Assembly: GCA_964650355.1 (NCBI GenBank)
Contig: CAZYTL010000009.1
Span: 413-64,412 of the forward strand
Source of the DNA: an uncultured Gammaproteobacteria bacterium
Lineage (GTDB): Bacteria; Patescibacteriota; Microgenomatia; CAYXHB01; CAZYTL01
Length of the DNA stretch: 64,000 nucleotides
Reading direction: 5' to 3'
Positions within the stretch are counted from its first letter, which is position 1, and every line of letters begins with the position of its first letter. Made by a program: the position numbers and the translations under genes. Of this stretch, positions 1-64,000 are shown piece by piece. Below the pieces are notes generated by a model, which was not told where the DNA came from, did no database searches, and saw only the letters and a program-made list of their open reading frames with translations.

Positions 1-130
1 TTGGCAAACAAGTAACGGCTATTAATGGCATTGAACAAGGAGAGGGGAAATATTGGTTGTATACTGTAGATGGTGACGAAGCCAGTTCCTCAGCTGACAC
101 GTACGTGTGTCACGACCAGGAACAAATTGA

Positions 131-676
131 ATGGCAATTAAAGTAGATATGAATCTAAAATTAGCTCCGTTAGTTTTCATTATCTTTGGAGTATTGATGA
201 GGTTATTGCCTCATCCACCGAACATGGCGCCTATAACCGCAATCGCTTTATTCAGCGGAGTATATTTGAATAAAAGATACGCGGTAATATTACCAATTGT
301 AGCTTTGTTGATCAGTGATTATTTTATTGGTTTTTATGGCTGGACCATGCTGTTTGTTTATGGCGGGTTTGTGCTAGCCGGAGTAATCGGGATGTGGCTA
401 AAGAGACATAAAAGACCGGTTTACATTTTAGGCGCCAGTCTGGTGAGTTCGTGGCTGTTTTTTATAATCTCCAACATGGGAGTGTGGCTGACTACATCTA
501 TGTATAGCAAAAATCTGTCTGGCTTAATCCAATGTTATGTGATGGCGATCCCCTTCTTGCGCAATACCATTCTGGGTGATTTATTATTCACCACTACGCT
601 GTTTGGGCTCTACGAGCTATCTAAGCGGTTGGCCAAGACCTGGTTACCGGAGAAATATTTTGGTTGGGTTTACTAA
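131..676 (+). CDS. Integral membrane protein, ~5 TM; possibly ECF-transporter S-component-like, unassigned
   Basis: 181-aa ORF with multiple hydrophobic segments (PLVFIIFGVLMRLL, ILPIVALLISDYFIGFYGW, FVLAGVIGMW); no enzymatic motif. Confidence 0.5.
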   Translation: MAIKVDMNLKLAPLVFIIFGVLMRLLPHPPNMAPITAIALFSGVYLNKRYAVILPIVALLISDYFIGFYGWTMLFVYGGFVLAGVIGMWLKRHKRPVYILGASLVSSWLFFIISNMGVWLTTSMYSKNLSGLIQCYVMAIPFLRNTILGDLLFTTTLFGLYELSKRLAKTWLPEKYFGWVY

Positions 677-737
677 GATTTTAATTCCGCAGATTAGGAA
701 TAAAGATTTTGCCTTCTGAAGAGAGCTAAGAACTCAA

Positions 738-1466
738 TTAATATTTTTCAATTTCTGCTGTTTGTTGCCAGTAAAAGAAATCGAAGTTTTGATTGCGAAT
801 TCTGTTTAAAATTTCCAAATCGTGTTTTCCTGTATCTACGTTGCTTTTTAATAACTCAATTGCTTGATTAAAATCGGTCCAAAAATTTTCACCATATACA
901 TTTTTGGCGATGAGTTCACCTTCGGGATTTTCAGCGTAACAGACATGATAAAAGGTATCTTCTATCAGGTTACCTTGTTTATCTTTCCTGATTTTTCTTA
1001 TTACTCCAAGATGGGTAAATTCCGCTTGTAAACCGGTTTCTTCAAGTAACTTCCTTTTCGCAGCCTGTTCGATTAATTCACCGTGGTGTACTTTGCCGGA
1101 AACACTAGTCACGTCACCATAAAATGGATGCCTGAATCTTTTGTGACGAAGAATTTCTCTTTTTCCATTAACTTGTCTGACTACTTGCAAGGCCACAGAG
1201 ACCTTAAATAATTGTTGCACTTTGCCTAAAGCGTCAATGTTAGTAGTTAAGACTTTGCCTTTTTCCGTAATCTGATACAGATTACCTTCTTTCCGGACTA
1301 ATTCGTTTTTTACCAAAAATTGCAAGTGATAATTATACAAATCATTTTCCAAGTACTCATCATCCGGCTTCATTTCCGAGTAGCGCAATCCTCCAGATGA
1401 AGTAGTCAACCTAGCTAGAATTTCCAGCTGTACTTCATTTACTTCGGGCAAGAACTCATATTTCAT
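738..1466 (-). CDS. Nudix hydrolase with N-terminal winged-helix (MarR-like) domain
   Basis: N-terminus LEILARLTTSSGGLRYSEM resembles a wHTH; C-terminal Nudix box GKVHHGELIEQAAKRKLLEETGLQAE (GX5EX7REUXEEXGU). Confidence 0.75.
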   Translation of the reverse strand: MKYEFLPEVNEVQLEILARLTTSSGGLRYSEMKPDDEYLENDLYNYHLQFLVKNELVRKEGNLYQITEKGKVLTTNIDALGKVQQLFKVSVALQVVRQVNGKREILRHKRFRHPFYGDVTSVSGKVHHGELIEQAAKRKLLEETGLQAEFTHLGVIRKIRKDKQGNLIEDTFYHVCYAENPEGELIAKNVYGENFWTDFNQAIELLKSNVDTGKHDLEILNRIRNQNFDFFYWQQTAEIEKY

Positions 1467-1620
1467 AAACCAATTTTACCATGTATTGTCTGGGCAAATT
1501 TTGCCGAAGAGCCCTTCTCTTGTTCGTATTATAGGCTTACGGTAAAATCTGGAAGATATTTGAGTTTTTATATTCAAATTTAAGTTTATAACAATTCTAG
1601 ATGAGCTAAACTTATATTAT

Positions 1621-1851
1621 ATGCCCAATAACCACTCAAGCACCAAACTTATCCAGCTTAAGGCCAAACAGCAGCAGTTGCAAGAAAAACTTGATCAAAA
1701 ATTGCGACAGCTAGGCGGTTGTGGAGGAATGGGCAGAATGCCAGCGGATCGATTGGAAATTGAAAATACCATTAACGTGCTTGAGTCTAGATTGAAAAGT
1801 CTGCAAGCAGAAATTGAACAAATAAAAGAGTCTTTAGACGAGACGTCGTGA
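1621..1851 (+). CDS. Small coiled-coil protein (76 aa), paralog of 2852-3079
   Basis: Heptad-rich LIQLKAKQQQLQEKLDQKLRQLGG...ENTINVLESRLKSLQAEIEQIKESL; aligns with the 75-aa ORF at 2852 (LLQLKLKEQRLEEKLKQKLKTIGD...ENEIELLKIRLNQIQTEIYKLEKDL). Confidence 0.55.
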   Translation: MPNNHSSTKLIQLKAKQQQLQEKLDQKLRQLGGCGGMGRMPADRLEIENTINVLESRLKSLQAEIEQIKESLDETS

Positions 1852-1870
1852 CTCAACTGATATCCTCCAT

Positions 1871-2827
1871 ATGAATAACTTTAGAAAACCATTGAAAATA
1901 GATGAAATCGGAATTAAGGCTTACTCCCTGGAAATTCTCAAAGATCAGGGATTGTTTGACGAAAAATTATATATTTCAGCAGATAAACTTTCGAAGAAAG
2001 AGCTGGTTCATAATTTACAAAAGGCCGGTTTTCAGGACGGCGAAAAGATGTTTGTCAGATTTTCAAGCCCTGATACGTCAATTAAATTACCGAAAAAAGG
2101 ATGTAACGGATTTGACACTTTGTATAGATTTGTAAACGAGCAGACTAAAAAAGATTTAGTGTTAATTGTTCATTCTTTTATCTTGGGGAAGTACGGAGGC
2201 ACGATTACCCGAGTCGGTGACGAGTTAGTGATGGAATTTATCAAAGGCGGTTGGAATGCCGATTACTCCATAAACGTGGATACGGTTACGTTTAAAGACG
2301 GTCTCTCAAAGTGGTATGTCTATCAAGGTCACAGGACGGTTCCTTATGTTGTTAACGGGCAAGTGATTCAGAAGAGAATCGGACCGCTGGAGAGGAAGAC
2401 AATTCAAAAGATTTTTAGTAGTGTTTCGCCACAAATAGGAAAAATTACAAAATTGTTGGATAACGAGTTTAATTCGCTTGAATTCCTAATCGATTCTAAC
2501 TATTGTTTAAAACCCATTGAATTGCAGAATATTGCCACTGTTGACCATCAGTTAAAGATTAATAAATGTCCTGATAAAGTATTTGAATTGAAAACGCCCC
2601 ATGACTTGAAGAGATGGGATAGGACAACTGATTTATTAATATCAATTCCGGCGGACATGGACCGGGCGGATGAACTCCTCCTGGTTATTAAGGAGATAAA
2701 AAATTTTGTATCTCACGTGTACATTAACTATGGAATTCTCTCGCATCCGGCAATTTTATTGAGAGAAGAGGGAATTAAGGTAGAAAGAAAGATGTCTAAC
2801 TATCGATTAATGACGTTACCTTACTGA
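1871..2827 (+). CDS. Hypothetical protein; weak resemblance to the PEP-utilising enzyme N-terminal ATP-grasp-like (PPDK_N) domain
   Basis: 318-aa ORF; IGIKAYSLEILKDQGL and FVRFSSPDTSIKLPKKGCNGFDTLY loosely resemble PPDK_N motifs (GGKxAxLxEL; VRSSATAEDxPxASFAGQxET); no swivel-His domain. Confidence 0.55.
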   Translation: MNNFRKPLKIDEIGIKAYSLEILKDQGLFDEKLYISADKLSKKELVHNLQKAGFQDGEKMFVRFSSPDTSIKLPKKGCNGFDTLYRFVNEQTKKDLVLIVHSFILGKYGGTITRVGDELVMEFIKGGWNADYSINVDTVTFKDGLSKWYVYQGHRTVPYVVNGQVIQKRIGPLERKTIQKIFSSVSPQIGKITKLLDNEFNSLEFLIDSNYCLKPIELQNIATVDHQLKINKCPDKVFELKTPHDLKRWDRTTDLLISIPADMDRADELLLVIKEIKNFVSHVYINYGILSHPAILLREEGIKVERKMSNYRLMTLPY

Positions 2828-2851
2828 CAAATTATTGAATCTAAATCCCGA

Positions 2852-3079
2852 ATGAGAAGGCCATTGACTACATCGGATCAATTGTTGCAATTAAAACTGA
2901 AAGAGCAACGACTTGAAGAGAAGCTAAAGCAAAAGCTCAAAACTATTGGTGATGCAGATCATCCCATGGAATCCAGATACCAAACCGGCAGATTTGATTT
3001 GGAAAACGAAATAGAGTTACTAAAAATCCGGCTTAATCAAATTCAAACAGAGATTTACAAATTAGAAAAAGATCTCTGA
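2852..3079 (+). CDS. Small coiled-coil protein (75 aa), paralog of 1621-1851
   Basis: Same architecture and alignable sequence as the ORF at 1621; flanks the other side of the 318-aa gene. Confidence 0.55.
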   Translation: MRRPLTTSDQLLQLKLKEQRLEEKLKQKLKTIGDADHPMESRYQTGRFDLENEIELLKIRLNQIQTEIYKLEKDL

Positions 3080-3202
3080 TTAATGGGTAACTTATTGTTT
3101 ACAGATATCAGCAAAAGTAACCTCTTATCATATCTCCATTAACCAGACATTATACCTCAAATCTCGCCCATCGGTTCGGTAGTATATTTAACGGTTTGCT
3201 GC

Positions 3203-3844
3203 TCACAGATACGCTTTGATTAACTGCATAATCTGCTCGTCATTTAAGTTTTTGTCGCTCAAATTCAATTCCTGATTCCACTGGTCCCAGAATTCCACGT
3301 CCGTTATGGTTACCAATTTTGAAAGACTTAGGTTTTTCAAAACAGTTTTTAGATTTCTTTGATTATTTAAAGTTTCTACTTCGAAATTGTATTTATGGGA
3401 TTTGCCATATTGATGGCTTAGTTTAATTTCAAAATCCGGTTGTTCAAAGACGTAATTATCATATTGCATGAGATGACATGGCTCGGCAGGCGGCAAGAGG
3501 CGGCGTAAAATTTCGTATATGCTAAAAATCTGTTCAGATTCAGGCGGCAACTCAACGTGTTTTTCCGTGCGGTCCCATTGAGTGGTATTGTCCCACTTAC
3601 CTACTTTCTGCATAATTTCAGCTTTTCCATCCGTAATGCGGATTCGAGTATCAACCTCGTTCATCTCATGATTCCAAAAGGAAAAGGACAATCGCTTATG
3701 ACGGCTGGGCTTGCCGAATCGCCCACTAAACAGTCGTAAAAATTTCTCAAATTGTTCTTTGGTTAATTGCCCCCAGGCTTCCTGTTCTAACATGGACTGA
3801 TTATACTTCACTTTTGTGCTATATTCATAAAAGATGAAATTCAC
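3203..3844 (-). CDS. Hypothetical protein (213 aa)
   Basis: Long ORF with no recognisable motif; start overlaps the divergent Nudix gene start by 11 nt. Confidence 0.55.
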   Translation of the reverse strand: MNFIFYEYSTKVKYNQSMLEQEAWGQLTKEQFEKFLRLFSGRFGKPSRHKRLSFSFWNHEMNEVDTRIRITDGKAEIMQKVGKWDNTTQWDRTEKHVELPPESEQIFSIYEILRRLLPPAEPCHLMQYDNYVFEQPDFEIKLSHQYGKSHKYNFEVETLNNQRNLKTVLKNLSLSKLVTITDVEFWDQWNQELNLSDKNLNDEQIMQLIKAYL

Positions 3845-4280
3845 CAGATTGCCATTGGATAAGTTTATTGAAATTTATCACCAGGTACCCAGGGCTGCAG
3901 TAGATGTGATAGTGGTGACTAATAAAGGAATCCTACTGACCAAAAGGTCTATCCCCCCATTTCTGGGCATGTGGCATATCCCGGGTGGAACAATTATGTT
4001 TAAAGAACCGCTACAGCACGCAATTGAGAGGATCGCTAAGGAAGAATTGAGTGTCGAAGTGAAGATAATTAAACAATTGGGAGCCATAGAATGTCTTGAT
4101 GATGGAGGCAGACACACGATTGCAATTGATTTTTTGACTCAAATTGTCAATGGTACACCGCAAGGCAGCGAGCAGGGAAAGGAAATCGCTTATTTCAAAA
4201 AAGTCCCGAAAAATATTATTCCTGAACAAGGCAAATTCCTAAAACAACATTTAGCGGAAATAAAATCTTACTTTGAATAA
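3834..4280 (+). CDS. Nudix hydrolase
   Basis: Nudix box GGTIMFKEPLQHAIERIAKEELSVE. Confidence 0.8.
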   Translation: MKFTRLPLDKFIEIYHQVPRAAVDVIVVTNKGILLTKRSIPPFLGMWHIPGGTIMFKEPLQHAIERIAKEELSVEVKIIKQLGAIECLDDGGRHTIAIDFLTQIVNGTPQGSEQGKEIAYFKKVPKNIIPEQGKFLKQHLAEIKSYFE

Positions 4281-4316
4281 AGTGCTCAATATGGCCTACA
4301 AACACCAAATAAATCC

Positions 4317-4958
4317 ATGACCTCTCTCACTACCCTAATCTTCGACTTCGACGGCACCATCGCTGACACCTTTGCTTTCCTGTTAGAAACAGCTCATGAA
4401 TGGATTCCGGGAGAACATTTTGATTACCTTGCGGATAAACCCCTCGAATCGCTCCGCGATTATGCCCTTAAAGACATTCTCAAAGAACTCAAAATCCCGT
4501 TCTATAAACTTCCTTCCCTGGTCACCCTAGCCCGCAATCACATCAGCAAATCAATTGAAAAAATCCCTCTCATTCCCGGCATGGACCGGGCTCTCGCCCA
4601 GCTTCACCAAGATGGATATCATTTAGGTATCGTCACCTCCAACGGCAAACAAAATACCCAAAATTTCCTTAACCACCATCAACTATCTTATTTTGACTTC
4701 ATTCACTCGGGCAAGCACCTGTTTGGCAAGCACCATATCCTAAAACGAGTGATTAAAGCCCACCACCTATCTCCCCAGCATACCATCTATGTCGGAGATG
4801 AAGTCCGCGATATCGAAGCCGCTCACAAAGCCGGCCTCCCCATCATTTCTGTCTCATGGGGATTAAACACCCCTGTAATTCTCCAAACCGCCCACCCTGA
4901 CTATCTCATCAACAAACCAGACCAACTCCTACCCCAAATAAAAAAACACTTCGAGTAA
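4317..4958 (+). CDS. HAD-superfamily hydrolase (phosphoglycolate phosphatase-like)
   Basis: Motif I IFDFDGTIADT, motif II VTSNG, C-terminal GDEVRDIEAAHKAG. Confidence 0.8.
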   Translation: MTSLTTLIFDFDGTIADTFAFLLETAHEWIPGEHFDYLADKPLESLRDYALKDILKELKIPFYKLPSLVTLARNHISKSIEKIPLIPGMDRALAQLHQDGYHLGIVTSNGKQNTQNFLNHHQLSYFDFIHSGKHLFGKHHILKRVIKAHHLSPQHTIYVGDEVRDIEAAHKAGLPIISVSWGLNTPVILQTAHPDYLINKPDQLLPQIKKHFE

Positions 4959-5025
4959 ACCACAATGAAAACATGATTTTCCACTCCGGGGCTTATTTGT
5001 ATTTACACCTTGGGATAAAGTTATA

Positions 5026-5101
5026 TGGTGACCCCACCGGGATTCGAACCCGGGTTTTCGCCGTGAGAGGGCGATGTCCTAAACCGCTAGACGATGGGGC
5101 C
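5026..5101 (-). tRNA. tRNA-Glu (anticodon CUC), CCA encoded
   Basis: Reverse complement ggccccatcgtctagcggtttaggacatcgccctCTCacggcgaaaacccgggttcgaatcccggtggggtcacca folds as a cloverleaf; anticodon loop cuCUCac. Confidence 0.85.
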
Positions 5102-5218
5102 ATGATAGTTTCAAGTTGTTAGTTTCGAGTTCCAAAGCAAGCTTAGAGAGTTATTATTAATAGTTACTTTCCGAACTTGTTGTGAAACCAATAACTGGAA
5201 ACTAGCGCCTGATTTTTG

Positions 5219-5300
5219 TGCCGGGGACAGGACTTGAACCTGCACGCCGTGAGGCACATGGTCCTAAACCATGCGTGTCTGCCAATTTCACCACCCCGGC
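5219..5300 (-). tRNA. tRNA-Leu (anticodon UAG), class II with long variable arm
   Basis: Reverse complement gccggggtggtgaaattggcagacacgcatggttTAGgaccatg + variable arm + ggttcaagtcctgtccccggca; the 65-aa + ORF over this region is spurious. Confidence 0.8.
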
Positions 5301-5422
5301 GGGAATCTTACATATTTTACCATGTTTTGGCCTTCACTAGAATTCGGGAGGATGATAAGATTAGGTTAGAAGGGAGTTCTGCTTTTAATTTGTTAATTTA
5401 CAAAGACAGGTGATGGTGTTGT

Positions 5423-7066
5423 ATGGGAGAAGTAGCGATTAAACCTATTGTATTGATTATTATGGATGGCTGGGGAATGGCACCCCCTGGGCCGGGGAAC
5501 GCGATTTTTCAAGCACAGATACCTAATTTTAAAAAGTATTACAGTAGTTATCCGCACGCGCTTTTGGAGGCTTCAGGTGAAGCGGTGGGATTGCCTCGTG
5601 GTGAAGTAGGCAATACTGAAGTGGGTCATTTTGTGATCGGGGGCGGGCAATTTATCTATCAGGATTTGCCTAGAATCAATATTTCGATCGGTGACGGATC
5701 CTTTTTCCAAAATCCTGCTCTGTTGGCTGCAGCAGAGCACGTCAGAAAAAACGGTTCGCAATTGCATCTAATGGGGCTGGTAGGACCGGGAGGCGTACAT
5801 TCTGACCTGGTCCATTTGATGGCTTTGATCAGGTTCTGTCAAGAGCAGGGTTTGTCAGGGGTGGCTTTGCACGCGTTTACGGACGGCCGAGATTCGCCAC
5901 CCACGTCATCACAGATTTATTTAGACAAGGTGCAAGCAGAATTGGAGAAACATCAGGTAGGGTTTATCGCCAGTGTGATAGGGCGCTATTATGCCATGGA
6001 CAGGGACTTTCGCTGGGACAGAACAGAAAAGGCCTACAGGGCATTGACCGAGGGGGCGGGTAATAAGGGTCCGGATTATAAAACGATTATTAATAAATCT
6101 TACCAGCAAGGGAAAACTGACGAGTTTATTGAGCCAGCGGTGATCGTAGATGACAACGGACAACCTAAAGGATTAATCAAGCAGGGTGACGCGGTAATCT
6201 TTTTTAATTTTCGCATTGACCGCCCCAGACAGCTAACCAAGGCTTTTGTGCTTCCTGATTTTAACCAGCAAACTGTGAGCGGCGGCTATGATCCTTACGC
6301 TGTAAAATATTATGGCAAGCACGACCCGGATATTAAACCGCCCACGAAACCGTTTGACCGGGGGCCGAAAATCGAGCAGTTGTTTTTTGTGACTATGACT
6401 GAGTACGAAAAAAATTTGCCGGTGGACGCGATTGTGATGCCACCTCAGGTGATCAATATGCCTTTGGGCAAGATTTATGCGGATCAGGGCAAGCGTCAGT
6501 TACGAGCGGCGGAAAGTGAGAAGGAAAGGTTTGTGACTTATTATTTTAACGGTCAGAATGAAGAGGCGTTCGCTAATGAAGACAGATTAATTGTGCCTTC
6601 CCCGAAGATTCCCACTTATGATTTGAAACCGGAGATGTCGGCAGTCGAGTTAACCGAGGCGGTGATGGAAAAAATGCAGCAGGTGGATTATGACTTGGTG
6701 GTGCTGAATTATGCTAACCCAGACATGGTTGGTCATACAGGTAATATTCCTGCTGCGGTCAAGGGGGTGGAAACAGTGGATCAATGCATGGGGAAGTTGG
6801 TTGAATGGGTGTTAAGCAAAGGAGGAGTATGCTTGATTACTGGTGATCACGGGAATGCGGAAGAGATGATTAATTTGCGCAGTGGAGAGCCGGATACTGA
6901 GCACAATGACAGTCCGGTGCCGTTCATAGTGGTGGCTCCCCCAGGGATCGTCCAGGCACGCATGGACTTGGGCGAAGGCACGTTGGCTGATGTGGCGCCC
7001 ACGATTTTAGCCATTGCCAAGCTGCCTCAACCCCGGAGCATGACCGGGAAGAATATGCTGCGGTAG
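5423..7066 (+). CDS. gpmI: 2,3-bisphosphoglycerate-independent phosphoglycerate mutase
   Basis: N-terminal IVLIIMDGWGMAPPGPGNAI...NTEVGHFVIGGG and C-terminal MVGHTGNIPAAVKGVETVDQC...ITGDHGNAE are canonical iPGM motifs. Confidence 0.92.
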   Translation: MGEVAIKPIVLIIMDGWGMAPPGPGNAIFQAQIPNFKKYYSSYPHALLEASGEAVGLPRGEVGNTEVGHFVIGGGQFIYQDLPRINISIGDGSFFQNPALLAAAEHVRKNGSQLHLMGLVGPGGVHSDLVHLMALIRFCQEQGLSGVALHAFTDGRDSPPTSSQIYLDKVQAELEKHQVGFIASVIGRYYAMDRDFRWDRTEKAYRALTEGAGNKGPDYKTIINKSYQQGKTDEFIEPAVIVDDNGQPKGLIKQGDAVIFFNFRIDRPRQLTKAFVLPDFNQQTVSGGYDPYAVKYYGKHDPDIKPPTKPFDRGPKIEQLFFVTMTEYEKNLPVDAIVMPPQVINMPLGKIYADQGKRQLRAAESEKERFVTYYFNGQNEEAFANEDRLIVPSPKIPTYDLKPEMSAVELTEAVMEKMQQVDYDLVVLNYANPDMVGHTGNIPAAVKGVETVDQCMGKLVEWVLSKGGVCLITGDHGNAEEMINLRSGEPDTEHNDSPVPFIVVAPPGIVQARMDLGEGTLADVAPTILAIAKLPQPRSMTGKNMLR

Positions 7067-7209
7067 TCGATCTGAGTGAGGAGAAAAAGCAATTCCTCTG
7101 GCCAACGATTTTTCTTTGGAGTAAAATAACGAACCATAGCCTCGGACGGTAATTGTTCATTAAGATTAATTATCCTGAAGGCCGGCGGATTAACTACTTT
7201 TAATCGGGG

Positions 7210-8571
7210 GTGATGTTAAATAAAGCTTTAGATTACGTTCAACAACAACGGGTGCATTTCTTGGATGAGTTAAAGCATGTGCTGCGGATACCTTCGATCA
7301 GTATGCTGCCTGTATATAAGTCAGATATGGAGCGGATGGCAGAGTGGCTGCGGGTGCATTTATTGGAAATTGGCTTGGAAAGAGTGGAAATTTATCCTAC
7401 TGAAGGACACCCGGTGGTGTATGGGGAATGGTTAAAAGCCAAAGGCAAGCCAACCTTACTGGTCTACGGGCATTATGATGTGCAACCGCCTGATCCTTTG
7501 GATGAATGGCAAACAGATCCCTTTGAACCAACGGTTAAGGGTCAGTATGTTTACGGCAGGGGAGTGGCCGATAATAAAGGGCAATTTTTTACTCATCTGA
7601 AAGCCATCCAGGCTTATTTGCGTACAGCCGGAAGGCTACCGGTGAATATCAAGGTATTTCTGGAAGGTGAGGAAGAATTAGGGTCGCTACATTTAGAGAG
7701 CTTCGTGCGCCAAAATGAGCAGCTGCTGACAGCTGCCGGAGCCGTAGTGTCGGATACAGCGATGAGAGGAATTAACCAGCCGGAAATCATCGTGGGATTA
7801 AGGGGATTGGATTATTTTGAGATCACAGTCAGGTCGGCAGAGCATGACTTGCATTCGGGAACTTATGGAGGCGGGGTAGGAAACGCGGATACAATTATGG
7901 TTAATTTGTTGTCTAGATTAAAGGATGAGCAGCAAAGAATTACTATCCCTGGCATTTATGATCAGGTGCGAAAGTTTACCCAAAAGGAATTAAAGTCATT
8001 GAATGGGGGTGAACATGAGTTTCACCAAAGCGCCAAGGCGTATGTGTTAGTAAGTGAACCCAAAATTCCTTCTCACTTAATGCCCAAAATCAGGCCCAGT
8101 TTGGATATTAACGGTATGGTCGGAGGCTTTACTGGAGAAGGGTCTAAAACTGTAATTCCGGCAGAGGCTAAGGCCAAGGTGAGTATCAGACTGGTACCTG
8201 ACCAGAATCCTGATCAGGTAGCCGATGCGTTTATCAGTTATGTGGAGAGCTTGGTGCCTGAAGGTGCAAAGGTTGATGTGCAGATTCACAGTAAATCATC
8301 ACCGGTATTGGTGGCTAACAAGGGAAAATTGATCAACGCCGCCAGACAATCACTGAAGCAAACTTTTGGAGAATCCCCCACTCTGGCGATTGAAGGAGGT
8401 ACGATTGGTGCTGTGGGAATTATGAAAAGATGTTTACAAATTGACAGCATCCTAATGGGTTATGGGCTGCCGGATGATAATTTACACGCTCCGAATGAAC
8501 GGTTTTACATAGATAATTTTTATAAAGGGATTGAGTCCAACTTGAGATTTTATGATTTGGTTGGTAGATGA
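7210..8571 (+). CDS. M20-family metallopeptidase (dipeptidase/ArgE-DapE-CPG2 family)
   Basis: YGHYDVQP, YGRGVADNKG, LEGEEELGS metal-ligand motifs typical of M20. Confidence 0.8.
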   Translation: MMLNKALDYVQQQRVHFLDELKHVLRIPSISMLPVYKSDMERMAEWLRVHLLEIGLERVEIYPTEGHPVVYGEWLKAKGKPTLLVYGHYDVQPPDPLDEWQTDPFEPTVKGQYVYGRGVADNKGQFFTHLKAIQAYLRTAGRLPVNIKVFLEGEEELGSLHLESFVRQNEQLLTAAGAVVSDTAMRGINQPEIIVGLRGLDYFEITVRSAEHDLHSGTYGGGVGNADTIMVNLLSRLKDEQQRITIPGIYDQVRKFTQKELKSLNGGEHEFHQSAKAYVLVSEPKIPSHLMPKIRPSLDINGMVGGFTGEGSKTVIPAEAKAKVSIRLVPDQNPDQVADAFISYVESLVPEGAKVDVQIHSKSSPVLVANKGKLINAARQSLKQTFGESPTLAIEGGTIGAVGIMKRCLQIDSILMGYGLPDDNLHAPNERFYIDNFYKGIESNLRFYDLVGR

Positions 8572-8846
8572 GAGATGACGATGACCAGTGCTTTACAAAT
8601 TAAATGATTGCGGTACTATAAAATTAATAATTAAATATGGCGGACCAATCTTACCAGTACTCCTCCCCTGCTCAGAGTCCCCAATCCGAACAACCGGTAA
8701 CCAGTTGGCAAGAGGTGTTTAATTTTGTAATTAAGGTGGTGACGGCAATTCCAAAGGTGATATATAAGGTCTTCTGGGATATTTTCTGGAGGTATTTGAA
8801 GTAGAGTGAGACTTCTTGCAAAAATGATTGGTGATTGTGATTAAAG

Positions 8847-9434
8847 TTATTCCATTTCCTGCAGGAATTGAGACACGGCCGCGGCCCAGGAACCGTCAGA
8901 TCTGGGGGTATATCTGGTCATGATTTGTTCGGGAGTAGTTAATCCTTGATCAAGATAATCAGTGCGCAATCCCCGAGCAATGGTCCAGATAGCTTGTTGA
9001 TAGCTGTCAAAACTCAGACTGCCGCGTTCGTGAATCCCCCACCCCCAGCAATTATTGCTTTGATCAGGAATATAAGCGCATAAATTTGACTCTTGTCGGG
9101 CAATGGCTACCAGAAGACGAAAATCAATATGGTAAGCGTCGGAGGCGGCAATGATTTGGTCTGTATAATCTAGCAACGGAGAATTAAAGGTCTGCAAGTA
9201 TTGGCTTAAGATCAGGGACCTGGCATCGTCTGCCTGAACGCGGAAGTCAAAAGAGCCTGCAGGTTCGGGCAAGGCAGCAAAAACCCGAGTTCCTAAAATC
9301 TGGCCTTCAGGAGAAAGGTAATCGGAGGCGGCTTTTAAAATAGACGATGACGGCAGGCGAGTCATTTGCAAGCTGGCCAAAAGTAGCAGCGGGGTTCCTA
9401 GAAGAAAAAGAAAGATTAACGGGAGGCGTTTCAT
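8847..9434 (-). CDS. Secreted lysozyme-like/transglycosylase-like protein (tentative)
   Basis: Signal peptide MKRLPLIFLFLLGTPLLLLA; LLVAIARQESNL resembles the catalytic-Glu region of SLT/lysozyme-like domains. Confidence 0.45.
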   Translation of the reverse strand: MKRLPLIFLFLLGTPLLLLASLQMTRLPSSSILKAASDYLSPEGQILGTRVFAALPEPAGSFDFRVQADDARSLILSQYLQTFNSPLLDYTDQIIAASDAYHIDFRLLVAIARQESNLCAYIPDQSNNCWGWGIHERGSLSFDSYQQAIWTIARGLRTDYLDQGLTTPEQIMTRYTPRSDGSWAAAVSQFLQEME

Positions 9435-9494
9435 ACCACTCCATCATAGCAGGGATTAGTTGATAAAGGCAACTTTGAGGGAAGATGATGGTGT

Positions 9495-10049
9495 TTACAG
9501 TCCCAATTTTTTGGCGTGTTTCTGCATGGCCTGCAATACGATTTGAACGTGCTCTTCCAAAGGTACGTTGATCTCCGCCGCACCTTGTTCGATATCACGC
9601 CGATCGACCCCGGCGGCAAAATCTTTTTTCTTCCACTTTTTCAACACTGAATTAACAGTAACCTTGGAGAGTTTTTTGCCTTTGACTAAAGCCACGGCTA
9701 CGATCAGTCCGGTGAGTTCGTCAACTGCACGCAGGGTTTTGGCCATTAAGGTTTTAGCCGGGATGTTGAAGTTGAATCCGTGGGCCTGAACGGCATTAAC
9801 CAAATCTTCGTCAGCGTGCTGTTGCTTAAGCCAATCAACGATGACTTGGGGATGCTTTTCCGGATGCTTTTCCCAGTCAGCGTCGTGGATCAGGCCGGCC
9901 ACGATCCATTTTTGTTTGTCCTGCTCGGAAACGCCAAAATGATCTGCATAAGCTTCCATGGCCATTTCTACTGCCAGACAGTGTTTGACAAGATTGGGAT
10001 TCGTCATTAGTTGATTGATCTTTTCCCAGGCTTGTTGACGGGTGATCAT
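9495..10049 (-). CDS. HD-domain phosphohydrolase
   Basis: HCLAVE...GLIHDADWEKHPEKHP carries H...HD...D. Confidence 0.75.
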   Translation of the reverse strand: MITRQQAWEKINQLMTNPNLVKHCLAVEMAMEAYADHFGVSEQDKQKWIVAGLIHDADWEKHPEKHPQVIVDWLKQQHADEDLVNAVQAHGFNFNIPAKTLMAKTLRAVDELTGLIVAVALVKGKKLSKVTVNSVLKKWKKKDFAAGVDRRDIEQGAAEINVPLEEHVQIVLQAMQKHAKKLGL

Positions 10050-10092
10050 AATATTGATGATAACAGAAGATTTTTAATCTGAAAACTGTATA

Positions 10093-11109
10093 ATGAAATT
10101 AATTATGAAGAAGAGAATTTCAGGAAATTACTTGAGAGGATTGTTGTTTTTGGCAGCCAATTTGCTGGTGGTGTTTCTGTTGATTGTATTGGTAAACCCT
10201 TCCTATTTACCCCAACTGCCTTTCTTAAACCCTTCTGCGAATACCACGGTGACGCGCACGGAGGCCGTACAGGCGGAAAATCCCCAAGCAAATTTCTCTT
10301 TTCTGGTATTTGGTGACAGCGGCACCGGTAATGCTTTCCAACAAAAATTAGCCAAGGTGATGCTGAATTATCCATTTACATTCATACTCCACGTCGGAGA
10401 TTTGGCCTATCCTTCGAGCACCAACGACTTGCTAGAAAAAAATTTTTTCCAGATGTATAGCAGCCATTTGCAGAGAGCCAAGGTTTATCCGGCGCCGGGC
10501 AATCATGATTACCTGGCAGATGATCTCCAGCCTTATCTAGACAAGTTTAATTTACCAAAACAGGCCTTTAATGTCCGAGATCAGGAAAAGTATTACTCAT
10601 TTGATTTTGGCAAGGCTCACTTTGTGTCTTTGGATACGAATACCCCCTTGTTTCAGATTTCTGATGAACGCGCGGATGATATGGCTGATTGGCTAAATTA
10701 TGATTTGCGCAATTCCAGTGATCAGTTATGGAAGATTGTCTATTTTCACCATGCGCCTTATTCGTCCGGAACTGTGCATGGAGGTGACCAAAGGGTAAGA
10801 GATGTGTTAGTGCCGATTCTGCAAAAGTATCAGGTGGACCTGGTTTTTTCTGGACACGAACATAATTATGAACGCACGTGTGCAATGTTAGACGGAAAAT
10901 GCGGGACTGACGGGATTGTTTATGTGGTAACCGGTGGCGGTGGGGGAGATTTATATCAGTTTGGTCCGATTCAGCCGTTCAGTGAAGCGCGGGCAGTGCA
11001 GTATCATTTTGTGTATGTGTCGATCAATGACTGTCAATTAAAGGCCAATGCGATTGGGATAGACAACAGCCAATTGGATTCGTTTTTGCTGAATAAGTGC
11101 GGAAGGTGA
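10093..11109 (+). CDS. Calcineurin-like metallophosphoesterase (purple-acid-phosphatase type), membrane-anchored
   Basis: Ordered motifs GDSGTGN, GDLAY, GNHDY, YFHHAPYSSG, GHEHNYER; N-terminal TM helix. Confidence 0.8.
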   Translation: MKLIMKKRISGNYLRGLLFLAANLLVVFLLIVLVNPSYLPQLPFLNPSANTTVTRTEAVQAENPQANFSFLVFGDSGTGNAFQQKLAKVMLNYPFTFILHVGDLAYPSSTNDLLEKNFFQMYSSHLQRAKVYPAPGNHDYLADDLQPYLDKFNLPKQAFNVRDQEKYYSFDFGKAHFVSLDTNTPLFQISDERADDMADWLNYDLRNSSDQLWKIVYFHHAPYSSGTVHGGDQRVRDVLVPILQKYQVDLVFSGHEHNYERTCAMLDGKCGTDGIVYVVTGGGGGDLYQFGPIQPFSEARAVQYHFVYVSINDCQLKANAIGIDNSQLDSFLLNKCGR

Positions 11110-11213
11110 TAACTTATAAACTGGCATGTGGAAATGATGATAACGGAGAGTTGTTTTTCGACGGCTATCTAGTCCATACCTAACCGGATTGCGGGAGATG
11201 ATTAATTATCGGT

Positions 11214-11522
11214 TTAAGCGTTTTCCGAAATGTCCTTGACTTCTTTATCCAGCGGTCTTTTTTCATTCAGGCGGTATTTTTCCATGAAGGCTTTTTCCAG
11301 ATCGATGCCTTTTAATTCGCAGAAACGCAGAAGATTCCAAAAGACGTCCACTACTTCGTGACTTAAATCTTTAAAACTCTGCTGTTCACGAACCGCTTCA
11401 AAAACTTCCCCCATTTCTTCGCCCAGTCTTAAAAGGACCTCTTTTCCATCTTTGGGATAAAACCCTCGGCGTTTGAGCTGGTCTACCATGATGGCCTGTA
11501 GCTCTTTAATGGATTTAGGCAT
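11214..11522 (-). CDS. MazG-like nucleoside triphosphate pyrophosphohydrolase
   Basis: RLGEEMGEVFEAV (EExGExxEA) and all-alpha character typical of MazG/NTP-PPase. Confidence 0.7.
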   Translation of the reverse strand: MPKSIKELQAIMVDQLKRRGFYPKDGKEVLLRLGEEMGEVFEAVREQQSFKDLSHEVVDVFWNLLRFCELKGIDLEKAFMEKYRLNEKRPLDKEVKDISENA

Positions 11523-11527
11523 ATTAG

Positions 11528-12343
11528 TTAGTTAAAAGGAATTTCAATTGGTCCGCCGTTCATTCCGGTGTAATGGACTTTATTTCCTGCAAAATAGGCT
11601 GGGTCACCACCAATACCGGCCGGCCCGGCGTTTTTAGCCAGAACTCTGCAGGAGATGGTACAGTAGACAACAGAAAACATATTTGGGTTACCTAAAATAT
11701 CAGGAATGGCGGCTTCTCCGGCAGTAAATACGATTCCGTCACCCGCAGGTGACCAACTTTCATCAGTGTAATTGGGAAAATATATCTGTGAAAATAATTC
11801 TGTTACTTGTGAATTGTCAATATCCACGATTGATAGGGCATTTTCGTCCGGTGCCCCACCGGTCTTGGCATACTCGTCTGAGTATCTGACTATAAATAAC
11901 CAGGCTTTATTTGGGGACAAAGAATACCTAGAAACATGCTCCACTTTGACTGACGACGGGCCGATTATGTAATCGGAGAAAAGATGATTGGAATCTTTAC
12001 AAAATTGGTAGTCTATTAAACCATCTATGTCTTTACAACCAGGAAGAGCTGGTGAGGGTGTGAATTCCGGCATCATTGTAGGTGAAATATCGGAAGCGGA
12101 AGGCAGAGGAGTTGCTGTGGGCGAAGAAGGGTCAGTCCCTCCTGTATCAGTCATGGAAAATGAATTGGTTTTGTTACTCTGTTTCCCTAATACAAACCCG
12201 ACGGCTCCGGAAATAATGGCGGTAACCAATATTGAGATAAGTAAAGAGAGCAAGTTGTTTTTCTTTGGTTTCAATTCCGGCTGCGGGTAAGGAGTGGGGG
12301 TGCCCGGTTGACTGCTTTCGTCTTTATCCATACTGATAATCAT
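11528..12343 (-). CDS. Membrane-anchored protein with Pro/Thr/Ser-rich linker and extracytoplasmic domain, hypothetical
   Basis: TM LLSLLISILVTAIISGAVGFVLG followed by low-complexity TGGTDPSSPTATPLPSAS linker. Confidence 0.55.
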   Translation of the reverse strand: MIISMDKDESSQPGTPTPYPQPELKPKKNNLLSLLISILVTAIISGAVGFVLGKQSNKTNSFSMTDTGGTDPSSPTATPLPSASDISPTMMPEFTPSPALPGCKDIDGLIDYQFCKDSNHLFSDYIIGPSSVKVEHVSRYSLSPNKAWLFIVRYSDEYAKTGGAPDENALSIVDIDNSQVTELFSQIYFPNYTDESWSPAGDGIVFTAGEAAIPDILGNPNMFSVVYCTISCRVLAKNAGPAGIGGDPAYFAGNKVHYTGMNGGPIEIPFN

Positions 12344-12636
12344 CTTATTACGATACCAATAAAAGAATCAACCTCAAAAGCAGATGAGACTTCACTACCC
12401 GAATTATTTACGCTTTGTGCGAATAAACTTCAGACATTAATAGCTAAAGTCATCCTTTAAGTAACTATTTAAAAAGCAGTTTCTAAAACTAACATACTAT
12501 ATGCTATAAAAATTATGTCTTTTAAGTTCAAACCCTGAAACTATAATTAGCACAAGGCGTATTTATCTATGGCACAATTCTGTGACTTTCGGAGTTTGTT
12601 ATTTTCAAAATATTTTCAATTAATTCTTTATGTATG

Positions 12637-12708
12637 AGCGGGAGACGGGATTCGAACCCGCGACCTTCTCGTTGGCAACGAGACATTCTACCACTGAACT
12701 ACTCCCGC
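12637..12708 (-). tRNA. tRNA-Gly (anticodon GCC)
   Basis: Reverse complement gcgggagtagttcagtggtagaatgtctcgttGCCaacgagaaggtcgcgggttcgaatcccgtctcccgc + discriminator U. Confidence 0.85.
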
Positions 12709-12965
12709 AGAAATTTGATCTCTTGATCTTTAATTATTAGCTCTATTATCTGCCTTGATTTTTTACTTTTCAATTTATATTCCGCTTGTCTGGCTTGTTT
12801 TAAAGTTTCGAACTTCTGAACAAACACCATTCGCCAAGGACCTCGTCCTTTAGTCGCTTTGCATAAATCCTGATTATGTTCTATGAGTCTCTTTTTATAA
12901 TCAGGTGTGCTCCCTATATAAAATTGTCTATTTTTAGTGCTTTGTACTATGTAAAGAAAACCCAT
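12699..12965 (-). CDS. GIY-YIG nuclease domain protein (UPF0213/YhbQ-like, ~88 aa)
   Basis: MGFLYIVQSTKNRQFYIGSTPDYKKRLIEHNQ...GRGPWRMVFVQKFETLKQARQAEYKLK matches GIY-x10-YIG plus Arg, Glu and Asn-helix positions. The ORF-track start at 12992 lies inside the tRNA-like fragment, so the start is more likely the second Met at 12965, which has GGAGAGG 11 nt upstream. Confidence 0.75.
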   Translation of the reverse strand: MGFLYIVQSTKNRQFYIGSTPDYKKRLIEHNQDLCKATKGRGPWRMVFVQKFETLKQARQAEYKLKSKKSRQIIELIIKDQEIKFLRE

Positions 12966-12968
12966 ATT

Positions 12969-13022
12969 ACCCGCGACCTCTCCGATGGCCATCGGAGCAT
13001 TCTACCACTGAACTACTCCCGC
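12969..13022 (-). pseudogene. 5' partial copy (positions 1-54) of tRNA-Gly with the anticodon arm replaced by a perfect palindrome
   Basis: gcgggagtagttcagtggtagaatg-CTCCGATGGCCATCGGAG-aggtcgcggg is identical to the intact tRNA-Gly except the anticodon arm; T-arm and acceptor 3' half are absent (replaced by taatatgggtttt). Confidence 0.6.
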
Positions 13023-13157
13023 GAATTTAGCTTTTTGCTGTTGGCTATTTGCTATTTGCTAATAGTTTTGTAAATTTTAATATTAAGAGTCTGGTTTCGG
13101 TTTGCTAACTTTTAATTTGACGAGGTCTATTTTACCAAATAAGTGCTAGTTCGTTAA

Positions 13158-14828
13158 CTAGTGACAATATTGGCTGGCAAAGTTGATATCCAGGCATCTT
13201 TGTTGGGGATCGGTACGGTAGCCACGGAAGATGATTTGGTTTAGGGGATCACGGATTTCAAGTACCTGAGTGAAGGAATATTCCTGAGCTTGATCGGGAG
13301 AGATAGCGAGTTCATCTCCGACAAGGATTTGTTGAAAGTACGGATCCTGCTCCCAGGTGATGGACCGGGTTTCTATGTTGGCGAATTGGCGCTCGGGAGT
13401 GAATTTAATTTGGTGGTAATAATCAGCGCTGATTTGGGGATCACTTGATTGCTGTAGTTGTTCGGGAGGAACTTGAAGGAAAAAGGCCAGCTCGATATAA
13501 GCAGGTTTAGTGCGGGCCTGGTCGATTAAGAAATGTTCTTGGGAATGGGTTTTGATAAATCCGGCTAATTGAGAAAATCCGTAGCCCCAGACACGGGCGC
13601 GTTCTCCGGGAAGGAGGATAAAATAGGATCGCCAGAGGAGCACCAGAGAATTAAGCAACAACAAAACAAATAAGCTGGAATATAAAATGGGTTTTAATTT
13701 GGCCGTTATATTATCAATTCCTATGCTGATGATGACCATTAAAGGTAGTAGTAAGGGTAAAGCTCTTTGAGTGGAAAAAGGGTCATTGGTCAAAGCAGCA
13801 GGTAAAGGTGTTAATAAGGTAAGTATTAGAAGATATTTGATTGATGGGTTTTTTCTGTTTTTGACTAGCAGATAAAGGCCAATCAGATAGGGAATCAGCA
13901 TCCAGGGATAAAAGACAGACAGATCAGGCAGAGAGCGCTGAGGATCAGGATCGGGGAGAAAGAAGAGGGAGCGAGGAGAAAAATAGGTTAAGTATTGGGC
14001 CAGGAACTTACGGGCTAAGGCCAGCGTCCAGGCAATCGGGTAGGGTAGCCAGGAAAAGTATTGGATTGCCTGATCTTGAATTCCCTGAGAAAAGAACAGC
14101 GCCTGTTTCTGCCACATGGCCGGAGTGAAGAGAATGGTAAGATGAGGGATTTGGATCAGGCCGGCAAATAACAGTCCTATTAAAGTAAACTTACGTGATT
14201 TAACGGGCCAGAATTTGCGGCTAAAGAAAATCAATAGACAGAGGATAAAAATCGGAACTAAATATCTTTCGGTATGGGCCCCATAAGTGGACAGAGAGAG
14301 CACTGCTAAACCGGGAACTAGGAATTTGGGTCTATCCAGGGCTTTCCAGCAGAAATATGCTCCCAGGGTAAAGAGACAAAACCCTAAATATATCTCGTAT
14401 CCTGCCCTGGCATAGAGCAGATGCCATGGAGAGATGGTCAACAAGAGGGCCACTAAATAGGGTGTGAATTTCGAACGAATAATTTTCGAACTTTTTAATA
14501 AATTAAATAAGATATAGACAACTAGAACTCCGGAGAGAGCGGAAATAAACCGAGTGGAAAAAATATTTAATCCATGGATAGCAATTACTGAAACGGTTAA
14601 GTAGGTATAGAGCGGTGGCGAATAAGTGCCGAAGAAACGAAAGAGAATGGGAAAAGATTTTCCATATTCATCTTTTCCGGTGGTTAAGACGGAATAGGCA
14701 TTATAACTTGATAAGGCTTCGTCAACGTAAAGACCGCTGGGGATCTGATCAAGACGGTAAAAGTTGAGAAAAAAAGCCACACATAGAATTAATAATAAAA
14801 ACAGAAGGGGAAGAGGATTGAATTTCAT
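13158..14828 (-). CDS. Polytopic membrane glycosyltransferase, GT39/GT83 (PMT/ArnT-like) family
   Basis: About 12 TM segments; N-terminal loop YVDEALSSYNAY has the DE motif typical of the PMT_2 family. Confidence 0.6.
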   Translation of the reverse strand: MKFNPLPLLFLLLILCVAFFLNFYRLDQIPSGLYVDEALSSYNAYSVLTTGKDEYGKSFPILFRFFGTYSPPLYTYLTVSVIAIHGLNIFSTRFISALSGVLVVYILFNLLKSSKIIRSKFTPYLVALLLTISPWHLLYARAGYEIYLGFCLFTLGAYFCWKALDRPKFLVPGLAVLSLSTYGAHTERYLVPIFILCLLIFFSRKFWPVKSRKFTLIGLLFAGLIQIPHLTILFTPAMWQKQALFFSQGIQDQAIQYFSWLPYPIAWTLALARKFLAQYLTYFSPRSLFFLPDPDPQRSLPDLSVFYPWMLIPYLIGLYLLVKNRKNPSIKYLLILTLLTPLPAALTNDPFSTQRALPLLLPLMVIISIGIDNITAKLKPILYSSLFVLLLLNSLVLLWRSYFILLPGERARVWGYGFSQLAGFIKTHSQEHFLIDQARTKPAYIELAFFLQVPPEQLQQSSDPQISADYYHQIKFTPERQFANIETRSITWEQDPYFQQILVGDELAISPDQAQEYSFTQVLEIRDPLNQIIFRGYRTDPQQRCLDINFASQYCH

Positions 14829-15523
14829 AGAGGAAAAATTTCCTGACTGGCGATTTGTTTAACAAATAGAGATATTCCAAGGACAGTAGTCACGCCAATA
14901 AAAGGAAATAAGCTGAACGGACCAAGTTGGTTGTGATGTCCGATGAGGGTCAGCAACGTAATCGGGATAATCGCACTGAAAAAAATCAAACTACGCTTGG
15001 TTGGGGATTTAATTAACTGGTATAAGCCAATTAAGAAAAACGGCAATAGGATAAAAGAGAATTTTTCAATGATAGGAATACCAATAACTTCTCGAGGATG
15101 ACTGGCAAAGAAGTAAAAGTTGAGATCAAGAGTTTGGGAAAAGTTGACTTGGAGATTGCTGATGGCGATACTTTCTTTTCTCAGCTCAAAAATATTGGCT
15201 AAGGGAAGATTTATTTGTTTGTTTAAAATATTAAAGAGGATTTTGGGATAAAGATTGAGTCTTTGTTGATGGAGAATTTGCTGACTAGTATCTAAGGTTA
15301 GGAGATTGATTTTTTCGCTAGTTTGCCATTGGAAGAAGACCAGAAAAGCAAAAATTATAGCGAATAACAGACTGGATCTTTTAACTGTTTGAAGGCTCGA
15401 AAGTAGTAATAAAACAGTGGCTAAAATAGTGGTCAATGCCAGCCAGGAGTTCACTGAAAAAATGTTGCTTAACCAGATATTAGTGGCCAATACCAGCCCC
15501 AGAATAATGATTTCAAGCCACAT
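14825..15523 (-). CDS. Polytopic membrane protein, hypothetical (translationally coupled to the GT39-like gene)
   Basis: Hydrophobic 232-aa ORF; its stop overlaps the downstream start (ATGA at 14825-14828). Confidence 0.5.
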   Translation of the reverse strand: MWLEIIILGLVLATNIWLSNIFSVNSWLALTTILATVLLLLSSLQTVKRSSLLFAIIFAFLVFFQWQTSEKINLLTLDTSQQILHQQRLNLYPKILFNILNKQINLPLANIFELRKESIAISNLQVNFSQTLDLNFYFFASHPREVIGIPIIEKFSFILLPFFLIGLYQLIKSPTKRSLIFFSAIIPITLLTLIGHHNQLGPFSLFPFIGVTTVLGISLFVKQIASQEIFPL

Positions 15524-15568
15524 TAACGCCAGTATAGCACTATTTTCGTTCTCAGAAGCCGGTTGAGT

Positions 15569-16567
15569 TTAATATCCGGCGAGCAGGATGACGAGTTGGT
15601 TATTTCCTGCAATGCAGGTCCACTTAAATTCCTGATTGTTTAGTAAAGAGAGGCTTTCGTCATTAGATAACCAATAGTTAAGGACTTGATCCAAGCTTGG
15701 CTTGTTAACGGCGCTGGTCATTTTAATGAATTGAAAGTTGTGCATGGCGGCTTGGTTAACCTGCATATACTGATCAAAGGCGTCTTTAGGTTCAGTGTTA
15801 TTTTTCATTATTACGTTGAAAATGTTAGCCAATGCCGTACAAAGATCAGGGTGGCTTTGCAAAGGGGGGATGTTTTGTTTCTCACGATAATCGTTTACGG
15901 CTCCAAGAATTTGGTTGGCTGAATAAGTTGTATTACTTCGGGAAAGAACAGACCCCTGATCAAGAGAGGGAAAAACGCCGTTGACAGCCCATTCCGGATG
16001 GGTGTGAATATTCGGAAGAGACGTTTGAGGATCATATGACAGTTTAGCCGTGCCTTTGTCTTGGTCTTCTTGGGTAAGGGCGGCCATAAACACCCGCAAA
16101 TATTTTAGTTGATAGTGAGAATCAGTCTGCGCATAAGGACTGATTTCGATCAGGTAGTCTCCCGGACCGGCTAAGTGGTCGTAGACCTGTCCGTTTAATT
16201 GCCATTCCGGGCTCCACACACCAGGTTTGTTCTCATTTCGGACCCGGACATAACCATTGATTAAGTAGTCTTCCAAATTAGTGATCATTACCTTAATGGG
16301 ATGATTGGGATAGACTTCATACTCATTTAGATCGATTGTGTATCCTGAATTTGCTTGAGGGGTAGGTTGAGGTTGATTGAAGGTAGTGACTATTGTTGGG
16401 GTGGGAGTCGGTAGATTGGTTGCTTGGTGAAGAAATGCCAGAGGAAGATTATGGGTGAAGAACAACGTAAGAATGCCTGTTGTCACGAACAGAAGGGCAA
16501 GCGCGAGCACCAGCCGCTTAATTTTAAGGCGATTAGTCGTTTCCATAAAATCCCTTATCTTGGTCAA
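15569..16567 (-). CDS. Membrane-anchored extracytoplasmic protein, possible C-terminal CAP/SCP-like domain
   Basis: N-terminal TM and PTPTPT linker; C-terminal ILGAVNDYREKQNIPPLQSHPDLCTALA resembles bacterial CAP (YkwD-like) domains. Confidence 0.45.
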   Translation of the reverse strand: MTKIRDFMETTNRLKIKRLVLALALLFVTTGILTLFFTHNLPLAFLHQATNLPTPTPTIVTTFNQPQPTPQANSGYTIDLNEYEVYPNHPIKVMITNLEDYLINGYVRVRNENKPGVWSPEWQLNGQVYDHLAGPGDYLIEISPYAQTDSHYQLKYLRVFMAALTQEDQDKGTAKLSYDPQTSLPNIHTHPEWAVNGVFPSLDQGSVLSRSNTTYSANQILGAVNDYREKQNIPPLQSHPDLCTALANIFNVIMKNNTEPKDAFDQYMQVNQAAMHNFQFIKMTSAVNKPSLDQVLNYWLSNDESLSLLNNQEFKWTCIAGNNQLVILLAGY

Positions 16568-16714
16568 ATTATACTATGCAGTGAGATTAATTCCATTAAT
16601 AGAGATACGGGCGTTTGAAGTAGAACCTTGGATTTACAAGCAAGAGATCGGACATTACTGATTGTTGACTAAAAATAGTTTACTAGTTAAATTGTAAATG
16701 TACTAAACCTTTTT

Positions 16715-17149
16715 ATGGTAAAAAATGAACTTATAGAGCAGCTGTTTAACACTTTAGTCCAGTTGAGAAAATTAGTCGCTCAACAAGTGCAGGAATCTTA
16801 TGAAGAGAAATCCTCTACATTGTTGCAGTTCTCTGCTTTGATTTTTTTAATAGAACAACCCAAGGCCACGGTGAGCGAGTTGGCCTCTTTTTTAAGGTTG
16901 TCAAAATCATCCGCTACCCAACTGGTAGAGCGGTTAGTAAAATTAAAACAGGTAGCCAGAGTACCCGACGAAGATGACCGGCGGGTAGTTAGATTACAAA
17001 TTACTCAACAAGGTAAAGCAGATCTGGCTTTGCTTAAAGAAAAAATGACCGACAAAATGACTAAATTTCTATCTAAAGTTCCTGAAAAAGATCTTAAAGA
17101 ATTAGTACGGATCCATACTGACTTAATTGAGGGCTTGAAACAAGGATAA
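16715..17149 (+). CDS. MarR-family transcriptional regulator
   Basis: wHTH ATVSELASFLRLSKSSATQLVERLVKLKQVAR...DRRVVRLQITQQG. Confidence 0.75.
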   Translation: MVKNELIEQLFNTLVQLRKLVAQQVQESYEEKSSTLLQFSALIFLIEQPKATVSELASFLRLSKSSATQLVERLVKLKQVARVPDEDDRRVVRLQITQQGKADLALLKEKMTDKMTKFLSKVPEKDLKELVRIHTDLIEGLKQG

Positions 17150-17154
17150 AGTTT

Positions 17155-17529
17155 ATGACATTCATCTTAATATTTGTAAGTTTAATATTCGTCTACTCTG
17201 TTCCGGTACTGGCCGCCGAATCAGGATTGTCCGTGCCCACATCTGCAGTAAGTGCTTTCTCGATCACCAGCGTTGGTGAATTTATCGGGGCAACTTTGTC
17301 TTTGGTTTACTTGGTAGCAGGAGTCGGGTTTGCCTTGTTTTTTCTCTATTCCGGAATCAGTATGGCTACCAGCGGGGGCGATAAGGGAAAATACCAGTCG
17401 GCTGCCGGCCACATGACTGCCGCATTTGTTGGATTAGGCATAATTGCTGTGGCTTGGGCGATTACTTTGTTAGCCCAAACATTTTTCGGAATCAATATTA
17501 CCAGTATTTCTTTGCCTAGGCCCTACTAA
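17155..17529 (+). CDS. T4SS-pilin-like (TrbC/VirB2-like) small membrane protein of the kind common in CPR genomes
   Basis: Signal peptide, then two hydrophobic helices separated by a short polar loop (LVYLVAGVGFALFFLYSGISMATSGGDKGKYQSAAGHMTAAFVGLGIIAVAWAITLL); same layout as the C-termini of ORFs 59254 and 60215. Confidence 0.55.
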   Translation: MTFILIFVSLIFVYSVPVLAAESGLSVPTSAVSAFSITSVGEFIGATLSLVYLVAGVGFALFFLYSGISMATSGGDKGKYQSAAGHMTAAFVGLGIIAVAWAITLLAQTFFGINITSISLPRPY

Positions 17530-17628
17530 AGTGGCCACAAAGTTTACACTTCGTAAGTAAACTGAGGGAATTGATCTTCCGGTCACCTGACCATCGTAAA
17601 TCAATCGGTTAATGATTATAATGGATTC

Positions 17629-18051
17629 ATGAATTGGTATGGTTATGCTTTACTGTCAGCTTTGTTTGCCGCCTTTACTGCCATTTTGGCCAAAGTAGGG
17701 GTAACCGGGGTGAATTCGAATTTGGCTACTGCGATCCGCACGGTGGTGATTTTGTTATTTGCCTGGGGGATTGTATTTTATCAAGGCACGGCCAAGCAGA
17801 TTTCATCCATCTCGAACTTTTCTCTTCTCTTTTTGATTCTTTCAGGAGTAGCAACCGGACTGTCGTGGTTGTTTTACTTCCGAGCTTTGCAGTTGGGCAA
17901 TGCTTCACAGGTGGTGCCGATTGACAAGTTAAGTCTGGTGATTGCCATCCTGCTGGCCGTGGTGGTTTTAAGAGAGAAGTTGACGCTGACATTAATGATC
18001 GGAGCCTTGCTAATGAGCGTGGGAGCAGTAGTCATCGGATTAAACAACTAG
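17629..18051 (+). CDS. EamA-like (DMT superfamily) small transporter, 4 TM
   Basis: 140 aa with four hydrophobic helices, similar to single EamA-domain proteins. Confidence 0.65.
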   Translation: MNWYGYALLSALFAAFTAILAKVGVTGVNSNLATAIRTVVILLFAWGIVFYQGTAKQISSISNFSLLFLILSGVATGLSWLFYFRALQLGNASQVVPIDKLSLVIAILLAVVVLREKLTLTLMIGALLMSVGAVVIGLNN

Positions 18052-18062
18052 GTAGAGAAGCT

Positions 18063-18260
18063 TCAGAAGCTATACAACCCTGACATGGCGTTCATAAATA
18101 GAGGCACCACGAAAATGGAAGCGATTAAAGGCAGGAGTAGAAATATCAGAGTCACGATTAAGGTCCACTTAAAATACTTGCGGGTCTTTTCCGCCGAACT
18201 ATAGGTAGCGTTGATTTTTTGTTCTATTTGATCCAGTCTTTGGCTCAGTTGCGGGTCCAT
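18063..18260 (-). CDS. Small membrane protein (65 aa), hypothetical
   Basis: Single C-terminal TM WTLIVTLIFLLLPLIASIFVVPLF. Confidence 0.35.
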   Translation of the reverse strand: MDPQLSQRLDQIEQKINATYSSAEKTRKYFKWTLIVTLIFLLLPLIASIFVVPLFMNAMSGLYSF

Positions 18261-18352
18261 CTGGTAAATTTCTTCATTTAATAAATTAAGTATTACACGT
18301 CAATGATCGTTTGTAAACGAACCAGCGATTTACGATAGTCACCCATAGGCGG

Positions 18353-18685
18353 TTACTTTTTTAAGCGAGCAGCGTAGTTATAAGGATAAAAATATTGTTG
18401 CCATTGTTCATCGGTCGATTGGTAGTGGTTATCTCCGGAAAAATAATCTACAAGCACTTCTCTGATTCTGCAAGGCTCTGACAGACGATGGCGATTCTTA
18501 GGATCCGCTAAGGTCAAATCCAACAACTCTAAGGCTCTGTAAAAGGCTTGTTGAGAGTATTTATAGTTACCCTTGTTTTTCCATTTAATACTCCGATCTA
18601 TTTCCATACCGATATTCGCCAGTTGCTCTACCAGAGATAACTCCTTCCACTTGCCCGCGGCCAGATCCCGATGTTGATAATTCAT
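18353..18685 (-). CDS. Hypothetical protein (110 aa), downstream gene of an overlapping pair
   Basis: ORF start overlaps the stop of the upstream 123-aa gene (ATGA, 18682-18685). Confidence 0.5.
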   Translation of the reverse strand: MNYQHRDLAAGKWKELSLVEQLANIGMEIDRSIKWKNKGNYKYSQQAFYRALELLDLTLADPKNRHRLSEPCRIREVLVDYFSGDNHYQSTDEQWQQYFYPYNYAARLKK

Positions 18686-19053
18686 TTTTTAACTAATTGG
18701 TTAACAATTTTAACTATTTTTTCGCGAATTTGTCGGTCATCAACGCTGCGACTGCGGTTGTCTTGTGATGGACGGAGATTAATCATGGAGTCAAATTCAA
18801 GCCAATCAGCTCCTTTTAGGTCAGGATAAAGATTAATTCCCCATAAGTCCTGTTGCTGGGACCCCCTTTCAAGTAAAAACCCCTCCTCGTCCGCATGTAA
18901 ATCGGCGTCTATAACCATGATTCTTTTGTTCACATCGACCACGGCTTTTACCAGATCACCAAAGCGTTGTTTTGCGAGCTGCTTAAGTTCATTCAGGCTA
19001 ATTGGTTTGTCGATCAGTTTCATAATCAGAGTATAACATTTTATAATTGACAA
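18682..19053 (-). CDS. Hypothetical protein (123 aa), upstream gene of an overlapping pair
   Basis: Translationally coupled with the ORF at 18353; no recognisable motif. Confidence 0.5.
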   Translation of the reverse strand: MSIIKCYTLIMKLIDKPISLNELKQLAKQRFGDLVKAVVDVNKRIMVIDADLHADEEGFLLERGSQQQDLWGINLYPDLKGADWLEFDSMINLRPSQDNRSRSVDDRQIREKIVKIVNQLVKK

Positions 19054-19154
19054 TTTTTCAAGATGCGACTCTTTGATTATCGAAATTGCTTTTTACAGAT
19101 TGTTCATAATTACTTCACTTAATGAAATTGATTTGGTGGTATATAATTTAATTA

Positions 19155-19643
19155 ATGAAATTGCTTGCCCTACTGGTAATGCTTACGTTTTTGTTTTTGA
19201 GCACTTCGACGAGTTATGCTGACGTTCGCAATGTGGTCAGAATAAACAGTGATACAGATGGCGGGGATTCGAGTGTCAAGGTTAACATCAATAACCAGGT
19301 CAATACCAATAGCTCTTCAAATAGTAAAAGTGAGACTAATGTCTCCGTTCACCAATCCGGCGAAGGCCAGGCTAATGTGAAAATAAACGGCCAGGAGTAT
19401 AGCTTGGATGGTCCCGGAGATTTAAACGTTAATAAGACGGGGCCGACAAAGACAGACTTAACTCCCACGCCTACGGTGACCAAAACGGCTGAAGAAGATG
19501 GTTCAGGAGTGACAGAGAAACAGATAGAACAAGTCACTGATAGTACTTCACCTACTGTTCAGCTGGAGAGAATTAAAAACAAGATCGATCAACTGGTGCA
19601 ATTGATGCGTTCCTTAGTTAGTCGACTGGCCAATATCTTTTAA
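19155..19643 (+). CDS. Secreted low-complexity (Asn/Ser/Thr/Gly-rich) protein
   Basis: Signal peptide MKLLALLVMLTFLFLSTSTSYA; compositionally biased. Confidence 0.5.
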   Translation: MKLLALLVMLTFLFLSTSTSYADVRNVVRINSDTDGGDSSVKVNINNQVNTNSSSNSKSETNVSVHQSGEGQANVKINGQEYSLDGPGDLNVNKTGPTKTDLTPTPTVTKTAEEDGSGVTEKQIEQVTDSTSPTVQLERIKNKIDQLVQLMRSLVSRLANIF

Positions 19644-19698
19644 AGTTCATTTACTGGTATTGAGTCAGATGTTAATCTTGATGGTAGAATAGTTTTTA

Positions 19699-20487
19699 GT
19701 GTTGGGATCAGAAAGAAATTATATCTGGATAGGGATCTGTTTAGCCATTTTGGTGTCCTTGGTAAGCGATGCTGTTCTGTTCTATAAGTTTGTGAAGATT
19801 AAGCAGCAGGTTATTGATCAACCAAGAGCTCCCGTGAAGGTAACGCCACTCAGCAGGGTTCCGACTCCGATTTCTTCCCTCATTACTACTAAGTCTCCAA
19901 CCCCAACTCTAACTCTGTCTATTAAGCCCACAGCCACTCCGACTCAAACGCCAGCTAACAAGCCGGCAACATTAAATAAAGACGAAGGCAGCCAGCAATT
20001 TTACGTGACTTTTTACGGATGGCCTGATAATTCTCCTCCCGGGAATAAAATAGCCTATCCGAAAAGCCTATTTCCTGGCGCGATTCACGAGACTGCAGGA
20101 GGGTTGGGCACTTACCAAGACCCGATTACTTTTGCATCTGATCCGGAGAGAATATCTGTAGGTTCGATTTTTTATGCGCCTTATTTAAAGAAGTATATAG
20201 TGATGGAAGATTATTGTACCAGTTGTGTAAATCATTCCAGAGATCATTTGGATATCTGGATGGAAAGTCGAGATGAATTTGTAGATCAGTTGTTCAACTG
20301 CCAGGGAAGAAGGACCAGAAGATCTGTTGAAATAATAACTTCTCCGAGTAACCATCTGCCCGTCGATCCCAGGCCGTTGTTTAATTTGTCCACTGGGGAG
20401 TGCTTGCAAGTTAGCGGCATTTTATCAGTCTACAGGTTTGAGTTTGTAACTCTAAATTTTATGCTTCTGCATAATGGAATAAATTAG
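19699..20487 (+). CDS. Membrane-anchored protein with Pro/Thr linker and C-terminal globular domain (possible DPBB/3D-like fold), hypothetical
   Basis: TM IWIGICLAILVSLV; linker PTPISSLITTKSPTPTLTL; C-terminal domain has no clear motif. Confidence 0.5.
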   Translation: MLGSERNYIWIGICLAILVSLVSDAVLFYKFVKIKQQVIDQPRAPVKVTPLSRVPTPISSLITTKSPTPTLTLSIKPTATPTQTPANKPATLNKDEGSQQFYVTFYGWPDNSPPGNKIAYPKSLFPGAIHETAGGLGTYQDPITFASDPERISVGSIFYAPYLKKYIVMEDYCTSCVNHSRDHLDIWMESRDEFVDQLFNCQGRRTRRSVEIITSPSNHLPVDPRPLFNLSTGECLQVSGILSVYRFEFVTLNFMLLHNGIN

Positions 20488-20498
20488 GTTACTGGCCT

Positions 20499-20528
20499 TA
20501 TGAAAGTAATTGTGGATAATGACACTTC
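20499..20528 (-). repeat. ~30-nt duplicate of the secA 3' end (encodes KCHYPQLLS*), downstream of the PlsC-like gene
   Basis: TTGTGGATAATGACACTT is identical at 20508-20525 and 21512-21529, and the flanks are similar; the reverse complement reads aag tgt cat tat cca caa tta ctt tca taa. Confidence 0.6.
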
Positions 20529-20547
20529 TGAAACAGGGAGTTAAATT

Positions 20548-21357
20548 TTACTTATCATTTTTCCCGAATGATATACTTGCGTATCTACCTTCTATTTCTT
20601 GCGTGAGGATCTTTCTAGAAATATTTCCGTCTAGCCCATCAGCCACACCTCTAAGTGAGATGGGGGGGCTGACATGAACTGTGACATTTTTTGGCGTAAA
20701 GAGTTTATTTCCGTAATTTCCGTCTCCATCAAAAGACACAAATTGGATATATGCGTCTTCGCCTTTTCTAAGTTCGGTAAGTACTTTTTCAGACAAAAAT
20801 CCAATTCCACTAGACCACCTTTTATCTTCAGGTTCAAAAACTGCGACATTATCACCTGATGCAACGAATTTCGCGGCGATAATGAGCGCTACCCTGTTTC
20901 TCTTTATCATCTCTAGTAAGCTGCCAGAGGGTAAGGCTTTTTCAATCATCTTACCACCTATTTTATCTATACGCTTCAGCCCATCATACCGACTTTGGTC
21001 GTATTTTATTCCAACCGGTATCATATGTGGTTTCAGATAATCTGGAACAATGGCTAAAAATTCCTCTCTTCCTATCATTCTCAAACGCGAAGCGTTTTCG
21101 CCTGCTGTTGCTACTAAAACAAAAGGGTCTAGTCGCCAAGAGGGATGGTTAGCAACGAAAATGGTTCTACCTTCATTTAATGTTCCTTCGACATTTATAC
21201 GGGTTTTAAGTCTACCAAGGACAATTTTACTTATCTCGTTTAAAGATTTATCTTTAAGTCTTGAAGTTGCCCAGCCTGAAATCCTAATGATGGTAGGAGA
21301 ATACCGATCTGTAACCTGGTGCTGTAAGTTTAATAAACTTTTTTCTACCTCGGACAT
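20548..21357 (-). CDS. Lysophospholipid (1-acylglycerol-3-phosphate) acyltransferase, PlsC family
   Basis: HX4D motif FVANHPSWRLDP and downstream acyltransferase blocks. Confidence 0.7.
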   Translation of the reverse strand: MSEVEKSLLNLQHQVTDRYSPTIIRISGWATSRLKDKSLNEISKIVLGRLKTRINVEGTLNEGRTIFVANHPSWRLDPFVLVATAGENASRLRMIGREEFLAIVPDYLKPHMIPVGIKYDQSRYDGLKRIDKIGGKMIEKALPSGSLLEMIKRNRVALIIAAKFVASGDNVAVFEPEDKRWSSGIGFLSEKVLTELRKGEDAYIQFVSFDGDGNYGNKLFTPKNVTVHVSPPISLRGVADGLDGNISRKILTQEIEGRYASISFGKNDK

Positions 21358-21499
21358 TAAATTGTTTTTACAGTTATTCTTAGTTATTTGTTTTTAAATT
21401 AACCTAAATACAGGTGATATTTAAGTCAGAGGCAGATTATGATTTATTTATGAGGGCAGTTGGGGATAGTGGCCCGGCCAGAGGCGGATCATTAACTCT

Positions 21500-24340
21500 T
21501 TATGATGGAAGTTGTGGATAATGACACTTTTTCCACTTTTTGCCTGAGCCGCACCAGCAGGGGTCGTTGCGGCCGATTTTTTTGGTGACCACGGTTTGCT
21601 GGGAACCTTTGTGTGAAGTTTTGCTTGGGTCTGAGGAGGCTCTGACCCCGGACATGGCAGAAGCAAAGGATGAGAGATCGGTTTTCGGTTGTCTGCGGCC
21701 GGTTTCCGGTTGCTTTTTAACAGGACCTTGACTAGGCTGTGCGGGGGCTTGTTCTGCTTGTTCGGCAAGATCAAGGCTTTCGTGTACGGTTTGGGCTTGG
21801 TCAAGAGAGAGGGCAGGTTGAGGGATCTGCAATTGGATTTGGGTGCGGAGAATGCGGCGGATGAGTTGATAATCAATCTGGCTCATCAAGCGTTCAAACA
21901 TGGAAAAAGCTTCTTGTTTGTATTCATTTAAGGGATCTCTTTGGCCGTAACCTCTTAAACCAATACCTTCCCGCAAATCATCAATAGCATCCAGGTGGTC
22001 CATCCACAAACGGTCAATGACGGAACGCTGGGTGGCGCGTTCCATCTGGCGCATGATTTCAGGAGAGACTTCTTTTTCTTTTTCTTCGTAGGCCTTTTCG
22101 ACTTGACTGAACAGCTCTTGTTTGACTTCTTGAGCTTCGGGTTGGGATTCGATGAGGTCGCGAACTTGGTCCATTTGTTGATGGTCCATGGGCATCAGTT
22201 CGGCCACGGTGGTAACTAGCTGGTCGATTTCTTTGGCCACAAATCCCTGCGGGGCATAAAGGGTGACCATTTGGTCGATTTCGTTTTGGGCTTTTTCTAG
22301 TATTTCGGGTTTGAATTCAACTTCCTCCAAGGTGCGTTGACGCAAATCATAGATGATCTCCCGTTGTTTGTTCATGACGTCATCGTATTCAACTAAGTGT
22401 TTGCGCTGGTCAAAATGGAAGCCTTCGACTTTAACCTGAGCCTGTTCGATTGATTTAGAGACCAGGTTTGATTCAATGGGTTGATCTTCCGGCAGTTTCA
22501 AAGCAGTCATCAGGTTGGCGATTTGTTCTCCGCCGAACAGGCGCATGATGTCGTCGTTTAAAGCCACGTAAAAGCGGCTGGCGCCGTGGTCTCCCTGTCT
22601 GCCTGACCGGCCGCGGAGCTGGTTGTCAATCCGACGGGATTCGTGGCGCTCAGTGCCGACTACCATTAATCCACCGGCTTCGATGACCTGGTCGTGTTTT
22701 TTTTGCCATTGCTGGAGATCTTTTTCGTATTGGGTTTGGGCTTTTTTGGTTTTGTCCTTAGGTTGCTCTGGTTTGGCCCCTCCCAAGACGATATCCACTC
22801 CCCGACCGGCAATATTGGTAGCCACGGTCACGGCTCCGGGTGCGCCTGCCTGGGCGATGATGGCGGCTTCTTTTTCATGGTTTTTAGCGTTTAATACCTG
22901 GTGCGGGACGCCCTTGTGTTTGAGTAATTCAGCAACGATTTCGTTTTTCTCAATTGACGTGGTGCCGACCAACACGGGCTGGCCTTTCTGGTGGAGTTCC
23001 GCTATTTGATTAGCAATAGCCCCGTATTTGGCCCGGGTGGTTTTGTAAACGACATCCGCATTGTCCTGGCGGACTACTGGTTTGTTGGTGGGGACGACCA
23101 CCACTTCCAATTCATAAATTTTGCGAAATTCTTCGGCTTCGGTGGCGGCAGTACCGGTCATGCCGGCCAGTTTCTGGTACATGCGGAAGTAATTCTGCAG
23201 TGAGATGGTGGCTAAAGTGCGGGATTCCTGTTGGATTTTGACTCCTTCTTTGGCCTCGACGGCCTGATGCATGCCTTCTGACCAACGCCGGCCAGGCATA
23301 AGCCTGCCGGTAAATTCATCAACGATCACGATTTGGTCGTCTTTGACAATGTATTCACGGTCTCGTAAATACAAGGTTTTTGCTCGCAAGGCATTTTCTA
23401 TGTGGTGAATAGTATCAAAATCTTTTTCGTAAAGGTTGTCTACTCCCAGAATTTTTTCCACTTTGCGAATGCCATGTTCGGTTAAGGCCGCGGATTTAAG
23501 TTTTTCATCTATGGTGTAGTCCGTATCACTGGAAAGACGGTTAACCAGTTGGTTGAATTGCAGGTATTTGTCAGTGGGTTCGGTATCAGGCATGGAAATA
23601 ATCAACGGAGTGCGAGCTTCGTCAACGAGAATGGAATCGACCTCGTCAACAATGGCAAAGTGGTGACCACGTTGGTTTTGGCGTTCAGGAGATTGGGCCA
23701 TGTTGTCGCGCAGGTAATCGAACCCGAATTCGGTATTGGTACCGTAGATGATGTCAGTTTCGTAAGCTTCTTTTCTGGTCACGGCTTTCAGGTGGCGCAG
23801 GCGTTCGTCATCGTGTTCCGGCTCAGTGTATTCAGGATCATAAAGCAAACCTCTGAGTCCCGGATCCTGGATGACTACGGCCACGGACATGCCCAGTAAA
23901 TTTAATACGGGACCGTTCCAACCAGCGTCCCGGCGGGCCAGGTAGTCGTTGACGGTCACCAAATGGCAGCCATTACCCTTAAGGGCATTCAAATACAAGG
24001 CCGGGATGGCAGAAAAAGTTTTACCTTCCCCTGTTTTCTGTTCAGCGATTTTGCCTTCATGAAGAGCAATGGCGGCAATCATCTGCACGTCGTACTGTCG
24101 GATGTCAATGGTTCTGTGGGAGGCTTCCCGGACCAAAGCAAAGGCTTCCGGCAGAATGTCGTCCAAGCTATCCCCTCTTTCCAGACGAAGTTTAAAGTCG
24201 GCTGTTTGGGCGGCAAAATCTTCCTGTTTGAGTTTTTCCATTTGCGGCTCCAGAGCATTGATTTGCTCCACGATTTTTTGCAACCGATTGAGTTCTTTTT
24301 GGTTGGTATCCAGTAATTTTTTAATGATATCGAATGCCAT
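21500..24340 (-). CDS. secA: Preprotein translocase ATPase SecA
   Basis: 946 aa; DEAD-motor motifs (MKTGEGKT, LVDEARTPLIIS, TNIAGRGVDI) and C-terminal zinc-binding tail CWCGSGKKWKKCH. Confidence 0.95.
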   Translation of the reverse strand: MAFDIIKKLLDTNQKELNRLQKIVEQINALEPQMEKLKQEDFAAQTADFKLRLERGDSLDDILPEAFALVREASHRTIDIRQYDVQMIAAIALHEGKIAEQKTGEGKTFSAIPALYLNALKGNGCHLVTVNDYLARRDAGWNGPVLNLLGMSVAVVIQDPGLRGLLYDPEYTEPEHDDERLRHLKAVTRKEAYETDIIYGTNTEFGFDYLRDNMAQSPERQNQRGHHFAIVDEVDSILVDEARTPLIISMPDTEPTDKYLQFNQLVNRLSSDTDYTIDEKLKSAALTEHGIRKVEKILGVDNLYEKDFDTIHHIENALRAKTLYLRDREYIVKDDQIVIVDEFTGRLMPGRRWSEGMHQAVEAKEGVKIQQESRTLATISLQNYFRMYQKLAGMTGTAATEAEEFRKIYELEVVVVPTNKPVVRQDNADVVYKTTRAKYGAIANQIAELHQKGQPVLVGTTSIEKNEIVAELLKHKGVPHQVLNAKNHEKEAAIIAQAGAPGAVTVATNIAGRGVDIVLGGAKPEQPKDKTKKAQTQYEKDLQQWQKKHDQVIEAGGLMVVGTERHESRRIDNQLRGRSGRQGDHGASRFYVALNDDIMRLFGGEQIANLMTALKLPEDQPIESNLVSKSIEQAQVKVEGFHFDQRKHLVEYDDVMNKQREIIYDLRQRTLEEVEFKPEILEKAQNEIDQMVTLYAPQGFVAKEIDQLVTTVAELMPMDHQQMDQVRDLIESQPEAQEVKQELFSQVEKAYEEKEKEVSPEIMRQMERATQRSVIDRLWMDHLDAIDDLREGIGLRGYGQRDPLNEYKQEAFSMFERLMSQIDYQLIRRILRTQIQLQIPQPALSLDQAQTVHESLDLAEQAEQAPAQPSQGPVKKQPETGRRQPKTDLSSFASAMSGVRASSDPSKTSHKGSQQTVVTKKIGRNDPCWCGSGKKWKKCHYPQLPS

Positions 24341-24467
24341 GGTAAATGGTTAATCACGAATTTACTCGACTGTAAAACGAATAAGCACGAATGTCCAAAT
24401 AATGATTGGTAGCTAACAGTCAGATTATACTCGAGAAGTGCAGTTTAGAACAGGGTAGGAACCTTTC

Positions 24468-25100
24468 TTAACCCAAAAACAGCTTACGGAGTTCAGCCAT
24501 TTTTTCGGGGACATATTTGGCCTCTAAAAAGTCATTCCTTATTTCTATTTCCTGGAAATTTTTTTGTAAGATCATTTCGGAAAATTGGTCAAAAGAAACC
24601 GCTTTGATGGTGATTTTCTCACCCTGATCGGGTTGGGGAGGACCAACTTTAATGCAACCTTTGGCAATAAATGTGTAAACTACCCAATCGAATTTGGTTG
24701 AGGGGTAAAAGGCATGCCAAAGGTGAAAAGATTTTGCCCGATAGCCTGTTTCTTCTAACAATTCCCGTTGAGCAGCTTCCAAAACCTGTTCGTCTTTCTC
24801 AATTCTGCCCACAGCAATTCCCCAATAGGGTTGTCTGCCGGGTTGCTTTTGATGGGTAACCACAATTTTATTGTCAACGGTTACCGGAATAATGGCGGAG
24901 GAATCGTTTCTTTTTAACTTTTCAAAAGTCTGGTAGCTGCCATCGTACATTTTCTGCTGCCATTGGTAAACTTCAAAAATCACCCCTTTGAAGACGCGCT
25001 TGGCATGGGGGGGAATGGGTTGTTTGGACCGAGGACGATTAATGGTCACTTTTTCCACAGGTTTTTCCATTCTTTGGAGTACTCTTTGGCTAAGACCCAA
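24468..25100 (-). CDS. Nudix hydrolase (ADP-ribose pyrophosphatase-like)
   Basis: Nudix box GRIEKDEQVLEAAQRELLEETGY. Confidence 0.75.
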   Translation of the reverse strand: MGLSQRVLQRMEKPVEKVTINRPRSKQPIPPHAKRVFKGVIFEVYQWQQKMYDGSYQTFEKLKRNDSSAIIPVTVDNKIVVTHQKQPGRQPYWGIAVGRIEKDEQVLEAAQRELLEETGYRAKSFHLWHAFYPSTKFDWVVYTFIAKGCIKVGPPQPDQGEKITIKAVSFDQFSEMILQKNFQEIEIRNDFLEAKYVPEKMAELRKLFLG

Positions 25101-25585
25101 ATAACTACTAAATCTAACAATGCAATCAATAGCCGGGCTCCCAGGCTGGATTGATAATAGCGGATAGTGATTTTAGCCCGGTAGGGCGTGCCCTGAAAAG
25201 CGATCTGGTCGTCCTCAGGTCCGGGTTCGTAGCCATTGACATACAATGATTCGCGAAACGGATAAACGATTTCTTCCAGATAGTTGCTCAAGGTTTGATC
25301 CGCAATATAGGTAAAAGCATCTTCTGGAGGATAATTCAATCGATACGAAGGGATGAAGGCAAAAATGCCGGGATGCCTGAATTGTTGCTGGTAATAGGCC
25401 ATGACTTGCTGGCGGGACAGATTGGTAAAGTAGGCGCGGAAATGGTCCGGATCCCGTAAGTCTCCTGGTTCTTGAGACTGAGGGGAATCAGGCAGGGGGT
25501 CAGGAAAGCGAGGTGCCGGAATGAGGAGATAGAGGAAAAAGAGGCCAACAATAATGATGAGGATAATGCGGAAGATTTTGGACAT
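25046..25585 (-). CDS. Membrane-anchored hypothetical protein
   Basis: N-terminal TM FRIILIIIVGLFFLYLLI; overlaps the 5' end of the Nudix gene by ~55 nt, so one of the two starts may be mis-set. Confidence 0.45.
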   Translation of the reverse strand: MSKIFRIILIIIVGLFFLYLLIPAPRFPDPLPDSPQSQEPGDLRDPDHFRAYFTNLSRQQVMAYYQQQFRHPGIFAFIPSYRLNYPPEDAFTYIADQTLSNYLEEIVYPFRESLYVNGYEPGPEDDQIAFQGTPYRAKITIRYYQSSLGARLLIALLDLVVIWVLAKEYSKEWKNLWKK

Positions 25586-25641
25586 AGTAATCTTGTTAAA
25601 CGGTTAATTTCTCTTTACTTAGTATAGTATGATTATATTAC

Positions 25642-26733
25642 ATGATAAAACCGGAATTAATCGCAGAATTTAAACGCCAACTACCTGAAAATCAGTTGAA
25701 ACTGAATGAGCCGTTAGCTCCTTACACCACGCTAAAGATCGGCGGCCCGGCGGAATTGTTTTTCGTTGCCCGTTCGGGAGAAGAATTAGCGAAAGCCGTA
25801 AAGTTGGCACGAAAATTAAAGATAGATTGGGTGGTATTAGGCGGAGGAAGTAATGTATTAATTTCCGACCACGGATTTAAAGGTCTGGTGATTATAAATC
25901 AGACAAAAGAGATTGAAATTGTTGGTGAATCACCTGAAACAAAGGCTCAGGGATCCAAAGCCAGTGAAGTGGACAGACACGAACATGCGGTGGTTAAAGG
26001 CAAAGATTATGCGATTAAGTTTGATGATCTGGATTATGATGAATCGCATTTACCCGGAATGCTGGTGAAAGTGGATTCGGGGGTCAATCTCAGTTATTTA
26101 ATCAGTTGGGCTCTGGCGCACGGGTTAACTGGGTTGCAATGGTTCAACCGGATTCCCGGAACAGTAGGCGGAGCCGTGTTCAATAATATCCATGGCGGGG
26201 CCCACTATTTGGAAGAGTTGATTCAAGAGGTTCAGGTTTTGACTGAAGCGGGTAAATTAAAGAATTTGTCAAAAGCCGATTTGGGACTGGGATATGACAA
26301 AACGAGATTTCACGGAACTAAAGATATTATTCTTGGAGTGATTTTAAGGTTATACAAAGGAGATGTGGAAAGAGCCAAAAAGATAGCGATGGAGTGGGCA
26401 ACCAGGAAAGCAGTGCAACCAAGAAATTCCGCCGGATGTACTTTTAAGAATATCTCTCAGGCAGATCGAGAAAAACTCGGTTATCCCACCACCAGTATCG
26501 GATATATTATTGAGTGGGTGCTGAAATGGACCAATAAAAAAATCGGCGATGCCAGAATTTACGATAAGCATCATGCGTTTATTGTCAACGACGGACACGC
26601 CACGGCAGAGGATGTACTCACTTTAATTAAACAAATTAAAGCGGAAACGAAGAAAAAGACCGGAGTGGATATCGAACCAGAAATTTTCTTTGTGGGATTT
26701 GATGAAGAGGAATTAAAAGGAGTAACCCATTAA
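25642..26733 (+). CDS. murB: UDP-N-acetylenolpyruvoylglucosamine reductase
   Basis: FAD-binding N-terminus LAPYTTLKIGGPAELFF...VLGGGSNVL; C-terminal MurB domain with an internal insertion. Confidence 0.85.
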   Translation: MIKPELIAEFKRQLPENQLKLNEPLAPYTTLKIGGPAELFFVARSGEELAKAVKLARKLKIDWVVLGGGSNVLISDHGFKGLVIINQTKEIEIVGESPETKAQGSKASEVDRHEHAVVKGKDYAIKFDDLDYDESHLPGMLVKVDSGVNLSYLISWALAHGLTGLQWFNRIPGTVGGAVFNNIHGGAHYLEELIQEVQVLTEAGKLKNLSKADLGLGYDKTRFHGTKDIILGVILRLYKGDVERAKKIAMEWATRKAVQPRNSAGCTFKNISQADREKLGYPTTSIGYIIEWVLKWTNKKIGDARIYDKHHAFIVNDGHATAEDVLTLIKQIKAETKKKTGVDIEPEIFFVGFDEEELKGVTH

Positions 26734-26741
26734 GTTTAACG

Positions 26742-28049
26742 ATGAGTAAACGGATAATTATCAATGGCCCGAGTAAATTAAAAGGAGAAGTTCATGTTCA
26801 GGGGGCCAAGAATTCGGCCATGAAACTGGTTCTCCTGCCATTATTAACCAATGACAGGTTTGTCTTAAAAAATATTCCCCAGATAGGAAGCATTCACAAC
26901 CTGCTGAAAATTGTCCAACTTCAGGGGGCCAGCATTAACTGGACTGACGATCACACGGTAGAAATTGACACTCGAAAGGTTAAGCAACCTCAGACTATTC
27001 CTGCGGATTTGTTCTATTACACCAGCGCGGCGGTCTTTTTCTTCCCGATTCTAGCTTCTCGGTTTGGCAAATGTAGAGTGGAAGTGGTCTCGAAACGCCA
27101 AGATACTGGAGGGGATCAACTCGGCACCCGGACCTTTGATCGAATTTTTAATGATTTGAATAACATGGGATTTAAAATTACTCAGAGAAAAAATTTAATT
27201 GAGGTCAGATTAGTATCAGATAAACCCTTTGTTTACGATGTTCCGGTGGCATCTTTTTCCTCCAGTGTAATTGCGGTGATTTGCGCGCTATTCAAGGATG
27301 GACAAAGCCGAATCACTAATGTATCTGGCGAGGCTGAATTTGATGACATGGTAAATTTCTTAATTGCTGCCGGAGCAAAGATAAAGAAGCATAATGATCA
27401 ATTAACTATTAAGGGAAAATCCTCTCTTAAAGGTATTAAATACGAAAATATGCCGGACAGACATGACTTTGTCACCTGGTTGAGTGCGGCTTTGACTACT
27501 AATTCCAGACTAAAAATTACTGGGGTAAATTATCAAAAAATGAAACTTGATGCTCTGGACTCTGTTGCCCGACAAATGGGATTGGCGTTGAAATTTCATA
27601 AAGATGAATGTGTGATTCGACCGCAACTAAAACGACTCAATCCGGTGAGTATGATCGCCGGGATTTATCCAGAGTTTATTACGGAATGGCAAGTATTGTT
27701 TGCTCCATTGCTAACCCAAATTAAAGGCACCTCTCGAGTGGTGGAGTGCGTTTACGAAAATCGTCTGTCTCACTGGGAGGAGCTTAAAAAAATGGGAGCC
27801 GAAGTTGAATATTTTTTCTATCCGAATATGCAACCCAATCCGCGTGCGGTGAGGATTAAAGGGCCTCAAAGTCTTAAGGGCGCAAAAGTTGATGCACGGG
27901 ACGTGCGCACTGGAGCAGCTCTGGTGATTGCTGGTTTGGCCAGCCACGGAACAACTACGATCGAGAATGTCGACCATATTCACAGGGGATACGAACGCCT
28001 GGTGGAGAGGATCCAAGGCTTAGGCGGAGATATCAAATACTCAGATTAA
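26742..28049 (+). CDS. murA: UDP-N-acetylglucosamine 1-carboxyvinyltransferase
   Basis: IINGPSKLKGEVHVQGAKNSAMKLV N-terminus; EPT fold length ~435 aa. Confidence 0.9.
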   Translation: MSKRIIINGPSKLKGEVHVQGAKNSAMKLVLLPLLTNDRFVLKNIPQIGSIHNLLKIVQLQGASINWTDDHTVEIDTRKVKQPQTIPADLFYYTSAAVFFFPILASRFGKCRVEVVSKRQDTGGDQLGTRTFDRIFNDLNNMGFKITQRKNLIEVRLVSDKPFVYDVPVASFSSSVIAVICALFKDGQSRITNVSGEAEFDDMVNFLIAAGAKIKKHNDQLTIKGKSSLKGIKYENMPDRHDFVTWLSAALTTNSRLKITGVNYQKMKLDALDSVARQMGLALKFHKDECVIRPQLKRLNPVSMIAGIYPEFITEWQVLFAPLLTQIKGTSRVVECVYENRLSHWEELKKMGAEVEYFFYPNMQPNPRAVRIKGPQSLKGAKVDARDVRTGAALVIAGLASHGTTTIENVDHIHRGYERLVERIQGLGGDIKYSD

Positions 28050-28130
28050 AAGGGATGGTGTATCCTATTGATATAATGAGCAGTGGGCAACAGAAACGCA
28101 GGTCACAGACATTGTAGGGCTGAAAAATAG

Positions 28131-28203
28131 GATGAGGGTTGGGTTTGAAACAATCAAGACAAAGATATTCCTATTTACCTGAAGTGAAAACGTCTTCTAT
28201 ACC
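28131..28203 (+). pseudogene. ~60-70-nt fragment homologous to an internal region of ftsW (29817-29885)
   Basis: gggttgggtttgaaacaatcaagacaaagatattcctatttacctgaagtga vs ggtttgggtttaggacaatcaagacaaaagtattcttatttacccgaagtga in ftsW; translates GLGLKQSRQRYSYLPEVKT vs GLGLGQSRQKYSYLPEVTT. Confidence 0.55.
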
Positions 28204-28272
28204 TGAATAATAATATTAAGTAAGGACGAGATCGTTGCCAACAAATACTGAAATCGACTATACTCCTCAATT

Positions 28273-28974
28273 ATGACCACTATCGGTTATCGGGAAGTGG
28301 ATCGCAATCCAGTCATACCAAGATTGAATAAAAACATCATCAATTTGTTGACGCGATTATGTTTTAGGCAGGACGATGTGGTTAATCATGCTGACTTAAT
28401 ATTTTTCTTTTCAACTCAACATCATACCCAAAAGGCGGTTAAATTAATTACAAAATTATTAAATAATCAAGTTGCGCCAAAGATATTAATTACCGGAGGT
28501 AATCCTCCGTATCCTGACACCAGTGTTGAGGTAATTGAATCGCAACAAATTTTAAATTTGTTGAACAAATCAAAATTTCCTCATATTGATTTCTATTCAG
28601 AACAAACATCGCGTAATTTACAGGAAAATGTTATTCACTCGATACCGATAATTAAAAAAATAAATCCTCAAAAAATATTATTTGTGACTAAATCACATGC
28701 TGCCGGTCGCTCATATCTAACTCTTAAAAAACAATTTCCTCGAGTTCAGTTAAAGCAAATCACTTATAATGTTAAATATGAAAATAGCCCTCATGAAATT
28801 ACCAAACAGAATTGGTACACCTTTAAATCCGGTAAGCAAAGAGTTTGGGGTGAATTTTTAAGGATTAAGTTGTATGGAAGACGCGGCGACATTGAATATG
28901 ATGACGTACAAGATCTAATTATCCAAATTGAAAATAGTATCAATAAGTCAAGATATGGGCAAAAGCTTACGTAA
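28273..28974 (+). CDS. DUF218 (YdcF/ElyC-like) domain protein
   Basis: ILITGG...EQTSRNLQENV...LFVTKSHAAGRSY match DUF218 blocks (GG; E..S.NT.EN; lVTs.yHm.R); 3' end overlaps the annotated ftsW start by 47 nt. Confidence 0.55.
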   Translation: MTTIGYREVDRNPVIPRLNKNIINLLTRLCFRQDDVVNHADLIFFFSTQHHTQKAVKLITKLLNNQVAPKILITGGNPPYPDTSVEVIESQQILNLLNKSKFPHIDFYSEQTSRNLQENVIHSIPIIKKINPQKILFVTKSHAAGRSYLTLKKQFPRVQLKQITYNVKYENSPHEITKQNWYTFKSGKQRVWGEFLRIKLYGRRGDIEYDDVQDLIIQIENSINKSRYGQKLT

Positions 28975-30184
28975 AGGAACTAAAACGTCTTGGAAAGATC
29001 GACTGAAAAGGAAAACAGTCTATGAAGGTTCCACCAAAACAAAAAAGCTTGCAGACAGACAGTTTTTCATTTTGGTAACTGGGTTGCTATTGTTCGGAGT
29101 GGTAATGGTTTACAACTCTTCTGTAGTAACTGCATTTCAGCAGTTCGGAGACAAATTTCATTTCGCCAAGTTACAAGTGGTTTGGGCGGCGTTAGGCTTT
29201 ATAGCCATGTTGATAACGGCGAAAATTCCTTATCATTGGTGGAGAATTTATGCCAAGCCCATGCTGTACGCCACGATTGGTTTGTTGATTCTGGTGTTGA
29301 TTCCGGGAGTAACGAATCCTATCTACGGCGCCAAACGCTGGATTTCGATCGGAGAATTAACCATTCAGCCTGCAGAGCTAGCCAAATTTAGTCTGGTGAT
29401 TTATTTGGCCAGTGTGTTGCCGGGAATGCGGGTCGGTTATCGGAAAAAATCGTCGGCGTTTCGGTTAAAGAATTTGCTCAAGTTGCGCTTAAGCCAAAAG
29501 GAGGAGAAAATAACTATGTCTCAACTGTTGTTCAGAGTAGGCTTGGTTTTGGGGTTAGTGATCATTGAGCCGGACCTAGGGACTACGCTGGTGCTGGTGG
29601 GAACAGCGTTGATAATTTATTGGGTATCCGGGGCACCGGTCAAGCAATTTGTAGGACTGATAGGAATGGGATTTGCATCTGTTTTAGGCTTAATTTTTTC
29701 CAGTTCATACCGGGCGGAGCGGCTGAAAACTTTTTTTAACCCCATGAGAGATCCGTTAGGAAGCTCATATCATATCCGGCAAGTGCTATTGGCGTTGGGG
29801 TCAGGCGGGTGGCTAGGTTTGGGTTTAGGACAATCAAGACAAAAGTATTCTTATTTACCCGAAGTGACGACGGATTCAATTTTCGCTGTGATTGGAGAAG
29901 AAATTGGTTTTCTGGGAGCAGCGGTGGTGTTACTGGTGTTTTTGGGTCTGATTCTTAAAGGGTTGCAGATTGCCAATCGGTGTCCGGACCAGTTTGGTAA
30001 ATTGCTGGCCACGGGTATGATTGCCTGGATCGGTGCTCAGGCGGTGATCAATTTTTCCGCCATGGTCGTGTTGGTGCCACTGACCGGTATTCCCCTCCCA
30101 TTTATCTCCTACGGAGGCTCCTCATTGGTGGTGGCATTGGCCAGCATGGGAATTGTTTTGAATATATCAAAGCATGCAAAATGA
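28928..30184 (+). CDS. ftsW: SEDS-family peptidoglycan polymerase FtsW
   Basis: ~10 TM; motifs EPDLGTTLVL, GSGGWLGLGLGQSRQKYSYLPEVTTDSIFAVIGEE, PFISYGGSSL. The true start may be an internal Met downstream of 28928. Confidence 0.85.
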   Translation: MKIVSISQDMGKSLRKGTKTSWKDRLKRKTVYEGSTKTKKLADRQFFILVTGLLLFGVVMVYNSSVVTAFQQFGDKFHFAKLQVVWAALGFIAMLITAKIPYHWWRIYAKPMLYATIGLLILVLIPGVTNPIYGAKRWISIGELTIQPAELAKFSLVIYLASVLPGMRVGYRKKSSAFRLKNLLKLRLSQKEEKITMSQLLFRVGLVLGLVIIEPDLGTTLVLVGTALIIYWVSGAPVKQFVGLIGMGFASVLGLIFSSSYRAERLKTFFNPMRDPLGSSYHIRQVLLALGSGGWLGLGLGQSRQKYSYLPEVTTDSIFAVIGEEIGFLGAAVVLLVFLGLILKGLQIANRCPDQFGKLLATGMIAWIGAQAVINFSAMVVLVPLTGIPLPFISYGGSSLVVALASMGIVLNISKHAK

Positions 30185-30199
30185 TATAATTCTTGCTAT

Positions 30200-31519
30200 A
30201 TGAAGGCCAAACAAGTATATCGGAAATATAATATTCCACCAAATTTACAGCGACATATGCTTCAAGTGGCGAGTTTAGCGAAAATTATTAGTGATCATTG
30301 GATAGGGCCGGAAATCAATGAGGACAGGATTATTAAAGTTTGTTTAATTCATGACATGGGGAATTTACTAAGGTTTGCTTTTCGTGAACATTTAGATCTT
30401 TGGGGTGAAGAGAAACGGAATTTAGACAAGTGGAAAAAGATCCGTGATCAGATGGAAAAAAAATACGGCCCAAATGAACAGTTAGCAACTCTAAAAATAG
30501 CTAAAGAAATTGGTGCTGATGAAAGAATGTTATTTTTGATTAAAAATAAAAGTTTTCGCTATACGGATAAAACTGCCAAATCCGATGATTGGGAATTGAA
30601 AATTATTACCTATGCTGGCCAGAGAATTGGACCTTCTGGCTTGTTAACATTAAAACAACGATTTGAAGAAATTAAAGATCGGCATAAAAATCGAGTAAAA
30701 ACGGGGTATTATCTGCCTGGCAGAGAAGTTCTAATCCAAAGTGCTTTCAAACTCGAACTGGCAATTCAAAAATATTTAGATATTGATTTATCAAAATTAT
30801 TTACTAAAGAGATAGATAATTTTAATACTCTCCGAAATTACCCACTGATTTCTAAACCTCAAAATGTGACGGCTAAACAAATATATATAAAATACAGGGT
30901 TCCTTTAAATATTCAAGTACATATGCTGCAAGTGGCAAATTTAGCACAGTGGATTGTTGCCCGTTGGCAAGGTCCGAATTTTGATACGGAAAGTGTAATT
31001 AAGGCTTGTTTAATTCATGACATTGGTAATTTAGTAATTGATGATTTAGGTGGCGAGTCTCTGGTTCTAAAAAATAATCCAGAAGGACTAACTTACTGGA
31101 AAAAAGTAAAAGACAGAATGATTAAAAAATATGGCAATAATGAACATGAAGTAACTTTAAGGATAGCCAAAGAAATTGGAATGGAGAGAATAGTTATCTC
31201 TTTATTAAGGAATATGTCTTTTAGCCGTACGCAAGACACTTTGATATCTAATAGCTGGGAACGTAAAATCTGCACTTACGTGAATCAACGAGTTGGTCCC
31301 AATGGAATAATAAGTCTCCAAGAGAGATTTGCAGATGTGAAACGCCGGTATCAACGATTACCCAATGCTAGTATTAATCTCCCGAATAGAAATGAATTGA
31401 TAAACTACGCATTTGAAATTGAGCAGGAAATTAAGGAAAATGTCGACATAGATCTTAAACAAGTTACAGAGAAGAGTATCGAGGAAAATTTTGATCTTTT
31501 ATCAGACGTTCGGATTTAG
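30200..31519 (+). CDS. Internally duplicated HD-domain protein (two YfbR-like 5'-deoxynucleotidase-type HD repeats)
   Basis: Residues ~1-215 and ~216-439 align: KQVYRKYNIPPNLQRHMLQVASLAKII...CLIHDMGNL...KKYGPNEQLATLKIAKEIG vs KQIYIKYRVPLNIQVHMLQVANLAQWI...CLIHDIGNL...KKYGNNEHEVTLRIAKEIG. Confidence 0.75.
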   Translation: MKAKQVYRKYNIPPNLQRHMLQVASLAKIISDHWIGPEINEDRIIKVCLIHDMGNLLRFAFREHLDLWGEEKRNLDKWKKIRDQMEKKYGPNEQLATLKIAKEIGADERMLFLIKNKSFRYTDKTAKSDDWELKIITYAGQRIGPSGLLTLKQRFEEIKDRHKNRVKTGYYLPGREVLIQSAFKLELAIQKYLDIDLSKLFTKEIDNFNTLRNYPLISKPQNVTAKQIYIKYRVPLNIQVHMLQVANLAQWIVARWQGPNFDTESVIKACLIHDIGNLVIDDLGGESLVLKNNPEGLTYWKKVKDRMIKKYGNNEHEVTLRIAKEIGMERIVISLLRNMSFSRTQDTLISNSWERKICTYVNQRVGPNGIISLQERFADVKRRYQRLPNASINLPNRNELINYAFEIEQEIKENVDIDLKQVTEKSIEENFDLLSDVRI

Positions 31520-31550
31520 ATATGCTAAAGATCTGAAAGGCTGATTAATA

Positions 31551-32141
31551 CTATTTTAAATATCCGATCGAAATATTGTGGTCTTTGTATATATGTTTGG
31601 TTTTTACATAATTAATGAATGCAATTCGACGTTCAGGATATAAATTTTTAGAGAAATTAAAATATAATCGATTTCCCACTTCGTCTAGCAAAGCTTCTGT
31701 TAGATGTTCATAATAAATTTCCCTTGTAATATCAAATAATCCATCCTGATATGCTTTTAAAGCCTGTTCCCATCGATAGGTAGATATAAATTCCAATTTG
31801 TCAGCATCAAATAAGATTTTCGATTCTAATAACGTTTGTTCTTTTGATATTGAATGCTCATTGATAATTTGAATTATTAAATCGATAACCGCGTTAGGTA
31901 GTAGATGTTGCTTAAGTAGAAGCTTTAATTTTTTATGCTGGTTGTTCTTATTATGTGTTTCATAGTCATGAGCCAAAGCAGCGATTTCTAGTATCTGTAA
32001 GTTAGGAGACAGTTTTTCATGGTTAATAATTTCATAACAGTTTTTCAACACTTCATAGTGATGGAAAATGTCATGAAACACATCAAATGGTTCAGTAGCA
32101 ACGGCCTTCTTGATATCGTGAACTAATTTGGAGTGATTCAT
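31551..32141 (-). CDS. HD-domain phosphohydrolase
   Basis: DIFHHYEVLKNC...LEIAALAHDYET...DADKL (H..H, HD, D). Confidence 0.7.
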   Translation of the reverse strand: MNHSKLVHDIKKAVATEPFDVFHDIFHHYEVLKNCYEIINHEKLSPNLQILEIAALAHDYETHNKNNQHKKLKLLLKQHLLPNAVIDLIIQIINEHSISKEQTLLESKILFDADKLEFISTYRWEQALKAYQDGLFDITREIYYEHLTEALLDEVGNRLYFNFSKNLYPERRIAFINYVKTKHIYKDHNISIGYLK

Positions 32142-32187
32142 AACAATTTGATTTTACCAGTTAAAAAACTTTTTATATACTTGAGGT

Positions 32188-32973
32188 ATGACTCTTTATG
32201 ATACGATTGGGAAAAATTATACGGTAACCAGAAAGCCTGATCATCGGATAACGAAGGCAATTATTGATTACCTCGACTTATCTGCACCGGCTACTATCGC
32301 AGATGTCGGCGCCGGTACCGGAAATTATAGTTTGGAATTAGCCAAAAAGGGATTTAGAGTCTTAGCTATTGAACCTTCCGAGGTAATGAGAAGACACGCC
32401 AAGAGGCACAAAAATATAAAATATATTAAAGGTGTAGCTGAAGATTTGCCTTTAGGTGCCAAGTCGGTAGATGGGATTATTTGTTTAGCGGCGATACATT
32501 TTTTCTACGACTTAAATAGGGTTTTCAAGGAAATGAAACGGGTATTAAAGAAGAAAGGTAAAATAGTTATTTTTATGGTTGATCCATCATTGCGATCTCA
32601 AGACTGTTGGTTAGATCATTATTTTGCACCGTATAATCAATCTGAATATAACTTTCCTCCTATCAAAAAGGTTACTAGTGTATTAAGTCAGATATTCCAA
32701 AGCCCAGTAAAGATTGTGCCTTTCCTCTTACCTGATGATTTAGAAGATCATTTTTTCTTATCTGGCTGGCGACGGCCACATTTATACTTAAGCGATAAGT
32801 TTTGCGAAGGTATTTCATCCCTAGCAGTAATTCCTAAAAATAGACTCCATCAAATCCAAAACAAGTTAAAACGTGATCTGAAATCCGGCAAATTTGAAAA
32901 AAAATACGGATATCTGAAAAAACTTGATAAATATGAGGGTGGTTATAGATTTTTAGTAATTCAAAATCTTTGA
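32188..32973 (+). CDS. Class I SAM-dependent methyltransferase
   Basis: Motif I IADVGAGTGNYSLELAKKGFRVLAIEPS. Confidence 0.8.
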   Translation: MTLYDTIGKNYTVTRKPDHRITKAIIDYLDLSAPATIADVGAGTGNYSLELAKKGFRVLAIEPSEVMRRHAKRHKNIKYIKGVAEDLPLGAKSVDGIICLAAIHFFYDLNRVFKEMKRVLKKKGKIVIFMVDPSLRSQDCWLDHYFAPYNQSEYNFPPIKKVTSVLSQIFQSPVKIVPFLLPDDLEDHFFLSGWRRPHLYLSDKFCEGISSLAVIPKNRLHQIQNKLKRDLKSGKFEKKYGYLKKLDKYEGGYRFLVIQNL

Positions 32974-32993
32974 TTGCTGGATTGACTTAGATT

Positions 32994-34139
32994 ATGCGGA
33001 AAAAAATTGTTCTCACTGGTGGGCACATTACACCGGCACTAGCCTTGATCGAGGTCCTGAAACAAGTTCAGGATGACGGGGGTTCGGAAAGCTGGGAGGT
33101 TTATTTTTTCGGTAGGACACGGGCGATGCGCGATGATAGAGACTTATCATTGGAAGCCAAATTGGTTCCTCGATTAGGAGTGAAGTTTATTCCCTTAATA
33201 ACGGGAAGATATAGAAGGAAGGTTAATTTGAGGAATCTGTATTCGATGGCTAAGATTCCTGTGGGGGTGATCCATGCTTTGATTTTATTAATTAAAGTGA
33301 AGCCGGACATCGTGGTATCGTTCGGAGGATATCTGGGTTTACCAACTGTAATAGCCGCTTGGTTGTTAAGAATTCCTTCAGTCATCCATGAACAAACGAT
33401 TTGTGCCGGTTTAGCAAATCGGCTATCAGCCAGATTTGCTACTAAAATTGCGATTTCTTTTCCAACAAGTAAAAGTTATTTTCCTGAAAACAAAACGATT
33501 TTTACCGGAAATGCAATGGCACCAGGCATTTTTAATAAAGATAAAAATTTAATCAAAAAGTACACAGGAAAATTTAGTAATGCTCATACTATTTACATTA
33601 CCACCGGCAATCAGGGAGCGCGCGATGTGAATAAAATAATACTTGAGGCCTTACCAAAATTACTAACCAAATATAATATTATTCACCAAATAGGTAGCAC
33701 TGAAAGCCAAATGCAGGAATGGAAAAAGGCGCAGGAAATGTTAACCACTTTACCAAATAACCTATCCAACAATTACTTTCCAGTTAAGTTTGTTCCTCAT
33801 GAAGAAAGGGGGGCTGCATTTTCTACTGCTGATTTAATTATTAGTAGAGGAGGGGCAAATACAATCTGGGATATTGCCTTACTTGAAAAGCCGGCGATGA
33901 TTATTCCTTTGGAACCAACCAACATGGATGAGCAACTAAAAAATGCAAGATATTTAGAAAAAGCAGGGTTGGGTAAATTAATTCGCGAGGAAGATTTGAC
34001 CCCCGATACTTTAATTAATCAAATTAACAAGATGTTTGATAAATTGAAAAGTTATAAGTTGAAGAGTGAGTATCGGAAAATGTTTAGAAAAGACGGAGCC
34101 TTGAAATTATATGAACTAATAAAAGAAACTGTGCATTAG
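32994..34139 (+). CDS. murG: UDP-GlcNAc:undecaprenyl-PP-MurNAc-pentapeptide GlcNAc transferase
   Basis: N-terminal VLTGGHITPALAL (GGTGGH-like) and C-terminal ADLIISRGGANTIWDIALLEKPAMIIP. Confidence 0.8.
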   Translation: MRKKIVLTGGHITPALALIEVLKQVQDDGGSESWEVYFFGRTRAMRDDRDLSLEAKLVPRLGVKFIPLITGRYRRKVNLRNLYSMAKIPVGVIHALILLIKVKPDIVVSFGGYLGLPTVIAAWLLRIPSVIHEQTICAGLANRLSARFATKIAISFPTSKSYFPENKTIFTGNAMAPGIFNKDKNLIKKYTGKFSNAHTIYITTGNQGARDVNKIILEALPKLLTKYNIIHQIGSTESQMQEWKKAQEMLTTLPNNLSNNYFPVKFVPHEERGAAFSTADLIISRGGANTIWDIALLEKPAMIIPLEPTNMDEQLKNARYLEKAGLGKLIREEDLTPDTLINQINKMFDKLKSYKLKSEYRKMFRKDGALKLYELIKETVH

Positions 34140-34209
34140 GAAACTTGTTGTTGAACAGTTGGTTTGGTCTTTTTACTAACTTCTATGATCTATGCTATAA
34201 TTCAATTTA

Positions 34210-34734
34210 ATGAAGTATAGGACTATTCTGGTGATTTTAGTTTTGGCAATGATTTTGTCTGGTTGTAGTTTATGGCCTTTTGCTCAACAGGAGCAGGCGC
34301 CGGCGCCAGAGCCGACGGTTACTCCCACCAGCGCCATGGAACAGGTAAAAGGTGTGAAAGAGGAATTGGAATTAAAAACCCGCACTACCTTGCCGACTGA
34401 TGCAGAGCAGGCCATCTTGCGTGATGTGAGCGGCAGCGGCGGAAGCGGAATCGCCACTCGCAAGTGGGACGGAGTCAGGTTTGAACATACGATTTTAGCT
34501 GACTTACCCAGTTTGAAAGACGGAGAGTTTTATGCCGGCTGGCTGGTGAGAGGACAACCGACCGAAGCCGGTTTTAGCGTGAGATCAACTGGAAGGCTAC
34601 GATTGGTGAAAGGAGGGTGGGTACTGGATTATACTACCGGTCAAAATCTATCGGATTACAACGGGGTAGTGGTGACCAGAGAATTAAAAGACGACAGCCA
34701 ACCCGAATTGCATATGTTGGAAGGAAGTTTTTAG
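34210..34734 (+). CDS. Lipoprotein, hypothetical
   Basis: Signal peptide with lipobox LSGCS. Confidence 0.55.
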   Translation: MKYRTILVILVLAMILSGCSLWPFAQQEQAPAPEPTVTPTSAMEQVKGVKEELELKTRTTLPTDAEQAILRDVSGSGGSGIATRKWDGVRFEHTILADLPSLKDGEFYAGWLVRGQPTEAGFSVRSTGRLRLVKGGWVLDYTTGQNLSDYNGVVVTRELKDDSQPELHMLEGSF

Positions 34735-34785
34735 AAGTTAGGATATGGTAGCAGCTAGCTGAGGAACTTACGTTAATGGGATTTG

Positions 34786-35061
34786 CTACAGTCCGAATTG
34801 GGGAAAGACTTGAGCCGAAGTGGGAGTGGCAGCAGGCGGTGTGGGTGTAGTATCTTCCAAATACGGTTGATTAGGAACATATTCCGGGGTGGGTGTTTCA
34901 TAATAGGAGCCGGGACTACCGGTGGGCAGAGAGTTGCCATTGTTAGAATTAGAGGTATTTAAGATCGAGAAGGCGAAGATGAGCAGGGCGATGACAATCA
35001 CAAATCCTATGCCTAAGAGGGCAAGTGTGGTCATGATGGTTTCTCTGGGAATGGCTGCCAT
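34786..35061 (-). CDS. Small membrane protein with Pro/Thr-rich tail, hypothetical
   Basis: TM TLALLGIGFVIVIALLIFAF. Confidence 0.4.
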   Translation of the reverse strand: MAAIPRETIMTTLALLGIGFVIVIALLIFAFSILNTSNSNNGNSLPTGSPGSYYETPTPEYVPNQPYLEDTTPTPPAATPTSAQVFPQFGL

Positions 35062-35128
35062 GGGTATAGTGTATATTAAGTTAGGTGGACATGTCTATGG
35101 GGGCACCGGTTATGGGTGATGATCGCTC

Positions 35129-35611
35129 GTGATAGAATGTGATATGGCAACAGCAATTATTGTTTCTAATTTAACTTTGATCTGGGTGATGGGGTTGGCG
35201 ATTCCCCTTTTATGGCTGAAAAGGGAGAAAACCGCAGCGATCAGAACTTTTTTTTCTGCCGGGATTGCCTGGTTTAGCGCTCAGGTGATTAAATCTCTTT
35301 TTTATGTTCCCAGGCCCTACTTAGTTGACCATGTACAAGCACTCGTATTGAAAGCACCGACAGATTCATCGTTCCCTTCCGGACATACCACCACTGCCTT
35401 TGCGATTGCCACCAGCTTGTACCTTTATAATCGCAAGTGGGGACTGGTAGGATACGCATTGGCGATTTTGGTTGGCTTATTGCGAATCTGGGGTAGAGTT
35501 CATACTCCAGTAGACGTGTTAGCAGGTGTGGTTCTAGGTACTTCAGTGACCTTGATAATTAGAGTTCTTTATGGCAAACTAGTGCTCTGGCGAAAAGTCA
35601 AGTCTGGTTAG
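35129..35611 (+). CDS. PAP2-family lipid phosphate phosphatase (undecaprenyl-PP phosphatase-like)
   Basis: PAP2 motifs PRP, PSGHTT, RIWGRVHTPVDVLAG. Confidence 0.75.
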   Translation: MIECDMATAIIVSNLTLIWVMGLAIPLLWLKREKTAAIRTFFSAGIAWFSAQVIKSLFYVPRPYLVDHVQALVLKAPTDSSFPSGHTTTAFAIATSLYLYNRKWGLVGYALAILVGLLRIWGRVHTPVDVLAGVVLGTSVTLIIRVLYGKLVLWRKVKSG

Positions 35612-35615
35612 GCAC

Positions 35616-38282
35616 TTGCTTTTTAGCACTTTGTTTGATAGACTGCTAATCATGGATCAACCTCTCCCCCCGAATTCCAACAATCAGAAGAATCAAGAAA
35701 TAAAATTAGACAGAGAACAGGGGAGAAAAGTAGCTCCTTTGGCTCCCATCAGAGACGTGGTGGTGTTTCCTCATACAGAAGCGATTTTAGCTTTTGGCAG
35801 GCCAAAGTCGATGGCTGCGGTAGAAGCAGGCCATCAATCAGGTCAGACGATTTGTTTATTCACTCAGAAGAATCCCGAAACTAAAGATCCCAAGGTGGAA
35901 GACTTATATGAGGTGGGGGTGTTAGTAGAGTTGGAAAGAGTGTTACAGATTGAAGGCATGATTCATGCCATTGTTAAGGGTATAAAAAGAGTGAGGCGTA
36001 CCAATTTAGTAGCGGAAACTCCGTACTTGGTAACCGAATACGAAGAAGTTGCTGAATTAACTGACCAGAATGATGAATTATCCGCCTTGGTGAAACATAC
36101 AACTTCTCAGTTTAAAAAGGCAGTTAATCTTGGTAAATCTGCTGATTTGAATATTTTTATGCGCATCATGTCCGGGGTAGGACCGGGTGAGTTGGCTGAT
36201 CAGGTTGCTTCTACCTTAGATATTGAGGTCTCGGCGAAACAAAAGATTTTAGAAATTGAGTCTGTAAACCAGAGATTAAATGAAGTAGTAAAGCATCTAG
36301 CCCATGAGATAAGGGTATTGGAGCTGGAATCGTCTATTTATAGTAAAACCCAGAAACGAATGGATAAATCAATGCGAGAAGCGATTTTAAGGGAGAGAAA
36401 GAAAACTATTGAGAATGAATTGCGTCGGTTGGGATATCAAGACAGTGATGCGGATATGAGGGATCCCGAAGTGTCAGAGCTGCAAAAGAAAATCAAGGAA
36501 GCGGGTATGCCTAAAGATGTCCAAAAAAAGGCGGAAAAAGAATTGAAGCGTCTGGCCCAGATGTCTATGCATAATCCGGAAAGAAGCTATCTACAGAATT
36601 ACCTGGATTGGTTAGTGGAAATGCCTTGGAGCAAATCGAGCAGCCAGGATCTGGAGTTGTCAGAAGCGATTAAGATTCTGGAGGAAGAACATTATGGACT
36701 AAAAAAGGTGAAAGAAAGAATCATTGAATATTTGGCAGTAATGAAATTAAAACAGCAAGCAAAACAATCAAAAACCAGCAAAGGTAATGGCCAACCTGCT
36801 AACAGTGAAGATGAAGATCAACTTAAAACCAACCCGGAAGATGACAAGCAAGGTAAAATCAAAAGTAAGAAACCGGAGGATAAAAGTGAAGCAAAGAAAG
36901 ATCAGACCAATGGAGCTACTATCTTGTGCTTGGTTGGCCCTCCGGGAGTGGGCAAGACATCGATTGGCAAATCAATCGCCAGGGCACTGGGAAGAAAATT
37001 TGTGCGTATGTCTCTGGGCGGGATTCGGGACGAAGCAGAAATTCGGGGCCACAGAAGAACTTATATTGGAGCTCTTCCCGGTCGGATTATCCAAGGCGTA
37101 AAGAATGCCGGCACCAATAATCCGGTGTTTATGCTGGATGAAATAGATAAATTGGGTACTGATTTCAGAGGAGATCCTTCCTCGGCATTGTTGGAAGCTT
37201 TGGATCCGGAACAAAATCGAGAGTTTTCCGATCATTATCTGGAAGTACCTTTTGATTTGTCTCAAGTGATGTTTCTGACCACGGCTAATTTGTTAGATCC
37301 CATTCCTCCGGCGCTAAAAGATCGGTTGGAGGTGATTGAGTTCACCGGATATACAGAAGAGGAAAAGGTGCAGATCGGTAGCAAATATCTGTGGCCCAAG
37401 CAATTAAAGATTCATGTTTTGCCTGAAGATTATAAGATCACGGAAGACGCCCTGAGGAAAGTGGTTCGCCATTATACTCGAGAGTCAGGGGTGAGAAATC
37501 TGGAAAGAAATTTGGCAACTATCTGCAGGAAAATAGCCAGACAACTGGCGGAGAAAAGCGATACGAAAAGTAAGGTGGTTGAGGAGAATCAAATTACCGA
37601 CTTCTTGGGCCCCATCAAATTCAGATCCCAGCTAGCAGACAAAAAGAATGATGTGGGGGTAGCTACCGGCTTGGCTTATACTCCGGTAGGAGGAAGTATA
37701 TTGTTTATTGAGGTGGCTTTAATGCCGGGCAAGGGTAAGTTGACCTTGACCGGGCATTTGGGACAAGTGATGAAAGAATCGTGTAAAGCTGCTCATACAT
37801 ATGTGAGAACCAGATGGAGGCAGTTGGGAATCAGTCAAGACCTGGTGCAGAAAACTGACGTGCATATTCACGTACCTGAGGGGGCAGTGCCCAAAGATGG
37901 CCCTTCGGCCGGAGCAGCGATTGCTACTGCGTTAACTTCTGCATTTACCCGGATTCCCAGCAGGAAAGACGTAGCGATGACCGGAGAGGTGACTTTAAGA
38001 GGCAGAGTGACTGAAATCGGCGGAGTGAAACAAAAGGTGATTGCCGCGCATCTGGCGGGCATTAAAACTGTAATTATGCCCAAGGATAATGAAAAGGACT
38101 TAAAGGAGATCCCGGAGAGTGTAAAAAAGGATATTAAGTTTGTGTTTGTGGATCATATGGATCAGGTGTTACCAGTAGCGTTAACCAAGCAACCAAACCC
38201 TAAAGAAGCAGCTTCCAGACAAAGTAAACGAACAGCTAACGGACATGAAGAGAGAATTCGCTCCGAAGTAGTGATGGTGTGA
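35616..38282 (+). CDS. lon: ATP-dependent Lon protease with a low-complexity insertion before the AAA+ module
   Basis: Lon N-domain, Walker A GPPGVGKTS, proteolytic DGPSAGAAIATALTS...K dyad region; Lys/Glu/Asp-rich ~60-aa insert (QQAKQSKTSKGNGQPANSEDEDQLKTNPEDDKQGKIKSKKPEDKSEAKKDQ). Confidence 0.9.
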   Translation: MLFSTLFDRLLIMDQPLPPNSNNQKNQEIKLDREQGRKVAPLAPIRDVVVFPHTEAILAFGRPKSMAAVEAGHQSGQTICLFTQKNPETKDPKVEDLYEVGVLVELERVLQIEGMIHAIVKGIKRVRRTNLVAETPYLVTEYEEVAELTDQNDELSALVKHTTSQFKKAVNLGKSADLNIFMRIMSGVGPGELADQVASTLDIEVSAKQKILEIESVNQRLNEVVKHLAHEIRVLELESSIYSKTQKRMDKSMREAILRERKKTIENELRRLGYQDSDADMRDPEVSELQKKIKEAGMPKDVQKKAEKELKRLAQMSMHNPERSYLQNYLDWLVEMPWSKSSSQDLELSEAIKILEEEHYGLKKVKERIIEYLAVMKLKQQAKQSKTSKGNGQPANSEDEDQLKTNPEDDKQGKIKSKKPEDKSEAKKDQTNGATILCLVGPPGVGKTSIGKSIARALGRKFVRMSLGGIRDEAEIRGHRRTYIGALPGRIIQGVKNAGTNNPVFMLDEIDKLGTDFRGDPSSALLEALDPEQNREFSDHYLEVPFDLSQVMFLTTANLLDPIPPALKDRLEVIEFTGYTEEEKVQIGSKYLWPKQLKIHVLPEDYKITEDALRKVVRHYTRESGVRNLERNLATICRKIARQLAEKSDTKSKVVEENQITDFLGPIKFRSQLADKKNDVGVATGLAYTPVGGSILFIEVALMPGKGKLTLTGHLGQVMKESCKAAHTYVRTRWRQLGISQDLVQKTDVHIHVPEGAVPKDGPSAGAAIATALTSAFTRIPSRKDVAMTGEVTLRGRVTEIGGVKQKVIAAHLAGIKTVIMPKDNEKDLKEIPESVKKDIKFVFVDHMDQVLPVALTKQPNPKEAASRQSKRTANGHEERIRSEVVMV

Positions 38283-38309
38283 ACTGAAGGCAGTTAAAGG
38301 TGAAGCACT

Positions 38310-38363
38310 AAAACCGGGCGTTGCTGATTAAGCTAGACTTAATAATCAGTAGCTCGGTTTTAA
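38310..38363. terminator. Nested hairpin between convergent lon and a small minus-strand gene (possible bidirectional terminator)
   Basis: aaaaccg...cggtttt outer stem enclosing tgattaa-gctagac-ttaatca inner hairpin. Confidence 0.35.
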
Positions 38364-38410
38364 TGATTTGTGACCTAAAATATAACAAAAGATTAGGTAG
38401 AACAACTAAT

Positions 38411-38596
38411 TTATTGGACAGGTACTTCTGCTTTATCCCAATCTTCTTTCTTCACAAATTTGGTTAGATTTCTTCCATCTCCGGTGCGACCCTTCAAAGC
38501 GTAACGAGTTTGACCCCTAACCTGATAGGTAACTTTGCCGACGACATCAACCGTAACCTTTTTTCTCAATTTAACGTCGTAAAAAGTTGCTTGCAT
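38411..38596 (-). CDS. Small basic protein (61 aa), hypothetical
   Basis: ORF with predicted beta-rich basic sequence; no motif recognised. Confidence 0.4.
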   Translation of the reverse strand: MQATFYDVKLRKKVTVDVVGKVTYQVRGQTRYALKGRTGDGRNLTKFVKKEDWDKAEVPVQ

Positions 38597-38755
38597 TTAT
38601 CCTCACCTCCTTCGGGCAGTGAATTTAATTTTAAACCTAATTTCAAGTTATTCACCTGACATTAATAGTAACAGGTAGATTGTACGTGTCAAGTAGAAAC
38701 CGAGGGATAAACCTTCTAGACTTTCCTGATTGACTTGTTATAATACATTTAAAGT

Positions 38756-39658
38756 ATGAAGAAGTGGTTGATCTTGTTAACGATTGTATTTTCCGGTTGT
38801 AGCTTATTGCCGACCAAGAAACCTGCGGCTCTGAAAATCAACACTACGCCTTCCGCCACAGTGTTTGTGGATGGCAAACATATGGGAACCACCCCTTTCA
38901 TGAATGAGGAGTTGGAGCCAGGAGAGATTACCTTAAAGTTGGTGCCGGAAAATCAGAATGAAAAAACTATTACTTGGGAAGGACTGGTGGAGTTAACTTC
39001 AGGTGTAGTGACGGTAGTTAATCATGAATTCGCCACAGATACCACCTCGGCCGCGGGTGAAGTACTTACTTTACAGCCTAATAACCGTTCAGCAGCCTCG
39101 TTGTCAATTGTATCTCAGCCTGACGCGGCTGTGGTGAGGGTAGATGGCGAGTCCAAAGGTTTTACCCCTCTGGTAGTTGATCAAATCGACGCTGGTGATC
39201 ATCAGATTCTGGTTACATCTCCGGGTTATCAGGAAAGATCGATTAACATTAAAGCCCAAACAGGCTATCGGTTGATAGTTTCTGTCCAATTAGCCAGACA
39301 ACAGACTTCACCGACAGGAGAAGAGGCTTCATCCGGCACAGAGGCCAGCGGATCTGCAGAGGCCACTAAATCAGCTGGTCAGGCCACTCCCACTCCTACT
39401 CCGAAGACGCAAGGAAAGGTAACTCCTTCACCAACGGTTAAAACTCCACCGGAAAAGCCTTATGTGAAGATCAATGAAACACCCACAGGCTGGCTCAGGG
39501 TAAGGGCAGAACCAAGCTTGGGATCGGACGAAGTGGCTAAGGTGAATCCAGGTGATATGTTCTCATTAAAAGACGAGCAGTCAGGTTGGTACCAAATCGA
39601 ATATGAGACCGGTAAGTTGGGTTGGATCGCAGGTCAGTACGCGGAAAAGTATGAGTAG
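38756..39658 (+). CDS. Lipoprotein with tandem PEGA domains and C-terminal SH3b domain
   Basis: Lipobox FSGCS; PEGA-like PSATVFVDGKHMGTTPF and SQPDAAVVRVDGESKGFTPL; SH3b-like GWLRVRAEPSLGSDEVAKVNPGDMFSL...GWYQIEY. Confidence 0.65.
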   Translation: MKKWLILLTIVFSGCSLLPTKKPAALKINTTPSATVFVDGKHMGTTPFMNEELEPGEITLKLVPENQNEKTITWEGLVELTSGVVTVVNHEFATDTTSAAGEVLTLQPNNRSAASLSIVSQPDAAVVRVDGESKGFTPLVVDQIDAGDHQILVTSPGYQERSINIKAQTGYRLIVSVQLARQQTSPTGEEASSGTEASGSAEATKSAGQATPTPTPKTQGKVTPSPTVKTPPEKPYVKINETPTGWLRVRAEPSLGSDEVAKVNPGDMFSLKDEQSGWYQIEYETGKLGWIAGQYAEKYE

Positions 39659-39719
39659 TTGAAAGAGGGAAGTTTGAAGTTTCTTCGATGTTTTTCTTTG
39701 GAGTGGGATTGTGGAGGTC

Positions 39720-40661
39720 TCAGGTGGTAGGGAAGAGATAAAGAATGATAATTACCACCAAACCCCAGATGGTGACTGCGGTAAGCAATGGGCGATCAGA
39801 AAGAAGTACCCGTTCTGGAGATTCGGCTTTACTCCCGTCATAGATAATTCTTAAGTAACGCATGACACCGTAGATAACCACCGGAATTGTGGTCATCAGC
39901 CATTTATTGGTGCCGGAAAAGGTGAGGGGCAAATTGGAAAAAAGTTGAGGATAGGTTTTGGCTAAGGGTGCGGGTGGTTCGAAAAAGGCAAACAATGCCC
40001 AGGAAACCCAGGTAGAAGTGGCAAACATGGTCACATAACTATTAAGAACATCGGCGTTATATTTGGAAAGCACTTTGCGGTGACTGGCGGCTGTTTGTTC
40101 TGTGAGGATAGCGAGCTCTGCCCGTCTTTTTCCTACAGAAATTAACAGCGCGGTGGTAACCACGCATAACAAAAACCAAATCGAAAGATGGGCATCAATT
40201 ACTAATGCTCCTGCATAAACTCGGAGAATAAATCCTCCCGCGATGACAATCATTTCCAAAATTTCTACGTGTTTAAGGACCAGTGTGTATGTGATTTGCA
40301 ACAGCCAATAGGCGAGAATGATAATGAAAAAGAAGGTCGATAACTGTAATGACCACCATAAACCGGCAATCGAAAAGCAGATGAAAAGAAAGATGGCGGT
40401 ACGGGGAGAAACTTTTCCGGAGGCAATGGGTCGAAGTTTCTTAAAAGGATGCTCACGGTCCTGTTTACGATCGATTAAATCGTTAAATACATAAATCGAA
40501 GAGGCAATGATCGTCATCACGCCCACGGCGATGATCACCAACCAAAGTTTTTCAAATACCAACAGGTTTCCGGAAAAGACCAACGCAGCTCCCACACTTA
40601 GGTTTTTAAGCCATTGTCTGGGTCGGATAGTTTTGAGAATATTAATTGCAAACTCAACCAT
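39720..40661 (-). CDS. UbiA-family prenyltransferase (decaprenyl-phosphate phosphoribosyltransferase-like)
   Basis: RPRQWLKNL N-terminus and NDLIDRKQDREHP (NDxxDxxxD); multiple TM; 5' end overlaps the upstream GT4 gene by 64 nt, so the start is uncertain. Confidence 0.7.
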   Translation of the reverse strand: MVEFAINILKTIRPRQWLKNLSVGAALVFSGNLLVFEKLWLVIIAVGVMTIIASSIYVFNDLIDRKQDREHPFKKLRPIASGKVSPRTAIFLFICFSIAGLWWSLQLSTFFFIIILAYWLLQITYTLVLKHVEILEMIVIAGGFILRVYAGALVIDAHLSIWFLLCVVTTALLISVGKRRAELAILTEQTAASHRKVLSKYNADVLNSYVTMFATSTWVSWALFAFFEPPAPLAKTYPQLFSNLPLTFSGTNKWLMTTIPVVIYGVMRYLRIIYDGSKAESPERVLLSDRPLLTAVTIWGLVVIIILYLFPTT

Positions 40662-41716
40662 GCTAAGGTGGCTCCGATAATAATTCCTACACCTAGAATT
40701 GTATAAAACTTCTGTCTGCTATTCAATTGTAAAGCTAAAATACCTAATAATCCGGTAATCACCCAATAGAAAACTATTATTTGTCGCTTACTCCAACCTA
40801 AGTCAAGCAGTTTATGGTGCAAATGTCCCCGGTCTCCCCAGACAGGTGATTTTCCATTAAGTAACCTTCTAAAAATTGCCCAACTGGCGTCCATGAGAGG
40901 TACTCCCAGAACTACTAAGACGGTGCCCACTTTGGTAGTAGACAAAATTGCCATCACAGCCAAGACAAAACCACCCAGGCTTTTACCGCTATAACCCGGC
41001 ATGATTTTCTGGGGTGGAAAGTTCCAAGGAAGGAACCCCAGATAGGCTCCGGCAGTAATACCGGCTAAGGTGATTACAGGCCACTGAGTAATGTCAGCAG
41101 AGAATTTTAGGCTCAACAGACCGATGGTCAAAGCAGAAATGGCTACCACTCCTGGGAACTGGCCTTCGATTCCTCCTGCTCCTTGACCAATCAGGTTCAT
41201 CAATCCTACGATCCAGAGAACTGCAAACAGGTCAGCGAGTAGCCAGAGACTGTGTGGTGCCCCAAAAAGATAGAAAGAAAATTGGGGATGAGAGAGATCA
41301 ATAATTCCGCTACCAAAGGGATTAGTAAGAAAAGCGACTCCGATACCTGAGCCTACGACGATGAGAGCGGCCAAAAGATTTCCGCCAAATAAACGCCAGT
41401 AAGGAGACAGATTCCAACGATCATCAAGCAAGCCGACGATTAAGGCTGTCGCCGCCCCGGACAGGATACCTAATAGATGTTTGTCGAAGGGAAGAAATAG
41501 AATGGTGCCGACAATCAAAGCCAGGAAAATAGGCAATCCTCCTCCCCGCGGCACAGGATAGGTATGAGTGGTCTTGGGGTGTTGATGAGCCTGAGGGTCA
41601 TCAACAATTCCCAGACGAGGGGCGAGTTTAATCACGATCCAGGTAGCCGTGAAACTGCTGACTAATCCGATCAGTCCGGGAAGAAAAAGAAGCGTTATGA
41701 AAGGCTGCGAGGTCAT
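40598..41716 (-). CDS. Polyprenyl-phosphate N-acetylhexosamine-1-phosphate transferase (MraY/WecA, GT4 family)
   Basis: ~10 TM; LLDDRWNLSPYWRLF (DD motif) and overall MraY/WecA-like topology. Confidence 0.7.
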   Translation of the reverse strand: MTSQPFITLLFLPGLIGLVSSFTATWIVIKLAPRLGIVDDPQAHQHPKTTHTYPVPRGGGLPIFLALIVGTILFLPFDKHLLGILSGAATALIVGLLDDRWNLSPYWRLFGGNLLAALIVVGSGIGVAFLTNPFGSGIIDLSHPQFSFYLFGAPHSLWLLADLFAVLWIVGLMNLIGQGAGGIEGQFPGVVAISALTIGLLSLKFSADITQWPVITLAGITAGAYLGFLPWNFPPQKIMPGYSGKSLGGFVLAVMAILSTTKVGTVLVVLGVPLMDASWAIFRRLLNGKSPVWGDRGHLHHKLLDLGWSKRQIIVFYWVITGLLGILALQLNSRQKFYTILGVGIIIGATLAWLSLQLIFSKLSDPDNGLKT

Positions 41717-41765
41717 GATGCGATGGATGGTGGAGATAGAAACTCAGGCTTAAGATTACAGGTCC

Positions 41766-42149
41766 TTAACTAATTAACAAGTAAATTCTGGCTAAACTGA
41801 AAGCCAGCAGACCGACACTCAAAAATGCTGTCCAGACAATCACTTTACCTAATTTGGGCCATTTTTTACTAACTAAAATAGCCAGTAGAAAATCAAAACC
41901 TAGAATGATTCCCAAGACGAACATTATTGGCCAAAGGTTTGTTTCCGTGGCTAGTTGTTCAGCGCCCCGAGGCAAACTATAAAACAGAGGAAATTGAGGT
42001 GGTAGATATTGACGGTGCGAAAATCCGGGATAAGTTAGCCAGAACAAGATTCCGGTCAACAATAAGTAGAGGAAAATGGTGAGCAGGGTTAATTGCCGAT
42101 TAATTCTTTGACCCCAAAAGGTGTACCAGAGCTGAACGATTTTATTCAT
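41766..42149 (-). CDS. Small polytopic membrane protein, hypothetical
   Basis: 127 aa with 3-4 hydrophobic helices. Confidence 0.45.
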   Translation of the reverse strand: MNKIVQLWYTFWGQRINRQLTLLTIFLYLLLTGILFWLTYPGFSHRQYLPPQFPLFYSLPRGAEQLATETNLWPIMFVLGIILGFDFLLAILVSKKWPKLGKVIVWTAFLSVGLLAFSLARIYLLIS

Positions 42150-42177
42150 TAGGATTAATTATACCTCAATGAGAGAG

Positions 42178-43815
42178 CTAAGAGGGGGGGTGCCCAAGTT
42201 GAAAGATTTGAGCATAGTTTGAATTTTGAATTAAATGATACCGTCGACTAATTAATTCATTAAGCTGAAGAAACGTGTTAGGCGCAGAATTTAATCTGAC
42301 GATATAGGTGGGGGGTGTGCGTCTCAGAATTGTAATGGTAGTTTCTTGAGCATGAAACTGGTTAATATGATAAGCGGCAATGTAAGGCCCGTCTGGTAAT
42401 TTACTAGTTAGTGGGTAGATCATGGTATCATCTCCCCAAATAAATAGGCTATCTGTAGACGAGAGATGAGCATTAATCCAAGCAGCCAACCGATAGGTGG
42501 ATAGCACTCGCGGGTCAAACCATTGTAAATAGTCTTCTGGAGACCGAGCACCAGAGACGTAGGTGATAAAATTAGTGTAGTAACCAGCTACTGAATACCT
42601 CCAAAAGTTGATCCGGATCCAGGCAAGATACAAGATTGCTAGAGCGATGAGAGAAAAAGTCAAAGGATACTTGAGGCCAAAGATTCCCAGCGGCTGACGA
42701 AAAGAAAACTTGGGCAAACTCAGTACTCCCCAGGCAATTAGCAAACTTAAAGACGGCACCACCTGAAGAAGATAATGAGGATAAGGGCGACTGGAGAGCA
42801 ATGCGCCGAACAGCGACCAAGAAAACCAGAGAGAGATAAATAAGATGGGTGTTTTTAGTCGCTGGCGTAGCTTCCAAAGGACTCCGCAAATAATCATCAG
42901 CACTATGAATCTTTGCAACAAAGTACCCCCGAAGGCAGTAGTGCTCCCCCATTGCGATTCTGGTACCCAGACGGAAACATAGAAAAAATTATTTAAGAAT
43001 ACATCCTGAATAAAACTGGACCAGCTATGGAGATAAAGAAAAATCAGGGAAACGGTAGCTATCGGAATAATGAATCCGGTTGTGAGAGACAATGAATCTC
43101 GAAAAAGTTGAGACAAAGTCTGTTTGTTAAATACTTTAATTAAATAAACAATGAAAATTAGTCCGGTGATGAAGTCGGTAAACGCCGGATGTTTAAATAA
43201 AAACCCTATTCCGAATAAACCTCCTGCGGTCATCAACCACAGATAGCGAGAATTTAGTTTCCGGTGATGACGAAGATGAACTAGACGCCCAAGAAAATTT
43301 TTAAAAGTCGAAAATGGAAGGGTCGTTTGGTTGTGGAATAAAGAAAATATAATGGTCATGGCACCAATTACGGGTGCCATCATAAAGATCTCTCCGTTGG
43401 CTAAATTACCTTCCCAAAATGGCAGGGAGATGAGCAGACTAAAGATGATTACAGCCAGTAAACTGGTAAGCGGTAGAGAGGATAATTTGGGATCGTGTTC
43501 ATCCCTGGCGAGATTGATTTTCCAAACCAAGTTCCAGAATAAGATAATGGTAAATAACACCCAAATTGTTAAAATTAGTTTGAGGGCAAATAAATTGCCG
43601 GCTAACCCAGCAATGAAATAGAGAAGAGGAGGTTTATTGTCATGAATGTCCCGGTAAAGAACTCTGCCTTCTCTCCAGGCTTGTCCCATGGTAAGGGTGA
43701 TGCCTTCGTCACCATACCAGTAGGGCTCGAATAGAGAAGGTAACCTGAGCATAAAGACTGATGCTAAGATGACTATCAGCCACCAACGCCGAGACTGAGG
43801 AAGTAGTTTTTTCAT
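42178..43815 (-). CDS. Polytopic membrane glycosyltransferase, ArnT/PMT-like (GT83/GT39)
   Basis: First loop YWYGDEGITLTMGQAWREGRVLYRDIHDNKPPLLYF is typical of ArnT-like GT-C enzymes; >10 TM. Confidence 0.6.
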   Translation of the reverse strand: MKKLLPQSRRWWLIVILASVFMLRLPSLFEPYWYGDEGITLTMGQAWREGRVLYRDIHDNKPPLLYFIAGLAGNLFALKLILTIWVLFTIILFWNLVWKINLARDEHDPKLSSLPLTSLLAVIIFSLLISLPFWEGNLANGEIFMMAPVIGAMTIIFSLFHNQTTLPFSTFKNFLGRLVHLRHHRKLNSRYLWLMTAGGLFGIGFLFKHPAFTDFITGLIFIVYLIKVFNKQTLSQLFRDSLSLTTGFIIPIATVSLIFLYLHSWSSFIQDVFLNNFFYVSVWVPESQWGSTTAFGGTLLQRFIVLMIICGVLWKLRQRLKTPILFISLWFSWSLFGALLSSRPYPHYLLQVVPSLSLLIAWGVLSLPKFSFRQPLGIFGLKYPLTFSLIALAILYLAWIRINFWRYSVAGYYTNFITYVSGARSPEDYLQWFDPRVLSTYRLAAWINAHLSSTDSLFIWGDDTMIYPLTSKLPDGPYIAAYHINQFHAQETTITILRRTPPTYIVRLNSAPNTFLQLNELISRRYHLIQNSNYAQIFQLGHPPS

Positions 43816-43847
43816 TATTAGGTTTATTTTAGTGTTTATAAGTTAAC

Positions 43848-45035
43848 TTGTCATCAAAAACCATGAAGATTGCCATATTGAATATCTACTCTGGATTGGT
43901 GTCCAGAGGAGCTGAAACAGCAGTACACGAAGTGGCCAAACGACTCCAGAAATCACATCAGATAACTATCTTTCAGGGTGGAAGAAGAAAATATTCCGAT
44001 ACCAACTATCAGGTGGCAAGCATTCCAGGAGTGCATGTTTTACCGACCGATCCTGGTTCCGGATGGATAAACAAAATTAAACACCGGTTGTATATAGATG
44101 AATATAACCTGATGGTGAAGCGCTTTACTTACTCCTGCGCAGAGCGAATGGCCAAAGAAAACTTTTCTGTAATCTTGGCCATTAACGGGTATCAGCAATT
44201 AAGGGTGCTAAAAGAGCAGAAATCGAAGCTGAAGTCCAAAATTGTGTTTGTAAACCATGCTCAATTCTGCGCCTCGGTATTGAGGATGGCAGGCTGGGAC
44301 AATTGGATGAAGTTAAGATTGGCGCCGGATGTATTTGTGACTTTGACTCAAACCATGGATGATTGGTGCCGAAAGCGGGCACCCAAAGAGACGCGGGTGG
44401 TAAAAATTCCCGATGGAGTAGATTTGAAAGGGTTTAATCCCCGGATTAAGCCCCAGAAGCTAGACCTTCCCAAGCCGCTGATTTTGTCCGTGGCTGGGCT
44501 GCAGGCATACAAACGCGTGGATTTACTGATCAGGGCAGTGGCAAAGATGCCTGTTAAGCGACAAGCGAGAAAACTGAAAACCCTGGGGTTACCTAAGTCC
44601 GGAACGCAGGTTCCCAGCCTTTTGATTCTCGGTGATGGACCGTTAAAATCCAAATTACTGGATTTAGGAAACAGATTACTAGGTTCCGAGAGGTTCAAGA
44701 TTATGACTGTGGCTTATGATCAGATGCCCCACTATTACGCAGCCTGCCAGGTATTTAGCTTGCCGTCCTCACCGGTGGAAGCTTTTGGCATTTCCTATTT
44801 AGAAGCTATGGCCACGAATAAACCGTTGGTGGCCCCTGATGATGATCAGCGCCGAGAATTAACCGGCAAAGGAGGAGTATTGGTTGATGTAAAGGATACT
44901 GAAGCTTACGCCCAAGCTTTAACTCAGGCTCTGACCACCAATTGGCATAACCAACCACGGAAACAGGCAGAAAAATATTCCTGGGAACAAGTAGCTGACC
45001 AATATGAAGAGCTGTTTAAAAGCCTTGCTGGTTAA
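43848..45035 (+). CDS. GT-B glycosyltransferase (GT1/GT4-like)
   Basis: C-terminal EX7E-like PVEAFGISYLEAMATNKPLVA. Confidence 0.7.
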   Translation: MSSKTMKIAILNIYSGLVSRGAETAVHEVAKRLQKSHQITIFQGGRRKYSDTNYQVASIPGVHVLPTDPGSGWINKIKHRLYIDEYNLMVKRFTYSCAERMAKENFSVILAINGYQQLRVLKEQKSKLKSKIVFVNHAQFCASVLRMAGWDNWMKLRLAPDVFVTLTQTMDDWCRKRAPKETRVVKIPDGVDLKGFNPRIKPQKLDLPKPLILSVAGLQAYKRVDLLIRAVAKMPVKRQARKLKTLGLPKSGTQVPSLLILGDGPLKSKLLDLGNRLLGSERFKIMTVAYDQMPHYYAACQVFSLPSSPVEAFGISYLEAMATNKPLVAPDDDQRRELTGKGGVLVDVKDTEAYAQALTQALTTNWHNQPRKQAEKYSWEQVADQYEELFKSLAG

Positions 45036-45064
45036 TCAGTTGAGAGTTAAATAGTTGGCATATA

Positions 45065-46282
45065 ATGATACTAAGCATGGAATTATTATTTTTGATTAGA
45101 ACCGCTTATGTAGATCTGAAAAGGAATAAAGTCAGATCTTTGTTAACCTCTTTGGGCATTCTCATCGGAGTATTTTCTGTGGTGACTTTAATTGCCTTCG
45201 GGTTGGGGTTGAGGGGGTTTATTCAGGAACAATTTGCAAAAATCGGCACCAATCTGGTGATCGTGTTTCCGGGCAACTTTTCATCAGATCAGGGTGGATA
45301 CCAGGATAGCGAAGGAGGTTTGGGAATGATCACCTTTGACCAACGGGATTTTCAGGCACTTCAACGAATTAAAGTGGCCAAATATGTGGTTCCAGCGTTT
45401 ATTAAAGTAGTGAAAATAGAAGCAGGAGGAGAGTCGAAAGTGCGCAGTTTGTTCGCTTCCACAGCAGATATTTTCCCCGTACAGAACTGCGAGATAGAGT
45501 ACGGAAGGTTGTTTACTGAAGCGGATGTGAGAAAAGAGGTAAAAATAGCGGTATTGGGTTCAAAAGTGGCAGAGGAGCATTTTGGCAGCGGTCAGAACGC
45601 GGTGGGCAAAACGGTACGGTTAGACGATCAAAGGTTTAAGGTGGTTGGAGTACTCAAAGCCAAAGGCGGCGGGCTGGGCGGACGGGATTTTGATACCTTT
45701 ATTTACACTCCTTATACGGCTGCCTATGTTTTCAATCCAGATAAAACTTTTGCCGCTTTTTACATGCAGGCCAAAAATAAAGAAGACATTCCGGAATTAA
45801 AATCCGAAGCCCAAAAGATTTTGGAGAAACGCTATGACAAAGAAGATTTTTCGGTGATTGAACAGACGGAAATTTTGGGGATTGTGGACGAGATTTTCGG
45901 GATGATTAATTTATTGTTGGTGGCTTTGGGATCAATTTCTTTGGTGGTAGGCGGAGTGGGAATTATGAATATTATGTACGCTTCCGTGACAGAAAGAACC
46001 AAAGAAGTGGGGATCAGACGGGCGTTGGGAGCCACCAAACAGGACATTCTGGTGCAGTTTTTGTCAGAAGCGGTGATTTTGGCCTTGTTCGGGGGATTAG
46101 CAGGTCTGGGCATTGCCACTGTCGGAGTGATCATCGCCCGGCACTGGTTCCCGGCGGCGATTAACCTGATGTCGATTGGTCTGGCATTGGGAGTGTCATC
46201 AGTGATTGGGATCACATTTGGAGTTTTTCCAGCCCGCAAAGCTGCCACCTTGCCTCCGATCGAAGCAATTAGAAGACATTAG
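45065..46282 (+). CDS. FtsX/MacB-type ABC transporter permease
   Basis: N-terminal TM, large periplasmic domain, three C-terminal TM with [25 protein letters not shown] motif. Confidence 0.8.
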   Translation: [405 protein letters not shown]

Positions 46283-46292
46283 TTTAAGAAAT

Positions 46293-47510
46293 ATGTTTAA
46301 TTTCATTTTGTTAATAAAAACTTCCACTACAGATTTGCTTAAAAATAAGATCCGCACCGGATTGACTTCTCTGGGGATTCTGATCGGGGTGATGTCAGTA
46401 GTGTTATTATTGGCTTTTGGCCAGGGACTGAAAAACTTTGTGACTCAACAACTGGAAAATTTAGGCGCCAACGTACTATTCGTTTATCCCGGCGACATAT
46501 TAAACAGTACCAGTCAGGCTGGCGGAGGCATGTTGGGAACTGTGAAGTTTGACCAAAAAGATTTGAAAAATTTACAGAAATTGAATTTGGCAAAATATGT
46601 AGTTCCGGTATTTATTAAGCGGTCAACGATAAAAGGGGGCAGTGAAAAAAAGCTCAGTGATTTATATGCCACGACTCCTGATATTTTTAAAATTCGTGAT
46701 TTAAAACCCCAAACAGGAAGATTGTTTACTGACGCAGACATAGGAAAAAGAGCCAAAATCGCTGTTTTGGGGCCTAAGATTGCCAAAGATTTGTTCGGGA
46801 ATGAAGTGCAGGCTGTGGGAAAAACCGTCCGGGCTGAAGACCAGAGGTTTACTGTGGTAGGCGTGATTGAGCCCGTCGGAGGGGCCGGAGGGGGAGGTGG
46901 TATTTCCGGCCCTGATTATGACTCCTATACTTATATTCCTTTCACAGCGGCCACGGCTTTTAATCCTAAAAATGAAATTTATTCTTTTTATGTTACTGCG
47001 GCAACAAAAGACGACTTGCCAGATTTGAAGGCTGAGATTGTGAAAGTGATGAGTGACCGCTACAAAAAGGATGAGTATTCGGTGATTGAGCAAAAGGAGA
47101 TTTTAAGTATCTTTGGCAACATTTTTCAGATTATCAATGCTGTGCTGGTAGCCATCGGGTCGATTTCTTTACTGGTAGGCGGGGTCGGGATCATGAATAT
47201 TATGTACGCGACGGTCACGGAAAGAACTACTGAAATAGGCATCCGTAGAGCCCTAGGAGCTACCAAGGGAGATATTTTGGGGCTGTTTTTGATCCAGGCC
47301 ACACTCTTATCTTTGTTAGGGGGAATTATTGGATTGGCCTTGGCTACTTTGATAGTGATGTTGATTCAGCCGTGGTTTCCTGCCAGTATTAACCTGCTTT
47401 CGGTGATGGTGGCTCTGGTGGTGTCGTCGGCCATTGGGGTATTTTTTGGCGTGGTGCCGGCCACTAAAGCCGCCAAAAGATCCCCTATTGATGCCATTAG
47501 GTATGAATAG
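46293..47510 (+). CDS. FtsX/MacB-type ABC transporter permease (tandem paralog)
   Basis: Paralog of the previous gene ([25 protein letters not shown]). The ORF track starts at 46206, but alignment with the paralog and the upstream stop at 46282 favour the ATG at 46293. Confidence 0.8.
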   Translation: [405 protein letters not shown]

Positions 47511-47555
47511 CTCTTATGCTTTTCCCTTTGGAGAATGAGGCGACTAGAAGAAGGG

Positions 47556-48344
47556 CTAAGACGAGGCGCTCGTATAGCTGCGGATGGCAAAGTTCCAGAA
47601 GCTGTGGCTGAGATAGAGAAACATCGTGGCTAAGATGATGGGTAAAGTCCATGCCCATGGTTGTGCTTGACCAAGGATAAGCTGGGTCGGAGTGTAGACG
47701 ATGATGCCGACCGGAATGATAAAGGTAATGATGGCTTGCAAGACGATGGGGTAGGCGGTTTTGGGAAACTGGGCGGTTTCGAAAATTGGCGGGAAGAGGT
47801 TAACGATATTTTCCAATCTACCAAAATAGAAAGCGACAGTAATGCTGATAAACCACAAGGCATAGGTAAGAATCATGCCGGAAATCAGTAAGGGAATAAT
47901 GATCACCAGAGACCAATAATTAAAGGTCAAGTTCAGATGTTGGAAACTGTAGATCAGCAGAGCGGTTCCCATCATCAGGGAGGAGATTTGATTGACACTG
48001 ATACGCCTTGTTGAAAGGAAAAATTGGCTGTCGATGGGTTTGGTGAGCCATAAATCCAACTCTCCTTTGTTAATCATTCTGGGAATGGGAAATAAATTGG
48101 GCCAAAAGTATCCCCAAAATACAGCGCTGAAATAGCGATACCAACCGAGTAACATGAGAATCTGGTAGTAGTTCCAGCCGCCCAAAAGCCTGACCTTGCC
48201 GTATAAAGCAGTAAAAAAGATAATCGCCAGTACTCCCCAGGCCAGATCCACGAAGAACCACATGATGAAATCACCCCGATAGGTGAGGCTGGCCACAATG
48301 GAGTATTTAAGCTGGATATAAAACATTCTTAGATAACGATTCAT
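47556..48344 (-). CDS. ABC-2-type transporter permease
   Basis: 6 TM, 262 aa, typical ABC-2 permease architecture. Confidence 0.6.
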   Translation of the reverse strand: MNRYLRMFYIQLKYSIVASLTYRGDFIMWFFVDLAWGVLAIIFFTALYGKVRLLGGWNYYQILMLLGWYRYFSAVFWGYFWPNLFPIPRMINKGELDLWLTKPIDSQFFLSTRRISVNQISSLMMGTALLIYSFQHLNLTFNYWSLVIIIPLLISGMILTYALWFISITVAFYFGRLENIVNLFPPIFETAQFPKTAYPIVLQAIITFIIPVGIIVYTPTQLILGQAQPWAWTLPIILATMFLYLSHSFWNFAIRSYTSASS

Positions 48345-48350
48345 ATGGTT

Positions 48351-49145
48351 TTACCCCCCAACTGCCGAATATCTTTTTAATCCCTGTTTCCAAAGATAAA
48401 GAAGCAATAATCCTAGAATCAGCAACCAAGCAAGAGATTGGAAGAGACTGAGATAGATCTGTTCCTGATTCACTTGACCCAGGAAGACAGAGATGGGTAA
48501 ATAGTAAAGGAGTTTAAACGGCAGCCACTGGCTGATAGTCTGCAGCCAGGAGGGTAAGAAGGTGAGAGGAATAGTCGCGCCTCCTAACACGGATTCAAAC
48601 ATCCATTGAGCATGTTTGAGTCCGTCAATGGATTTGAAAAAGAAGGCTAGACTCAGGAGGATCATTTCTAATAAAAAACAAATAAGATTGGCCATGATAA
48701 TCAGGAGAATAAACCAGCCGACGGATGATAGCTGAGGGATGATCCAATAGGATTGAAAAAGAAGCCAAAGGGCGATTAACAGCGGAATAAATAGGATGCC
48801 GAATCTGATCATGGTGCGAGTGAAGCTGTCAACAAAGGCAATGCGGATGAACTGAATGGGTTTCATCAGATAGGCGGAAATCTCACCGGTGCGAATTTGT
48901 TGGGCCAGGTAGTCGCTGAAATGGTAACTGATGAATCTGGAAATGACTAAGGAGAGAAAATAATAGGTAATGATTTGAGCCAGGCTATAACCGCCCACTT
49001 GTTTTTGATTCATAGCCAGCCAGACGAAAACCATAGACAGGATGGGAATCAGCTCGATGATCTGCCAAAGCATGGTTTCCGCCCGGTAATTAATAGTATC
49101 AATAAATCTGATTTTGGCTAAGGCGATGTATTTCTTCATAGGCAT
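48351..49145 (-). CDS. ABC-2-type transporter permease (paired with 47556-48344)
   Basis: 6 TM, 264 aa, adjacent and co-oriented with the other ABC-2 permease. Confidence 0.6.
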   Translation of the reverse strand: MPMKKYIALAKIRFIDTINYRAETMLWQIIELIPILSMVFVWLAMNQKQVGGYSLAQIITYYFLSLVISRFISYHFSDYLAQQIRTGEISAYLMKPIQFIRIAFVDSFTRTMIRFGILFIPLLIALWLLFQSYWIIPQLSSVGWFILLIIMANLICFLLEMILLSLAFFFKSIDGLKHAQWMFESVLGGATIPLTFLPSWLQTISQWLPFKLLYYLPISVFLGQVNQEQIYLSLFQSLAWLLILGLLLLYLWKQGLKRYSAVGG

Positions 49146-49270
49146 ATTATATATTCGGTTAAGGGCCAGGTGAAGGTAGCCTAACTCTTTAAGGTAATTT
49201 AAACGCCTGCTTGCCTATGAGGAGACATTGTAACCGTAATGCTTTACTTTTTACGGTATAATAAGCACAA

Positions 49271-50299
49271 ATGAAGTGTTTATTGTTCTTGTTGCTTCTG
49301 TCAGGTTTGGGGTGTTTTGCTTACTATCAGGGATGGTTAGAGGTGTCAGTTAATTACCCTCCGGAATTTTCTTCGCCTACGGCCGAAGCTCCGGTAGAAG
49401 TGAATCCCAGACCTTTGGATGAATTAACGTTTGATAACTTGAGAAAACGACAATATGAAAGTAGCCCCATTGTTTTGGAAAGGGTTATAAAGCAGGACAA
49501 AAAGTTCACTTCTTATTTATTTACATATAAATCAGACGGGGAAAAAGTTTCTGGAATGGCTACCATTCCCGTGCCTCAAGCTGATGAAGACAAATTGCCG
49601 ACAATTGTGATGATCCGCGGATTTGTGGATCAGGATATTTATCAAACCGGAGTCGGTACCTGGAGAGCAGCAGAGGTGTTGGCAGAAAACGGATTCGTGA
49701 CTTTAGCACCTGATTTTCTGGGCTATGGAGAGTCTGACAAGCCGGAAGATGATGTGTTCTGGGAACGATTAAATCGACCGGTGCAGATATTAAATTTAAT
49801 GGCTTCATTAAACACCTTGGCACAAGTTGACACTGAAAGAGTTGGTCTGTGGGGCCACTCCAATGGAGGCCAAATTGCTTTGTCAATTCTGGAAATCAGT
49901 CAAAAGCCTTATCCAACGGTATTGTGGGCACCAGTGTCTAAGCCATTCCCCTACGCGATTCTTTATTACACGGATGAATTTGATGATCAGGGGCTGAAGT
50001 TGCGTTATGAATTAGCAAATTTCGAAAAATTATATGACGTGAATAAGTATTCGATCAGCGAATACTTTGACCGTATTATGGCTCCTATTCAGTTGCATCA
50101 AGGCACGATTGATGATGCCGTGCCCCTGGAGTGGTCAAATGAATTGGCAGATAAATTGAAAGCTTCAGACGTGGAGGTAAATTATTATGTCTATCCTCAA
50201 GCAGATCATAATCTATCCGGAAGTTGGGATACCGTGGTGCAGAGAGATGTGGGATTTTACAAACGAATGCTAAAGAAGGAAAACAATAACGTTGAATGA
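49271..50299 (+). CDS. Secreted alpha/beta-hydrolase (dienelactone hydrolase/peptidase S9-like)
   Basis: Signal peptide; nucleophile elbow GHSNGG; downstream Asp/His candidates. Confidence 0.7.
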   Translation: MKCLLFLLLLSGLGCFAYYQGWLEVSVNYPPEFSSPTAEAPVEVNPRPLDELTFDNLRKRQYESSPIVLERVIKQDKKFTSYLFTYKSDGEKVSGMATIPVPQADEDKLPTIVMIRGFVDQDIYQTGVGTWRAAEVLAENGFVTLAPDFLGYGESDKPEDDVFWERLNRPVQILNLMASLNTLAQVDTERVGLWGHSNGGQIALSILEISQKPYPTVLWAPVSKPFPYAILYYTDEFDDQGLKLRYELANFEKLYDVNKYSISEYFDRIMAPIQLHQGTIDDAVPLEWSNELADKLKASDVEVNYYVYPQADHNLSGSWDTVVQRDVGFYKRMLKKENNNVE

Positions 50300-50457
50300 T
50301 ACTGAAAGTTTATTTGGATTTAATAAAACGACGAGTTTTGGGAGAAAGGGGCGACTATTGATGCAGACTAACAGATAAGGCGGCTCATATTTTAGTTAAG
50401 GTCAAAGTGAGCGTCAAGATGAAGTTGGAAACTATACCGATGAATCGTCGATTGATT

Positions 50458-50832
50458 TTAGAGTTTTATTTCGTCTGTTGGTAAACTTGGGGTATGTATG
50501 GCGAAGATTTTTGAAGGAGCTAGAAATTCTCCGGAGATAATGTTATTTTTTTCGACGAAAAGGAAGTCTCCCCCATTTAATTCTATTTGTTGATTGTTGA
50601 CTGTATAATTTGCTTTTCCTTCAAGAAAAATAAGAACTTCTATCATTTGTTTATGATAGTGGGGGAGTTCGATATCTCCTTCTCGATGTTCTGCGTATTT
50701 TATTTCTAGTAGATTTGTTTTGGCGGGGTGGTTATGAGGGAAAAAGGCTCCACAAAACCAACCCTTGTATTTTGGATTATTTATATAATTACCTGTAAAG
50801 TACTTATTATTTTTAAATTTGTTGGTAGACAT
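50458..50832 (-). CDS. Cupin-domain protein
   Basis: HYHKQMIEVLIFLEGKANYTV...GDFLFV fits cupin motifs G(X)5HXH...G(X)5PXG. Confidence 0.55.
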   Translation of the reverse strand: MSTNKFKNNKYFTGNYINNPKYKGWFCGAFFPHNHPAKTNLLEIKYAEHREGDIELPHYHKQMIEVLIFLEGKANYTVNNQQIELNGGDFLFVEKNNIISGEFLAPSKIFAIHTPSLPTDEIKL

Positions 50833-50952
50833 ATCTGGATTGAGAAGGCGTGGGGCTTATTTTAGATTTTAATGGTTCTGCTAGATATTTGCTGTCTACT
50901 CGTGCCTTGTCGCTAGAAGAGAATCATCAACCCGCAGCCTGGCAGTATGGTT

Positions 50953-51005
50953 TTGTGGATCCGAGAGAACTCGAACCTCTGACATTCCCGATGAACATCG
51001 GGGTG
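50953..51005 (-). other. tRNA-like fragment (hairpin + T-arm + acceptor 3' strand), not a complete tRNA
   Basis: Reverse complement ccgagcacc-ccgatgttcatcgg-gaatgtc-agaggTTCGAGTtctct-cggatcca; lacks D-arm and acceptor 5' strand. Confidence 0.3.
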
Positions 51006-51010
51006 CTCGG

Positions 51011-51084
51011 TGGCCGCTGGGGGACTCGAACCCTCGACCTCTCGCATGTGAAGCGAACGCTCTAGCCAGCTGAGCTAAGCGGCC
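51011..51084 (-). tRNA. tRNA-Val (anticodon CAC)
   Basis: Reverse complement ggccgcttagctcagctggctagagcgttcgcttCACatgcgagaggtcgagggttcgagtcccccagcggcca; the 71-aa + ORF over it is spurious. Confidence 0.8.
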
Positions 51085-51204
51085 GGGTGGAAGTTAGTGT
51101 TTGCCAAATTATACCATCGCGAGTACACTTATAAAATAGGATGAGTGCCGCGATCAGGGGAAAGGTTTCGGGCGCTTTTATTATTTTTACACAAGTGAAG
51201 GGTT

Positions 51205-51792
51205 ATGAATCTGAGATTTTCCCGGGCAAAATTAGATGCAGTTTTTAAGCACTTAAGCTACATTTTTTTGGACATTATTCAAACGGTGGTGATGGCCCTG
51301 GCAGTGTTTGTGGTGGTGTACTTGTTTGTCTTCCAACCAAATCAAGTAAAAGGCAGTTCAATGGTGCCGACATTGGAAGATGGCGAGTACGTATTAACAG
51401 ATAAGTTAACTTACAGATGGGTACGAGGTCCAGAAAGAGGAGATATTGTGGTATTTGAAGCTCCAGAGAATGAAAAATACGATTTTATCAAGCGGATAAT
51501 AGGTCTGCCTGGAGATGTGATCACTCTTAAAGACGGGAGAGTGTATGTGAATAATGAGTTATTGCCAGAAGAGTATCTTCCCCCCACTACCCAGACGGCT
51601 TCTGGAGCCTTTTTAAAGAACAATCAACCTTATATAATTCCCGAGGGTGGTTATATCGTGATGGGGGACAACCGGAGATTTTCCAGTGATTCCCGAGAAT
51701 GGGGACCGGTGCCGACTGATCATTTAATTGGCAGAGCCTGGTTTCGCTATTGGCCTCCGGGACGTATTGGGGTGATTTATCACGGCGAATGA
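51205..51792 (+). CDS. lepB: Signal peptidase I
   Basis: GSSMVPTLEDGEYVL (SM-PTL box), KRIIGLPGD, GDNRRFSSDSREWG. Confidence 0.85.
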   Translation: MNLRFSRAKLDAVFKHLSYIFLDIIQTVVMALAVFVVVYLFVFQPNQVKGSSMVPTLEDGEYVLTDKLTYRWVRGPERGDIVVFEAPENEKYDFIKRIIGLPGDVITLKDGRVYVNNELLPEEYLPPTTQTASGAFLKNNQPYIIPEGGYIVMGDNRRFSSDSREWGPVPTDHLIGRAWFRYWPPGRIGVIYHGE

Positions 51793-51872
51793 TTAGGCAG
51801 CAGAAGAAATTGGTAATCGGAAATCAAAGATTGGCATTGGAGAAATGGGTGGTGGATGGCCGTTAGTGTGAT

Positions 51873-52727
51873 CTAGATGCCGGGACTGGTATGCATGATT
51901 CCTTGGTAAATCAATTGCAGTCTTCGCTCGGTGGTTTCGGGATTGCCTTTAAGGTGAATTACTAGTTTGGTTTCATTACGTGAGCGGGTAAGTTTAACAA
52001 CATTTTTGTGATCTTCTTCAATGGAACCAAGCTTGTCAGTTAAATCGTTCCTGATTTTGTCTGTTTGCTCGCTGACTATCAGTGGCGGTCGGGTGGGCAC
52101 ACCTTGCTTGGTGGTTGCTCCATTATCTTTCATTCTTCTAGCCAGATCTTCTGCCATGCGCACTGAACCTGATTTCCTGAGAATAATTTTATAAGCTTCG
52201 ATCATCCGATCATGATCGTCAATACCCAGTAGAGCTCTAGCATGACCTTCGGTGATCATGCCTGTAAGGAGGCCATCTTTAAGGATATCCGGGAGAGTGA
52301 GCATGCGTAGGCTATTGGACACATAGGCAGGGCTTTTACTGATCCTGTTGGATACCTCACCAGTGGTGAGTCCAAATTCATTAATCAAGCGGTCAAAGGC
52401 TTTGGCTCTTTCCAAGGGATTAAGATCACTGCGCTGCACGTTTTCCACTAAAGCCATTTCCAACATGCCTTTGGGAGTGGTTTTTTTGATGATTACCGGT
52501 ACTTCAGTCAAGCCTGCAAGCTTAGATGCCCGCCAGCGGCGCTCTCCGGCAATAATTTGCAAACCGGCGGGGGTATCGGCAATAACGAGTGGTTCTAAAA
52601 CTCCATGCTCTTTAATGGAGTCAACCAAATCCTGAAGAGATTGACTGGTGATCGTACCTCTCGGTTGAAGGGGATTGGGACTTAATTGGTCGATCGCGAT
52701 TAAACGGACGGATTGTTCTTCAGCCAT
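51873..52727 (-). CDS. parB: ParB/Spo0J-family partition protein
   Basis: ParB box LQIIAGERRWRASKLAGL and HTH LTTGEVSNRISKSPAYVSNSLRML. Confidence 0.8.
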   Translation of the reverse strand: MAEEQSVRLIAIDQLSPNPLQPRGTITSQSLQDLVDSIKEHGVLEPLVIADTPAGLQIIAGERRWRASKLAGLTEVPVIIKKTTPKGMLEMALVENVQRSDLNPLERAKAFDRLINEFGLTTGEVSNRISKSPAYVSNSLRMLTLPDILKDGLLTGMITEGHARALLGIDDHDRMIEAYKIILRKSGSVRMAEDLARRMKDNGATTKQGVPTRPPLIVSEQTDKIRNDLTDKLGSIEEDHKNVVKLTRSRNETKLVIHLKGNPETTERRLQLIYQGIMHTSPGI

Positions 52728-52800
52728 ATGGAAGGTGAGAGCAGTTGATCTGTGGGTTCAGCAACTAAAGCAGTCAAAGACGAAAGAGACGACTTGACTC

Positions 52801-53055
52801 TTAATTGGAACTAATTATTTGCACTAATTGTCGGTTGTTTTTCTTGGTAAATTTAACTATCCCATCCTCCAGAGCAAATAAAGTAAAATCACGACCCATG
52901 CCCACGCCGCTTCCGGCGTGGTATTTGGTGCCTCTCTGACGAATGAGAATATTACCTGCCTCCACCTGTTGCCCACCAGAAATCTTGAGACCTAATCTCT
53001 TACCGGCAACCGTACCTTTTTGTCTGGATTTTCCACCTGATTTGGTATGAGCCAT
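52801..53055 (-). CDS. rpmA: 50S ribosomal protein L27
   Basis: [48 protein letters not shown]. Confidence 0.92.
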
Positions 53056-53107
53056 AGTTGTAAAATTTTTAACTTCTAATCAGATCAGATCACTAAGATT
53101 AATTAGG

Positions 53108-53473
53108 TCAATTAATGTTTATCTTTTCAATCAGCAGTTTGGTTAGTTGACTGCGATGACCCTTAACTCTACGATAGCGGGATTTAGCTTTATAAGTAGC
53201 TACCCGAATTTTTTTATCCTTGGTTTGTTCAATGATTTTGCCGGTAACTTTGACCTTATCCGTGGCGGGGTGGCCCAGAATTCTTTGATCTCCATCTACC
53301 ACTAAAAGCACCTGATCAAACGTCACTTTATCTCCAGCCTCACCGGCTAGTTTATTGACGAGAACTTGTTGGCCTTCTTGAACTTGAAATTGCTGGCCGC
53401 CGATAGCCAGGATAGCGTATTTCATATTAAAGATAATTTCGCTTCTGCCCTGCTCTAAATTAGAGAAAAGCAA
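53108..53473 (-). CDS. rplU: 50S ribosomal protein L21
   Basis: MKYAILAIGGQQFQVQEGQQVLVNKL...TYKAKSRYRRVKGHRSQLT. Confidence 0.92.
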   Translation of the reverse strand: MLFSNLEQGRSEIIFNMKYAILAIGGQQFQVQEGQQVLVNKLAGEAGDKVTFDQVLLVVDGDQRILGHPATDKVKVTGKIIEQTKDKKIRVATYKAKSRYRRVKGHRSQLTKLLIEKININ

Positions 53474-53540
53474 TTTAAAAAGCTAGGAATGAAAAGATTT
53501 TTTGCTTAGGCCCTAATTATAAGCTAGATTTTTCACGAGG

Positions 53541-54620
53541 TCAACGGATGTGCAGTGGTTCGGGTGCTCTGGCGTGGACTAAAATATTGTTAACAATGCC
53601 CAGGCTGATAAAGGTGGCCACTACGGAAGACCCGCCGTAAGACAGTAAAGGTAAAGTGACACCGGTAATGGGTAAAATTCCCAAGTTCATACCAATGTTA
53701 ACGAAGACTTGAAACGATAAAGTAGTTAACAGACCACTAATCATGAGTCTCTCCAATTCTGACCTGGCATGATGCATGGCTTGAATGAATCTGATGAAAA
53801 GGACTAAATAAAGCACCAGAACTAAAAGCGATCCAGCCAGACCTAATTCCTCGGCCAAAGAGGCAAAAACAAAATCGGTGTGTCTTTCAGGTAAAAATCT
53901 GAGATGAGATTGGGTACCTCGACCTAAACCTCGGCCAAATAACTGTCCCGAGCCAACTGCGATTTGAGATTGGAGCACGTGGTAACCCGTATTTAACGGA
54001 TCTTGTCCAGGATTGAAGAAGGTGATGATGCGATCTTTTTGATAACCATGTAAAAAATTCCAGCTCACGGGTAGGATAATAGCAATGAGTACGACACCTA
54101 AGATGACTTGTTTCGTATTAAGGCCTTTGGTGACGATGATCCCGAACCACCCCACCAACAAAGCCAGGGTGACGCCTAAATCGGGCTGACGAAAAATAAT
54201 ATAGGCGGGCAGAGCAAGGATGATCAAGGATTTGAAGATGCCCCGTAAGGTCAACGGTGAGCCTGTGGATAAAGTGTGAGCTAAAATGACTAGCAGAAAC
54301 GGGCGGACAATTTCTGATGGTTGAATATTAACGGTTCCGAATTGCAGCCAGCGGTGAGCACCACCGGAAGGAATTCCAAAGACAAAAGGAGAAATAAGAA
54401 ATAATAAGCAGAGCAAATAGATTAATTTGTTGAATTGCAGCCAGGTGGCGAAGTTGATTTTGGTGAGCAGCAAATAGGCGACCAATCCGATGACAATGGC
54501 TGAAGTTTGTACTGCCAATAACTCGGGCGCCACGCTGGAGAGGATAGTCAAACCCAATCCGATGAGGAAAAGAATTGACAAGGTTAAAGCGATGTCTAAC
54601 TGGCGAATGATCCGAAGCAT
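53541..54620 (-). CDS. rodA: SEDS-family peptidoglycan polymerase RodA/FtsW paralog
   Basis: PDLGVTLAL, GSGQLFGRGLGRGTQSHLRFLPERHTDFVFASLAEE, PLLSYGGSS. Confidence 0.8.
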   Translation of the reverse strand: MLRIIRQLDIALTLSILFLIGLGLTILSSVAPELLAVQTSAIVIGLVAYLLLTKINFATWLQFNKLIYLLCLLFLISPFVFGIPSGGAHRWLQFGTVNIQPSEIVRPFLLVILAHTLSTGSPLTLRGIFKSLIILALPAYIIFRQPDLGVTLALLVGWFGIIVTKGLNTKQVILGVVLIAIILPVSWNFLHGYQKDRIITFFNPGQDPLNTGYHVLQSQIAVGSGQLFGRGLGRGTQSHLRFLPERHTDFVFASLAEELGLAGSLLVLVLYLVLFIRFIQAMHHARSELERLMISGLLTTLSFQVFVNIGMNLGILPITGVTLPLLSYGGSSVVATFISLGIVNNILVHARAPEPLHIR

Positions 54621-54665
54621 TAGGTGCAGTATAACTGATTAACCGGTTTATCAGAAGGCGAATCT

Positions 54666-57600
54666 CTATCTGCTTTTCCTATTAATCTGTAAGCTGTCTC
54701 CCTGAATCAGATGTTGAGCTAGAGTTTGGCGTTTGATTTCTTCCTCAAATTCCTGAGGCCAGTCAGGCAAAGTAACGGTGACTTTTTCGGTAAGCTCACA
54801 GCCCGCCTCTTTCCTGGCTATTTGAATTTTACGAATCAGTTCCCGAGCTTGGCCTTCTGCGCGCAGAGAAGGAGTAAGTTTTGTGTCTAGACCGATATGA
54901 TAGCTATCTGGTGTACCTGAACTATTCCAAAAAATTTCCTTGATATTCAATTCCTCTTTTATCAACTCCTGGAATTGAGAAGGTAGTTTCCAAGATACTT
55001 TTACTCTTAATTTCTGTAAGGGCTGACGAACATTCAGTCCGGTTTCCTTTCTGGCAGCGTGTCCTCTCTCTACAATCCAGCGAGCTTTATTCATGCTGTC
55101 TAATAAAGCTAAATCATCTTTTGATAGTTTAACGCCCAATGAAGGCCAATCTGCTAGATGTACAGATTCTTCGCCTGTTAAATTCGCATAGATCTCATCT
55201 GCCAAAAACGGGGTAATGGGCGCTAATAATTTACTCAGGGTAACCAGAACATGATAAAGAGTTTGGTAACACACTTGTTTGTCATCCTGATCACTGGCTG
55301 TCGGACCCAAACGGGTACGGGAGCGGCGTACATACCAGGTGGAAAAGTCGTTAATGAATTCTTGTAGCGCTTGGGCAGCGCTCATAGCATCGTACTTACT
55401 CAAGGCGTCACTTACCACTTTAATTAATTGAAGTTGACGAACGATAATCCACTGATCGAGGATTTTAACTTTTTTTAATTGCTTTTTATACCAGTGAGAA
55501 AGATCTGTATTTTGGTCTGCCGATGAAGGTTGCCAAGAGTCAGTGTTAGCGTAGGTAACAAAAAAGTTGTAAATATTCCAGAGCAACAGATGAACCTTGC
55601 GTTTGACCAGAGCTGCCCCTTTAGGTCCAAACAGCAGATTATCAGCCGGATTTTGTAAGGCAAACATAAAGCGCATGACGTCAACTCCGAGTTCGTCAGC
55701 ACCTTGATTAAACTCAATGGCATTACCCCAGGATTTGTGCATAGGCCGGCCGTCTTCGCCCAGTAAGGTGCCAAAACCCAGCACCCGCTGGTAAGGCTCG
55801 CGGTTCTCAAGTACAGTGGACATGGCAATCATAGAATAAAACCAGTTTTTGAATTGGCCCGGGAATGATTCGGTAATAAAATCAGCTGGGAACCACTGTT
55901 CCCAAGCCTGTTTATCAGACAGATATAAAGGCTGTCCGTGTTCAATTTTTATATTCTTCGCAGTGATGTTATCTAACTTGTGTTTTTGAGGTTTTTCTAT
56001 AATGGTCGAGTAGGGGACAATGCCTGCATCCAGCCAGGGGTTACCCACGTCAAGGATGCGGCTCATCAGCTGCCCGCATTGTTCACACTTGATTTTCACT
56101 TCGTCTATATAAGGGCGGTGAGGTGTATGGCCAGCAAATTTATCCCAACCTTCGATCGCCCTGGTTTTTAATTCTTCTTTCCCACCCATAACCTCAAAAT
56201 GTCCGCATTTAGCACATTCCCAAATCGGCAGAGCCAAACCCCAATAGCGATTTTTTTTAGAAATTAACCAATCATGCATGTTTTTAAGCCAATCTAATTC
56301 TCGCTTCAAACCAAATTCCGGCATCCAGGTGATCTTTTTGGCGACTGCAACCATTTGTTTTCTCAATGTTCTCCCCTTCTTACCTTCTGGATCCTGACGA
56401 TCCATAGCAATGTACCATTCGTCTGCTACCTTCCAAATAAGTTCAGTTTTACATCGCCAGCAGACAGGGTAGCGGTGGCGATACTGTTCAACTTTGTATA
56501 GCCAATTGTTGGCTTGCAAGTAATCGATCACGACCTCCGGGTGTTTTTTGGCGTTTTTACCTTCGAGCTCACCGAAATCCGGCAAATATTGACCAATATC
56601 GTCGGTGGCGGGAACCACGGGTAATCCCAATTGCTTACCAAGCTGATAATCTTCTTGTCCAGTGCTAGTGGAAGTATGAACCAGTCCAGTGCCTTCTTCT
56701 ACTGAAATGGGCATGATTAAAGGATCGGTCAAATAGACCCGGTGAAATTTCTGTTTTTGTTCAGGAGTCAGGCCCTTTACATAAGGCTGATGATCATAAG
56801 GCGCTTGATAAGCAAGTCCCGCGAGGGTTTTCCCTGGCGCGGTTTTAGTAATTTGAACTTCTTTCCCCAAAATTTTTGCCACTCGGTCTTTGGCTAACCA
56901 GACGCTTTCGGTTTCAGATATTTTAACTAAGGCATATTTGATGTCTTTATCCGCTGCTACGGCAGTATTTGCCGGAATGGTCCAAGGAGTAGTCGTCCAG
57001 ATAAGGAGAGACTCATTGGGCCGGTCAACAATTTTTAGTTTGACGTAAATTGATTTATGGACCACTTCTTTGTAATCCTCAGTTAAGGTTTCGTGCTGAG
57101 AGATGGCGGTTTCACACCTGGGACACCAAGGAACAACATCTTCACCTTTGTATAAATAGCCTTTTTGATGACAGCGTTTTAAGAAATGCCAGATCATGTA
57201 ATTGTTAGCCTCGGACATGGTGAAATAGGAATGATCCCAATCGGCAAAATAGCCTAATCTTTTGGATTGTTCTGTCTGGATGGCGGCGTATTTGAGCACC
57301 CGCTGTTTGCAAAGGTCAATGAATTTGGCGATGGAGGCTTTTTTGTCCTCCGGAACTAAATTTTCAATATCTTTTTTGGATTTCAGACCGAGTTCTTTTT
57401 CTACTTCGACTTCTACCCACAAACCTTGGCAATCAAAACCATTCTGAAATCTTTGTTTGTACCCGCGCATATTCCAGAAACGGGGCCAGAGATCTTTGTA
57501 TGTGCGGCCCCAGGCGTGATGAACTCCCATGGGGTTGTTGGCCGTGATGGGACCGTCCATAAAAGAGAAGCTTTTGGCTGATTGGTCGTTTTTGTGCAAG

Positions 57601-57695
57601 TATTTTTCCACTATTCCGGATTCATACCAATGTTTAAGACGTTTCTTTTCCAGCTCGGGGAAGTTTACCTGGGGATCAACTGGTTTGAAGCTCAT
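54666..57695 (-). CDS. ileS: Isoleucine--tRNA ligase (type 2, eukaryote-like)
   Basis: GPITANNPMGVHHAWG (type-2 PPTANGLPHIGHA-like HIGH region), WCPRCETAIS editing/Zn motif, KMSKS-like PMHKSWGN, C-terminal Cys cluster. Confidence 0.88.
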   Translation of the reverse strand: MSFKPVDPQVNFPELEKKRLKHWYESGIVEKYLHKNDQSAKSFSFMDGPITANNPMGVHHAWGRTYKDLWPRFWNMRGYKQRFQNGFDCQGLWVEVEVEKELGLKSKKDIENLVPEDKKASIAKFIDLCKQRVLKYAAIQTEQSKRLGYFADWDHSYFTMSEANNYMIWHFLKRCHQKGYLYKGEDVVPWCPRCETAISQHETLTEDYKEVVHKSIYVKLKIVDRPNESLLIWTTTPWTIPANTAVAADKDIKYALVKISETESVWLAKDRVAKILGKEVQITKTAPGKTLAGLAYQAPYDHQPYVKGLTPEQKQKFHRVYLTDPLIMPISVEEGTGLVHTSTSTGQEDYQLGKQLGLPVVPATDDIGQYLPDFGELEGKNAKKHPEVVIDYLQANNWLYKVEQYRHRYPVCWRCKTELIWKVADEWYIAMDRQDPEGKKGRTLRKQMVAVAKKITWMPEFGLKRELDWLKNMHDWLISKKNRYWGLALPIWECAKCGHFEVMGGKEELKTRAIEGWDKFAGHTPHRPYIDEVKIKCEQCGQLMSRILDVGNPWLDAGIVPYSTIIEKPQKHKLDNITAKNIKIEHGQPLYLSDKQAWEQWFPADFITESFPGQFKNWFYSMIAMSTVLENREPYQRVLGFGTLLGEDGRPMHKSWGNAIEFNQGADELGVDVMRFMFALQNPADNLLFGPKGAALVKRKVHLLLWNIYNFFVTYANTDSWQPSSADQNTDLSHWYKKQLKKVKILDQWIIVRQLQLIKVVSDALSKYDAMSAAQALQEFINDFSTWYVRRSRTRLGPTASDQDDKQVCYQTLYHVLVTLSKLLAPITPFLADEIYANLTGEESVHLADWPSLGVKLSKDDLALLDSMNKARWIVERGHAARKETGLNVRQPLQKLRVKVSWKLPSQFQELIKEELNIKEIFWNSSGTPDSYHIGLDTKLTPSLRAEGQARELIRKIQIARKEAGCELTEKVTVTLPDWPQEFEEEIKRQTLAQHLIQGDSLQINRKSR

Positions 57696-57753
57696 GACGT
57701 TGATTGTACAGCAAGAACCAGGAATTATGAACTAGGAATTAAGAAAGAAGAAC

Positions 57754-57776
57754 AAAAAAATGCGCCATTGGCGCAC
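57754..57776 (-). terminator. Rho-independent terminator downstream of ftsZ
   Basis: Minus-strand tgcgccaatggcgca hairpin followed by ttttttt (plus strand aaaaaaatgcgccattggcgca). Confidence 0.55.
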
Positions 57777-57810
57777 CAAACTTTAGAATTCTGCCTTTCA
57801 ACATTTGACC

Positions 57811-58983
57811 TTACTTCCTGATGTTTCTTAAAAATGCAGGAATGTCAAAATCATCGCCTTCAGTGGGTGATTCGGTATCATCTTGGGGTTGATCCTGGTC
57901 GTCGGTGTGCTGTTCATCCGTAGTTTGTTGCACAGGTTGGGCTGGTTGATCGTCGGAGAGGGAGCCAATCAGACCGGTGGCTGGTTTGACGCTCGGAGGT
58001 TTGGTAAAGTGAGCAATGCGGGCTTGAGTATCATCAAATCCGGTAGCAATGACCGTGATTTGAATTTCGTCGGCCAGTGCCCTATCAATGGTGGCGCCAA
58101 AAATGATGTTGGCGTCAGAAGCAGCGCTTTGAGCAATGATCTGGGCGGCTTCATCCACTTCGGTCATGGTCAGGTCCTCACCGCCGGTAATGTTAAACAG
58201 GATGCCTTTGGCCCCTTCAATGGATAGCTCAAGCAAAGGGGAAGAAATGGCGGATTTGGCTGCGGCTTGTGCCCGATTTTCACCGGTGCCCACGCCGATG
58301 CCCATCAGGGCTGATCCGGCGCTTTCCATGATGGCTTTGACGTCAGCAAAGTCAACGTTAATCAAACCCGGAACGGTGATGATGTCAGAGATGCCTTTTA
58401 CACCTTGATTAAGCACAGAATCAACCATTTTAAAGGCATTGAGCAGGGTGACTTTGCGATCGACCACATCCAACAAGCGTTGATTGGGGATGACGATCAT
58501 GGTGTCTACTTTTTCTTTGAGGTTAGTCAAACCTTCTTCGGCCACTGACATGCGTCTGGTGCCTTCAAAGGCAAAGGGTTTGGTGACGATAGCCACGGTT
58601 AAAGCGCCGACTTCTTGAGCGACTTCCGCTACCACAGGCCCGGCGCCAGTACCGGTACCACCACCAGCGCCGTAGGTGACAAACACCATATCACTGTCAG
58701 TTAAGTATTCCCTGATCTTGTCCCTGGATTCTTCTGCAGCGGCTGTGCCGATGTCCGGATCGGCTCCGGAACCTAAACCTTTGGTAACTTGCTCGCCGAT
58801 TTGGAGTTTAAGTTCAGCCTGGTTTTGAAGCAGGGCCTGAGCGTCGGTGTTAATGGAAATGAAGTCCACGCCGGCAATCTGACCGTCTGAAATCATGGTA
58901 TTGATGGCATTACTGCCCCCACCACCCACACCCACAACTTTGATTCTGGCAAAACCGCCGAGACTGGATTTAACGAGTGCCAT
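57811..58983 (-). CDS. ftsZ: Cell division GTPase FtsZ
   Basis: [13 protein letters not shown] tubulin signature, [22 protein letters not shown]; acidic C-terminal tail. Confidence 0.95.
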
Positions 58984-59253
58984 AGAGATTGAAGTTTAGA
59001 AATTGGTTGTTTAAAGATAAGAAAACAGCAATGTAAATTAGGTTCAGATTAACAAAATTATTGTTGGCTGTTTTGAGAATTCCTGTTTTAACTATTCTCC
59101 TGATATTATATCAAACGAAAAAAGCTCTGCACTGGGCAGAGTTTTATTAAACTGACGTTAAAGCGTACTTTTGTCTATAGTCTAATTTTAACCTGTAATG
59201 AAAATATCTGCAAGTTGAAAAACCAATGATTCACCAAACCATTCTGTTATGTT

Positions 59254-60171
59254 ATGCTGAGAGTAAACATGGATGGAAGTCATAAATTTTCACTAAAGCT
59301 AATTGGTTTAATATCTCTGTCCTTCTTGATATTTTTCTTGGTGCTAATTTTTCCTCCCCAGTCGTACGCGCAAGGGTATTATCGATGCTATGATGCTGGT
59401 GGAGTGGGTGCTTGTATGGATGTTGAGCCCCATTGCGCAAGTGACTACGTGACTCCTGCTGGTGCCTGCACACTAGGTGAGACGTGTAATGAAAATCATC
59501 CGTGTGTGGCTCCCACAATAACTCCTATTCCTATTGGTGATTGTGACTGCGATGCTTCCTGCAACGTGATTTCAGGTACAAATACTTGCGCCTCTGGAAC
59601 TACTGCTACCTGCGACCCTCAGGATCCTAATTTAGGCTATTGTCTCGGTGGCTGTAGTTGTTCAGTTCCGCAGGGATCTTTAGCCTGTAATGCTCAGTGT
59701 ACTGAGGATAATCAATGTGACCCTGATACCGGTTGTGGAGTATGTGCAAATGTAGGGACCTGGTTAGTTCATGATTTCCGTTGTGTGACACCCACACCAG
59801 CGTCATCTTCAACGGATGTCCTCCCTTATAATCCTTGTGAAGGGGTGGAAGACAGAGGAGCTTGCGAGACTTGTGTAAGTGGTGGCGGAGCATATACTGC
59901 GTTGGGATGTATTGATACAGATCCTGGTCCGTTTGCTGCTGAAATTATCAAAATTTTATTTGGACTGGCTGGAGGGGTAGCTTTCCTGCTGATGATTTAC
60001 GGGGCTTTTCTGTGTGTAACCAGCAGAGGTGATCCGCAAAAAGCCCAGGCGTGCAGAGAAACTATCACCGCGGCAGTGGTGGGGTTGTTGATGTTAATTT
60101 TTTCTCTGTTCATTGTGCGGTTGATTTTTGGACCGATAGGGATTATTCCTGGCCTAGTAGATATTTTTTAG
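59254..60171 (+). CDS. Cys-rich extracytoplasmic protein with C-terminal T4SS-pilin-like (TrbC/VirB2-like) two-helix anchor
   Basis: Signal/TM; ~190-aa region with >30 Cys (CYDAGGVGACMDVEPHCASDYVTPAGACTLGETCNENHPC...CDCDASC...); C-terminus IIKILFGLAGGVAFLLMIYGAFLCVTSRGDPQKAQACRETITAAVVGLLMLIFSLFIV. Confidence 0.6.
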   Translation: MLRVNMDGSHKFSLKLIGLISLSFLIFFLVLIFPPQSYAQGYYRCYDAGGVGACMDVEPHCASDYVTPAGACTLGETCNENHPCVAPTITPIPIGDCDCDASCNVISGTNTCASGTTATCDPQDPNLGYCLGGCSCSVPQGSLACNAQCTEDNQCDPDTGCGVCANVGTWLVHDFRCVTPTPASSSTDVLPYNPCEGVEDRGACETCVSGGGAYTALGCIDTDPGPFAAEIIKILFGLAGGVAFLLMIYGAFLCVTSRGDPQKAQACRETITAAVVGLLMLIFSLFIVRLIFGPIGIIPGLVDIF

Positions 60172-60214
60172 ACGTTTTTAGTTAAACTAAAAACGTCCCA
60201 AAGTTTATTTATAT

Positions 60215-60781
60215 ATGAATATGCGAGGTTTATTTCGAGTCACGGTTATAGTTGGTTCCTTCCTAGCAATATTCTACTTATTACCCAGTAAATTCTTTTA
60301 TATCCGGGCTCAACTTGAAAATATTTGTTGCTCAACGCCCGGCGACTGTCAAGATCCTAGTAAACCCAACTGCGTGGAACCTGGCGCGGGACAAGAGGAT
60401 TGTGATCGAGCCCACGGAACGCTACTTAATAAACCACGGTATTGTGCTGCGCCTTCGGGAAGTAATCCTAGCTTTAGGATTCCGAATTATCGGGAAATCG
60501 GTCAATCTGGTTTTCGTTTTTTCCAAGGTAATCCCAGCACGCTTGATGTTGGAAAAATAGTTTCGGAATTACTCCCTTATGTATACGTACTGGCTGGGCT
60601 GCTGTTGTTTGGTTATTTGATTTACGGCGGGTTTCATTTGGTGACCTCGTTCGGCTCCCCGAAAGCGATTTTGGAGGCCTGGTTGATTATTTTCAGGGCT
60701 TTAGTGGGATTTGTCATGGTATTTGTGTCTTTCTGGCTGATTCAGATAGTGGAAAGGATTTTTGGGTTGGATATACTCTAA
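60215..60781 (+). CDS. Cys-rich protein with C-terminal T4SS-pilin-like anchor (tandem paralog)
   Basis: N-terminal TM, Cys-rich region (CCSTPGDCQDPSKPNCVEPGAGQEDCDRAHG...YCAAP); C-terminus VYVLAGLLLFGYLIYGGFHLVTSFGSPKAILEAWLIIFRALVGFVMVFVSFWLI. Confidence 0.6.
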   Translation: MNMRGLFRVTVIVGSFLAIFYLLPSKFFYIRAQLENICCSTPGDCQDPSKPNCVEPGAGQEDCDRAHGTLLNKPRYCAAPSGSNPSFRIPNYREIGQSGFRFFQGNPSTLDVGKIVSELLPYVYVLAGLLLFGYLIYGGFHLVTSFGSPKAILEAWLIIFRALVGFVMVFVSFWLIQIVERIFGLDIL

Positions 60782-60876
60782 CTACTCCCCTGCTGAGAGA
60801 AGGTTGAGCTTGAAGAGGAGAAATCGACAGCAGATTGAATTTACTAATTGACAAAAACGCTGATAAATCTTAAAGT

Positions 60877-61665
60877 TTGTTCATGGCTTCTGAAGGTACG
60901 TCTTCGAATGGTAAACGAAACGGGATGCCGGGATTTGCAGTAATTTTATTGATCGCCGGTGCCTTTATCGTGGGGATGTTTTGGAACCGGTTGACCAGCC
61001 TGGAAAGGCAAGTGGACGAATTAAAAGGCGGGAGTAAACCTCAGGCGGCTGCTGGAAATCAAGCCGGCACGGGGCAAGTGAATAATCAGCCGACTGCTGC
61101 GGACCAGCCGCAATTAGGTAGTGCTGCGCAGGTTGATCCGGTAACTGAAACTGATCATCTTCGAGGTAATCCCAAGGCGGATATTATATTGATTGAGTAT
61201 TCGGATTTTCAGTGTCCTTTTTGCCATCAGTTCCACCCTACTATGCAACAGGTAATGAAAGACTACGGAGACAAAGTTGCCTGGGTTTATCGTCATTTTC
61301 CTCTGACTCAACTTCATCCTAATGCTCAACCGGCAGCTGAAGCGTCGGAATGTGTGGCTGAATTGGGCGGCAATGATGCGTTCTGGAAGTACGCTGATGA
61401 ATTGTTCACAGGAACAGATTTATCTAAGGACGGTCTCACCACAGCGGCAGTTAAGATAGGAGTGGATAAGACTAAGTTCACCAGTTGTTTTGAGAGTGGT
61501 AAATACACCCAAAAAGTTAATGATTTGATGGCTTCGGGTCAAAAGGCAGGAATAAACGGAACGCCTGGGACGGTAATTTTGCAAGTAAGTACAGGTAAAA
61601 CAACTTTGATTCCTGGGGCGTATCCAGTAGCCCAGGTGGAGCAGGCGATAGATAGTTTCCTTTAA
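60877..61665 (+). CDS. Membrane-anchored DsbA-like thiol:disulfide oxidoreductase
   Basis: TM GFAVILLIAGAFIVGMF; thioredoxin CxxC active site YSDFQCPFCHQFHP; DsbA-like helical insertion. Confidence 0.8.
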   Translation: MFMASEGTSSNGKRNGMPGFAVILLIAGAFIVGMFWNRLTSLERQVDELKGGSKPQAAAGNQAGTGQVNNQPTAADQPQLGSAAQVDPVTETDHLRGNPKADIILIEYSDFQCPFCHQFHPTMQQVMKDYGDKVAWVYRHFPLTQLHPNAQPAAEASECVAELGGNDAFWKYADELFTGTDLSKDGLTTAAVKIGVDKTKFTSCFESGKYTQKVNDLMASGQKAGINGTPGTVILQVSTGKTTLIPGAYPVAQVEQAIDSFL

Positions 61666-61864
61666 AACTTCTAACTATCTTGGGCAGCTAGACGGGTTGA
61701 GGTAGATGAATCAGCGGATAGACGATAATGAGAAACTAAGTGATTCGAAAATCGAGATGTCTAATCGTTTACAAAATCTAAGAGTTCCCTAATTTTATAA
61801 CCCTCTAGATCCATAATTTAGGCTGAAAGTTTGTTATGTTTGTTGTGTAGGGTGTGAGGTTAAT

Positions 61865-62737
61865 CTAATCCTTAGAAGTCCTCTGAAACTCTTCCAGAAG
61901 TCTTTTTTGTTCTCCGGTTAGTTTATCAGGAAGGTCAACGATGATTCTCACATATTGGTCTCCCCTCCCCCCCCCATGAAGCCTAGGAGCGCCTTGGCTA
62001 GCCAAGCGGATCAGGCTGTGCGATTGGGTTCCTGGTCGGATTTTGATCTTTATGGGTTTCTCAATAGTAGAAACTTCTGTCTCGCCACCGAGAATGGCCT
62101 GAGTAAAGGGAATATGGTGATCAACGAAAATATTAGGCCCTTCCCGTTTGAATTGAGGGTGGGGTTTGACGTCAATACTGACATCAAAATCGGCAAATCG
62201 GATATGGGTGCCATCATCTGCCCCAGCAGGGATTTTAATAGTATGTTGTTTCCCCTGGATGACCACCTTTTTTTCTGTGCCGTGCATGGCTTCTTCAAAA
62301 CTGATGCTCAGAGAATAGTGCGGTTTGGCAGGACCACGGGCACCAAAGGGTGAAGCCCCGCCGAAAAATTGTTCGAAGATCTCAAAAGGATCGGAAAAAT
62401 CAAATTCGCTGAACGGGATGTTGCCGTTAGTGGAGTATGTGTAAGTGAAGGGTCCGGAACGATAGGTCCGAGCTTGAGGACCGCCAAACCCCCCGGGGAA
62501 TCCGGCCCCAGGAGAAAAGGCTGCCGGGCCAAATTGATCGTATTTTTGTCTTTTTTGGGGATCGGACAACACTTCGTAGGCTCGGTTTATTTCTTTGAAT
62601 TTTTTTTCGGCTTCTGGCGATTTGTTTTTGTCTGGATGCCACTGCAAAGCCAGCTTACGATAAGCTTTTTTGATTTCTTCGGCGCTGGAGCTTTTGGATA
62701 CTCCTAGAGTTTGGTAGAAATCTGAAGTCTCAGCCAT
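61865..62737 (-). CDS. J-domain co-chaperone (DnaJ type II/CbpA-like, no zinc-finger domain)
   Basis: J domain [33 protein letters not shown] with HPD; G/F-rich region; no CxxCxGxG repeats. Confidence 0.8.
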
Positions 62738-62863
62738 AGATAATAATTACTTAGCACTTTTACCGATTGATTGCTAGCCGATAGGTAAATTGTACCTAAA
62801 TTGCCAATTATTGCAAGAGGTGGTGTGGCTGAGGTTACTCGTGCTTGCCAATACTCGTTGTGG

Positions 62864-63262
62864 TTAGTTGACCTTACCACTGGGGGATTGCGGTTGGACC
62901 CGGAGAACGTTGAAAGTGGCGTGTCCTAGAGTTTTATTATCAGCCTGAAGTTCAATTCGGTAATCACCAGTCTGGCGTAAAGGTAAATTAACTACGTCAA
63001 AAAAGAGGTTGGCCATGCCACCGGGGCCGATCTGCATATTGAGTTGTTGGTTAATTACTTGCTTTTTAAGAGGATCAAGAATTTGGATAGTGACTGGTTG
63101 TTGAGAATTTTCTTTGCCAGTGACCATGGCCACGATGGTAAATTTAAGATAATTGGTAGGAATTTTCTGGACAAATATTTGGCGGAAAATACCTATCAAG
63201 TTTACTTTTCCCTCTCTGGTAACAGAGGCCAGGTCGCAGATGCCTAAAAAAGTGAGGTCCAT
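62864..63262 (-). CDS. Hypothetical protein (132 aa)
   Basis: ORF immediately downstream of rpsJ, where rplC is normally found; no motif recognised. Confidence 0.45.
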   Translation of the reverse strand: MDLTFLGICDLASVTREGKVNLIGIFRQIFVQKIPTNYLKFTIVAMVTGKENSQQPVTIQILDPLKKQVINQQLNMQIGPGGMANLFFDVVNLPLRQTGDYRIELQADNKTLGHATFNVLRVQPQSPSGKVN

Positions 63263-63436
63263 GAAAGAGAGTAATTAGTAATTGGCAAACGGAAATTAAG
63301 AAATTATTCGTTGAAATTTAAGATTTTGTCTGTCGGAGATGGTGACGATGCCCGTTTCGGTTACGTTTAGGTTAGGTTACGTGACCGTTACCTTTAAACG
63401 ATACGAGTTTGGTCACCCTAACCCCAACCGTGTTCC

Positions 63437-63754
63437 TTACATCTTCACCTCGATGTCTACACCGGCAGGAAGATCCAGGTGCGAAAGGGAATCAATGGTT
63501 TTGTTGGTGGGATTTAAGATATCAATCAGCCTTTTGTGGGTGAGAATTTGAAAGTGGTTACGGGCGTCTTTGTCAGTGTGGGGAGAGGTGGTAACTGTAA
63601 AAAGTTTTCGATGAGTGGGCAAAGGTACCGGACCTACAACTTGGGCACCAGTAGCCAGGGCGGTTTCGAAGATTTTAGCCGCCGCATCGTCAATGACCCG
63701 GTGATCATAAGCTTTGAGTTTGATTCTGATACGAGTGAGGGGTTTTTGAGGCAT
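63437..63754 (-). CDS. rpsJ: 30S ribosomal protein S10
   Basis: [39 protein letters not shown]...[17 protein letters not shown]. Confidence 0.92.
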
Positions 63755-63828
63755 GTTTAACAGTTAGTTGGTGATATGTGACAATTGGCAATAACTTAAT
63801 TCAAAATAAACTGTTTCCAAACTTGCAT

Positions 63829-63852
63829 AAAAAAGCCAGAGTTTCCTCTGGC
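63829..63852 (-). terminator. Rho-independent terminator downstream of tuf
   Basis: Minus-strand gccagaggaaactctggc hairpin followed by tttttt. Confidence 0.6.
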
Positions 63853-63919
63853 TAGCATAATAGCCTTTTTGATAAAGGCTGGAATGAATTGTCAATTTAA
63901 CTGGTGTTTGCTAGCCAGT

Positions 63920-64000
63920 CTAAGCAATGGTTTTGGTTGCCACCCCGGCTCCGACGGTTTTGGATCCTTCACGAATGGCGAATCTTAAGCCTTCTTCTAG
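63920..64000 (-). CDS. tuf: Elongation factor Tu, 3' end only (partial at window edge)
   Basis: Minus-strand translation ...EGLRFAIREGSKTVGAGVATKTIA* matches the conserved EF-Tu C-terminus. Confidence 0.85.
   Translation of the reverse strand, partial: LEEGLRFAIREGSKTVGAGVATKTIA

Follow-up and report, generated by a model that had tools for sequence, protein, structure and literature searches.

Three closely spaced genes on one strand of an uncultured bacterium's DNA form the locus described here, within a window (the whole stretch of DNA that was analysed) of 64 kb. Two short open reading frames encode small proteins, termed A and B, and bracket a gene for a protein of 318 residues, an arrangement that an earlier note had reported and that holds for all three frames in position, length and strand. 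The trio (1621-3079) is a self-contained plus-strand unit, bounded on both sides by minus-strand genes, with spacers of 19 nt between A and the enzyme gene and 24 nt between the enzyme gene and B (Table 1). This tight spacing, together with the isolation between opposite-strand genes, argues for co-expression, and the three genes are probably co-transcribed as one compact unit. A scan for promoter and terminator consensus sequences returned no plus-strand site within or beside the trio; the few matches obtained were all on the minus strand and were no more numerous than in shuffled sequences. Rfam models identified no riboswitch or leader, and their sole matches were two tRNAs at 5026-5300.

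The divergently oriented winged-HTH and NUDIX gene upstream of the trio represents a recurrent type of neighbour of the enzyme family. A gene of the same HTH_45 and NUDIX architecture lies directly upstream of the enzyme homolog P0022 (locus L025), and NUDIX genes also adjoin enzyme homologs at two further loci (L009 and L027). The 213-aa gene that bounds the trio on the other side has no significant similarity to the CYTH gene beside the enzyme homolog P0017.

Table 1. Features of the trio and of the genes around it.
Feature	Position (nt)	Strand	Description or basis
Winged-HTH + NUDIX protein, 242 aa	738-1466	-	Pfam NUDIX 2e-12, HTH_45 2e-6
Small protein A	1621-1851	+	76-aa ORF; predicted coiled-coil hairpin (helix-loop-helix)
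A-type loop LGGCGGMGRMPADRL	about 1711-1755	+	Within A
Stand-alone dikinase-like protein	1871-2827	+	318-aa ORF; divergent PPDK_N-type ATP-grasp and short phosphohistidine-carrier-like domain
Divergent ATP-grasp (PPDK_N-like) domain	1892-2560	+	Residues about 8-230; hhalign and conservation
Beta-alpha-repeat domain with GILSHPAILLREEG, putative swivel phosphohistidine domain	2576-2824	+	Residues 236-318; hhalign
His292 codon CAT, predicted phospho-carrier histidine	2744-2746	+	Invariance and alignment
Small protein B, paralog of A	2852-3079	+	75-aa ORF
B-type loop IGDADHPMESRYQTGRFDLE	about 2945-3004	+	Within B
213-aa gene	3203-3844	-	Minus-strand boundary of the trio
Second NUDIX hydrolase, 148 aa	3834-4280	+	Pfam NUDIX 3e-11; context only

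Small proteins A and B

A and B are 39% identical across 69 residues (BLASTP, E=1e-13). Their Smith-Waterman score of 122 compares with 30±5 for random shuffles (z=18) and with 33±5.5 for shuffles that preserve the heptad register (z=16). Since the score lies far above both types of shuffle, the similarity reflects homology and not a shared coiled-coil composition, and the earlier proposal that the two proteins are paralogs aligning along their length is borne out. Hydrophobic residues occupy the a and d heptad positions of both helices that flank the loop, as expected of the heptad-rich coiled coils described previously, and the central loops noted at that time, GGCGGMGRMP and GDADHPMESRYQTG, are present in the two frames. 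These loops are the best-conserved segments of the proteins, with the consensus LGGCGGMxRxPADRL in A and IGxADxPMxSRYxTGRFDLE in B, and their conservation points to a binding function. The LGGC segment of A resembles a lipobox but, on inspection of the sequence, lacks a preceding signal peptide and was therefore rejected as such.

Among 5.8 billion proteins searched, the small-protein family numbered just five members in total. Two are of the A type, namely A itself and P0029, which is 67% identical to A and conserves the loop. Three are of the B type, namely B itself, P0028 (67% identity) and P0175 (58%), and the B loop is almost unchanged in both orthologs. Non-synonymous divergence is far lower than synonymous divergence in the ortholog pairs (pN 0.22 versus pS 0.88 for A, and pN 0.20 versus pS 0.80 for B), with synonymous sites saturated in each. 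The coding signal on which the earlier reading depended is thus present in type-specific orthologs (pN≈0.2 versus pS≈0.8-0.9) and, judged from these substitution patterns, A and B are both genuine coding genes under purifying selection. Synonymous sites are likewise saturated between A and B, so the duplication is old.

Named coiled-coil families (FlaC_arch, Prefoldin, Seryl_tRNA_N, DUF6262, Lmo0654-like and others) all scored below their Pfam or NCBIfam gathering thresholds against A and B, the best score being 19.9 bits for FlaC_arch versus a cutoff of 27.8. Scans with PADLOC and PHROGs gave only marginal coiled-coil matches, and comparison of the small-protein profile with the PDB returned noise. 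When the small-protein alignment was searched against metagenome contigs it picked up coiled-coil word patterns, none of which was confirmed, and a scan of genome contigs that used a single pattern returned only four loci.

The 318-residue protein and its family

No family in Pfam, NCBIfam, PADLOC or PHROGs matched the 318-residue protein above threshold, and Pfam PF01326 (PPDK_N) gave no match at E<=10. Searching the PDB by sequence or profile, with the protein or its family as query, returned nothing or only spurious matches to SoxS and Afp1. Twenty-five close homologs were found, with a mean column identity of 60%, and those that are named are called only 'hypothetical protein, Candidatus Woesebacteria'. 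Their alignment was used to build a confident AlphaFold2 model (pLDDT 86, pTM 0.81), which was compared with the PDB using Foldseek. The top match was the ATP-binding domain of rifampin phosphotransferase (RPH; 5hv3/5hv6, E≈2e-7), PEP synthase (2ols) was at rank 8, and the top ten also included succinyl-CoA synthetase beta and ATP-citrate lyase, followed by D-Ala-D-Ala ligases and other ATP-grasp enzymes. The graspetide ligases PsnB (7drp, E 4e-5) and MdnC (5ig9, E 7.5e-5) were also among the matches.

When 1.84 billion representatives were searched exhaustively with an HMM, 183 family representatives were identified at E<=1e-3, each a cluster at 50% identity, and architecture and conservation were counted in the 145 that contain the full-length module. 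Stand-alone forms of about 310 residues make up 49 of these 145, while 84 have extensions of at least 200 residues. A canonical PPDK_N domain was present in eight of the ten extended relatives scanned, and PF00391 (the PEP-utiliser His domain) was found in none of the ten; about two thirds of relatives are taken to be PPDK_N fusions. The fused PPDK_N is N-terminal or, as in a 646-aa protein (locus L019), C-terminal. When the C-terminal half of the latter protein was used as a tblastn query, no canonical PPDK_N gene was found in the 64-kb window or at the loci of stand-alone homologs. The enzyme family, for which there is no Pfam or NCBIfam model, probably represents a hitherto undescribed branch within the PEP-utilising/dikinase superfamily.

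A profile of the N-terminal domain aligned with the Pfam-verified PPDK_N domains of the fused relatives over 196 columns (hhalign, Prob 97%, E 4.8e-11), and the alignment keeps the motif series GxKA, VR(F/S)S and E-x-x-P-G. Residues K16, R63 (of the VRFS motif), E122, W128, D137 and R155 of this domain are invariant in the family. The match of VRFSS...LPK to the VRSS motif of PPDK_N, first seen by eye in the earlier note, was reproduced by hhalign. The wider resemblance to PPDK_N and ATP-grasp enzymes drawn from it stands in fold and in profile and fails against PF01326 itself, and it is at the level of fold and profile only that the protein is of the PPDK_N ATP-grasp type. At the canonical Mg/phosphate positions the window protein has E204, E217 and Q219, versus H, N and R in the fused relatives. 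These are the canonical Glu, Gln and Arg positions of PPDK, so ATP binding by the window domain is uncertain. Conservation of the module's own grasp-like domain is extreme in the fused relatives (K16, T-V-R63-F-S, L-P-R75-x-F, E122-H-V-P-G-x-W-E-S-D, D137, R155, H204, D208 and N217-I-R219), a pattern suggestive of a second ligand site, at which the acceptor would most likely bind. Residues of about 8-230 and 236-318 account for the whole protein, with no third, acceptor-binding domain of the TIM-barrel or rifampin-binding kind and no further Pfam domain.

The C-terminal 80 residues contain His292 within the motif GxLSHPAxxLRExG (GILSH292PAILLREEG in the window protein), and His292, R63 and D137 are invariant in all 145 representatives. 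Using a reference set of four PEP-utiliser His domains verified against the PDB (2ols, 9dae, 8a8e and 5fbs), His292 was found to align with His422 of PEP synthase (2ols) and His825 of RPH-Lm (hhalign Prob 91%, E 9e-7, over only 25 columns), which are the catalytic phosphohistidines of those enzymes (PMC4844700). Pfam PF00391, which describes the mobile carrier domain with its catalytic His in the motif G-G-x-[TS]-x-H-x-A-[IV]-x-x-R-E-x-G-[IL]-P, does not match the 318-residue protein. A model of the isolated C-terminal domain (AlphaFold2, pLDDT 80) had no significant Foldseek match (best E 0.66) and retrieved no swivel domain, so the motif and the domain architecture are the basis for proposing swivel homology. 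Weak matches of the isolated domain were to TRiC and SCS-beta. All characterised PPDK_N enzymes act through a phosphohistidine carrier (PMC4844700, PMC12167813), and since the fused relatives scanned are without PF00391 the C-terminal segment is the sole candidate carrier. The earlier note had seen no swivel-His domain; in view of this segment and its invariant histidine that statement is not supported, and the C-terminal 80 residues probably constitute a phosphohistidine (swivel) carrier domain, as far as motif and architecture allow.

The protein might instead be a degenerate pseudo-enzyme that has no dikinase activity and serves in ligand binding or regulation, with the small proteins as unrelated neighbours. 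Such a role would be in keeping with variation among the Woesebacteria stand-alone forms at positions that are near-invariant in the fused relatives (H204 to E, H, D or A; N217 to N, K or E; R219 to R, H, L or Q), with the absence of a PPDK_N partner from the 64-kb window and with the lack of a third, substrate-binding domain. However, His292, R63, D137, S65 and R298 are invariant in 49 of 49 stand-alone forms, K16, R155 and E299 are nearly so, and the close homologs are strongly conserved throughout. We consider loss of activity improbable.

Gene neighbourhoods of the enzyme and the small proteins

Genes beside the stand-alone forms of the enzyme encode PMT_2 and GT2 glycosyltransferases and phosphoesterases of the DHH, NUDIX, CYTH and PHP types, and those beside the fused forms encode HIT, methyltransferase, 2H/LigT and Metallophos proteins. 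Phosphoesterases (NUDIX, DHH, HIT, 2H/LigT, CYTH, PHP and Metallophos) recur as neighbours or fusions of the family. No homolog of A or B was detected in 16 other enzyme loci (L001-L009, L017 and L025-L027 for stand-alone forms, L018-L020 and L024 for fused forms), either by tblastn at E<=1-10 or when a profile was run against every six-frame ORF of 40 residues or more, and a Rosetta-stone test found no A- or B-like segment fused to any member of the enzyme family.

A Cyt-b5-domain gene precedes the B-type gene encoding P0028 (locus L010), and the contigs concerned, up to 5.4 kb long, contain no enzyme gene. The gene encoding P0175 overlaps the stop codon of a seryl-tRNA synthetase (SerRS) gene by 4 nt and converges on a radical-SAM MiaB-like gene. 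The gene upstream of B is thus a different one in each of three lineages. None of the neighbours of the L010 gene occurs anywhere in the window, nor does SerRS, so there is no hidden shared context for B. The order of A followed by the enzyme gene repeats on one contig only (L016, 639 nt), where the 19-nt spacer is identical; the N-terminus of the enzyme encoded there is 52% identical to the window protein over 64 residues, and its closest match is, by a narrow margin, that protein. Adjacency to the enzyme gene in other genomes, on which the earlier interpretation turned, is therefore seen for A on this one contig and fails for B, whose homologs lie beside the Cyt-b5-domain and SerRS genes instead.

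These comparisons bear directly on the earlier suggestion of a precursor/substrate-enzyme cassette. In a cassette confined to one Woesebacteria sub-clade, A and/or B would be substrates or regulatory or adaptor subunits of the His-carrier enzyme, with residues of their loops phosphorylated by His292~P, for example. The tight same-strand unit with its 19- and 24-nt spacers between opposite-strand genes fits this arrangement, the contig with the same A-enzyme spacing is compatible with a real link between those two genes, and conservation within the small proteins is highest in the loops, that of B containing His, Ser, Tyr and Thr. The loops of A and B nevertheless have only G32, R39 and R44 in common and share no Ser, Thr, Tyr or His, and since they hold no common phospho-acceptor residue the small proteins are unlikely to serve the enzyme as substrates or precursors. 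Furthermore, the 16 enzyme loci are without the small genes, the B homologs lie beside unrelated genes on contigs with no enzyme gene, no fusion links either protein to the enzyme, and the known relatives RPH, PEP synthase and HpeHI phosphorylate small molecules (PMC4844700, PMC12167813). The cassette reading is weakened by these results and we regard it as unlikely. A more specific version has a lower probability still and we give it little credence: the enzyme would be the smallest self-sufficient dikinase and protein-directed, with A and/or B docking via their loops and being phosphorylated or regulated by His292~P within a Woesebacteria sub-clade. If true, it would represent a protein-directed dikinase module previously unknown in CPR bacteria. 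The trio is probably a local gene arrangement in which lineage-restricted small proteins are incidental neighbours of the enzyme.

Comparison with known systems and proposed role

By analogy with characterised enzymes, the 318-residue protein most resembles in mechanism RPH, PEP synthase and, among two-component dikinases, the HpeH part of HpeHI. RPH-Lm (5hv1/5hv3/5hv6/5fbs; PMC4844700) is the best structural match of the model (Foldseek E 2e-7), and in both proteins a PPDK_N-type ATP-grasp domain is combined with a catalytic or putatively catalytic His near the C-terminal end, in motifs that align (GGLMTH825GAVIAREYG in RPH and YGILSH292PAILLREEG in the window protein). However, RPH has about 865 residues and carries a rifampin-binding domain of roughly 430 residues between grasp and His domains, which the window protein does not possess; the two are about 12% identical in sequence, and the Pfam models for PPDK_N and PEP-utilizers do not match the window protein. 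PEP synthase and pyruvate phosphate dikinase (PPDK) (2ols, 1kbl) share with it the PPDK_N-type grasp fold, in which the motifs GxKA, VRxS and E-x-x-P-G are kept, and a phospho-carrier His motif that aligns on His422. Unlike these enzymes, the window protein has no PEP/pyruvate-binding TIM barrel (PEP-utilizers_C), its His domain is C-terminal rather than central, and it is about 40% of their size.

In HpeHI of Rhodococcus, a two-component small-molecule dikinase of the phenylphosphate synthase-like kind, the ATP-grasp component HpeI is split from HpeH, which contains the acceptor-binding and swivel-His domains (PMC12167813). As the relatives of the 318-residue protein are mostly fused to a canonical PPDK_N, the protein could by analogy be the HpeH-like half of a two-component dikinase. 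It differs in that no HpeI-like PPDK_N gene is adjacent to its gene or present within the 64-kb window, and in that its acceptor-side domain would have a grasp-like fold and not the RPH-type rifampin-binding-like fold.

The graspetide ligases of the microviridin and plesiocin pathways (MdnC, 5ig9; PsnB, 7drp) also have an ATP-grasp fold and small ORFs beside the enzyme gene. Duplicated small ORFs next to an enzyme of this fold, together with the appearance of PsnB and MdnC among the Foldseek matches, could indicate a RiPP-like system in which A and B are precursors modified or cross-linked by an ATP-grasp ligase. That idea is largely refuted and we assign it only a very small probability. The ligases, which are without a His carrier domain, belong to another subfamily of grasp enzymes. 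The grasp domains of RPH and PEP synthase score better against the model, the N-terminal domain is homologous to PPDK_N, and the putative carrier domain with its invariant His is indicative of phosphotransfer and not ligation. Graspetide precursors are divided into leader and core, but A and B are conserved over their whole length as amphipathic helices without such a split, they contain no Thr/Ser-Asp/Glu-Lys core motif, no protease or exporter gene is adjacent to the trio, and the linkage of the small genes to the enzyme gene is not conserved.

Taken with moderate confidence, our preferred interpretation is that the trio is a lineage-specific unit that encodes a minimal dikinase-like enzyme acting on a nucleotide-like acceptor, with A and B as incidental neighbours. 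The unit would be a compact one specific to a Woesebacteria-like (CPR) lineage. Its middle gene would encode a stand-alone, roughly 310-aa member of the dikinase superfamily, the group that includes PPDK, PEP synthase, rifampin phosphotransferase and HpeHI. In the dikinase mechanism ATP is converted to AMP and Pi, and the beta-phosphoryl group is transferred via His~P to the acceptor (PMC4844700). Applied here by analogy, the swivel mechanism known from RPH and PEP synthase would have His292 transiently phosphorylated and carrying the phosphoryl group to the acceptor. Since about two thirds of the relatives contain a canonical PPDK_N as a separate, fused domain, the grasp-like domain of the module itself most likely serves to bind the acceptor. 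In the stand-alone form either this domain would be used for ATP, or an ATP-grasp partner would be encoded elsewhere. The recurrent phosphoesterase neighbours and fusions make a nucleotide-like small molecule the probable acceptor. A and B, in turn, are anciently duplicated helix-loop-helix coiled coils and would not be partners or substrates of the enzyme in general; that they flank it most likely reflects local gene order, and A may at most be a lineage-specific accessory.

That the small pair is not a conserved partner of the enzyme prevents a misreading of the locus as a RiPP or substrate cassette, and the pair itself adds a lineage-restricted protein family. In the enzyme family a minimal, putative His-carrier domain is combined with a second PPDK_N-like grasp domain of divergent sequence. 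If active, the family would add a new acceptor, probably nucleotide-related, to those of the dikinase superfamily and would provide a minimal dikinase form of roughly 310 residues in the reduced genomes of CPR bacteria.

Genes around the enzyme gene

The gene for the 318-aa protein, which comprises a divergent PPDK_N-like grasp domain and a putative His-carrier domain (together, the module), is neighboured by a gene for a winged-HTH (HTH_45) and NUDIX fusion protein, as is that of a distant homolog, and NUDIX genes also lie beside enzyme homologs at loci L009 and L027. The 213-aa protein encoded beyond gene B, the downstream member of the flanking pair of small coiled-coil genes, had no match among Pfam or NCBIfam models, and its similarity to the CYTH protein beside P0017, a homolog of the 318-aa protein, was not significant. 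The ORFs listed at window 4973-5413, across two tRNA genes, are spurious.

Features in the window and at related loci
Feature	Location	Strand	Remark
DUF6580 membrane protein	window 131-676	+	start of window; Pfam E 2.5e-50
HTH_45-NUDIX fusion	window 738-1466	-	neighbour of enzyme gene, divergent
213-aa protein	window 3203-3844	-	converges on end of gene B
Second NUDIX gene	window 3834-4280		
tRNA-Glu(CTC)	window 5026-5101	-	
tRNA-Leu(TAG)	window 5218-5300	-	
HTH_45-NUDIX fusion	L025 2213-2911	+	adjoins distant enzyme homolog, co-directional
P0175/SerRS	L023 1-872		
P0175/SerRS	L021/L022 2-387		
Fused form	L018		
Fused form	L019 1546-3486		
Fused form	L020 4610-5612		
Fused form	L024 4001-5722		

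A small protein beside seryl-tRNA synthetase

The start of P0175, a B-type small protein, lies 4 nt ahead of the stop codon in a seryl-tRNA synthetase (SerRS) gene, on a contig that is cut. SerRS enzymes have an N-terminal arm that is an antiparallel coiled coil. Protein A, the upstream small protein, matched Seryl_tRNA_N very weakly (E 0.3).

Relatives of the 318-aa protein

Three contigs carrying family members (L017, L018 and L019) bear the labels of Gammaproteobacteria or Ignavibacteriaceae MAGs. Mis-binning of CPR contigs is suggested by the genes on them (PMT_2 and DHH) and by 46% identity with Woesebacteria proteins.

Two uncommon fusions, P0079 (1005 aa) and P0110 (948 aa), join a PPDK_N and module protein to one further domain, either a nuclease-like Metallophos domain at the N-terminus (PADLOC 'Effector endonuclease' at 4e-23, PDC-S60) or SIR2_2 (weak matches to both PDC-S65 and Aga SIR2), and hint at a possible use of the family in defence systems.

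The majority of relatives (proteins P0036-P0174) are 570-790-aa fusions in which a canonical PPDK_N is joined to the module, giving two grasp-type domains in each chain. About 30 of the fused relatives are longer by roughly 190 aa at the C-terminus, where a HIT-like motif (ERGRAxFCTSGF...AHAHI) occurs, and HIT, SAM-methyltransferase, 2H/LigT and large Metallophos proteins are encoded by separate genes adjoining the fused forms. Taken together, the two-grasp fusions, the HIT-like extension and these neighbours look like a dikinase system, as yet undescribed, that is directed at nucleotides or RNA ends.

Follow-up and report, generated by a model that had tools for sequence, protein, structure and literature searches.

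A GIY-YIG nuclease gene beside a hairpin-bearing tRNA fragment: evidence pointing to a selfish element at tRNA genes of Patescibacteria

Why should a small nuclease gene lie between an intact tRNA gene and a truncated copy of the same gene, and why should that copy carry a perfect palindrome where its anticodon arm belongs? This arrangement occurs in the stretch of DNA analysed here, which is 64,000 nt long and is referred to as the window. The evidence points to a widespread, apparently undescribed selfish element across the candidate phyla radiation (CPR). We put the probability at roughly 55% that the locus is one copy of such a tRNA-gene element of Patescibacteria (CPR), made up of an Ssn-like nuclease and a cognate hairpin. 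A search of the literature found no description of a GIY-YIG gene accompanied by a hairpin-bearing tRNA fragment. The features of the locus are listed below.

12708 to 12637, minus strand: intact tRNA-Gly(GCC) (ARAGORN; Rfam RF00005, 73.5 bits, E = 6e-16)
13022 to 12969, minus strand: partial tRNA-Gly copy, named F5 (alignment to the intact tRNA; blast 25/25)
12997 to 12980, minus strand: 18-nt palindrome CTCCGATGGCCATCGGAG within F5, with the family core at 12982-12995
12965 to 12699, minus strand: GIY-YIG ORF of 88 aa, start codon ATG 12965 (Pfam PF01541; full-length match to the family HMM)

On the minus strand, F5 is followed by the 88-aa ORF and then by the intact tRNA-Gly(GCC), and the coordinates of the original prediction were confirmed. 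The first 25 nt of F5 (13022-12998) are identical to tRNA-Gly positions 1-25 (alignment; blast 25/25), and the last 11 nt (12979-12969) align without change to positions 44-54. Between them, the 18-nt palindrome stands in place of the 17-nt anticodon arm. Thus, F5 is, as had been described, tRNA positions 1-54 with the anticodon arm replaced by a perfect inverted repeat. The alignment also shows that the 3′ half of the T arm and the 3′ strand of the acceptor stem are missing. F5 is not a tRNA gene; ARAGORN made no tRNA call for the fragment, and it gave no match to Rfam RF00005 even at E ≤ 10. The whole element measures about 330 bp.

The gap between F5 and ATG 12965 had been given as 4 nt and is in fact 3 nt (AAT). 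The hairpin lies 15 nt upstream of this start codon. The ORF has no stop codon of its own. Instead, the TAG at 12701-12699 is supplied by U8-A9-G10 of tRNA-Gly, and the ORF overlaps the 5′ end of the tRNA by 10 nt, as predicted. An in-frame ATG is indeed present inside the palindrome, at 12992, and would give an ORF of 97 aa, but it is not the start used across the family. The start conserved among homologues, which begin at MGF or VGY, is ATG 12965, giving 88 aa. We rejected the ATG in the palindrome as the true start; it is not conserved and is out of frame in L005 (L-numbers are labels of fetched loci). Rfam intron models had no match in 12300-13400 of the window. A group I tRNA intron or a split tRNA was also rejected: there is no ribozyme, the ORF fills the interval, and what comes after it is a full tRNA rather than a 3′ half. 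A candidate internal promoter for the tRNA, in the 3′ end of the ORF (TTGAAA-17-GATAAT, 12773-12745), was discarded in turn. The family does not conserve it, and codon Leu65 shows no bias toward TTG.

The 88-aa protein matches Pfam PF01541 over residues 1-71 (56.3 bits against a cutoff of 22.6; E = 3.9e-15). Residues Y5, Y16, G18, S19, R26, H30, E62, K66 and K69 are invariant in 36 family members; the catalytic set Y5, Y16, R26, H30 and E62, which includes the tyrosines of "GIY" and "YIG" and, as E62, the metal-binding Glu, is invariant also in 45 members. The AlphaFold2 model (pLDDT 89.5) has predicted strands at residues 2-9, 15-20 and 44-52, and predicted helices at 23-31, 55-68 and 71-80, in agreement with the beta-beta-alpha-beta-alpha fold of GIY-YIG nucleases. 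Foldseek searches with this model returned GIY-YIG domains only, with BH0048 at rank 1 and UPF0213 or Slx1 proteins filling ranks 1-8. The family profile also matched the solved UPF0213 members BH0048 (E = 4e-14) and EF2693 (E = 2e-10). The match to I-TevI was weak (E = 0.018 for the single sequence, 3e-4 for the profile), and TIGR01453 scored 26.6 bits, below its cutoff of 56, covering only residues 1-36. Judged by sequence and by the model, the nuclease is nearest to the UPF0213 protein BH0048 and to Slx1, not to I-TevI. A single catalytic domain spans the protein, with no separate DNA-binding domain. The link to homing endonucleases drawn in the original prediction is not supported in its classical form for such a protein. 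At E ≤ 1e-5 the family comprises 3,247 clusters, and all those with a name come from Patescibacteria. Current annotations of its members go no further than "GIY-YIG nuclease family protein" or "hypothetical".

The palindrome CTCCGATGGCCATCGGAG is predicted to form a hairpin with a 7-bp stem and a 4-nt loop, and to fold at −6.2 kcal/mol as single-stranded DNA. Its family-wide core is CCGATG-NN-CATCGG, located at 12982-12995 in this copy. Searching the window for the core CCGATGNNCATCGG with at most one mismatch yielded three matches, where 0.09 are expected by chance, and a chance palindrome was rejected on this count. Two of the three are exact and lie beside tRNA genes; the third has one mismatch and lies inside coding sequence. 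Hence, the window holds two hairpin copies, both at tRNA genes. The second copy has no ORF, and its features are as follows.

50956 to 51008, minus strand: ORF-less copy of the module, named F3 (core scan, sequence and fold)
50986 to 51003, minus strand: hairpin CCCCGATGTTCATCGGGA of F3 (sequence)
51009 to 51084, minus strand: intact tRNA-Val(CAC) (ARAGORN)

F3 consists of GAGCA, the hairpin CCCCGATGTTCATCGGGA, ATGTC, a T arm and the acceptor 3′ strand. It directly abuts the 3′ side of tRNA-Val(CAC) with no spacer. Its tRNA-derived parts resemble tRNA-Val(GAC) (compare L161) and not the neighbouring tRNA-Val(CAC). The same layout, a tRNA followed by a fragment, was found at about 30 metagenome loci.

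The hairpin and the nuclease are linked well beyond the window. When relatives were retrieved by protein search alone, 9 of the 10 at 46% identity or more had the hairpin beside the nuclease gene (L001, L002, L003, L005, L006, L007, L008, L009 and L169). In those nine, the core occupies the anticodon-arm position of partial tRNA copies. We also scanned metagenomes for the site pattern. About 105 of the 129 matches listed are in tRNA-fragment contexts, and about 21 are of a chance type, in high-GC coding DNA that encodes P-M-x-I-G. The constant tRNA context is in part a matter of design, since this pattern required tRNA-like flanks. At about 50 of the roughly 105 listed tRNA-fragment sites, a GIY-YIG ORF lies no more than 450 nt away, in every case on the same strand as the tRNA. 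A looser pattern applied to viral contigs gave 31 matches, all 31 attributable to chance in high-GC coding DNA encoding P-M-x-I-G and none tRNA-like. Low-GC loci totalling 643 kb contain 119 exact cores, every one of them in a tRNA-derived context.

The arrangements are diverse. We observed fragment-ORF-tRNA, tRNA-ORF-fragment, fragments on both sides, tandem arrays and remnants without an ORF. Fragments of the F5 type occur in L001, L005, L139 and about 30 other loci, and L001, L005 and L139, which are tRNA-Gly relatives, share the arrangement of the window. Measured from the hairpin, fragment boundaries fall 5-16 nt to the 5′ side and 8-20 nt to the 3′ side. In the tRNA-ORF-fragment type, the ATG lies 0-12 nt after the tRNA 3′ end. 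The hairpin is downstream of the ORF in many relatives; the suggestion that the fragment supplies a promoter or ribosome binding site is therefore not general. The tRNA species next to metagenome hairpin sites are Val, Ala, Ile, Asp, Gly, Arg, Thr and Met, and the view of tRNA-Gly as the target has to be widened to a family that also sits beside other tRNA species. Other GIY-YIG subfamilies (L055, L110 and L010) have the same design with different hairpins. In some fragments, D arms and T arms are replaced by other hairpins and a cloverleaf-like shape is kept. One widely sampled family member, P0175 (108 index blocks), had a single, same genomic context in all five places listed (24 contigs read).

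The inner 12 nt of the hairpin are conserved while the nuclease proteins fall to 45-55% identity. The outer stem pairs vary and do so in concert: GC, CG, UA, AU and UG occur at one pair, and UA, CG and GC at the other. At these two pairs, 99% of cells are paired, compared with 87% in shuffled data and 26-47% when the partner position is slid. In 95 tRNA-context copies, the outer pairs comprise 181 Watson-Crick pairs, nine G.T pairs and no other mismatch. Since the inner 12 nt are kept at such protein divergence and the outer pairs covary, these comparisons indicate that the hairpin is under selection. Most variants of the inner stem are sense-strand G.T wobbles or a compensatory change from G-C to A-T. 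The sense-strand bias is modest, at about 12-15 G.T against three A.C among copies that are phylogenetically related. Positions G8 and C11 of the hairpin covary although a 2-nt loop cannot close, and so a symmetric site in double-stranded DNA would fit this observation equally well. The general form of the site is NN-CCGATG-NN-CATCGG-NN, set between tRNA positions 22-26 (GAGCR) and 44-48 (AGGTC). The original prediction had called the junction palindrome "engineered-looking"; it is instead a hairpin common to the family and conserved in sequence and structure. We rejected a junction scar, or a P-nucleotide-like repair footprint, as its origin: the core recurs beside different tRNA species in different phyla.

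Several observations bear on mobility. Proteins that are 55-73% identical to each other occur on either side of Val, Asp and Ile tRNAs. Tandem arrays are present at L056, L098, L123 and L007. ORFs are found at all stages of decay, and the ORF-less spacers of L046, L065, L134 and L055 retain remnants of ORF 3′ ends. Several fragments derive from an isoacceptor other than the neighbouring tRNA. Hence, the ORF decays, and both the tRNA species and the side of the tRNA have been switched. An unaltered tRNA is retained beside the ORF, and the arms of the fragment are identical to it. Copies with the anticodon arm turned into the hairpin are found where there is also a second intact copy or a redundant isoacceptor (L084, L098 and the Val(GAC)-like fragment of the window), and nuclease lineages tend to stay with one tRNA type. 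The neighbouring GT39 gene was used in a search for empty sites. None could be identified in close relatives, because the nearest homologues of that gene share only 56% identity with it and the gene order around them differs. The 120 fetched loci contained no pair polymorphic for presence and absence; the nearest case is the pair L045 and L113, in which tRNA and fragment are common to both and divergence begins immediately beyond the fragment. The original prediction was of a mobile GIY-YIG cassette tied to a tRNA by partial duplication. Its selfish, formerly or currently mobile character is borne out by similar proteins on either side of tRNAs, different tRNA species, decaying ORFs and tandem arrays; its classical homing character is not.

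The element in the explanation that we favour has two parts, a single-domain GIY-YIG nuclease of about 88 aa, of the UPF0213/Slx1-like kind, and a cognate hairpin placed in a partial tRNA copy exactly at the anticodon-arm position. By analogy with Ssn, we infer that the nuclease would recognise the hairpin in single-stranded DNA of the tRNA-sense strand and cut nearby; the covarying outer pairs and the mostly sense-strand G.T wobbles are indirect signs of this. Breaks would then be repaired by recombination between the tRNA-derived arms of the element and a tRNA gene, with the hairpin, the ORF and part of the tRNA being copied or rearranged in the process. To survive, a product would have to retain one intact tRNA. 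The ORF would ride on tRNA transcription and borrow the TAG of the tRNA as its stop. Over time the ORF would decay, leaving hairpin-bearing tRNA fragments such as that at 51.0 kb. A nuclease that cuts beside its own hairpin would be expected to make the hairpin-bearing copy the recipient in repair, and so cutting alone does not account for spread of the hairpin or replacement of anticodon arms. A more far-reaching form of this proposal, which we regard as speculative and rather unlikely, is a new class of tRNA-gene parasite that needs no recombinase. A nuclease specific for a single-stranded DNA hairpin, combined with tRNA homology arms, would give access to any genome with that tRNA, and the anticodon arms (sometimes the D or T arms) of spare copies would be converted to the element's own hairpin. 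In the boldest version, the tRNA flanks of the hairpin may, as nucleic acid, guide the nuclease in trans to tRNA genes that match them; SsnA can cut a hairpin assembled from two separate strands.

Much of the above could also be produced by a classical homing endonuclease without an intron, although we think this improbable. Such an enzyme would cut natural tRNA genes in or near the anticodon arm, and the palindrome would be a cleavage-resistant substitute. Repair would copy the donor arrangement, and the palindrome would in addition prevent deletion of the ORF by recombination between repeats. A free-standing endonuclease gene next to a partly duplicated target gene is a footprint known from elsewhere, as at fungal mitochondrial GIY-YIG ORFs with a replacement gene end. 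The converted anticodon arms at L084, L098 and the Val(GAC)-like fragment beside Val(CAC), where a spare tRNA exists, fit this reading, as do lineages that keep to one tRNA type and a cycle of ORF decay typical of homing endonuclease genes. However, in classical homing the insertion should destroy the target, yet the intact tRNA is always kept. The tRNA beside the ORF thus retains the presumed target, and there is no immunity by site disruption. Nor does an 88-aa catalytic domain have a DNA-binding domain with which to read a tRNA gene, and the scores against I-TevI and TIGR01453 are weak. A sequence that is simply "not the target" leaves both the conservation of a 12-nt hairpin core across phyla and the specific hairpins of other subfamilies unexplained.

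A function at the RNA level is less probable still. Here the tRNA-like fragment and its hairpin would be a structured leader or trailer for a nuclease mRNA that rides on tRNA transcription, acting in RNase P or RNase Z processing, in protection from decay, in translation control by sequestered GGAG Shine-Dalgarno-like bases, or as a hairpin bound by the protein as autoregulator. The ORF invariably has the same orientation as the tRNA and sits close against it, with an ATG 0-12 nt after the tRNA in the tRNA-ORF-fragment type, and wobble pairs occur on the sense strand. The exchange of D or T arms for other hairpins with a cloverleaf-like shape preserved also suits an RNA. The stop codon inside the tRNA can be added to this list, as RNase P cleavage would then yield a non-stop mRNA. 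Conversely, many copies are truncated and have no ORF, and no single regulatory role fits, since the hairpin precedes the ORF at some loci and follows it at others. Structure alone does not account for a conserved inner-stem sequence, and SsnA, the only characterised analogue, binds no RNA (PMC11893778). We give very little weight to an old, vertically inherited UPF0213-type host gene fixed in tRNA operons with fragments as neutral duplication scars, the reading that the original prediction had set against a mobile cassette. The protein is UPF0213-like, its best structure and sequence matches being housekeeping-looking proteins; L001, L005 and L139 share the window's arrangement at tRNA-Gly, and the search through GT39-neighbour homologues (56% identical, non-syntenic) found no empty site. 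However, the arrangement is not fixed. Loci differ in the side of the tRNA, in tRNA species, in tandem arrays and in decayed ORFs, and several fragments come from an isoacceptor other than the adjacent tRNA. Neutral scars would also lose the 12-nt core and the covarying pairs as proteins diverge to 45% identity.

If the selfish element reading is correct, Patescibacteria carry a very abundant element that reshapes the surroundings of essential tRNA genes. Such an element would account for many pseudo-tRNA fragments in these small genomes, as well as for odd "tRNA-???" calls that show 4-nt anticodons. The Ssn principle, a single-domain nuclease that reads a hairpin in single-stranded DNA, would extend to a new clade, hairpin and niche. 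The 88-aa protein and the 28-nt site GAGCR-NNCCGATGNNCATCGGNN-AGGTC would be a candidate enzyme-site pair, which could serve as a tool for cutting single-stranded DNA. The reading raises the question of how a hydrolytic nuclease alone duplicates part of its target and yet leaves the target intact.

Among known systems, the closest parallel is Ssn. Ssn proteins are single-domain GIY-YIG nucleases of about 94 aa whose genes are flanked by their own hairpin repeats (NTS/SRM); they bind and cut these repeats only when the DNA is single-stranded (Chenal et al., Nat Commun 2025, PMC11893778). Like Ssn (CDD cd10448), the protein described here, at 88 aa, has a GIY-YIG domain of about 90 aa and no other domain. 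In both cases an inverted repeat of 20-50 nt with oriented flanks adjoins the gene at one end or at both, and each protein subfamily has a hairpin of its own (as in Ssn/SRM pairs). Hairpin copies outnumber genes, and the repeat-gene-repeat layout resembles an insertion sequence. The likeness is one of protein size and of gene and hairpin layout; no Ssn entry was among the PDB matches. Several differences involve tRNA, a term with no occurrence in the text of the Ssn paper (PMC11893778). In the present element the hairpin invariably stands in for one arm of a partial tRNA copy beside an intact tRNA, and the ORF depends on fused tRNA sequence for its stop codon. Copy number appears tied to tRNA genes, whereas Ssn repeats are scattered genome-wide in their hundreds. 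The hosts are Patescibacteria, compared with mainly Pseudomonadati for Ssn.

The minimal GIY-YIG core is shared with UPF0213 proteins (BH0048, PDB 1zg2; EF2693, PDB 1ywl; the E. coli YhbQ type) and with the nuclease domain of Slx1. BH0048 of B. halodurans and EF2693 of E. faecalis are the closest sequence and fold matches, which does not imply orthology. Slx1 is a structure-selective nuclease on branched DNA and, unlike the present protein, has an added RING domain and needs Slx4. We know of no report of UPF0213 genes between tRNA copies or with flanking hairpins. Free-standing GIY-YIG homing genes include those of the phage T4 Seg proteins (SegB lies in a tRNA gene cluster) and fungal mitochondrial ORFs with a duplicate gene end. 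Their enzymes have a separate DNA-binding domain and cut the allele that lacks the element, an allele then protected by the insertion or by nearby polymorphisms. The element resembles them in placing a nuclease gene beside or inside a conserved target, in duplicating a piece of that target, and in invasion followed by ORF decay. It differs in having one domain, an unchanged intact tRNA and a conserved hairpin that it carries.

REP/BIME sequences with RAYT, and IS200/IS605, likewise combine a small nuclease gene with short flanking palindromic hairpins and many orphan copies, and their hairpins are recognised in single-stranded DNA on one strand. Unlike the present nuclease, RAYT and IS200/IS605 enzymes are HUH/Y1 transesterases able to rejoin DNA, and they have no tRNA scaffold. 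A GIY-YIG hydrolase cannot rejoin DNA; spread of the element would therefore have to rely on host recombination. Finally, integrase islands and prophages also use the tRNA gene as a conserved landing site and leave a partial tRNA duplicate. They do so with a tyrosine or serine recombinase, duplicating the 3′ end as an att site, whereas the present element lacks a recombinase, can include a duplicate of either tRNA end and has a hairpin in place of the anticodon arm, all within about 330 bp.

The locus lies on the minus strand of the window, between positions 13022 and 12637, and has the following parts.

13022-12969, minus strand: tRNA-Gly fragment of 54 nt with identity to the intact tRNA
12997-12980, minus strand: perfect 18-nt palindrome CTCCGATGGCCATCGGAG, standing in place of the 17-nt anticodon arm TCTCGTTGCCAACGAGA
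12965 (ATG), minus strand: GIY-YIG ORF of 88 aa, starting 3 nt after the fragment (Pfam PF01541, E=3.9e-15)
12708-12637, minus strand: intact tRNA-Gly(GCC) (Rfam, 73.5 bits)

When checked, the fragment, palindrome, GIY-YIG ORF and intact tRNA were all as described in the original prediction, save that the gap between fragment and ORF is 3 nt and not 4 nt. Alignment showed that the first 25 nt and last 11 nt of the fragment are positions 1-25 and 44-54 of the tRNA-Gly(GCC) situated 260 nt downstream. The fragment is not called as a tRNA by ARAGORN and has no Rfam match, even at E<=10. Gene callers chose an alternative ATG, at 12992 inside the palindrome, which gives a protein of 97 aa (public call P0001). 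Comparison of homologues indicates that the ATG at 12965 is the conserved start. The stop codon of the ORF, TAG, is U8-A9-G10 of the intact tRNA-Gly.

Two further sequences were apparent at the locus. The 3' half of the hairpin, together with AGG, forms the Shine-Dalgarno-like GGAGAGG (within 12965-12992 of the window, minus strand), which the stem would sequester. Within the 3' part of the ORF, 37 nt upstream of tRNA-Gly, is a promoter-like TTGAAA-17-GATAAT with 10/12 matches (window 12745-12773, minus strand). This is probably a by-product of the AT-rich K-L-K and I-I codons, because it is not conserved across the family and the Leu65 codon has no bias toward TTG.

A protein search identified five homologues, on short contigs. 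In four of these, a tRNA-like 5' fragment with the same hairpin core, CCGATG-NN-CATCGG, at the anticodon-arm position precedes the ORF. The hairpins are TTCCGATGACTGTCGGAG in L001 (Gly-GCC), CTCCGATGTCCATCGGAG in L005 (Gly-UCC), GTCCGATGGACATCGGAC in L003 and GCCGATGTACATCGGC in L002. L001 and L005, the two contigs long enough, show a complete tRNA whose TAG again terminates the ORF; contigs L002 and L003 break off inside the 5' part of the tRNA that follows. Five further loci came from a scan of one genome per species. These adjoin tRNA-Asp in a Saccharibacteria genome (L006), tRNA-Val(UAC) (L009), tRNA-Ile in Microgenomates, where a shortened hairpin lies upstream and downstream of the ORF (L008), and tRNA-Tyr in Peribacteria, with a different substitute arm (L010). 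In the fifth, L007 (CAYWTS010000020.1), tRNA-Ala is followed by two tandem units of ORF and 3' tRNA fragment with hairpin. L007 has the full design and is labelled as an Ignavibacteriales MAG, i.e. outside Patescibacteria; the label reflects either horizontal spread or a binning error.

Among ten relatives from the protein search (at least 46% identity), nine have the hairpin. The exception is L004 (47% identity), from a high-GC host. Here, positions 460-1000 contain tRNA-Val(GAC) and the ORF, behind which the 3' part of the tRNA and the initial ~80 nt of the ORF are repeated; there is no hairpin. This is another duplication geometry or, possibly, an assembly repeat. In a freely chosen member, L169 (Levybacteria GCA_001782595.1), tRNA-Val is followed by the ORF and then by a fragment whose anticodon position is taken by the hairpin. 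A second hairpin copy, CCCCGATGTACATCGGG, replaces the T arm at L169 1750-1815, and L116 has the same substitution. Thus, the hairpin can substitute more than one tRNA arm. The palindrome at the junction had been described as engineered-looking; the same core recurs in the family at the anticodon-arm position and, judged from these sequences, is a family character and no scar.

The window itself contains a second exact core.

50956-51084, minus strand: tRNA-Val(CAC) and a hairpin module without an ORF; core at 50988-51001

The module directly follows tRNA-Val(CAC), with no spacer. It is a 3' fragment made up of GAGCA, hairpin, ATGTC, T arm and acceptor 3' strand. Its T arm and acceptor strand resemble those of a tRNA-Val(GAC) (compare locus L161) and not those of the adjoining tRNA-Val(CAC). 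Possibly, a dispensable gene for a Val isoacceptor was destroyed and left this module behind.

Metagenome contigs were searched with the pattern GARYR-NN-CCGATG-NN-CATCGG-NN-ANRTC, giving at least 129 matches in at least 120 loci. A tRNA-fragment context was evident for ~105 of the 129 matches listed; the remainder are chance matches in high-GC coding DNA. All 31 matches to a looser pattern in viral contigs were likewise chance matches in high-GC coding DNA. In 643 kb of low-GC loci, every exact core (119/119) is in a tRNA-derived context.

The arrangements can be described with four symbols. T is an intact tRNA and O the ORF. F5 is a copy of tRNA positions 1-26, the hairpin, and then positions 44 to about 52-61; F3 copies positions about 11-20 to 26, followed by the hairpin and positions 44-76. 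The window's type, F5-O-T, occurs at ~20 distinct loci among the matches listed. Other arrangements with an ORF are T-O-F3, F5-O-T-F3 and F5-T-O-F3; the ORF-less F5-T and T-F3 number ~30 each among the matches listed. There are also tandem arrangements (F5-F5-T, T-F3-F3, T-O-F3-O-F3) and full-length tRNA look-alikes, which ARAGORN calls tRNA-??? with a 4-nt anticodon. Three full-length hairpin-bearing look-alikes lie behind tRNA-Ala at L098 630-900, two F5 units lie ahead of tRNA-Ala at L056 1-120 (reverse strand), L123 has two F3 units and L007 two ORF plus F3 units. Among the matches listed, F5 is always upstream and F3 always downstream of T, ORF and tRNA always share a strand, and an intact ORF is at most 450 nt from ~50 hairpin sites. 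In every case the ORF borrows its stop codon: F5-O-T uses the TAG at U8-A9-G10 of T, and T-O-F3 the TAG in (GGT)TAGAGCG of F3. The ORF 3' end is often kept in ORF-less spacers (L046, L065, L134, L055). The dinucleotide 'AT' immediately precedes T in 14/29 F5-T loci, versus 11/62 other tRNAs, among the matches listed; this excess fits loss, or gain, of the exact ATG-to-tRNA segment. Adjoining tRNAs are Val, Ala, Ile, Asp, Gly, Arg, Thr and Met, a list partly shaped by the search pattern. The architecture of the element is established.

The inner 12 nt of the hairpin are constant, although associated proteins drop to 45-55% identity. In the 18-mer, both outer pairs are variable, and their two bases change together. 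Pair 6-23 is GC (24), CG (16), UA (12), AU (5), UG (4), GU (1) or other (1); pair 7-22 is UA (31), CG (27), GC (4) or GU (1). Overall, 99% of cells are paired, versus 87% in shuffles and 26-47% with the partner slid. In 95 tRNA-context copies, the outer pairs comprise 181 Watson-Crick pairs, 9 G.T and no other mismatch; chance matches in coding DNA have many mismatches. In the inner stem, most variants are transitions resulting in G.T on the tRNA-sense strand (twice in L001; also L006, L009, L088 and L123). There are three A.C cases, and a compensatory change of G8-C11 to A-T in L092 and L098. The covariation, the G.T bias on the tRNA-sense strand and the constant inner stem argue for a sense-strand hairpin, of single-stranded DNA or RNA, combined with sequence-specific recognition. 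A symmetric double-stranded DNA site is a possible alternative. As single-stranded DNA, the 28-nt core of the window is predicted to form a 7-bp stem with a GGCC loop (-6.2 kcal/mol).

The protein is small. A confident AlphaFold2 model (pLDDT 89.5) comprises a bare GIY-YIG core and one C-terminal helix. Nine residues do not vary among 36 family members: Y5, Y16, G18, S19, R26, H30, E62, K66 and K69. By sequence and fold, the nearest solved proteins are the UPF0213 members BH0048 (profile E=4e-14) and EF2693, then the Slx1 nuclease domain; the match to I-TevI is much weaker, and the protein scores under the cutoff of the TIGR01453 model. A profile search returned 3,247 clusters at E<=1e-5. Every named cluster is from Patescibacteria (Woese-, Gottesman-, Levy-, Shapiro-, Falkow-, Nomura- and Daviesbacteria, Parcubacteria, Microgenomates). 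Going by named homologues of the neighbouring GT39 gene, the host of the window is probably of Woesebacteria/Microgenomates type.

Several observations bear on mobility. One protein cluster (55-73% identity) has members in both F5-O-T and T-O-F3, beside Val(GAC), Val(UAC), Asp and Ile tRNAs. The fragment isoacceptor differs from the adjoining tRNA in L062, L049 and the window, where a Val(GAC)-like fragment follows Val(CAC). Whole tRNA copies carry the hairpin where a spare copy exists (L084, L098). Contigs L045 (~6026) and L113 (~625) are 98.7% identical through tRNA-Arg(CCG) and the hairpin fragment, and diverge completely right behind the fragment 3' end, a pattern that points to a rearrangement with its breakpoint at the element. 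No empty site in a close relative was found among the fetched loci or homologues of the neighbouring GT39 gene, the closest of which are 56% identical and have another gene order.

Other GIY-YIG subfamilies share the fragment-hairpin-ORF-tRNA design and have different hairpins. In L055 (-485 to -150 from the hairpin), tRNA-Ala positions 1-19 and CTCTACGAG-CCGTAGA-CTCGTAGAG precede an ORF whose stop codon is inside the following tRNA-Ala. A CCGCCTCTGGCGG hairpin is inserted in the D loop in L110 (-395 to 0). In the left flanks of L120 and L130, a further palindrome, CCTGCCTGC-NN-GCAGGCAGG, which may belong to another such subfamily, stands in for the D arm directly ahead of the main hairpin. 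At L001 1813-2088, a second, unrelated small GIY-YIG ORF (91 aa), preceded by a different inverted repeat (CCGTCT...AGACGG), lies behind the tRNA-Gly of that locus. Hence, one tRNA can carry two different mini-nuclease genes as flanks.

The original prediction of a mobile GIY-YIG cassette at tRNA-Gly is partly right and understates the case; the window locus belongs to a large family of elements that combine tRNA fragment, hairpin and mini-nuclease. The literature searched yielded no account of such a family. Classical homing is a poorer fit: next to the ORF the intact tRNA persists unaltered, and the protein lacks a DNA-binding domain. A role in RNA, with the hairpin-bearing fragment as structured leader or trailer of a tRNA-punctuated mRNA, may coexist with one at the DNA level. 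Such a role cannot account for hairpins that lie ahead of the ORF in some loci and behind it in others, or for the constancy of the stem sequence.

Of the systems described so far, the Ssn family of ~94-aa single-domain GIY-YIG nucleases comes closest (PMC11893778). In 71% of cases, an Ssn gene has its own hairpin repeats next to it on one side or more; in 42%, it has them on both (PMC11893778). Ssn proteins bind and cut beside these repeats in single-stranded DNA only, on one strand only, and hairpin specificity differs between homologues (PMC11893778). The paper makes no mention of tRNA (PMC11893778). Protein size and architecture, hairpin flanking and the pairing of subfamily with hairpin are all alike in the two families. 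Hence, by analogy, we propose that the window family works like Ssn, with the hairpin as nuclease recognition site. The tRNA-derived arms give the element homology to a sequence found in every genome. We infer that nuclease breaks are repaired by recombination of the arms with a tRNA gene, yielding the observed duplications, arrays and arm conversions; products lacking an intact tRNA would be removed by purifying selection. The difference from Ssn is that the hairpin of the window family sits in a tRNA scaffold, in partial copies of the neighbouring tRNA. This scaffold is the new feature: the hairpin lies between GAGCR and AGGTC, the exact place of the tRNA anticodon hairpin.

Follow-up and report, generated by a model that had tools for sequence, protein, structure and literature searches.

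A conserved pair of VirB2-like pilin genes with a cysteine-rich, hypervariable member, probably brought beside a general dsbA gene by rearrangement, in a Microgenomatia genome

The 64-kb window, that is the whole stretch of DNA analysed here, carries two neighbouring genes on the + strand, A (59254-60171) and B (60215-60781), which probably represent a conserved pair of VirB2-like pilins with a disulfide-rich first member, followed by a gene for a general DsbA-like oxidoreductase (C, or dsbA; 60883-61665, + strand) that would have become adjacent by rearrangement and form no dedicated operon with them. The open reading frames agree with an earlier note on this DNA in the positions and strand of the three genes, in the lengths of A (305 aa) and B (188 aa) and in the 95-nt spacer between B and C; A and B are separated by 43 nt. 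The NCBI call of gene A is 300 aa long (ATG at 59269), and a protein identical to A is also found on a 67,479-bp NCBI contig and on a Logan contig. Gene C encodes 260 aa from the ATG at 60883, with the CPFC codons at 61213-61224, or 262 aa from an alternative TTG start at 60877. As described earlier, the cluster lies between ftsZ (57811-58983, − strand), on the side of A, and a gene for a DnaJ-type co-chaperone (61865-62737, − strand; PF00226 and PF01556), which is convergent with dsbA and is a syntenic neighbour outside the system.

The C-terminus of A matches PF18895 (T4SS_pilin) with 29.2 bits for the full protein and 32.5 bits for the domain alone, above the gathering threshold of 26.6. 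The earlier assignment of both proteins to this family by their C-terminal anchor therefore holds directly for A, whereas B stays below the threshold (17.8 bits, E = 0.0036) and is connected to the family through its phmmer match to the C-terminus of A (8.7e-07). PF18895 matches were found in 86 of 88 diverse family domains, including that of B (window positions 60491-60775) and those of B-like relatives; on sequence grounds B is clearly homologous to the family and is best called a divergent member. Three of the 88 family members gave weak matches to TrbC/VirB2 (E of at least 2.4e-4), and A and B had none to PF04956 (TrbC/VirB2) at E≤1. A search of the PDB sequences with the family profile revealed no pilin at E≤10, and the NCBIfam model NF045849, a Mycoplasma ICE pilin-like conjugal transfer protein, remained sub-threshold for A, for B (24.9 bits) and for a third PF18895 pilin of the window. 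This third pilin (17155-17529, + strand) has 124 aa, no cysteine and a PF18895 score of 31.2 bits, and lies downstream of a MarR regulator gene (16715-17149; MarR_2, 48.8 bits).

The hydrophobic segments of A (residues 11-39, 226-257 and 266-305) and of B (residues 4-30, 114-144 and 150-185) correspond in both proteins to a signal peptide and two hydrophobic helices connected by a short polar or basic loop. These data support the view that A and B are PF18895/VirB2-like pilin-family proteins with a signal peptide and a C-terminal two-helix hairpin. Canonical VirB2/TrbC/TraA pilins (PF04956; the F, T and pKM101 pili, and the archaeal CedA-type pilin 8dfu) likewise have a signal peptide followed by a hydrophobic hairpin of two helices, which a basic loop connects. 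By contrast, they lack a large N-terminal ectodomain and have few or no cysteines; A has no significant sequence or fold match to them, and its host is monoderm. The top Foldseek match of A in the PDB was the Aeropyrum conjugation pilin 8dfu, a match that is not significant, fold searches being non-discriminating for a helical hairpin.

The signal peptide of A encompasses residues 1-39 (59254-59370, + strand), with a hydrophobic stretch at residues 11-39 and a helix at residues 10-32 of the structural model. Homologues share an x-A-Q junction, and cleavage probably occurs after SYA, at a site read from the sequence rather than computed, to leave an N-terminal Gln. In the ectodomain that follows (residues 40-220; 59371-59913, + strand), a Pro-rich linker separates an initial 6-Cys module from a 14-Cys module, which a Thr/Pro/Ser linker connects to a conserved neck with four cysteines (C195, C204, C207 and C219) that are invariant in the nine closest homologues. 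The previously described clusters CDCDASC (residues 97-103), GGCSCS (132-137) and CGVCANVG (161-168) are all present, but the figure of more than 30 cysteines in about 190 residues is too high: A has 26, of which 24 lie in residues 45-219 and the other two, C254 and C267, at the base of the helical hairpin. At 24 cysteines in 175 residues (13.7%, compared with 0.7% in the long open reading frames of the window), the density is far above chance. The description of both proteins as packed with cysteines thus applies to A and not to B, which has just six, all within residues 38-77.

The ectodomain of A is hypervariable and rapidly diverging, as shown by sequence comparison. No Pfam domain was detected in the Cys-rich region at E≤1, and an exhaustive HMMER search of 1.84 billion representative proteins with the ectodomain retrieved only A itself and one spurious eukaryote-like repeat protein. 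Alignments of homologues to A are restricted to its C-terminal 25-61%. In the AlphaFold2 model, computed from a nine-sequence alignment, residues 36-182 have pLDDT values below 50, at which disulfide pairing is unreadable, and the neck (residues 190-222) reaches 85-88. A diversity-generating retroelement was considered as the source of the hypervariability and rejected, as the window has no template-like repeat of A and no reverse transcriptase was found among the scanned proteins. A motif shared by 6-Cys modules (Y-x-C...C...C-x-x-G-Y-x-x-P) was also dismissed as the signature of a domain family: the strict regular expression matches only A and the protein P0002, which is too thin a basis. 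Copies of a looser form of this motif are seen by eye in P0007 and P0009.

The number of cysteines bears on their likely state. Totals are even in A and in all of the proteins P0002-P0010, and so is the count in 42 of 48 long pilin-like open reading frames, whose best phmmer match classes them as A-like. Because an even count also prevails among the other Cys-rich open reading frames of these loci (61 of 75, the sequences being mutually related), the parity argues for secretion and oxidation without being a mark of pilins in particular. In A-type pilins the extracellular cysteines almost always come in even numbers, as would be expected if all of them were disulfide-bonded. It is very improbable that they serve instead to bind metal, as Zn, Cu or Fe-S centres in the manner of metallothioneins. 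Such a role could account for the dense CxC and CxxC spacing (CDCDASC, CSCS, CGVC), and distant DsbA paralogues do occur in copper-resistance clusters; however, the domain follows a Sec signal peptide and is located outside the membrane, nearly all family members have an even number of cysteines, His is not enriched, no known metal-binding Pfam domain is present, and the positions of the ectodomain cysteines are not conserved between homologues.

Next to the ectodomain, the pilin hairpin of A (59923-60129, + strand) is modelled by AlphaFold2 as two helices, residues 224-256 and 261-292, with pLDDT values of about 76-82, and the PF18895 match covers residues 230-291. C254 and C267 flank its loop, SRGDPQKAQ. 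The two cysteines co-occur in the window protein and in its eight closest homologues, and neither is found singly in the other family members examined.

A and B form a conserved gene pair in Microgenomatia, as shown by the comparison of loci: B-like genes lie downstream of A-like genes in the loci L002, L005, L006 and L007, and 'A+ B+', with both genes on the + strand, is the most frequent layout among 80 species loci. The spacer between the two genes contains a perfect 12-bp stem-loop that starts at the last base of the A stop codon (60171-60197, + strand; MFE −13.5 kcal/mol). None of 200 shuffled sequences folds equally well (z = −4.7), and the stem-loop is not followed by a clean T-run.

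Arrays of 2-11 VirB2-like pilin genes have been described in Patescibacteria and especially in Microgenomatia (Quinonero-Coronel et al. 2025, PMC12102498), and for a cultivated Saccharibacterium, the only species amenable to genetic work, such an array is essential by the account of Wang et al. 2023 as relayed in PMC12857230. A and B resemble the pilins of these arrays in their Pfam family (PF18895), in being tandem divergent paralogues, in taxonomic class and in the combination of a signal peptide with a two-helix hairpin. They differ from them in position, the pair having neither an array nor a T4SS gene beside it within the window, and in the ectodomain of A, with about 180 hypervariable residues and 24 cysteines, to which the Cys pair bracketing the loop is added. 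The array literature examined makes no mention of a large Cys-rich pilin ectodomain; in PMC12102498 the word cysteine appears once, for the peptidase domain of VirB1.

A search with Pfam models among the about 56 proteins of the window revealed no T4SS component (VirB4, VirB6 or VirD4), and the A-B pair is therefore detached from any apparatus here. In the loci of relatives, only a borderline PrgI match, a polytopic protein whose architecture resembles that of VirB6 and a nearby SpoIID gene were found; the divergent SpoIID gene, of a peptidoglycan-remodelling family, adjoins the pilin arrays in 77 of 80 related loci. We know of no PF18895 protein for which filament formation has been demonstrated. 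The possibility that A and B never form a pilus, and that the hairpin only anchors adhesins, receptors or accessory components of a monoderm T4SS channel, has a minor but appreciable chance of being correct. It would agree with the missing T4SS ATPase in the neighbourhood, with the usual lack of VirB2 pili in monoderm MPF-FATA systems (PMC12102498), with the location of C254 and C267 at the cytoplasm-facing base of the hairpin, and with the crowding that a 180-residue ectodomain on each subunit would be expected to cause in a VirB2-type helical filament. The sequence kinship of these proteins with conjugative pilin families points instead to a pilus, as does the organization of short and long paralogues in multi-gene arrays beside SpoIID, a layout typical of a wall-crossing structure, and the arrays are treated as potential pili in the literature (PMC12857230).

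The product of gene C is a DsbA-family thiol-disulfide oxidoreductase, as the earlier note had proposed. It matches Thioredoxin_4 (PF13462) with 79 bits and DSBA (PF01323) with 68.3 bits (cut-off 25.6), the latter over model positions 2-190 of 191. The active site CPFC occupies residues 113-116, and among 37 family sequences, C and 36 homologues, the motif reads CPFC in 31 and CPYC in 6. The nearest PDB relatives are DsbA-like (4n30, 3gyk, ScsC and BdbD), and the BdbD structure 3eu3 is a direct sequence match (E = 2.3e-05). In the alignment to 4n30, the motif G-T-P-G-T of C falls on the loop G-I-T-A-T-P, and its proline presumably adopts the cis conformation. A single hydrophobic segment is found at the N-terminus (residues 14-40), and a second pair of conserved cysteines is formed by C159 and C204. 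These features support its assignment as a DsbA-family enzyme with a CPFC site, a GTP cis-Pro loop and an N-terminal anchor. Homologues number 3943 across CPR, and many of those in Microgenomatia are named DsbA family or protein-disulfide isomerase. More distant paralogues are located in copper-resistance clusters.

MdbA and BdbD are membrane-tethered DsbA-like oxidoreductases of monoderms. C shares with MdbA of Actinomyces oris and Corynebacterium diphtheriae and with BdbD of Bacillus subtilis the N-terminal anchor, the thioredoxin fold with a helical insertion, the CxxC motif and the cis-Pro loop. By analogy with these proteins, and given the pair C159/C204, we infer that the catalytic domain of C is extracytoplasmic; the K+R content of the anchor flanks, with means over 37 sequences of 2.0 (N-terminal) and 2.24 (C-terminal), differs too little to decide the topology. 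Unlike MdbA and BdbD, C has a long Gln/Ala/Gly/Pro linker, and no redox partner of the VKOR/BdbC type accompanies it in the window. A re-oxidising partner (DsbB, VKOR or BdbC) was not found in the 64 kb, and VKOR adjoins this oxidoreductase family in 76 CPR genomes (10.1101/335083). MdbA oxidises pilins (10.1101/335083), which are, however, sortase-assembled and not VirB2-like.

The adjacency of B and dsbA had been taken as a sign of a dedicated oxidative-folding module for the Cys-rich pilins, an interpretation that the genomic contexts largely fail to support. In a reciprocal survey of 80 pilin loci and 80 DsbA loci, no DsbA gene lies within 10 kb of the pilin in any of the former, which come from other Microgenomatia species and include loci with pilins of 20-33 cysteines; two of the latter have a pilin nearby, in both cases about 9 kb off on the opposite strand. 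These surveys rule out a pilin-DsbA module as a general feature. Where the closest orthologues of A have downstream context (L002 and L005), a polytopic membrane protein and not DsbA follows.

Among the five closest contexts of the dsbA orthologue (the window, L173, L175/L176, L008/L009 and L174), B lies upstream of dsbA in the window, in L173, as a B-like fragment with a gap of 106 nt, and in L175/L176, where the B-like reading frame was missed by the gene caller and a HigB/HigA-like toxin-antitoxin pair is inserted between B and dsbA. In L008/L009, where glycosyltransferase genes lie upstream (GT2-dsbA-dnaJ in L008), and in L174, dsbA occurs without pilins. A DsbA gene beside unrelated genes in relatives is the observation that the earlier note had named as refuting its model. 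The convergent arrangement of dsbA and dnaJ is kept in four of the five contexts (the window, L008/L009, L173 and L175), at least as often as that of B and dsbA. The linked loci encode DnaJ proteins with 78% and 72% identity to that of the window, and the unlinked L008 one with 68%, so that the linkage tracks phylogeny and counts as about one event. B and DsbA are adjacent only in the window and in the two relatives closest to it, a distribution consistent with a single rearrangement. Because the adjacency recurs in these relatives, proximity may still confer some selective benefit.

A promoter-like element, TTGACA-17-TAAAGT (60848-60876, + strand; 10 of 12 consensus matches), is positioned just upstream of dsbA. 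All five orthologous loci have the pattern TTGAC-N18-TA[AG]AGT ahead of dsbA at constant spacing, although the upstream genes differ, and the element is the sole match in the window against 0.05 expected. No strong terminator was found after B, and some read-through into dsbA may occur. On this evidence dsbA would be a housekeeping gene transcribed independently from a conserved predicted promoter. With a DsbA of general housekeeping function as the neighbour, the adjacency is no sign of a specialised folding operon.

It is accordingly unlikely that A, B and dsbA form a dedicated module in which a DsbA paralogue is devoted to the Cys-rich pilins and regulated together with them. That arrangement would explain the same-strand proximity and its recurrence in L173 and L175/L176, and A, with 24 extracytoplasmic cysteines, would be an exceptionally demanding substrate. 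A conceptual precedent exists in TrbB/TraF of F-type conjugation, a thioredoxin-like, T4SS-dedicated disulfide isomerase encoded with the pilus genes. The match of C to the TrbB model TIGR02738 is, however, confined to the CXXC region and far below the cut-off (17.9 versus 132 bits), and the linkage to pilins is not conserved. Against such a module also stand the absence of linkage in both surveys, the dsbA loci without pilins, the single phylogenetic event, the toxin-antitoxin insertion and the separate promoter-like element. Oxidation of the pilins by this enzyme as a generic housekeeping activity is plausible.

Under the favoured reading, that of a conserved pilin pair beside a general dsbA, A and B would be exported by Sec, for which the window encodes SecA (21500-24340) and a type I signal peptidase (S26; 51205-51792), and the signal peptide would then be removed. 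The C-terminal hairpin would hold both proteins in the membrane with the basic loop in the cytoplasm, and they would later probably be incorporated into a T4SS-type pilus or surface fibre. A would expose its fast-diverging ectodomain of about 180 residues with all cysteines in disulfides, probably 12, and B a short 6-Cys stalk. The disulfides would be made outside the membrane by the general DsbA/MdbA-like oxidoreductase of the cell. The ectodomain of A would most likely be a module for host contact or specificity, and the pilin pair may have reached dsbA-dnaJ by rearrangement in a recent ancestor.

Earlier work has already described the VirB2-like arrays of Patescibacteria and put forward the folding of CPR pilins by an MdbA-like oxidoreductase enriched in CPR (bioRxiv 10.1101/335083). 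The points added here are modest: long PF18895 pilins with hypervariable ectodomains of even cysteine number, a strictly co-occurring Cys pair bracketing the loop, and a near-universal divergent SpoIID by the arrays. Taken together they could be accommodated in a speculative and rather doubtful scheme in which a monoderm CPR bacterium builds a T4SS-type pilus whose long PF18895 subunits carry adhesins. The disulfide-knotted variable domains of these subunits would decorate the fibre or form its cap, and would determine the specificity for host strains; C254 and C267, on the cytoplasmic side while in the membrane, would be oxidised only after extraction into the filament and so lock the hairpin; and the divergent SpoIID-like protein would be the missing equivalent of VirB1 that opens the wall.

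The ultra-small CPR/Patescibacteria rely on physical contact with host cells. Long, disulfide-rich and fast-evolving pilins such as A are candidate host-recognition modules in these organisms, and may serve as targets for expression, structural and binding studies.

Three genes are encoded on the plus strand at the positions reported in the earlier note: A (59254-60171; 305 aa), B (60215-60781; 188 aa) and dsbA (60877-61665), whose DsbA-like product, C, has 262 aa from a TTG start or 260 aa from the ATG at 60883 used in public gene calls. They are flanked by an FtsZ gene upstream of A (57811-58983) and a DnaJ/DnaJ_C gene downstream of dsbA (61865-62737), both on the minus strand. All the quoted motifs are found in the sequence, and the cysteine counts had been overstated. 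A contains 26 cysteines rather than more than 30, 24 of them in residues 45-219 and two (Cys254 and Cys267) at the base of the C-terminal hairpin, the two-helix pilin anchor. B, also described as packed with cysteines, has just six, all within residues 38-77.

The membership of both proteins in the pilin family, as had been proposed, was borne out by Pfam for A (29.2 bits to the T4SS_pilin model PF18895; cut-off 26.6) and not for B (17.8 bits). Judged by sequence similarity, B is homologous to the PF18895 family although it scores below the cut-off, being recovered by phmmer with the C-terminal 115 residues of A as the query (8.7e-07). The same search recovered a third pilin of the window (17155-17529), which has no cysteines and matches PF18895 with 31.2 bits. 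All three pilins display sub-threshold matches to NF045849, an NCBIfam model of a pilin-like conjugal transfer protein of Mycoplasma ICEs. Related loci supplied 88 diverse representatives of the domain, of which 86 match PF18895 and three match TrbC/VirB2 (PF04956) weakly. The cysteine-free pilin belongs to a second small surface-protein cluster (15569-18051), which also comprises a CAP-like secreted protein on the minus strand (15569-16567; 20.1 bits, slightly under the cut-off), a MarR regulator (16715-17149) and a half-size EamA transporter (17629-18051).

The ectodomain of A is exceptionally rich in cysteine. Residues 45-219 have a cysteine content of 13.7% (24 of 175), compared with 0.7% in the long ORFs of the window, which is far beyond chance. 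A search of 5.8 billion clustered proteins recovered just 13 homologues of A, whose alignments fall chiefly on its C-terminal part and cover 25-61% of the query; the ectodomain alone (residues 40-220) has no real homologue among 1.84 billion representatives. Together, these results indicate that the ectodomain is hypervariable. Even so, the loci retrieved from relatives repeatedly encode long pilin paralogues whose N-terminal regions are rich in cysteine, with up to 36 cysteines. Total cysteine number is even in A, in each of nine homologues (P0002-P0010) and in 42 of the 48 long pilin-like ORFs of those loci, taken as A-like by best phmmer match. Other ORFs with at least eight cysteines in the same loci are also mostly even (61/75, against 59% for all long ORFs), so that parity supports secreted and fully oxidized proteins without being specific to pilins. 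Four cysteines in the neck, the stretch closing the ectodomain (Cys195, Cys204, Cys207 and Cys219), are invariant across the nine closest sequences. The predicted structure model of the ectodomain is poor. At its start, a six-cysteine module of about 45 residues (residues 38-89; 59365-59520) with a C-x-x-G/D-Y-x-V/T-P motif recurs in P0002 and, in looser versions, in P0007 and P0009; on this thin evidence, it may represent a small new disulfide-rich domain.

Cys254 and Cys267, encoded at 60013-60015 and 60052-60054, bracket the hairpin loop, C-VTSRGDPQKAQA-C. Both residues are present in A and its eight closest homologues (9/9), and both are absent from every other member examined, neither being seen singly in about 390 other family domains. 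This joint presence or absence suggests that the two cysteines pair with each other. By analogy with the usual pilin topology, they would be located at the cytoplasmic end of the hairpin, beyond the reach of DsbA.

An A-like gene followed by a B-like gene is found in four relatives (L002, L005, L006 and L007), and A-B is thus a conserved pair. In the window, the A-B spacer contains a perfect 12-bp AT-rich stem-loop (60171-60197; z = -4.7), which may serve as an attenuator within the operon or as an element affecting RNA stability; in L002, L005 and L006 there is no spacer, and the two genes abut or overlap. A scan of species-representative genomes with the A family yielded 80 loci (1.16 Mb) from Shapirobacteria, Woesebacteria and other Microgenomatia. 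Their canonical layout is a minus-strand SpoIID-domain gene followed by plus-strand A and B, with or without four to six further pilins. In 77 of the 80 loci (L013-L092), the SpoIID-domain gene is the divergent neighbour of the leading PF18895 pilin gene, and two of the three exceptions sit at contig ends. Its product (for example, L003:8174-9955, minus strand) is about 565-595 aa long, carries a signal peptide and may represent the peptidoglycan-opening VirB1 equivalent reported as missing (PMC12102498). No SpoIID homologue is present in the window.

Next after the longer arrays come genes for a large secreted protein with 34 cysteines (1375 aa) and for a polytopic membrane protein (519-565 aa) with a signal peptide, at least five transmembrane segments and a VirB6-like architecture, without a Pfam match (array-following genes at L003:13916-19781, L002:11839-13398 and L060:17247-18296). 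A family from eight loci has a borderline match to PrgI (VirB3-like; 26.5 bits, cut-off 27), and a 613-aa protein without a Pfam match recurs in 63 loci. Many MAG records whose pilin arrays are typical of CPR bacteria bear the title 'uncultured Gammaproteobacteria', 'Candidatus Methanoperedens', 'Bathyarchaeia' or 'Alphaproteobacteria' (L013, L014, L016, L033, L043, L088 and others), and are probably mislabelled or mis-binned submissions.

The DsbA-like identity proposed for C holds: its sequence matches Thioredoxin_4 (79 bits) and DSBA (68 bits, over the full model), contains a CPFC active site and a G-T-P loop that aligns with that of 4n30, and has ScsC and BdbD among its solved relatives, clearly placing it in the DsbA family. 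Many of its 3943 homologues are from Daviesbacteria, Gottesmanbacteria, Roizmanbacteria and other Patescibacteria. Counts of lysine and arginine beside the membrane anchor, taken over C and 36 homologues, are similar on the N-terminal (2.0) and C-terminal (2.24) flanks and favour neither orientation.

The earlier note read A, B and dsbA as a dedicated oxidative-folding module, a model that it made dependent on conserved linkage in relatives. By that test the model fails. None of the 80 A-family loci has a DsbA-like ORF within 10 kb, nor do any contain FtsZ or DnaJ, and a reciprocal scan with C (80 metagenomic loci; 0.79 Mb) found a pilin in just two, in both cases at a distance of about 9 kb and on the opposite strand. 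Of the nearest orthologues of dsbA (59-64% identity), the one in L173 lies 106 nt downstream of a B-like C-terminal fragment and is followed by convergent dnaJ. In L175 and L176, a Gp49/HTH (HigB/HigA-like) toxin-antitoxin pair (L175:346-955) is inserted between the B-like gene and dsbA, again followed by dnaJ; the B-like gene of L175 (2-319) is overlain by a spurious minus-strand ORF from the gene caller. Glycosyltransferases precede dsbA and dnaJ in L008 and L009, and L174 has dsbA with neither pilin nor dnaJ. DnaJ identity to the window is higher in the pilin-linked L173 (78%) and L175 (72%) than in L008 (68%), so that linkage follows relatedness and amounts to about a single event. Because the B-dsbA adjacency persists in the two closest relatives, a specialized folding unit is retained as a very unlikely explanation. 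The best-supported reading is clade-specific synteny, with dsbA as an independent housekeeping unit.

An alignment of upstream regions revealed a promoter-like element, TTGAC-N18-TA[AG]AGT, invariant before dsbA in five of five loci (the window, L173, L175, L008 and L174), whatever gene precedes. It occurs once in the window (60848-60876), against 0.05 matches expected. In the window and L175, about 7 nt separate the -10 element from the dsbA ATG, which suggests that the mRNA may be leaderless there; the other three loci have a leader of 30-50 nt.

Arrays of 2-11 VirB2-like pilin genes, identified with the same Pfam model, have been described in Patescibacteria, especially in Microgenomatia and Saccharimonadia (PMC12102498), and the pilin array is essential in a cultivated Saccharibacterium (PMC12857230, citing Wang et al. 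2023). No VirB4, VirB6, VirD4, VKOR or DsbB was found among the approximately 56 proteins scanned in the 64-kb window. That PF18895 proteins merely anchor surface domains and build no filament is possible, though doubtful. Elsewhere in the window, two tandem MacB_PCD/FtsX permease paralogues (45065-47510), whose ORFs overlap at 46206-46282 and share a 234-nt repeat of 71% identity, are followed, on the other strand, by genes for two ABC-2 membrane proteins (47556-49145).

An MdbA-like oxidoreductase that is enriched in CPR, and often has VKOR as its neighbour, was proposed by Meheust et al. to assist in pilin folding (10.1101/335083); in the limited library that could be searched, we found no literature joining Patescibacteria, DsbA and pilins, or on cysteine-rich long pilin forms. 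The pilin disulfides are presumably made by a general DsbA/MdbA-like enzyme, and the neighbouring dsbA encodes one of this kind. The interpretation best supported for A and B is that they are Sec-exported VirB2-like pilin paralogues, A carrying a rapidly diverging, putatively all-disulfide ectodomain that is a good candidate for host contact.
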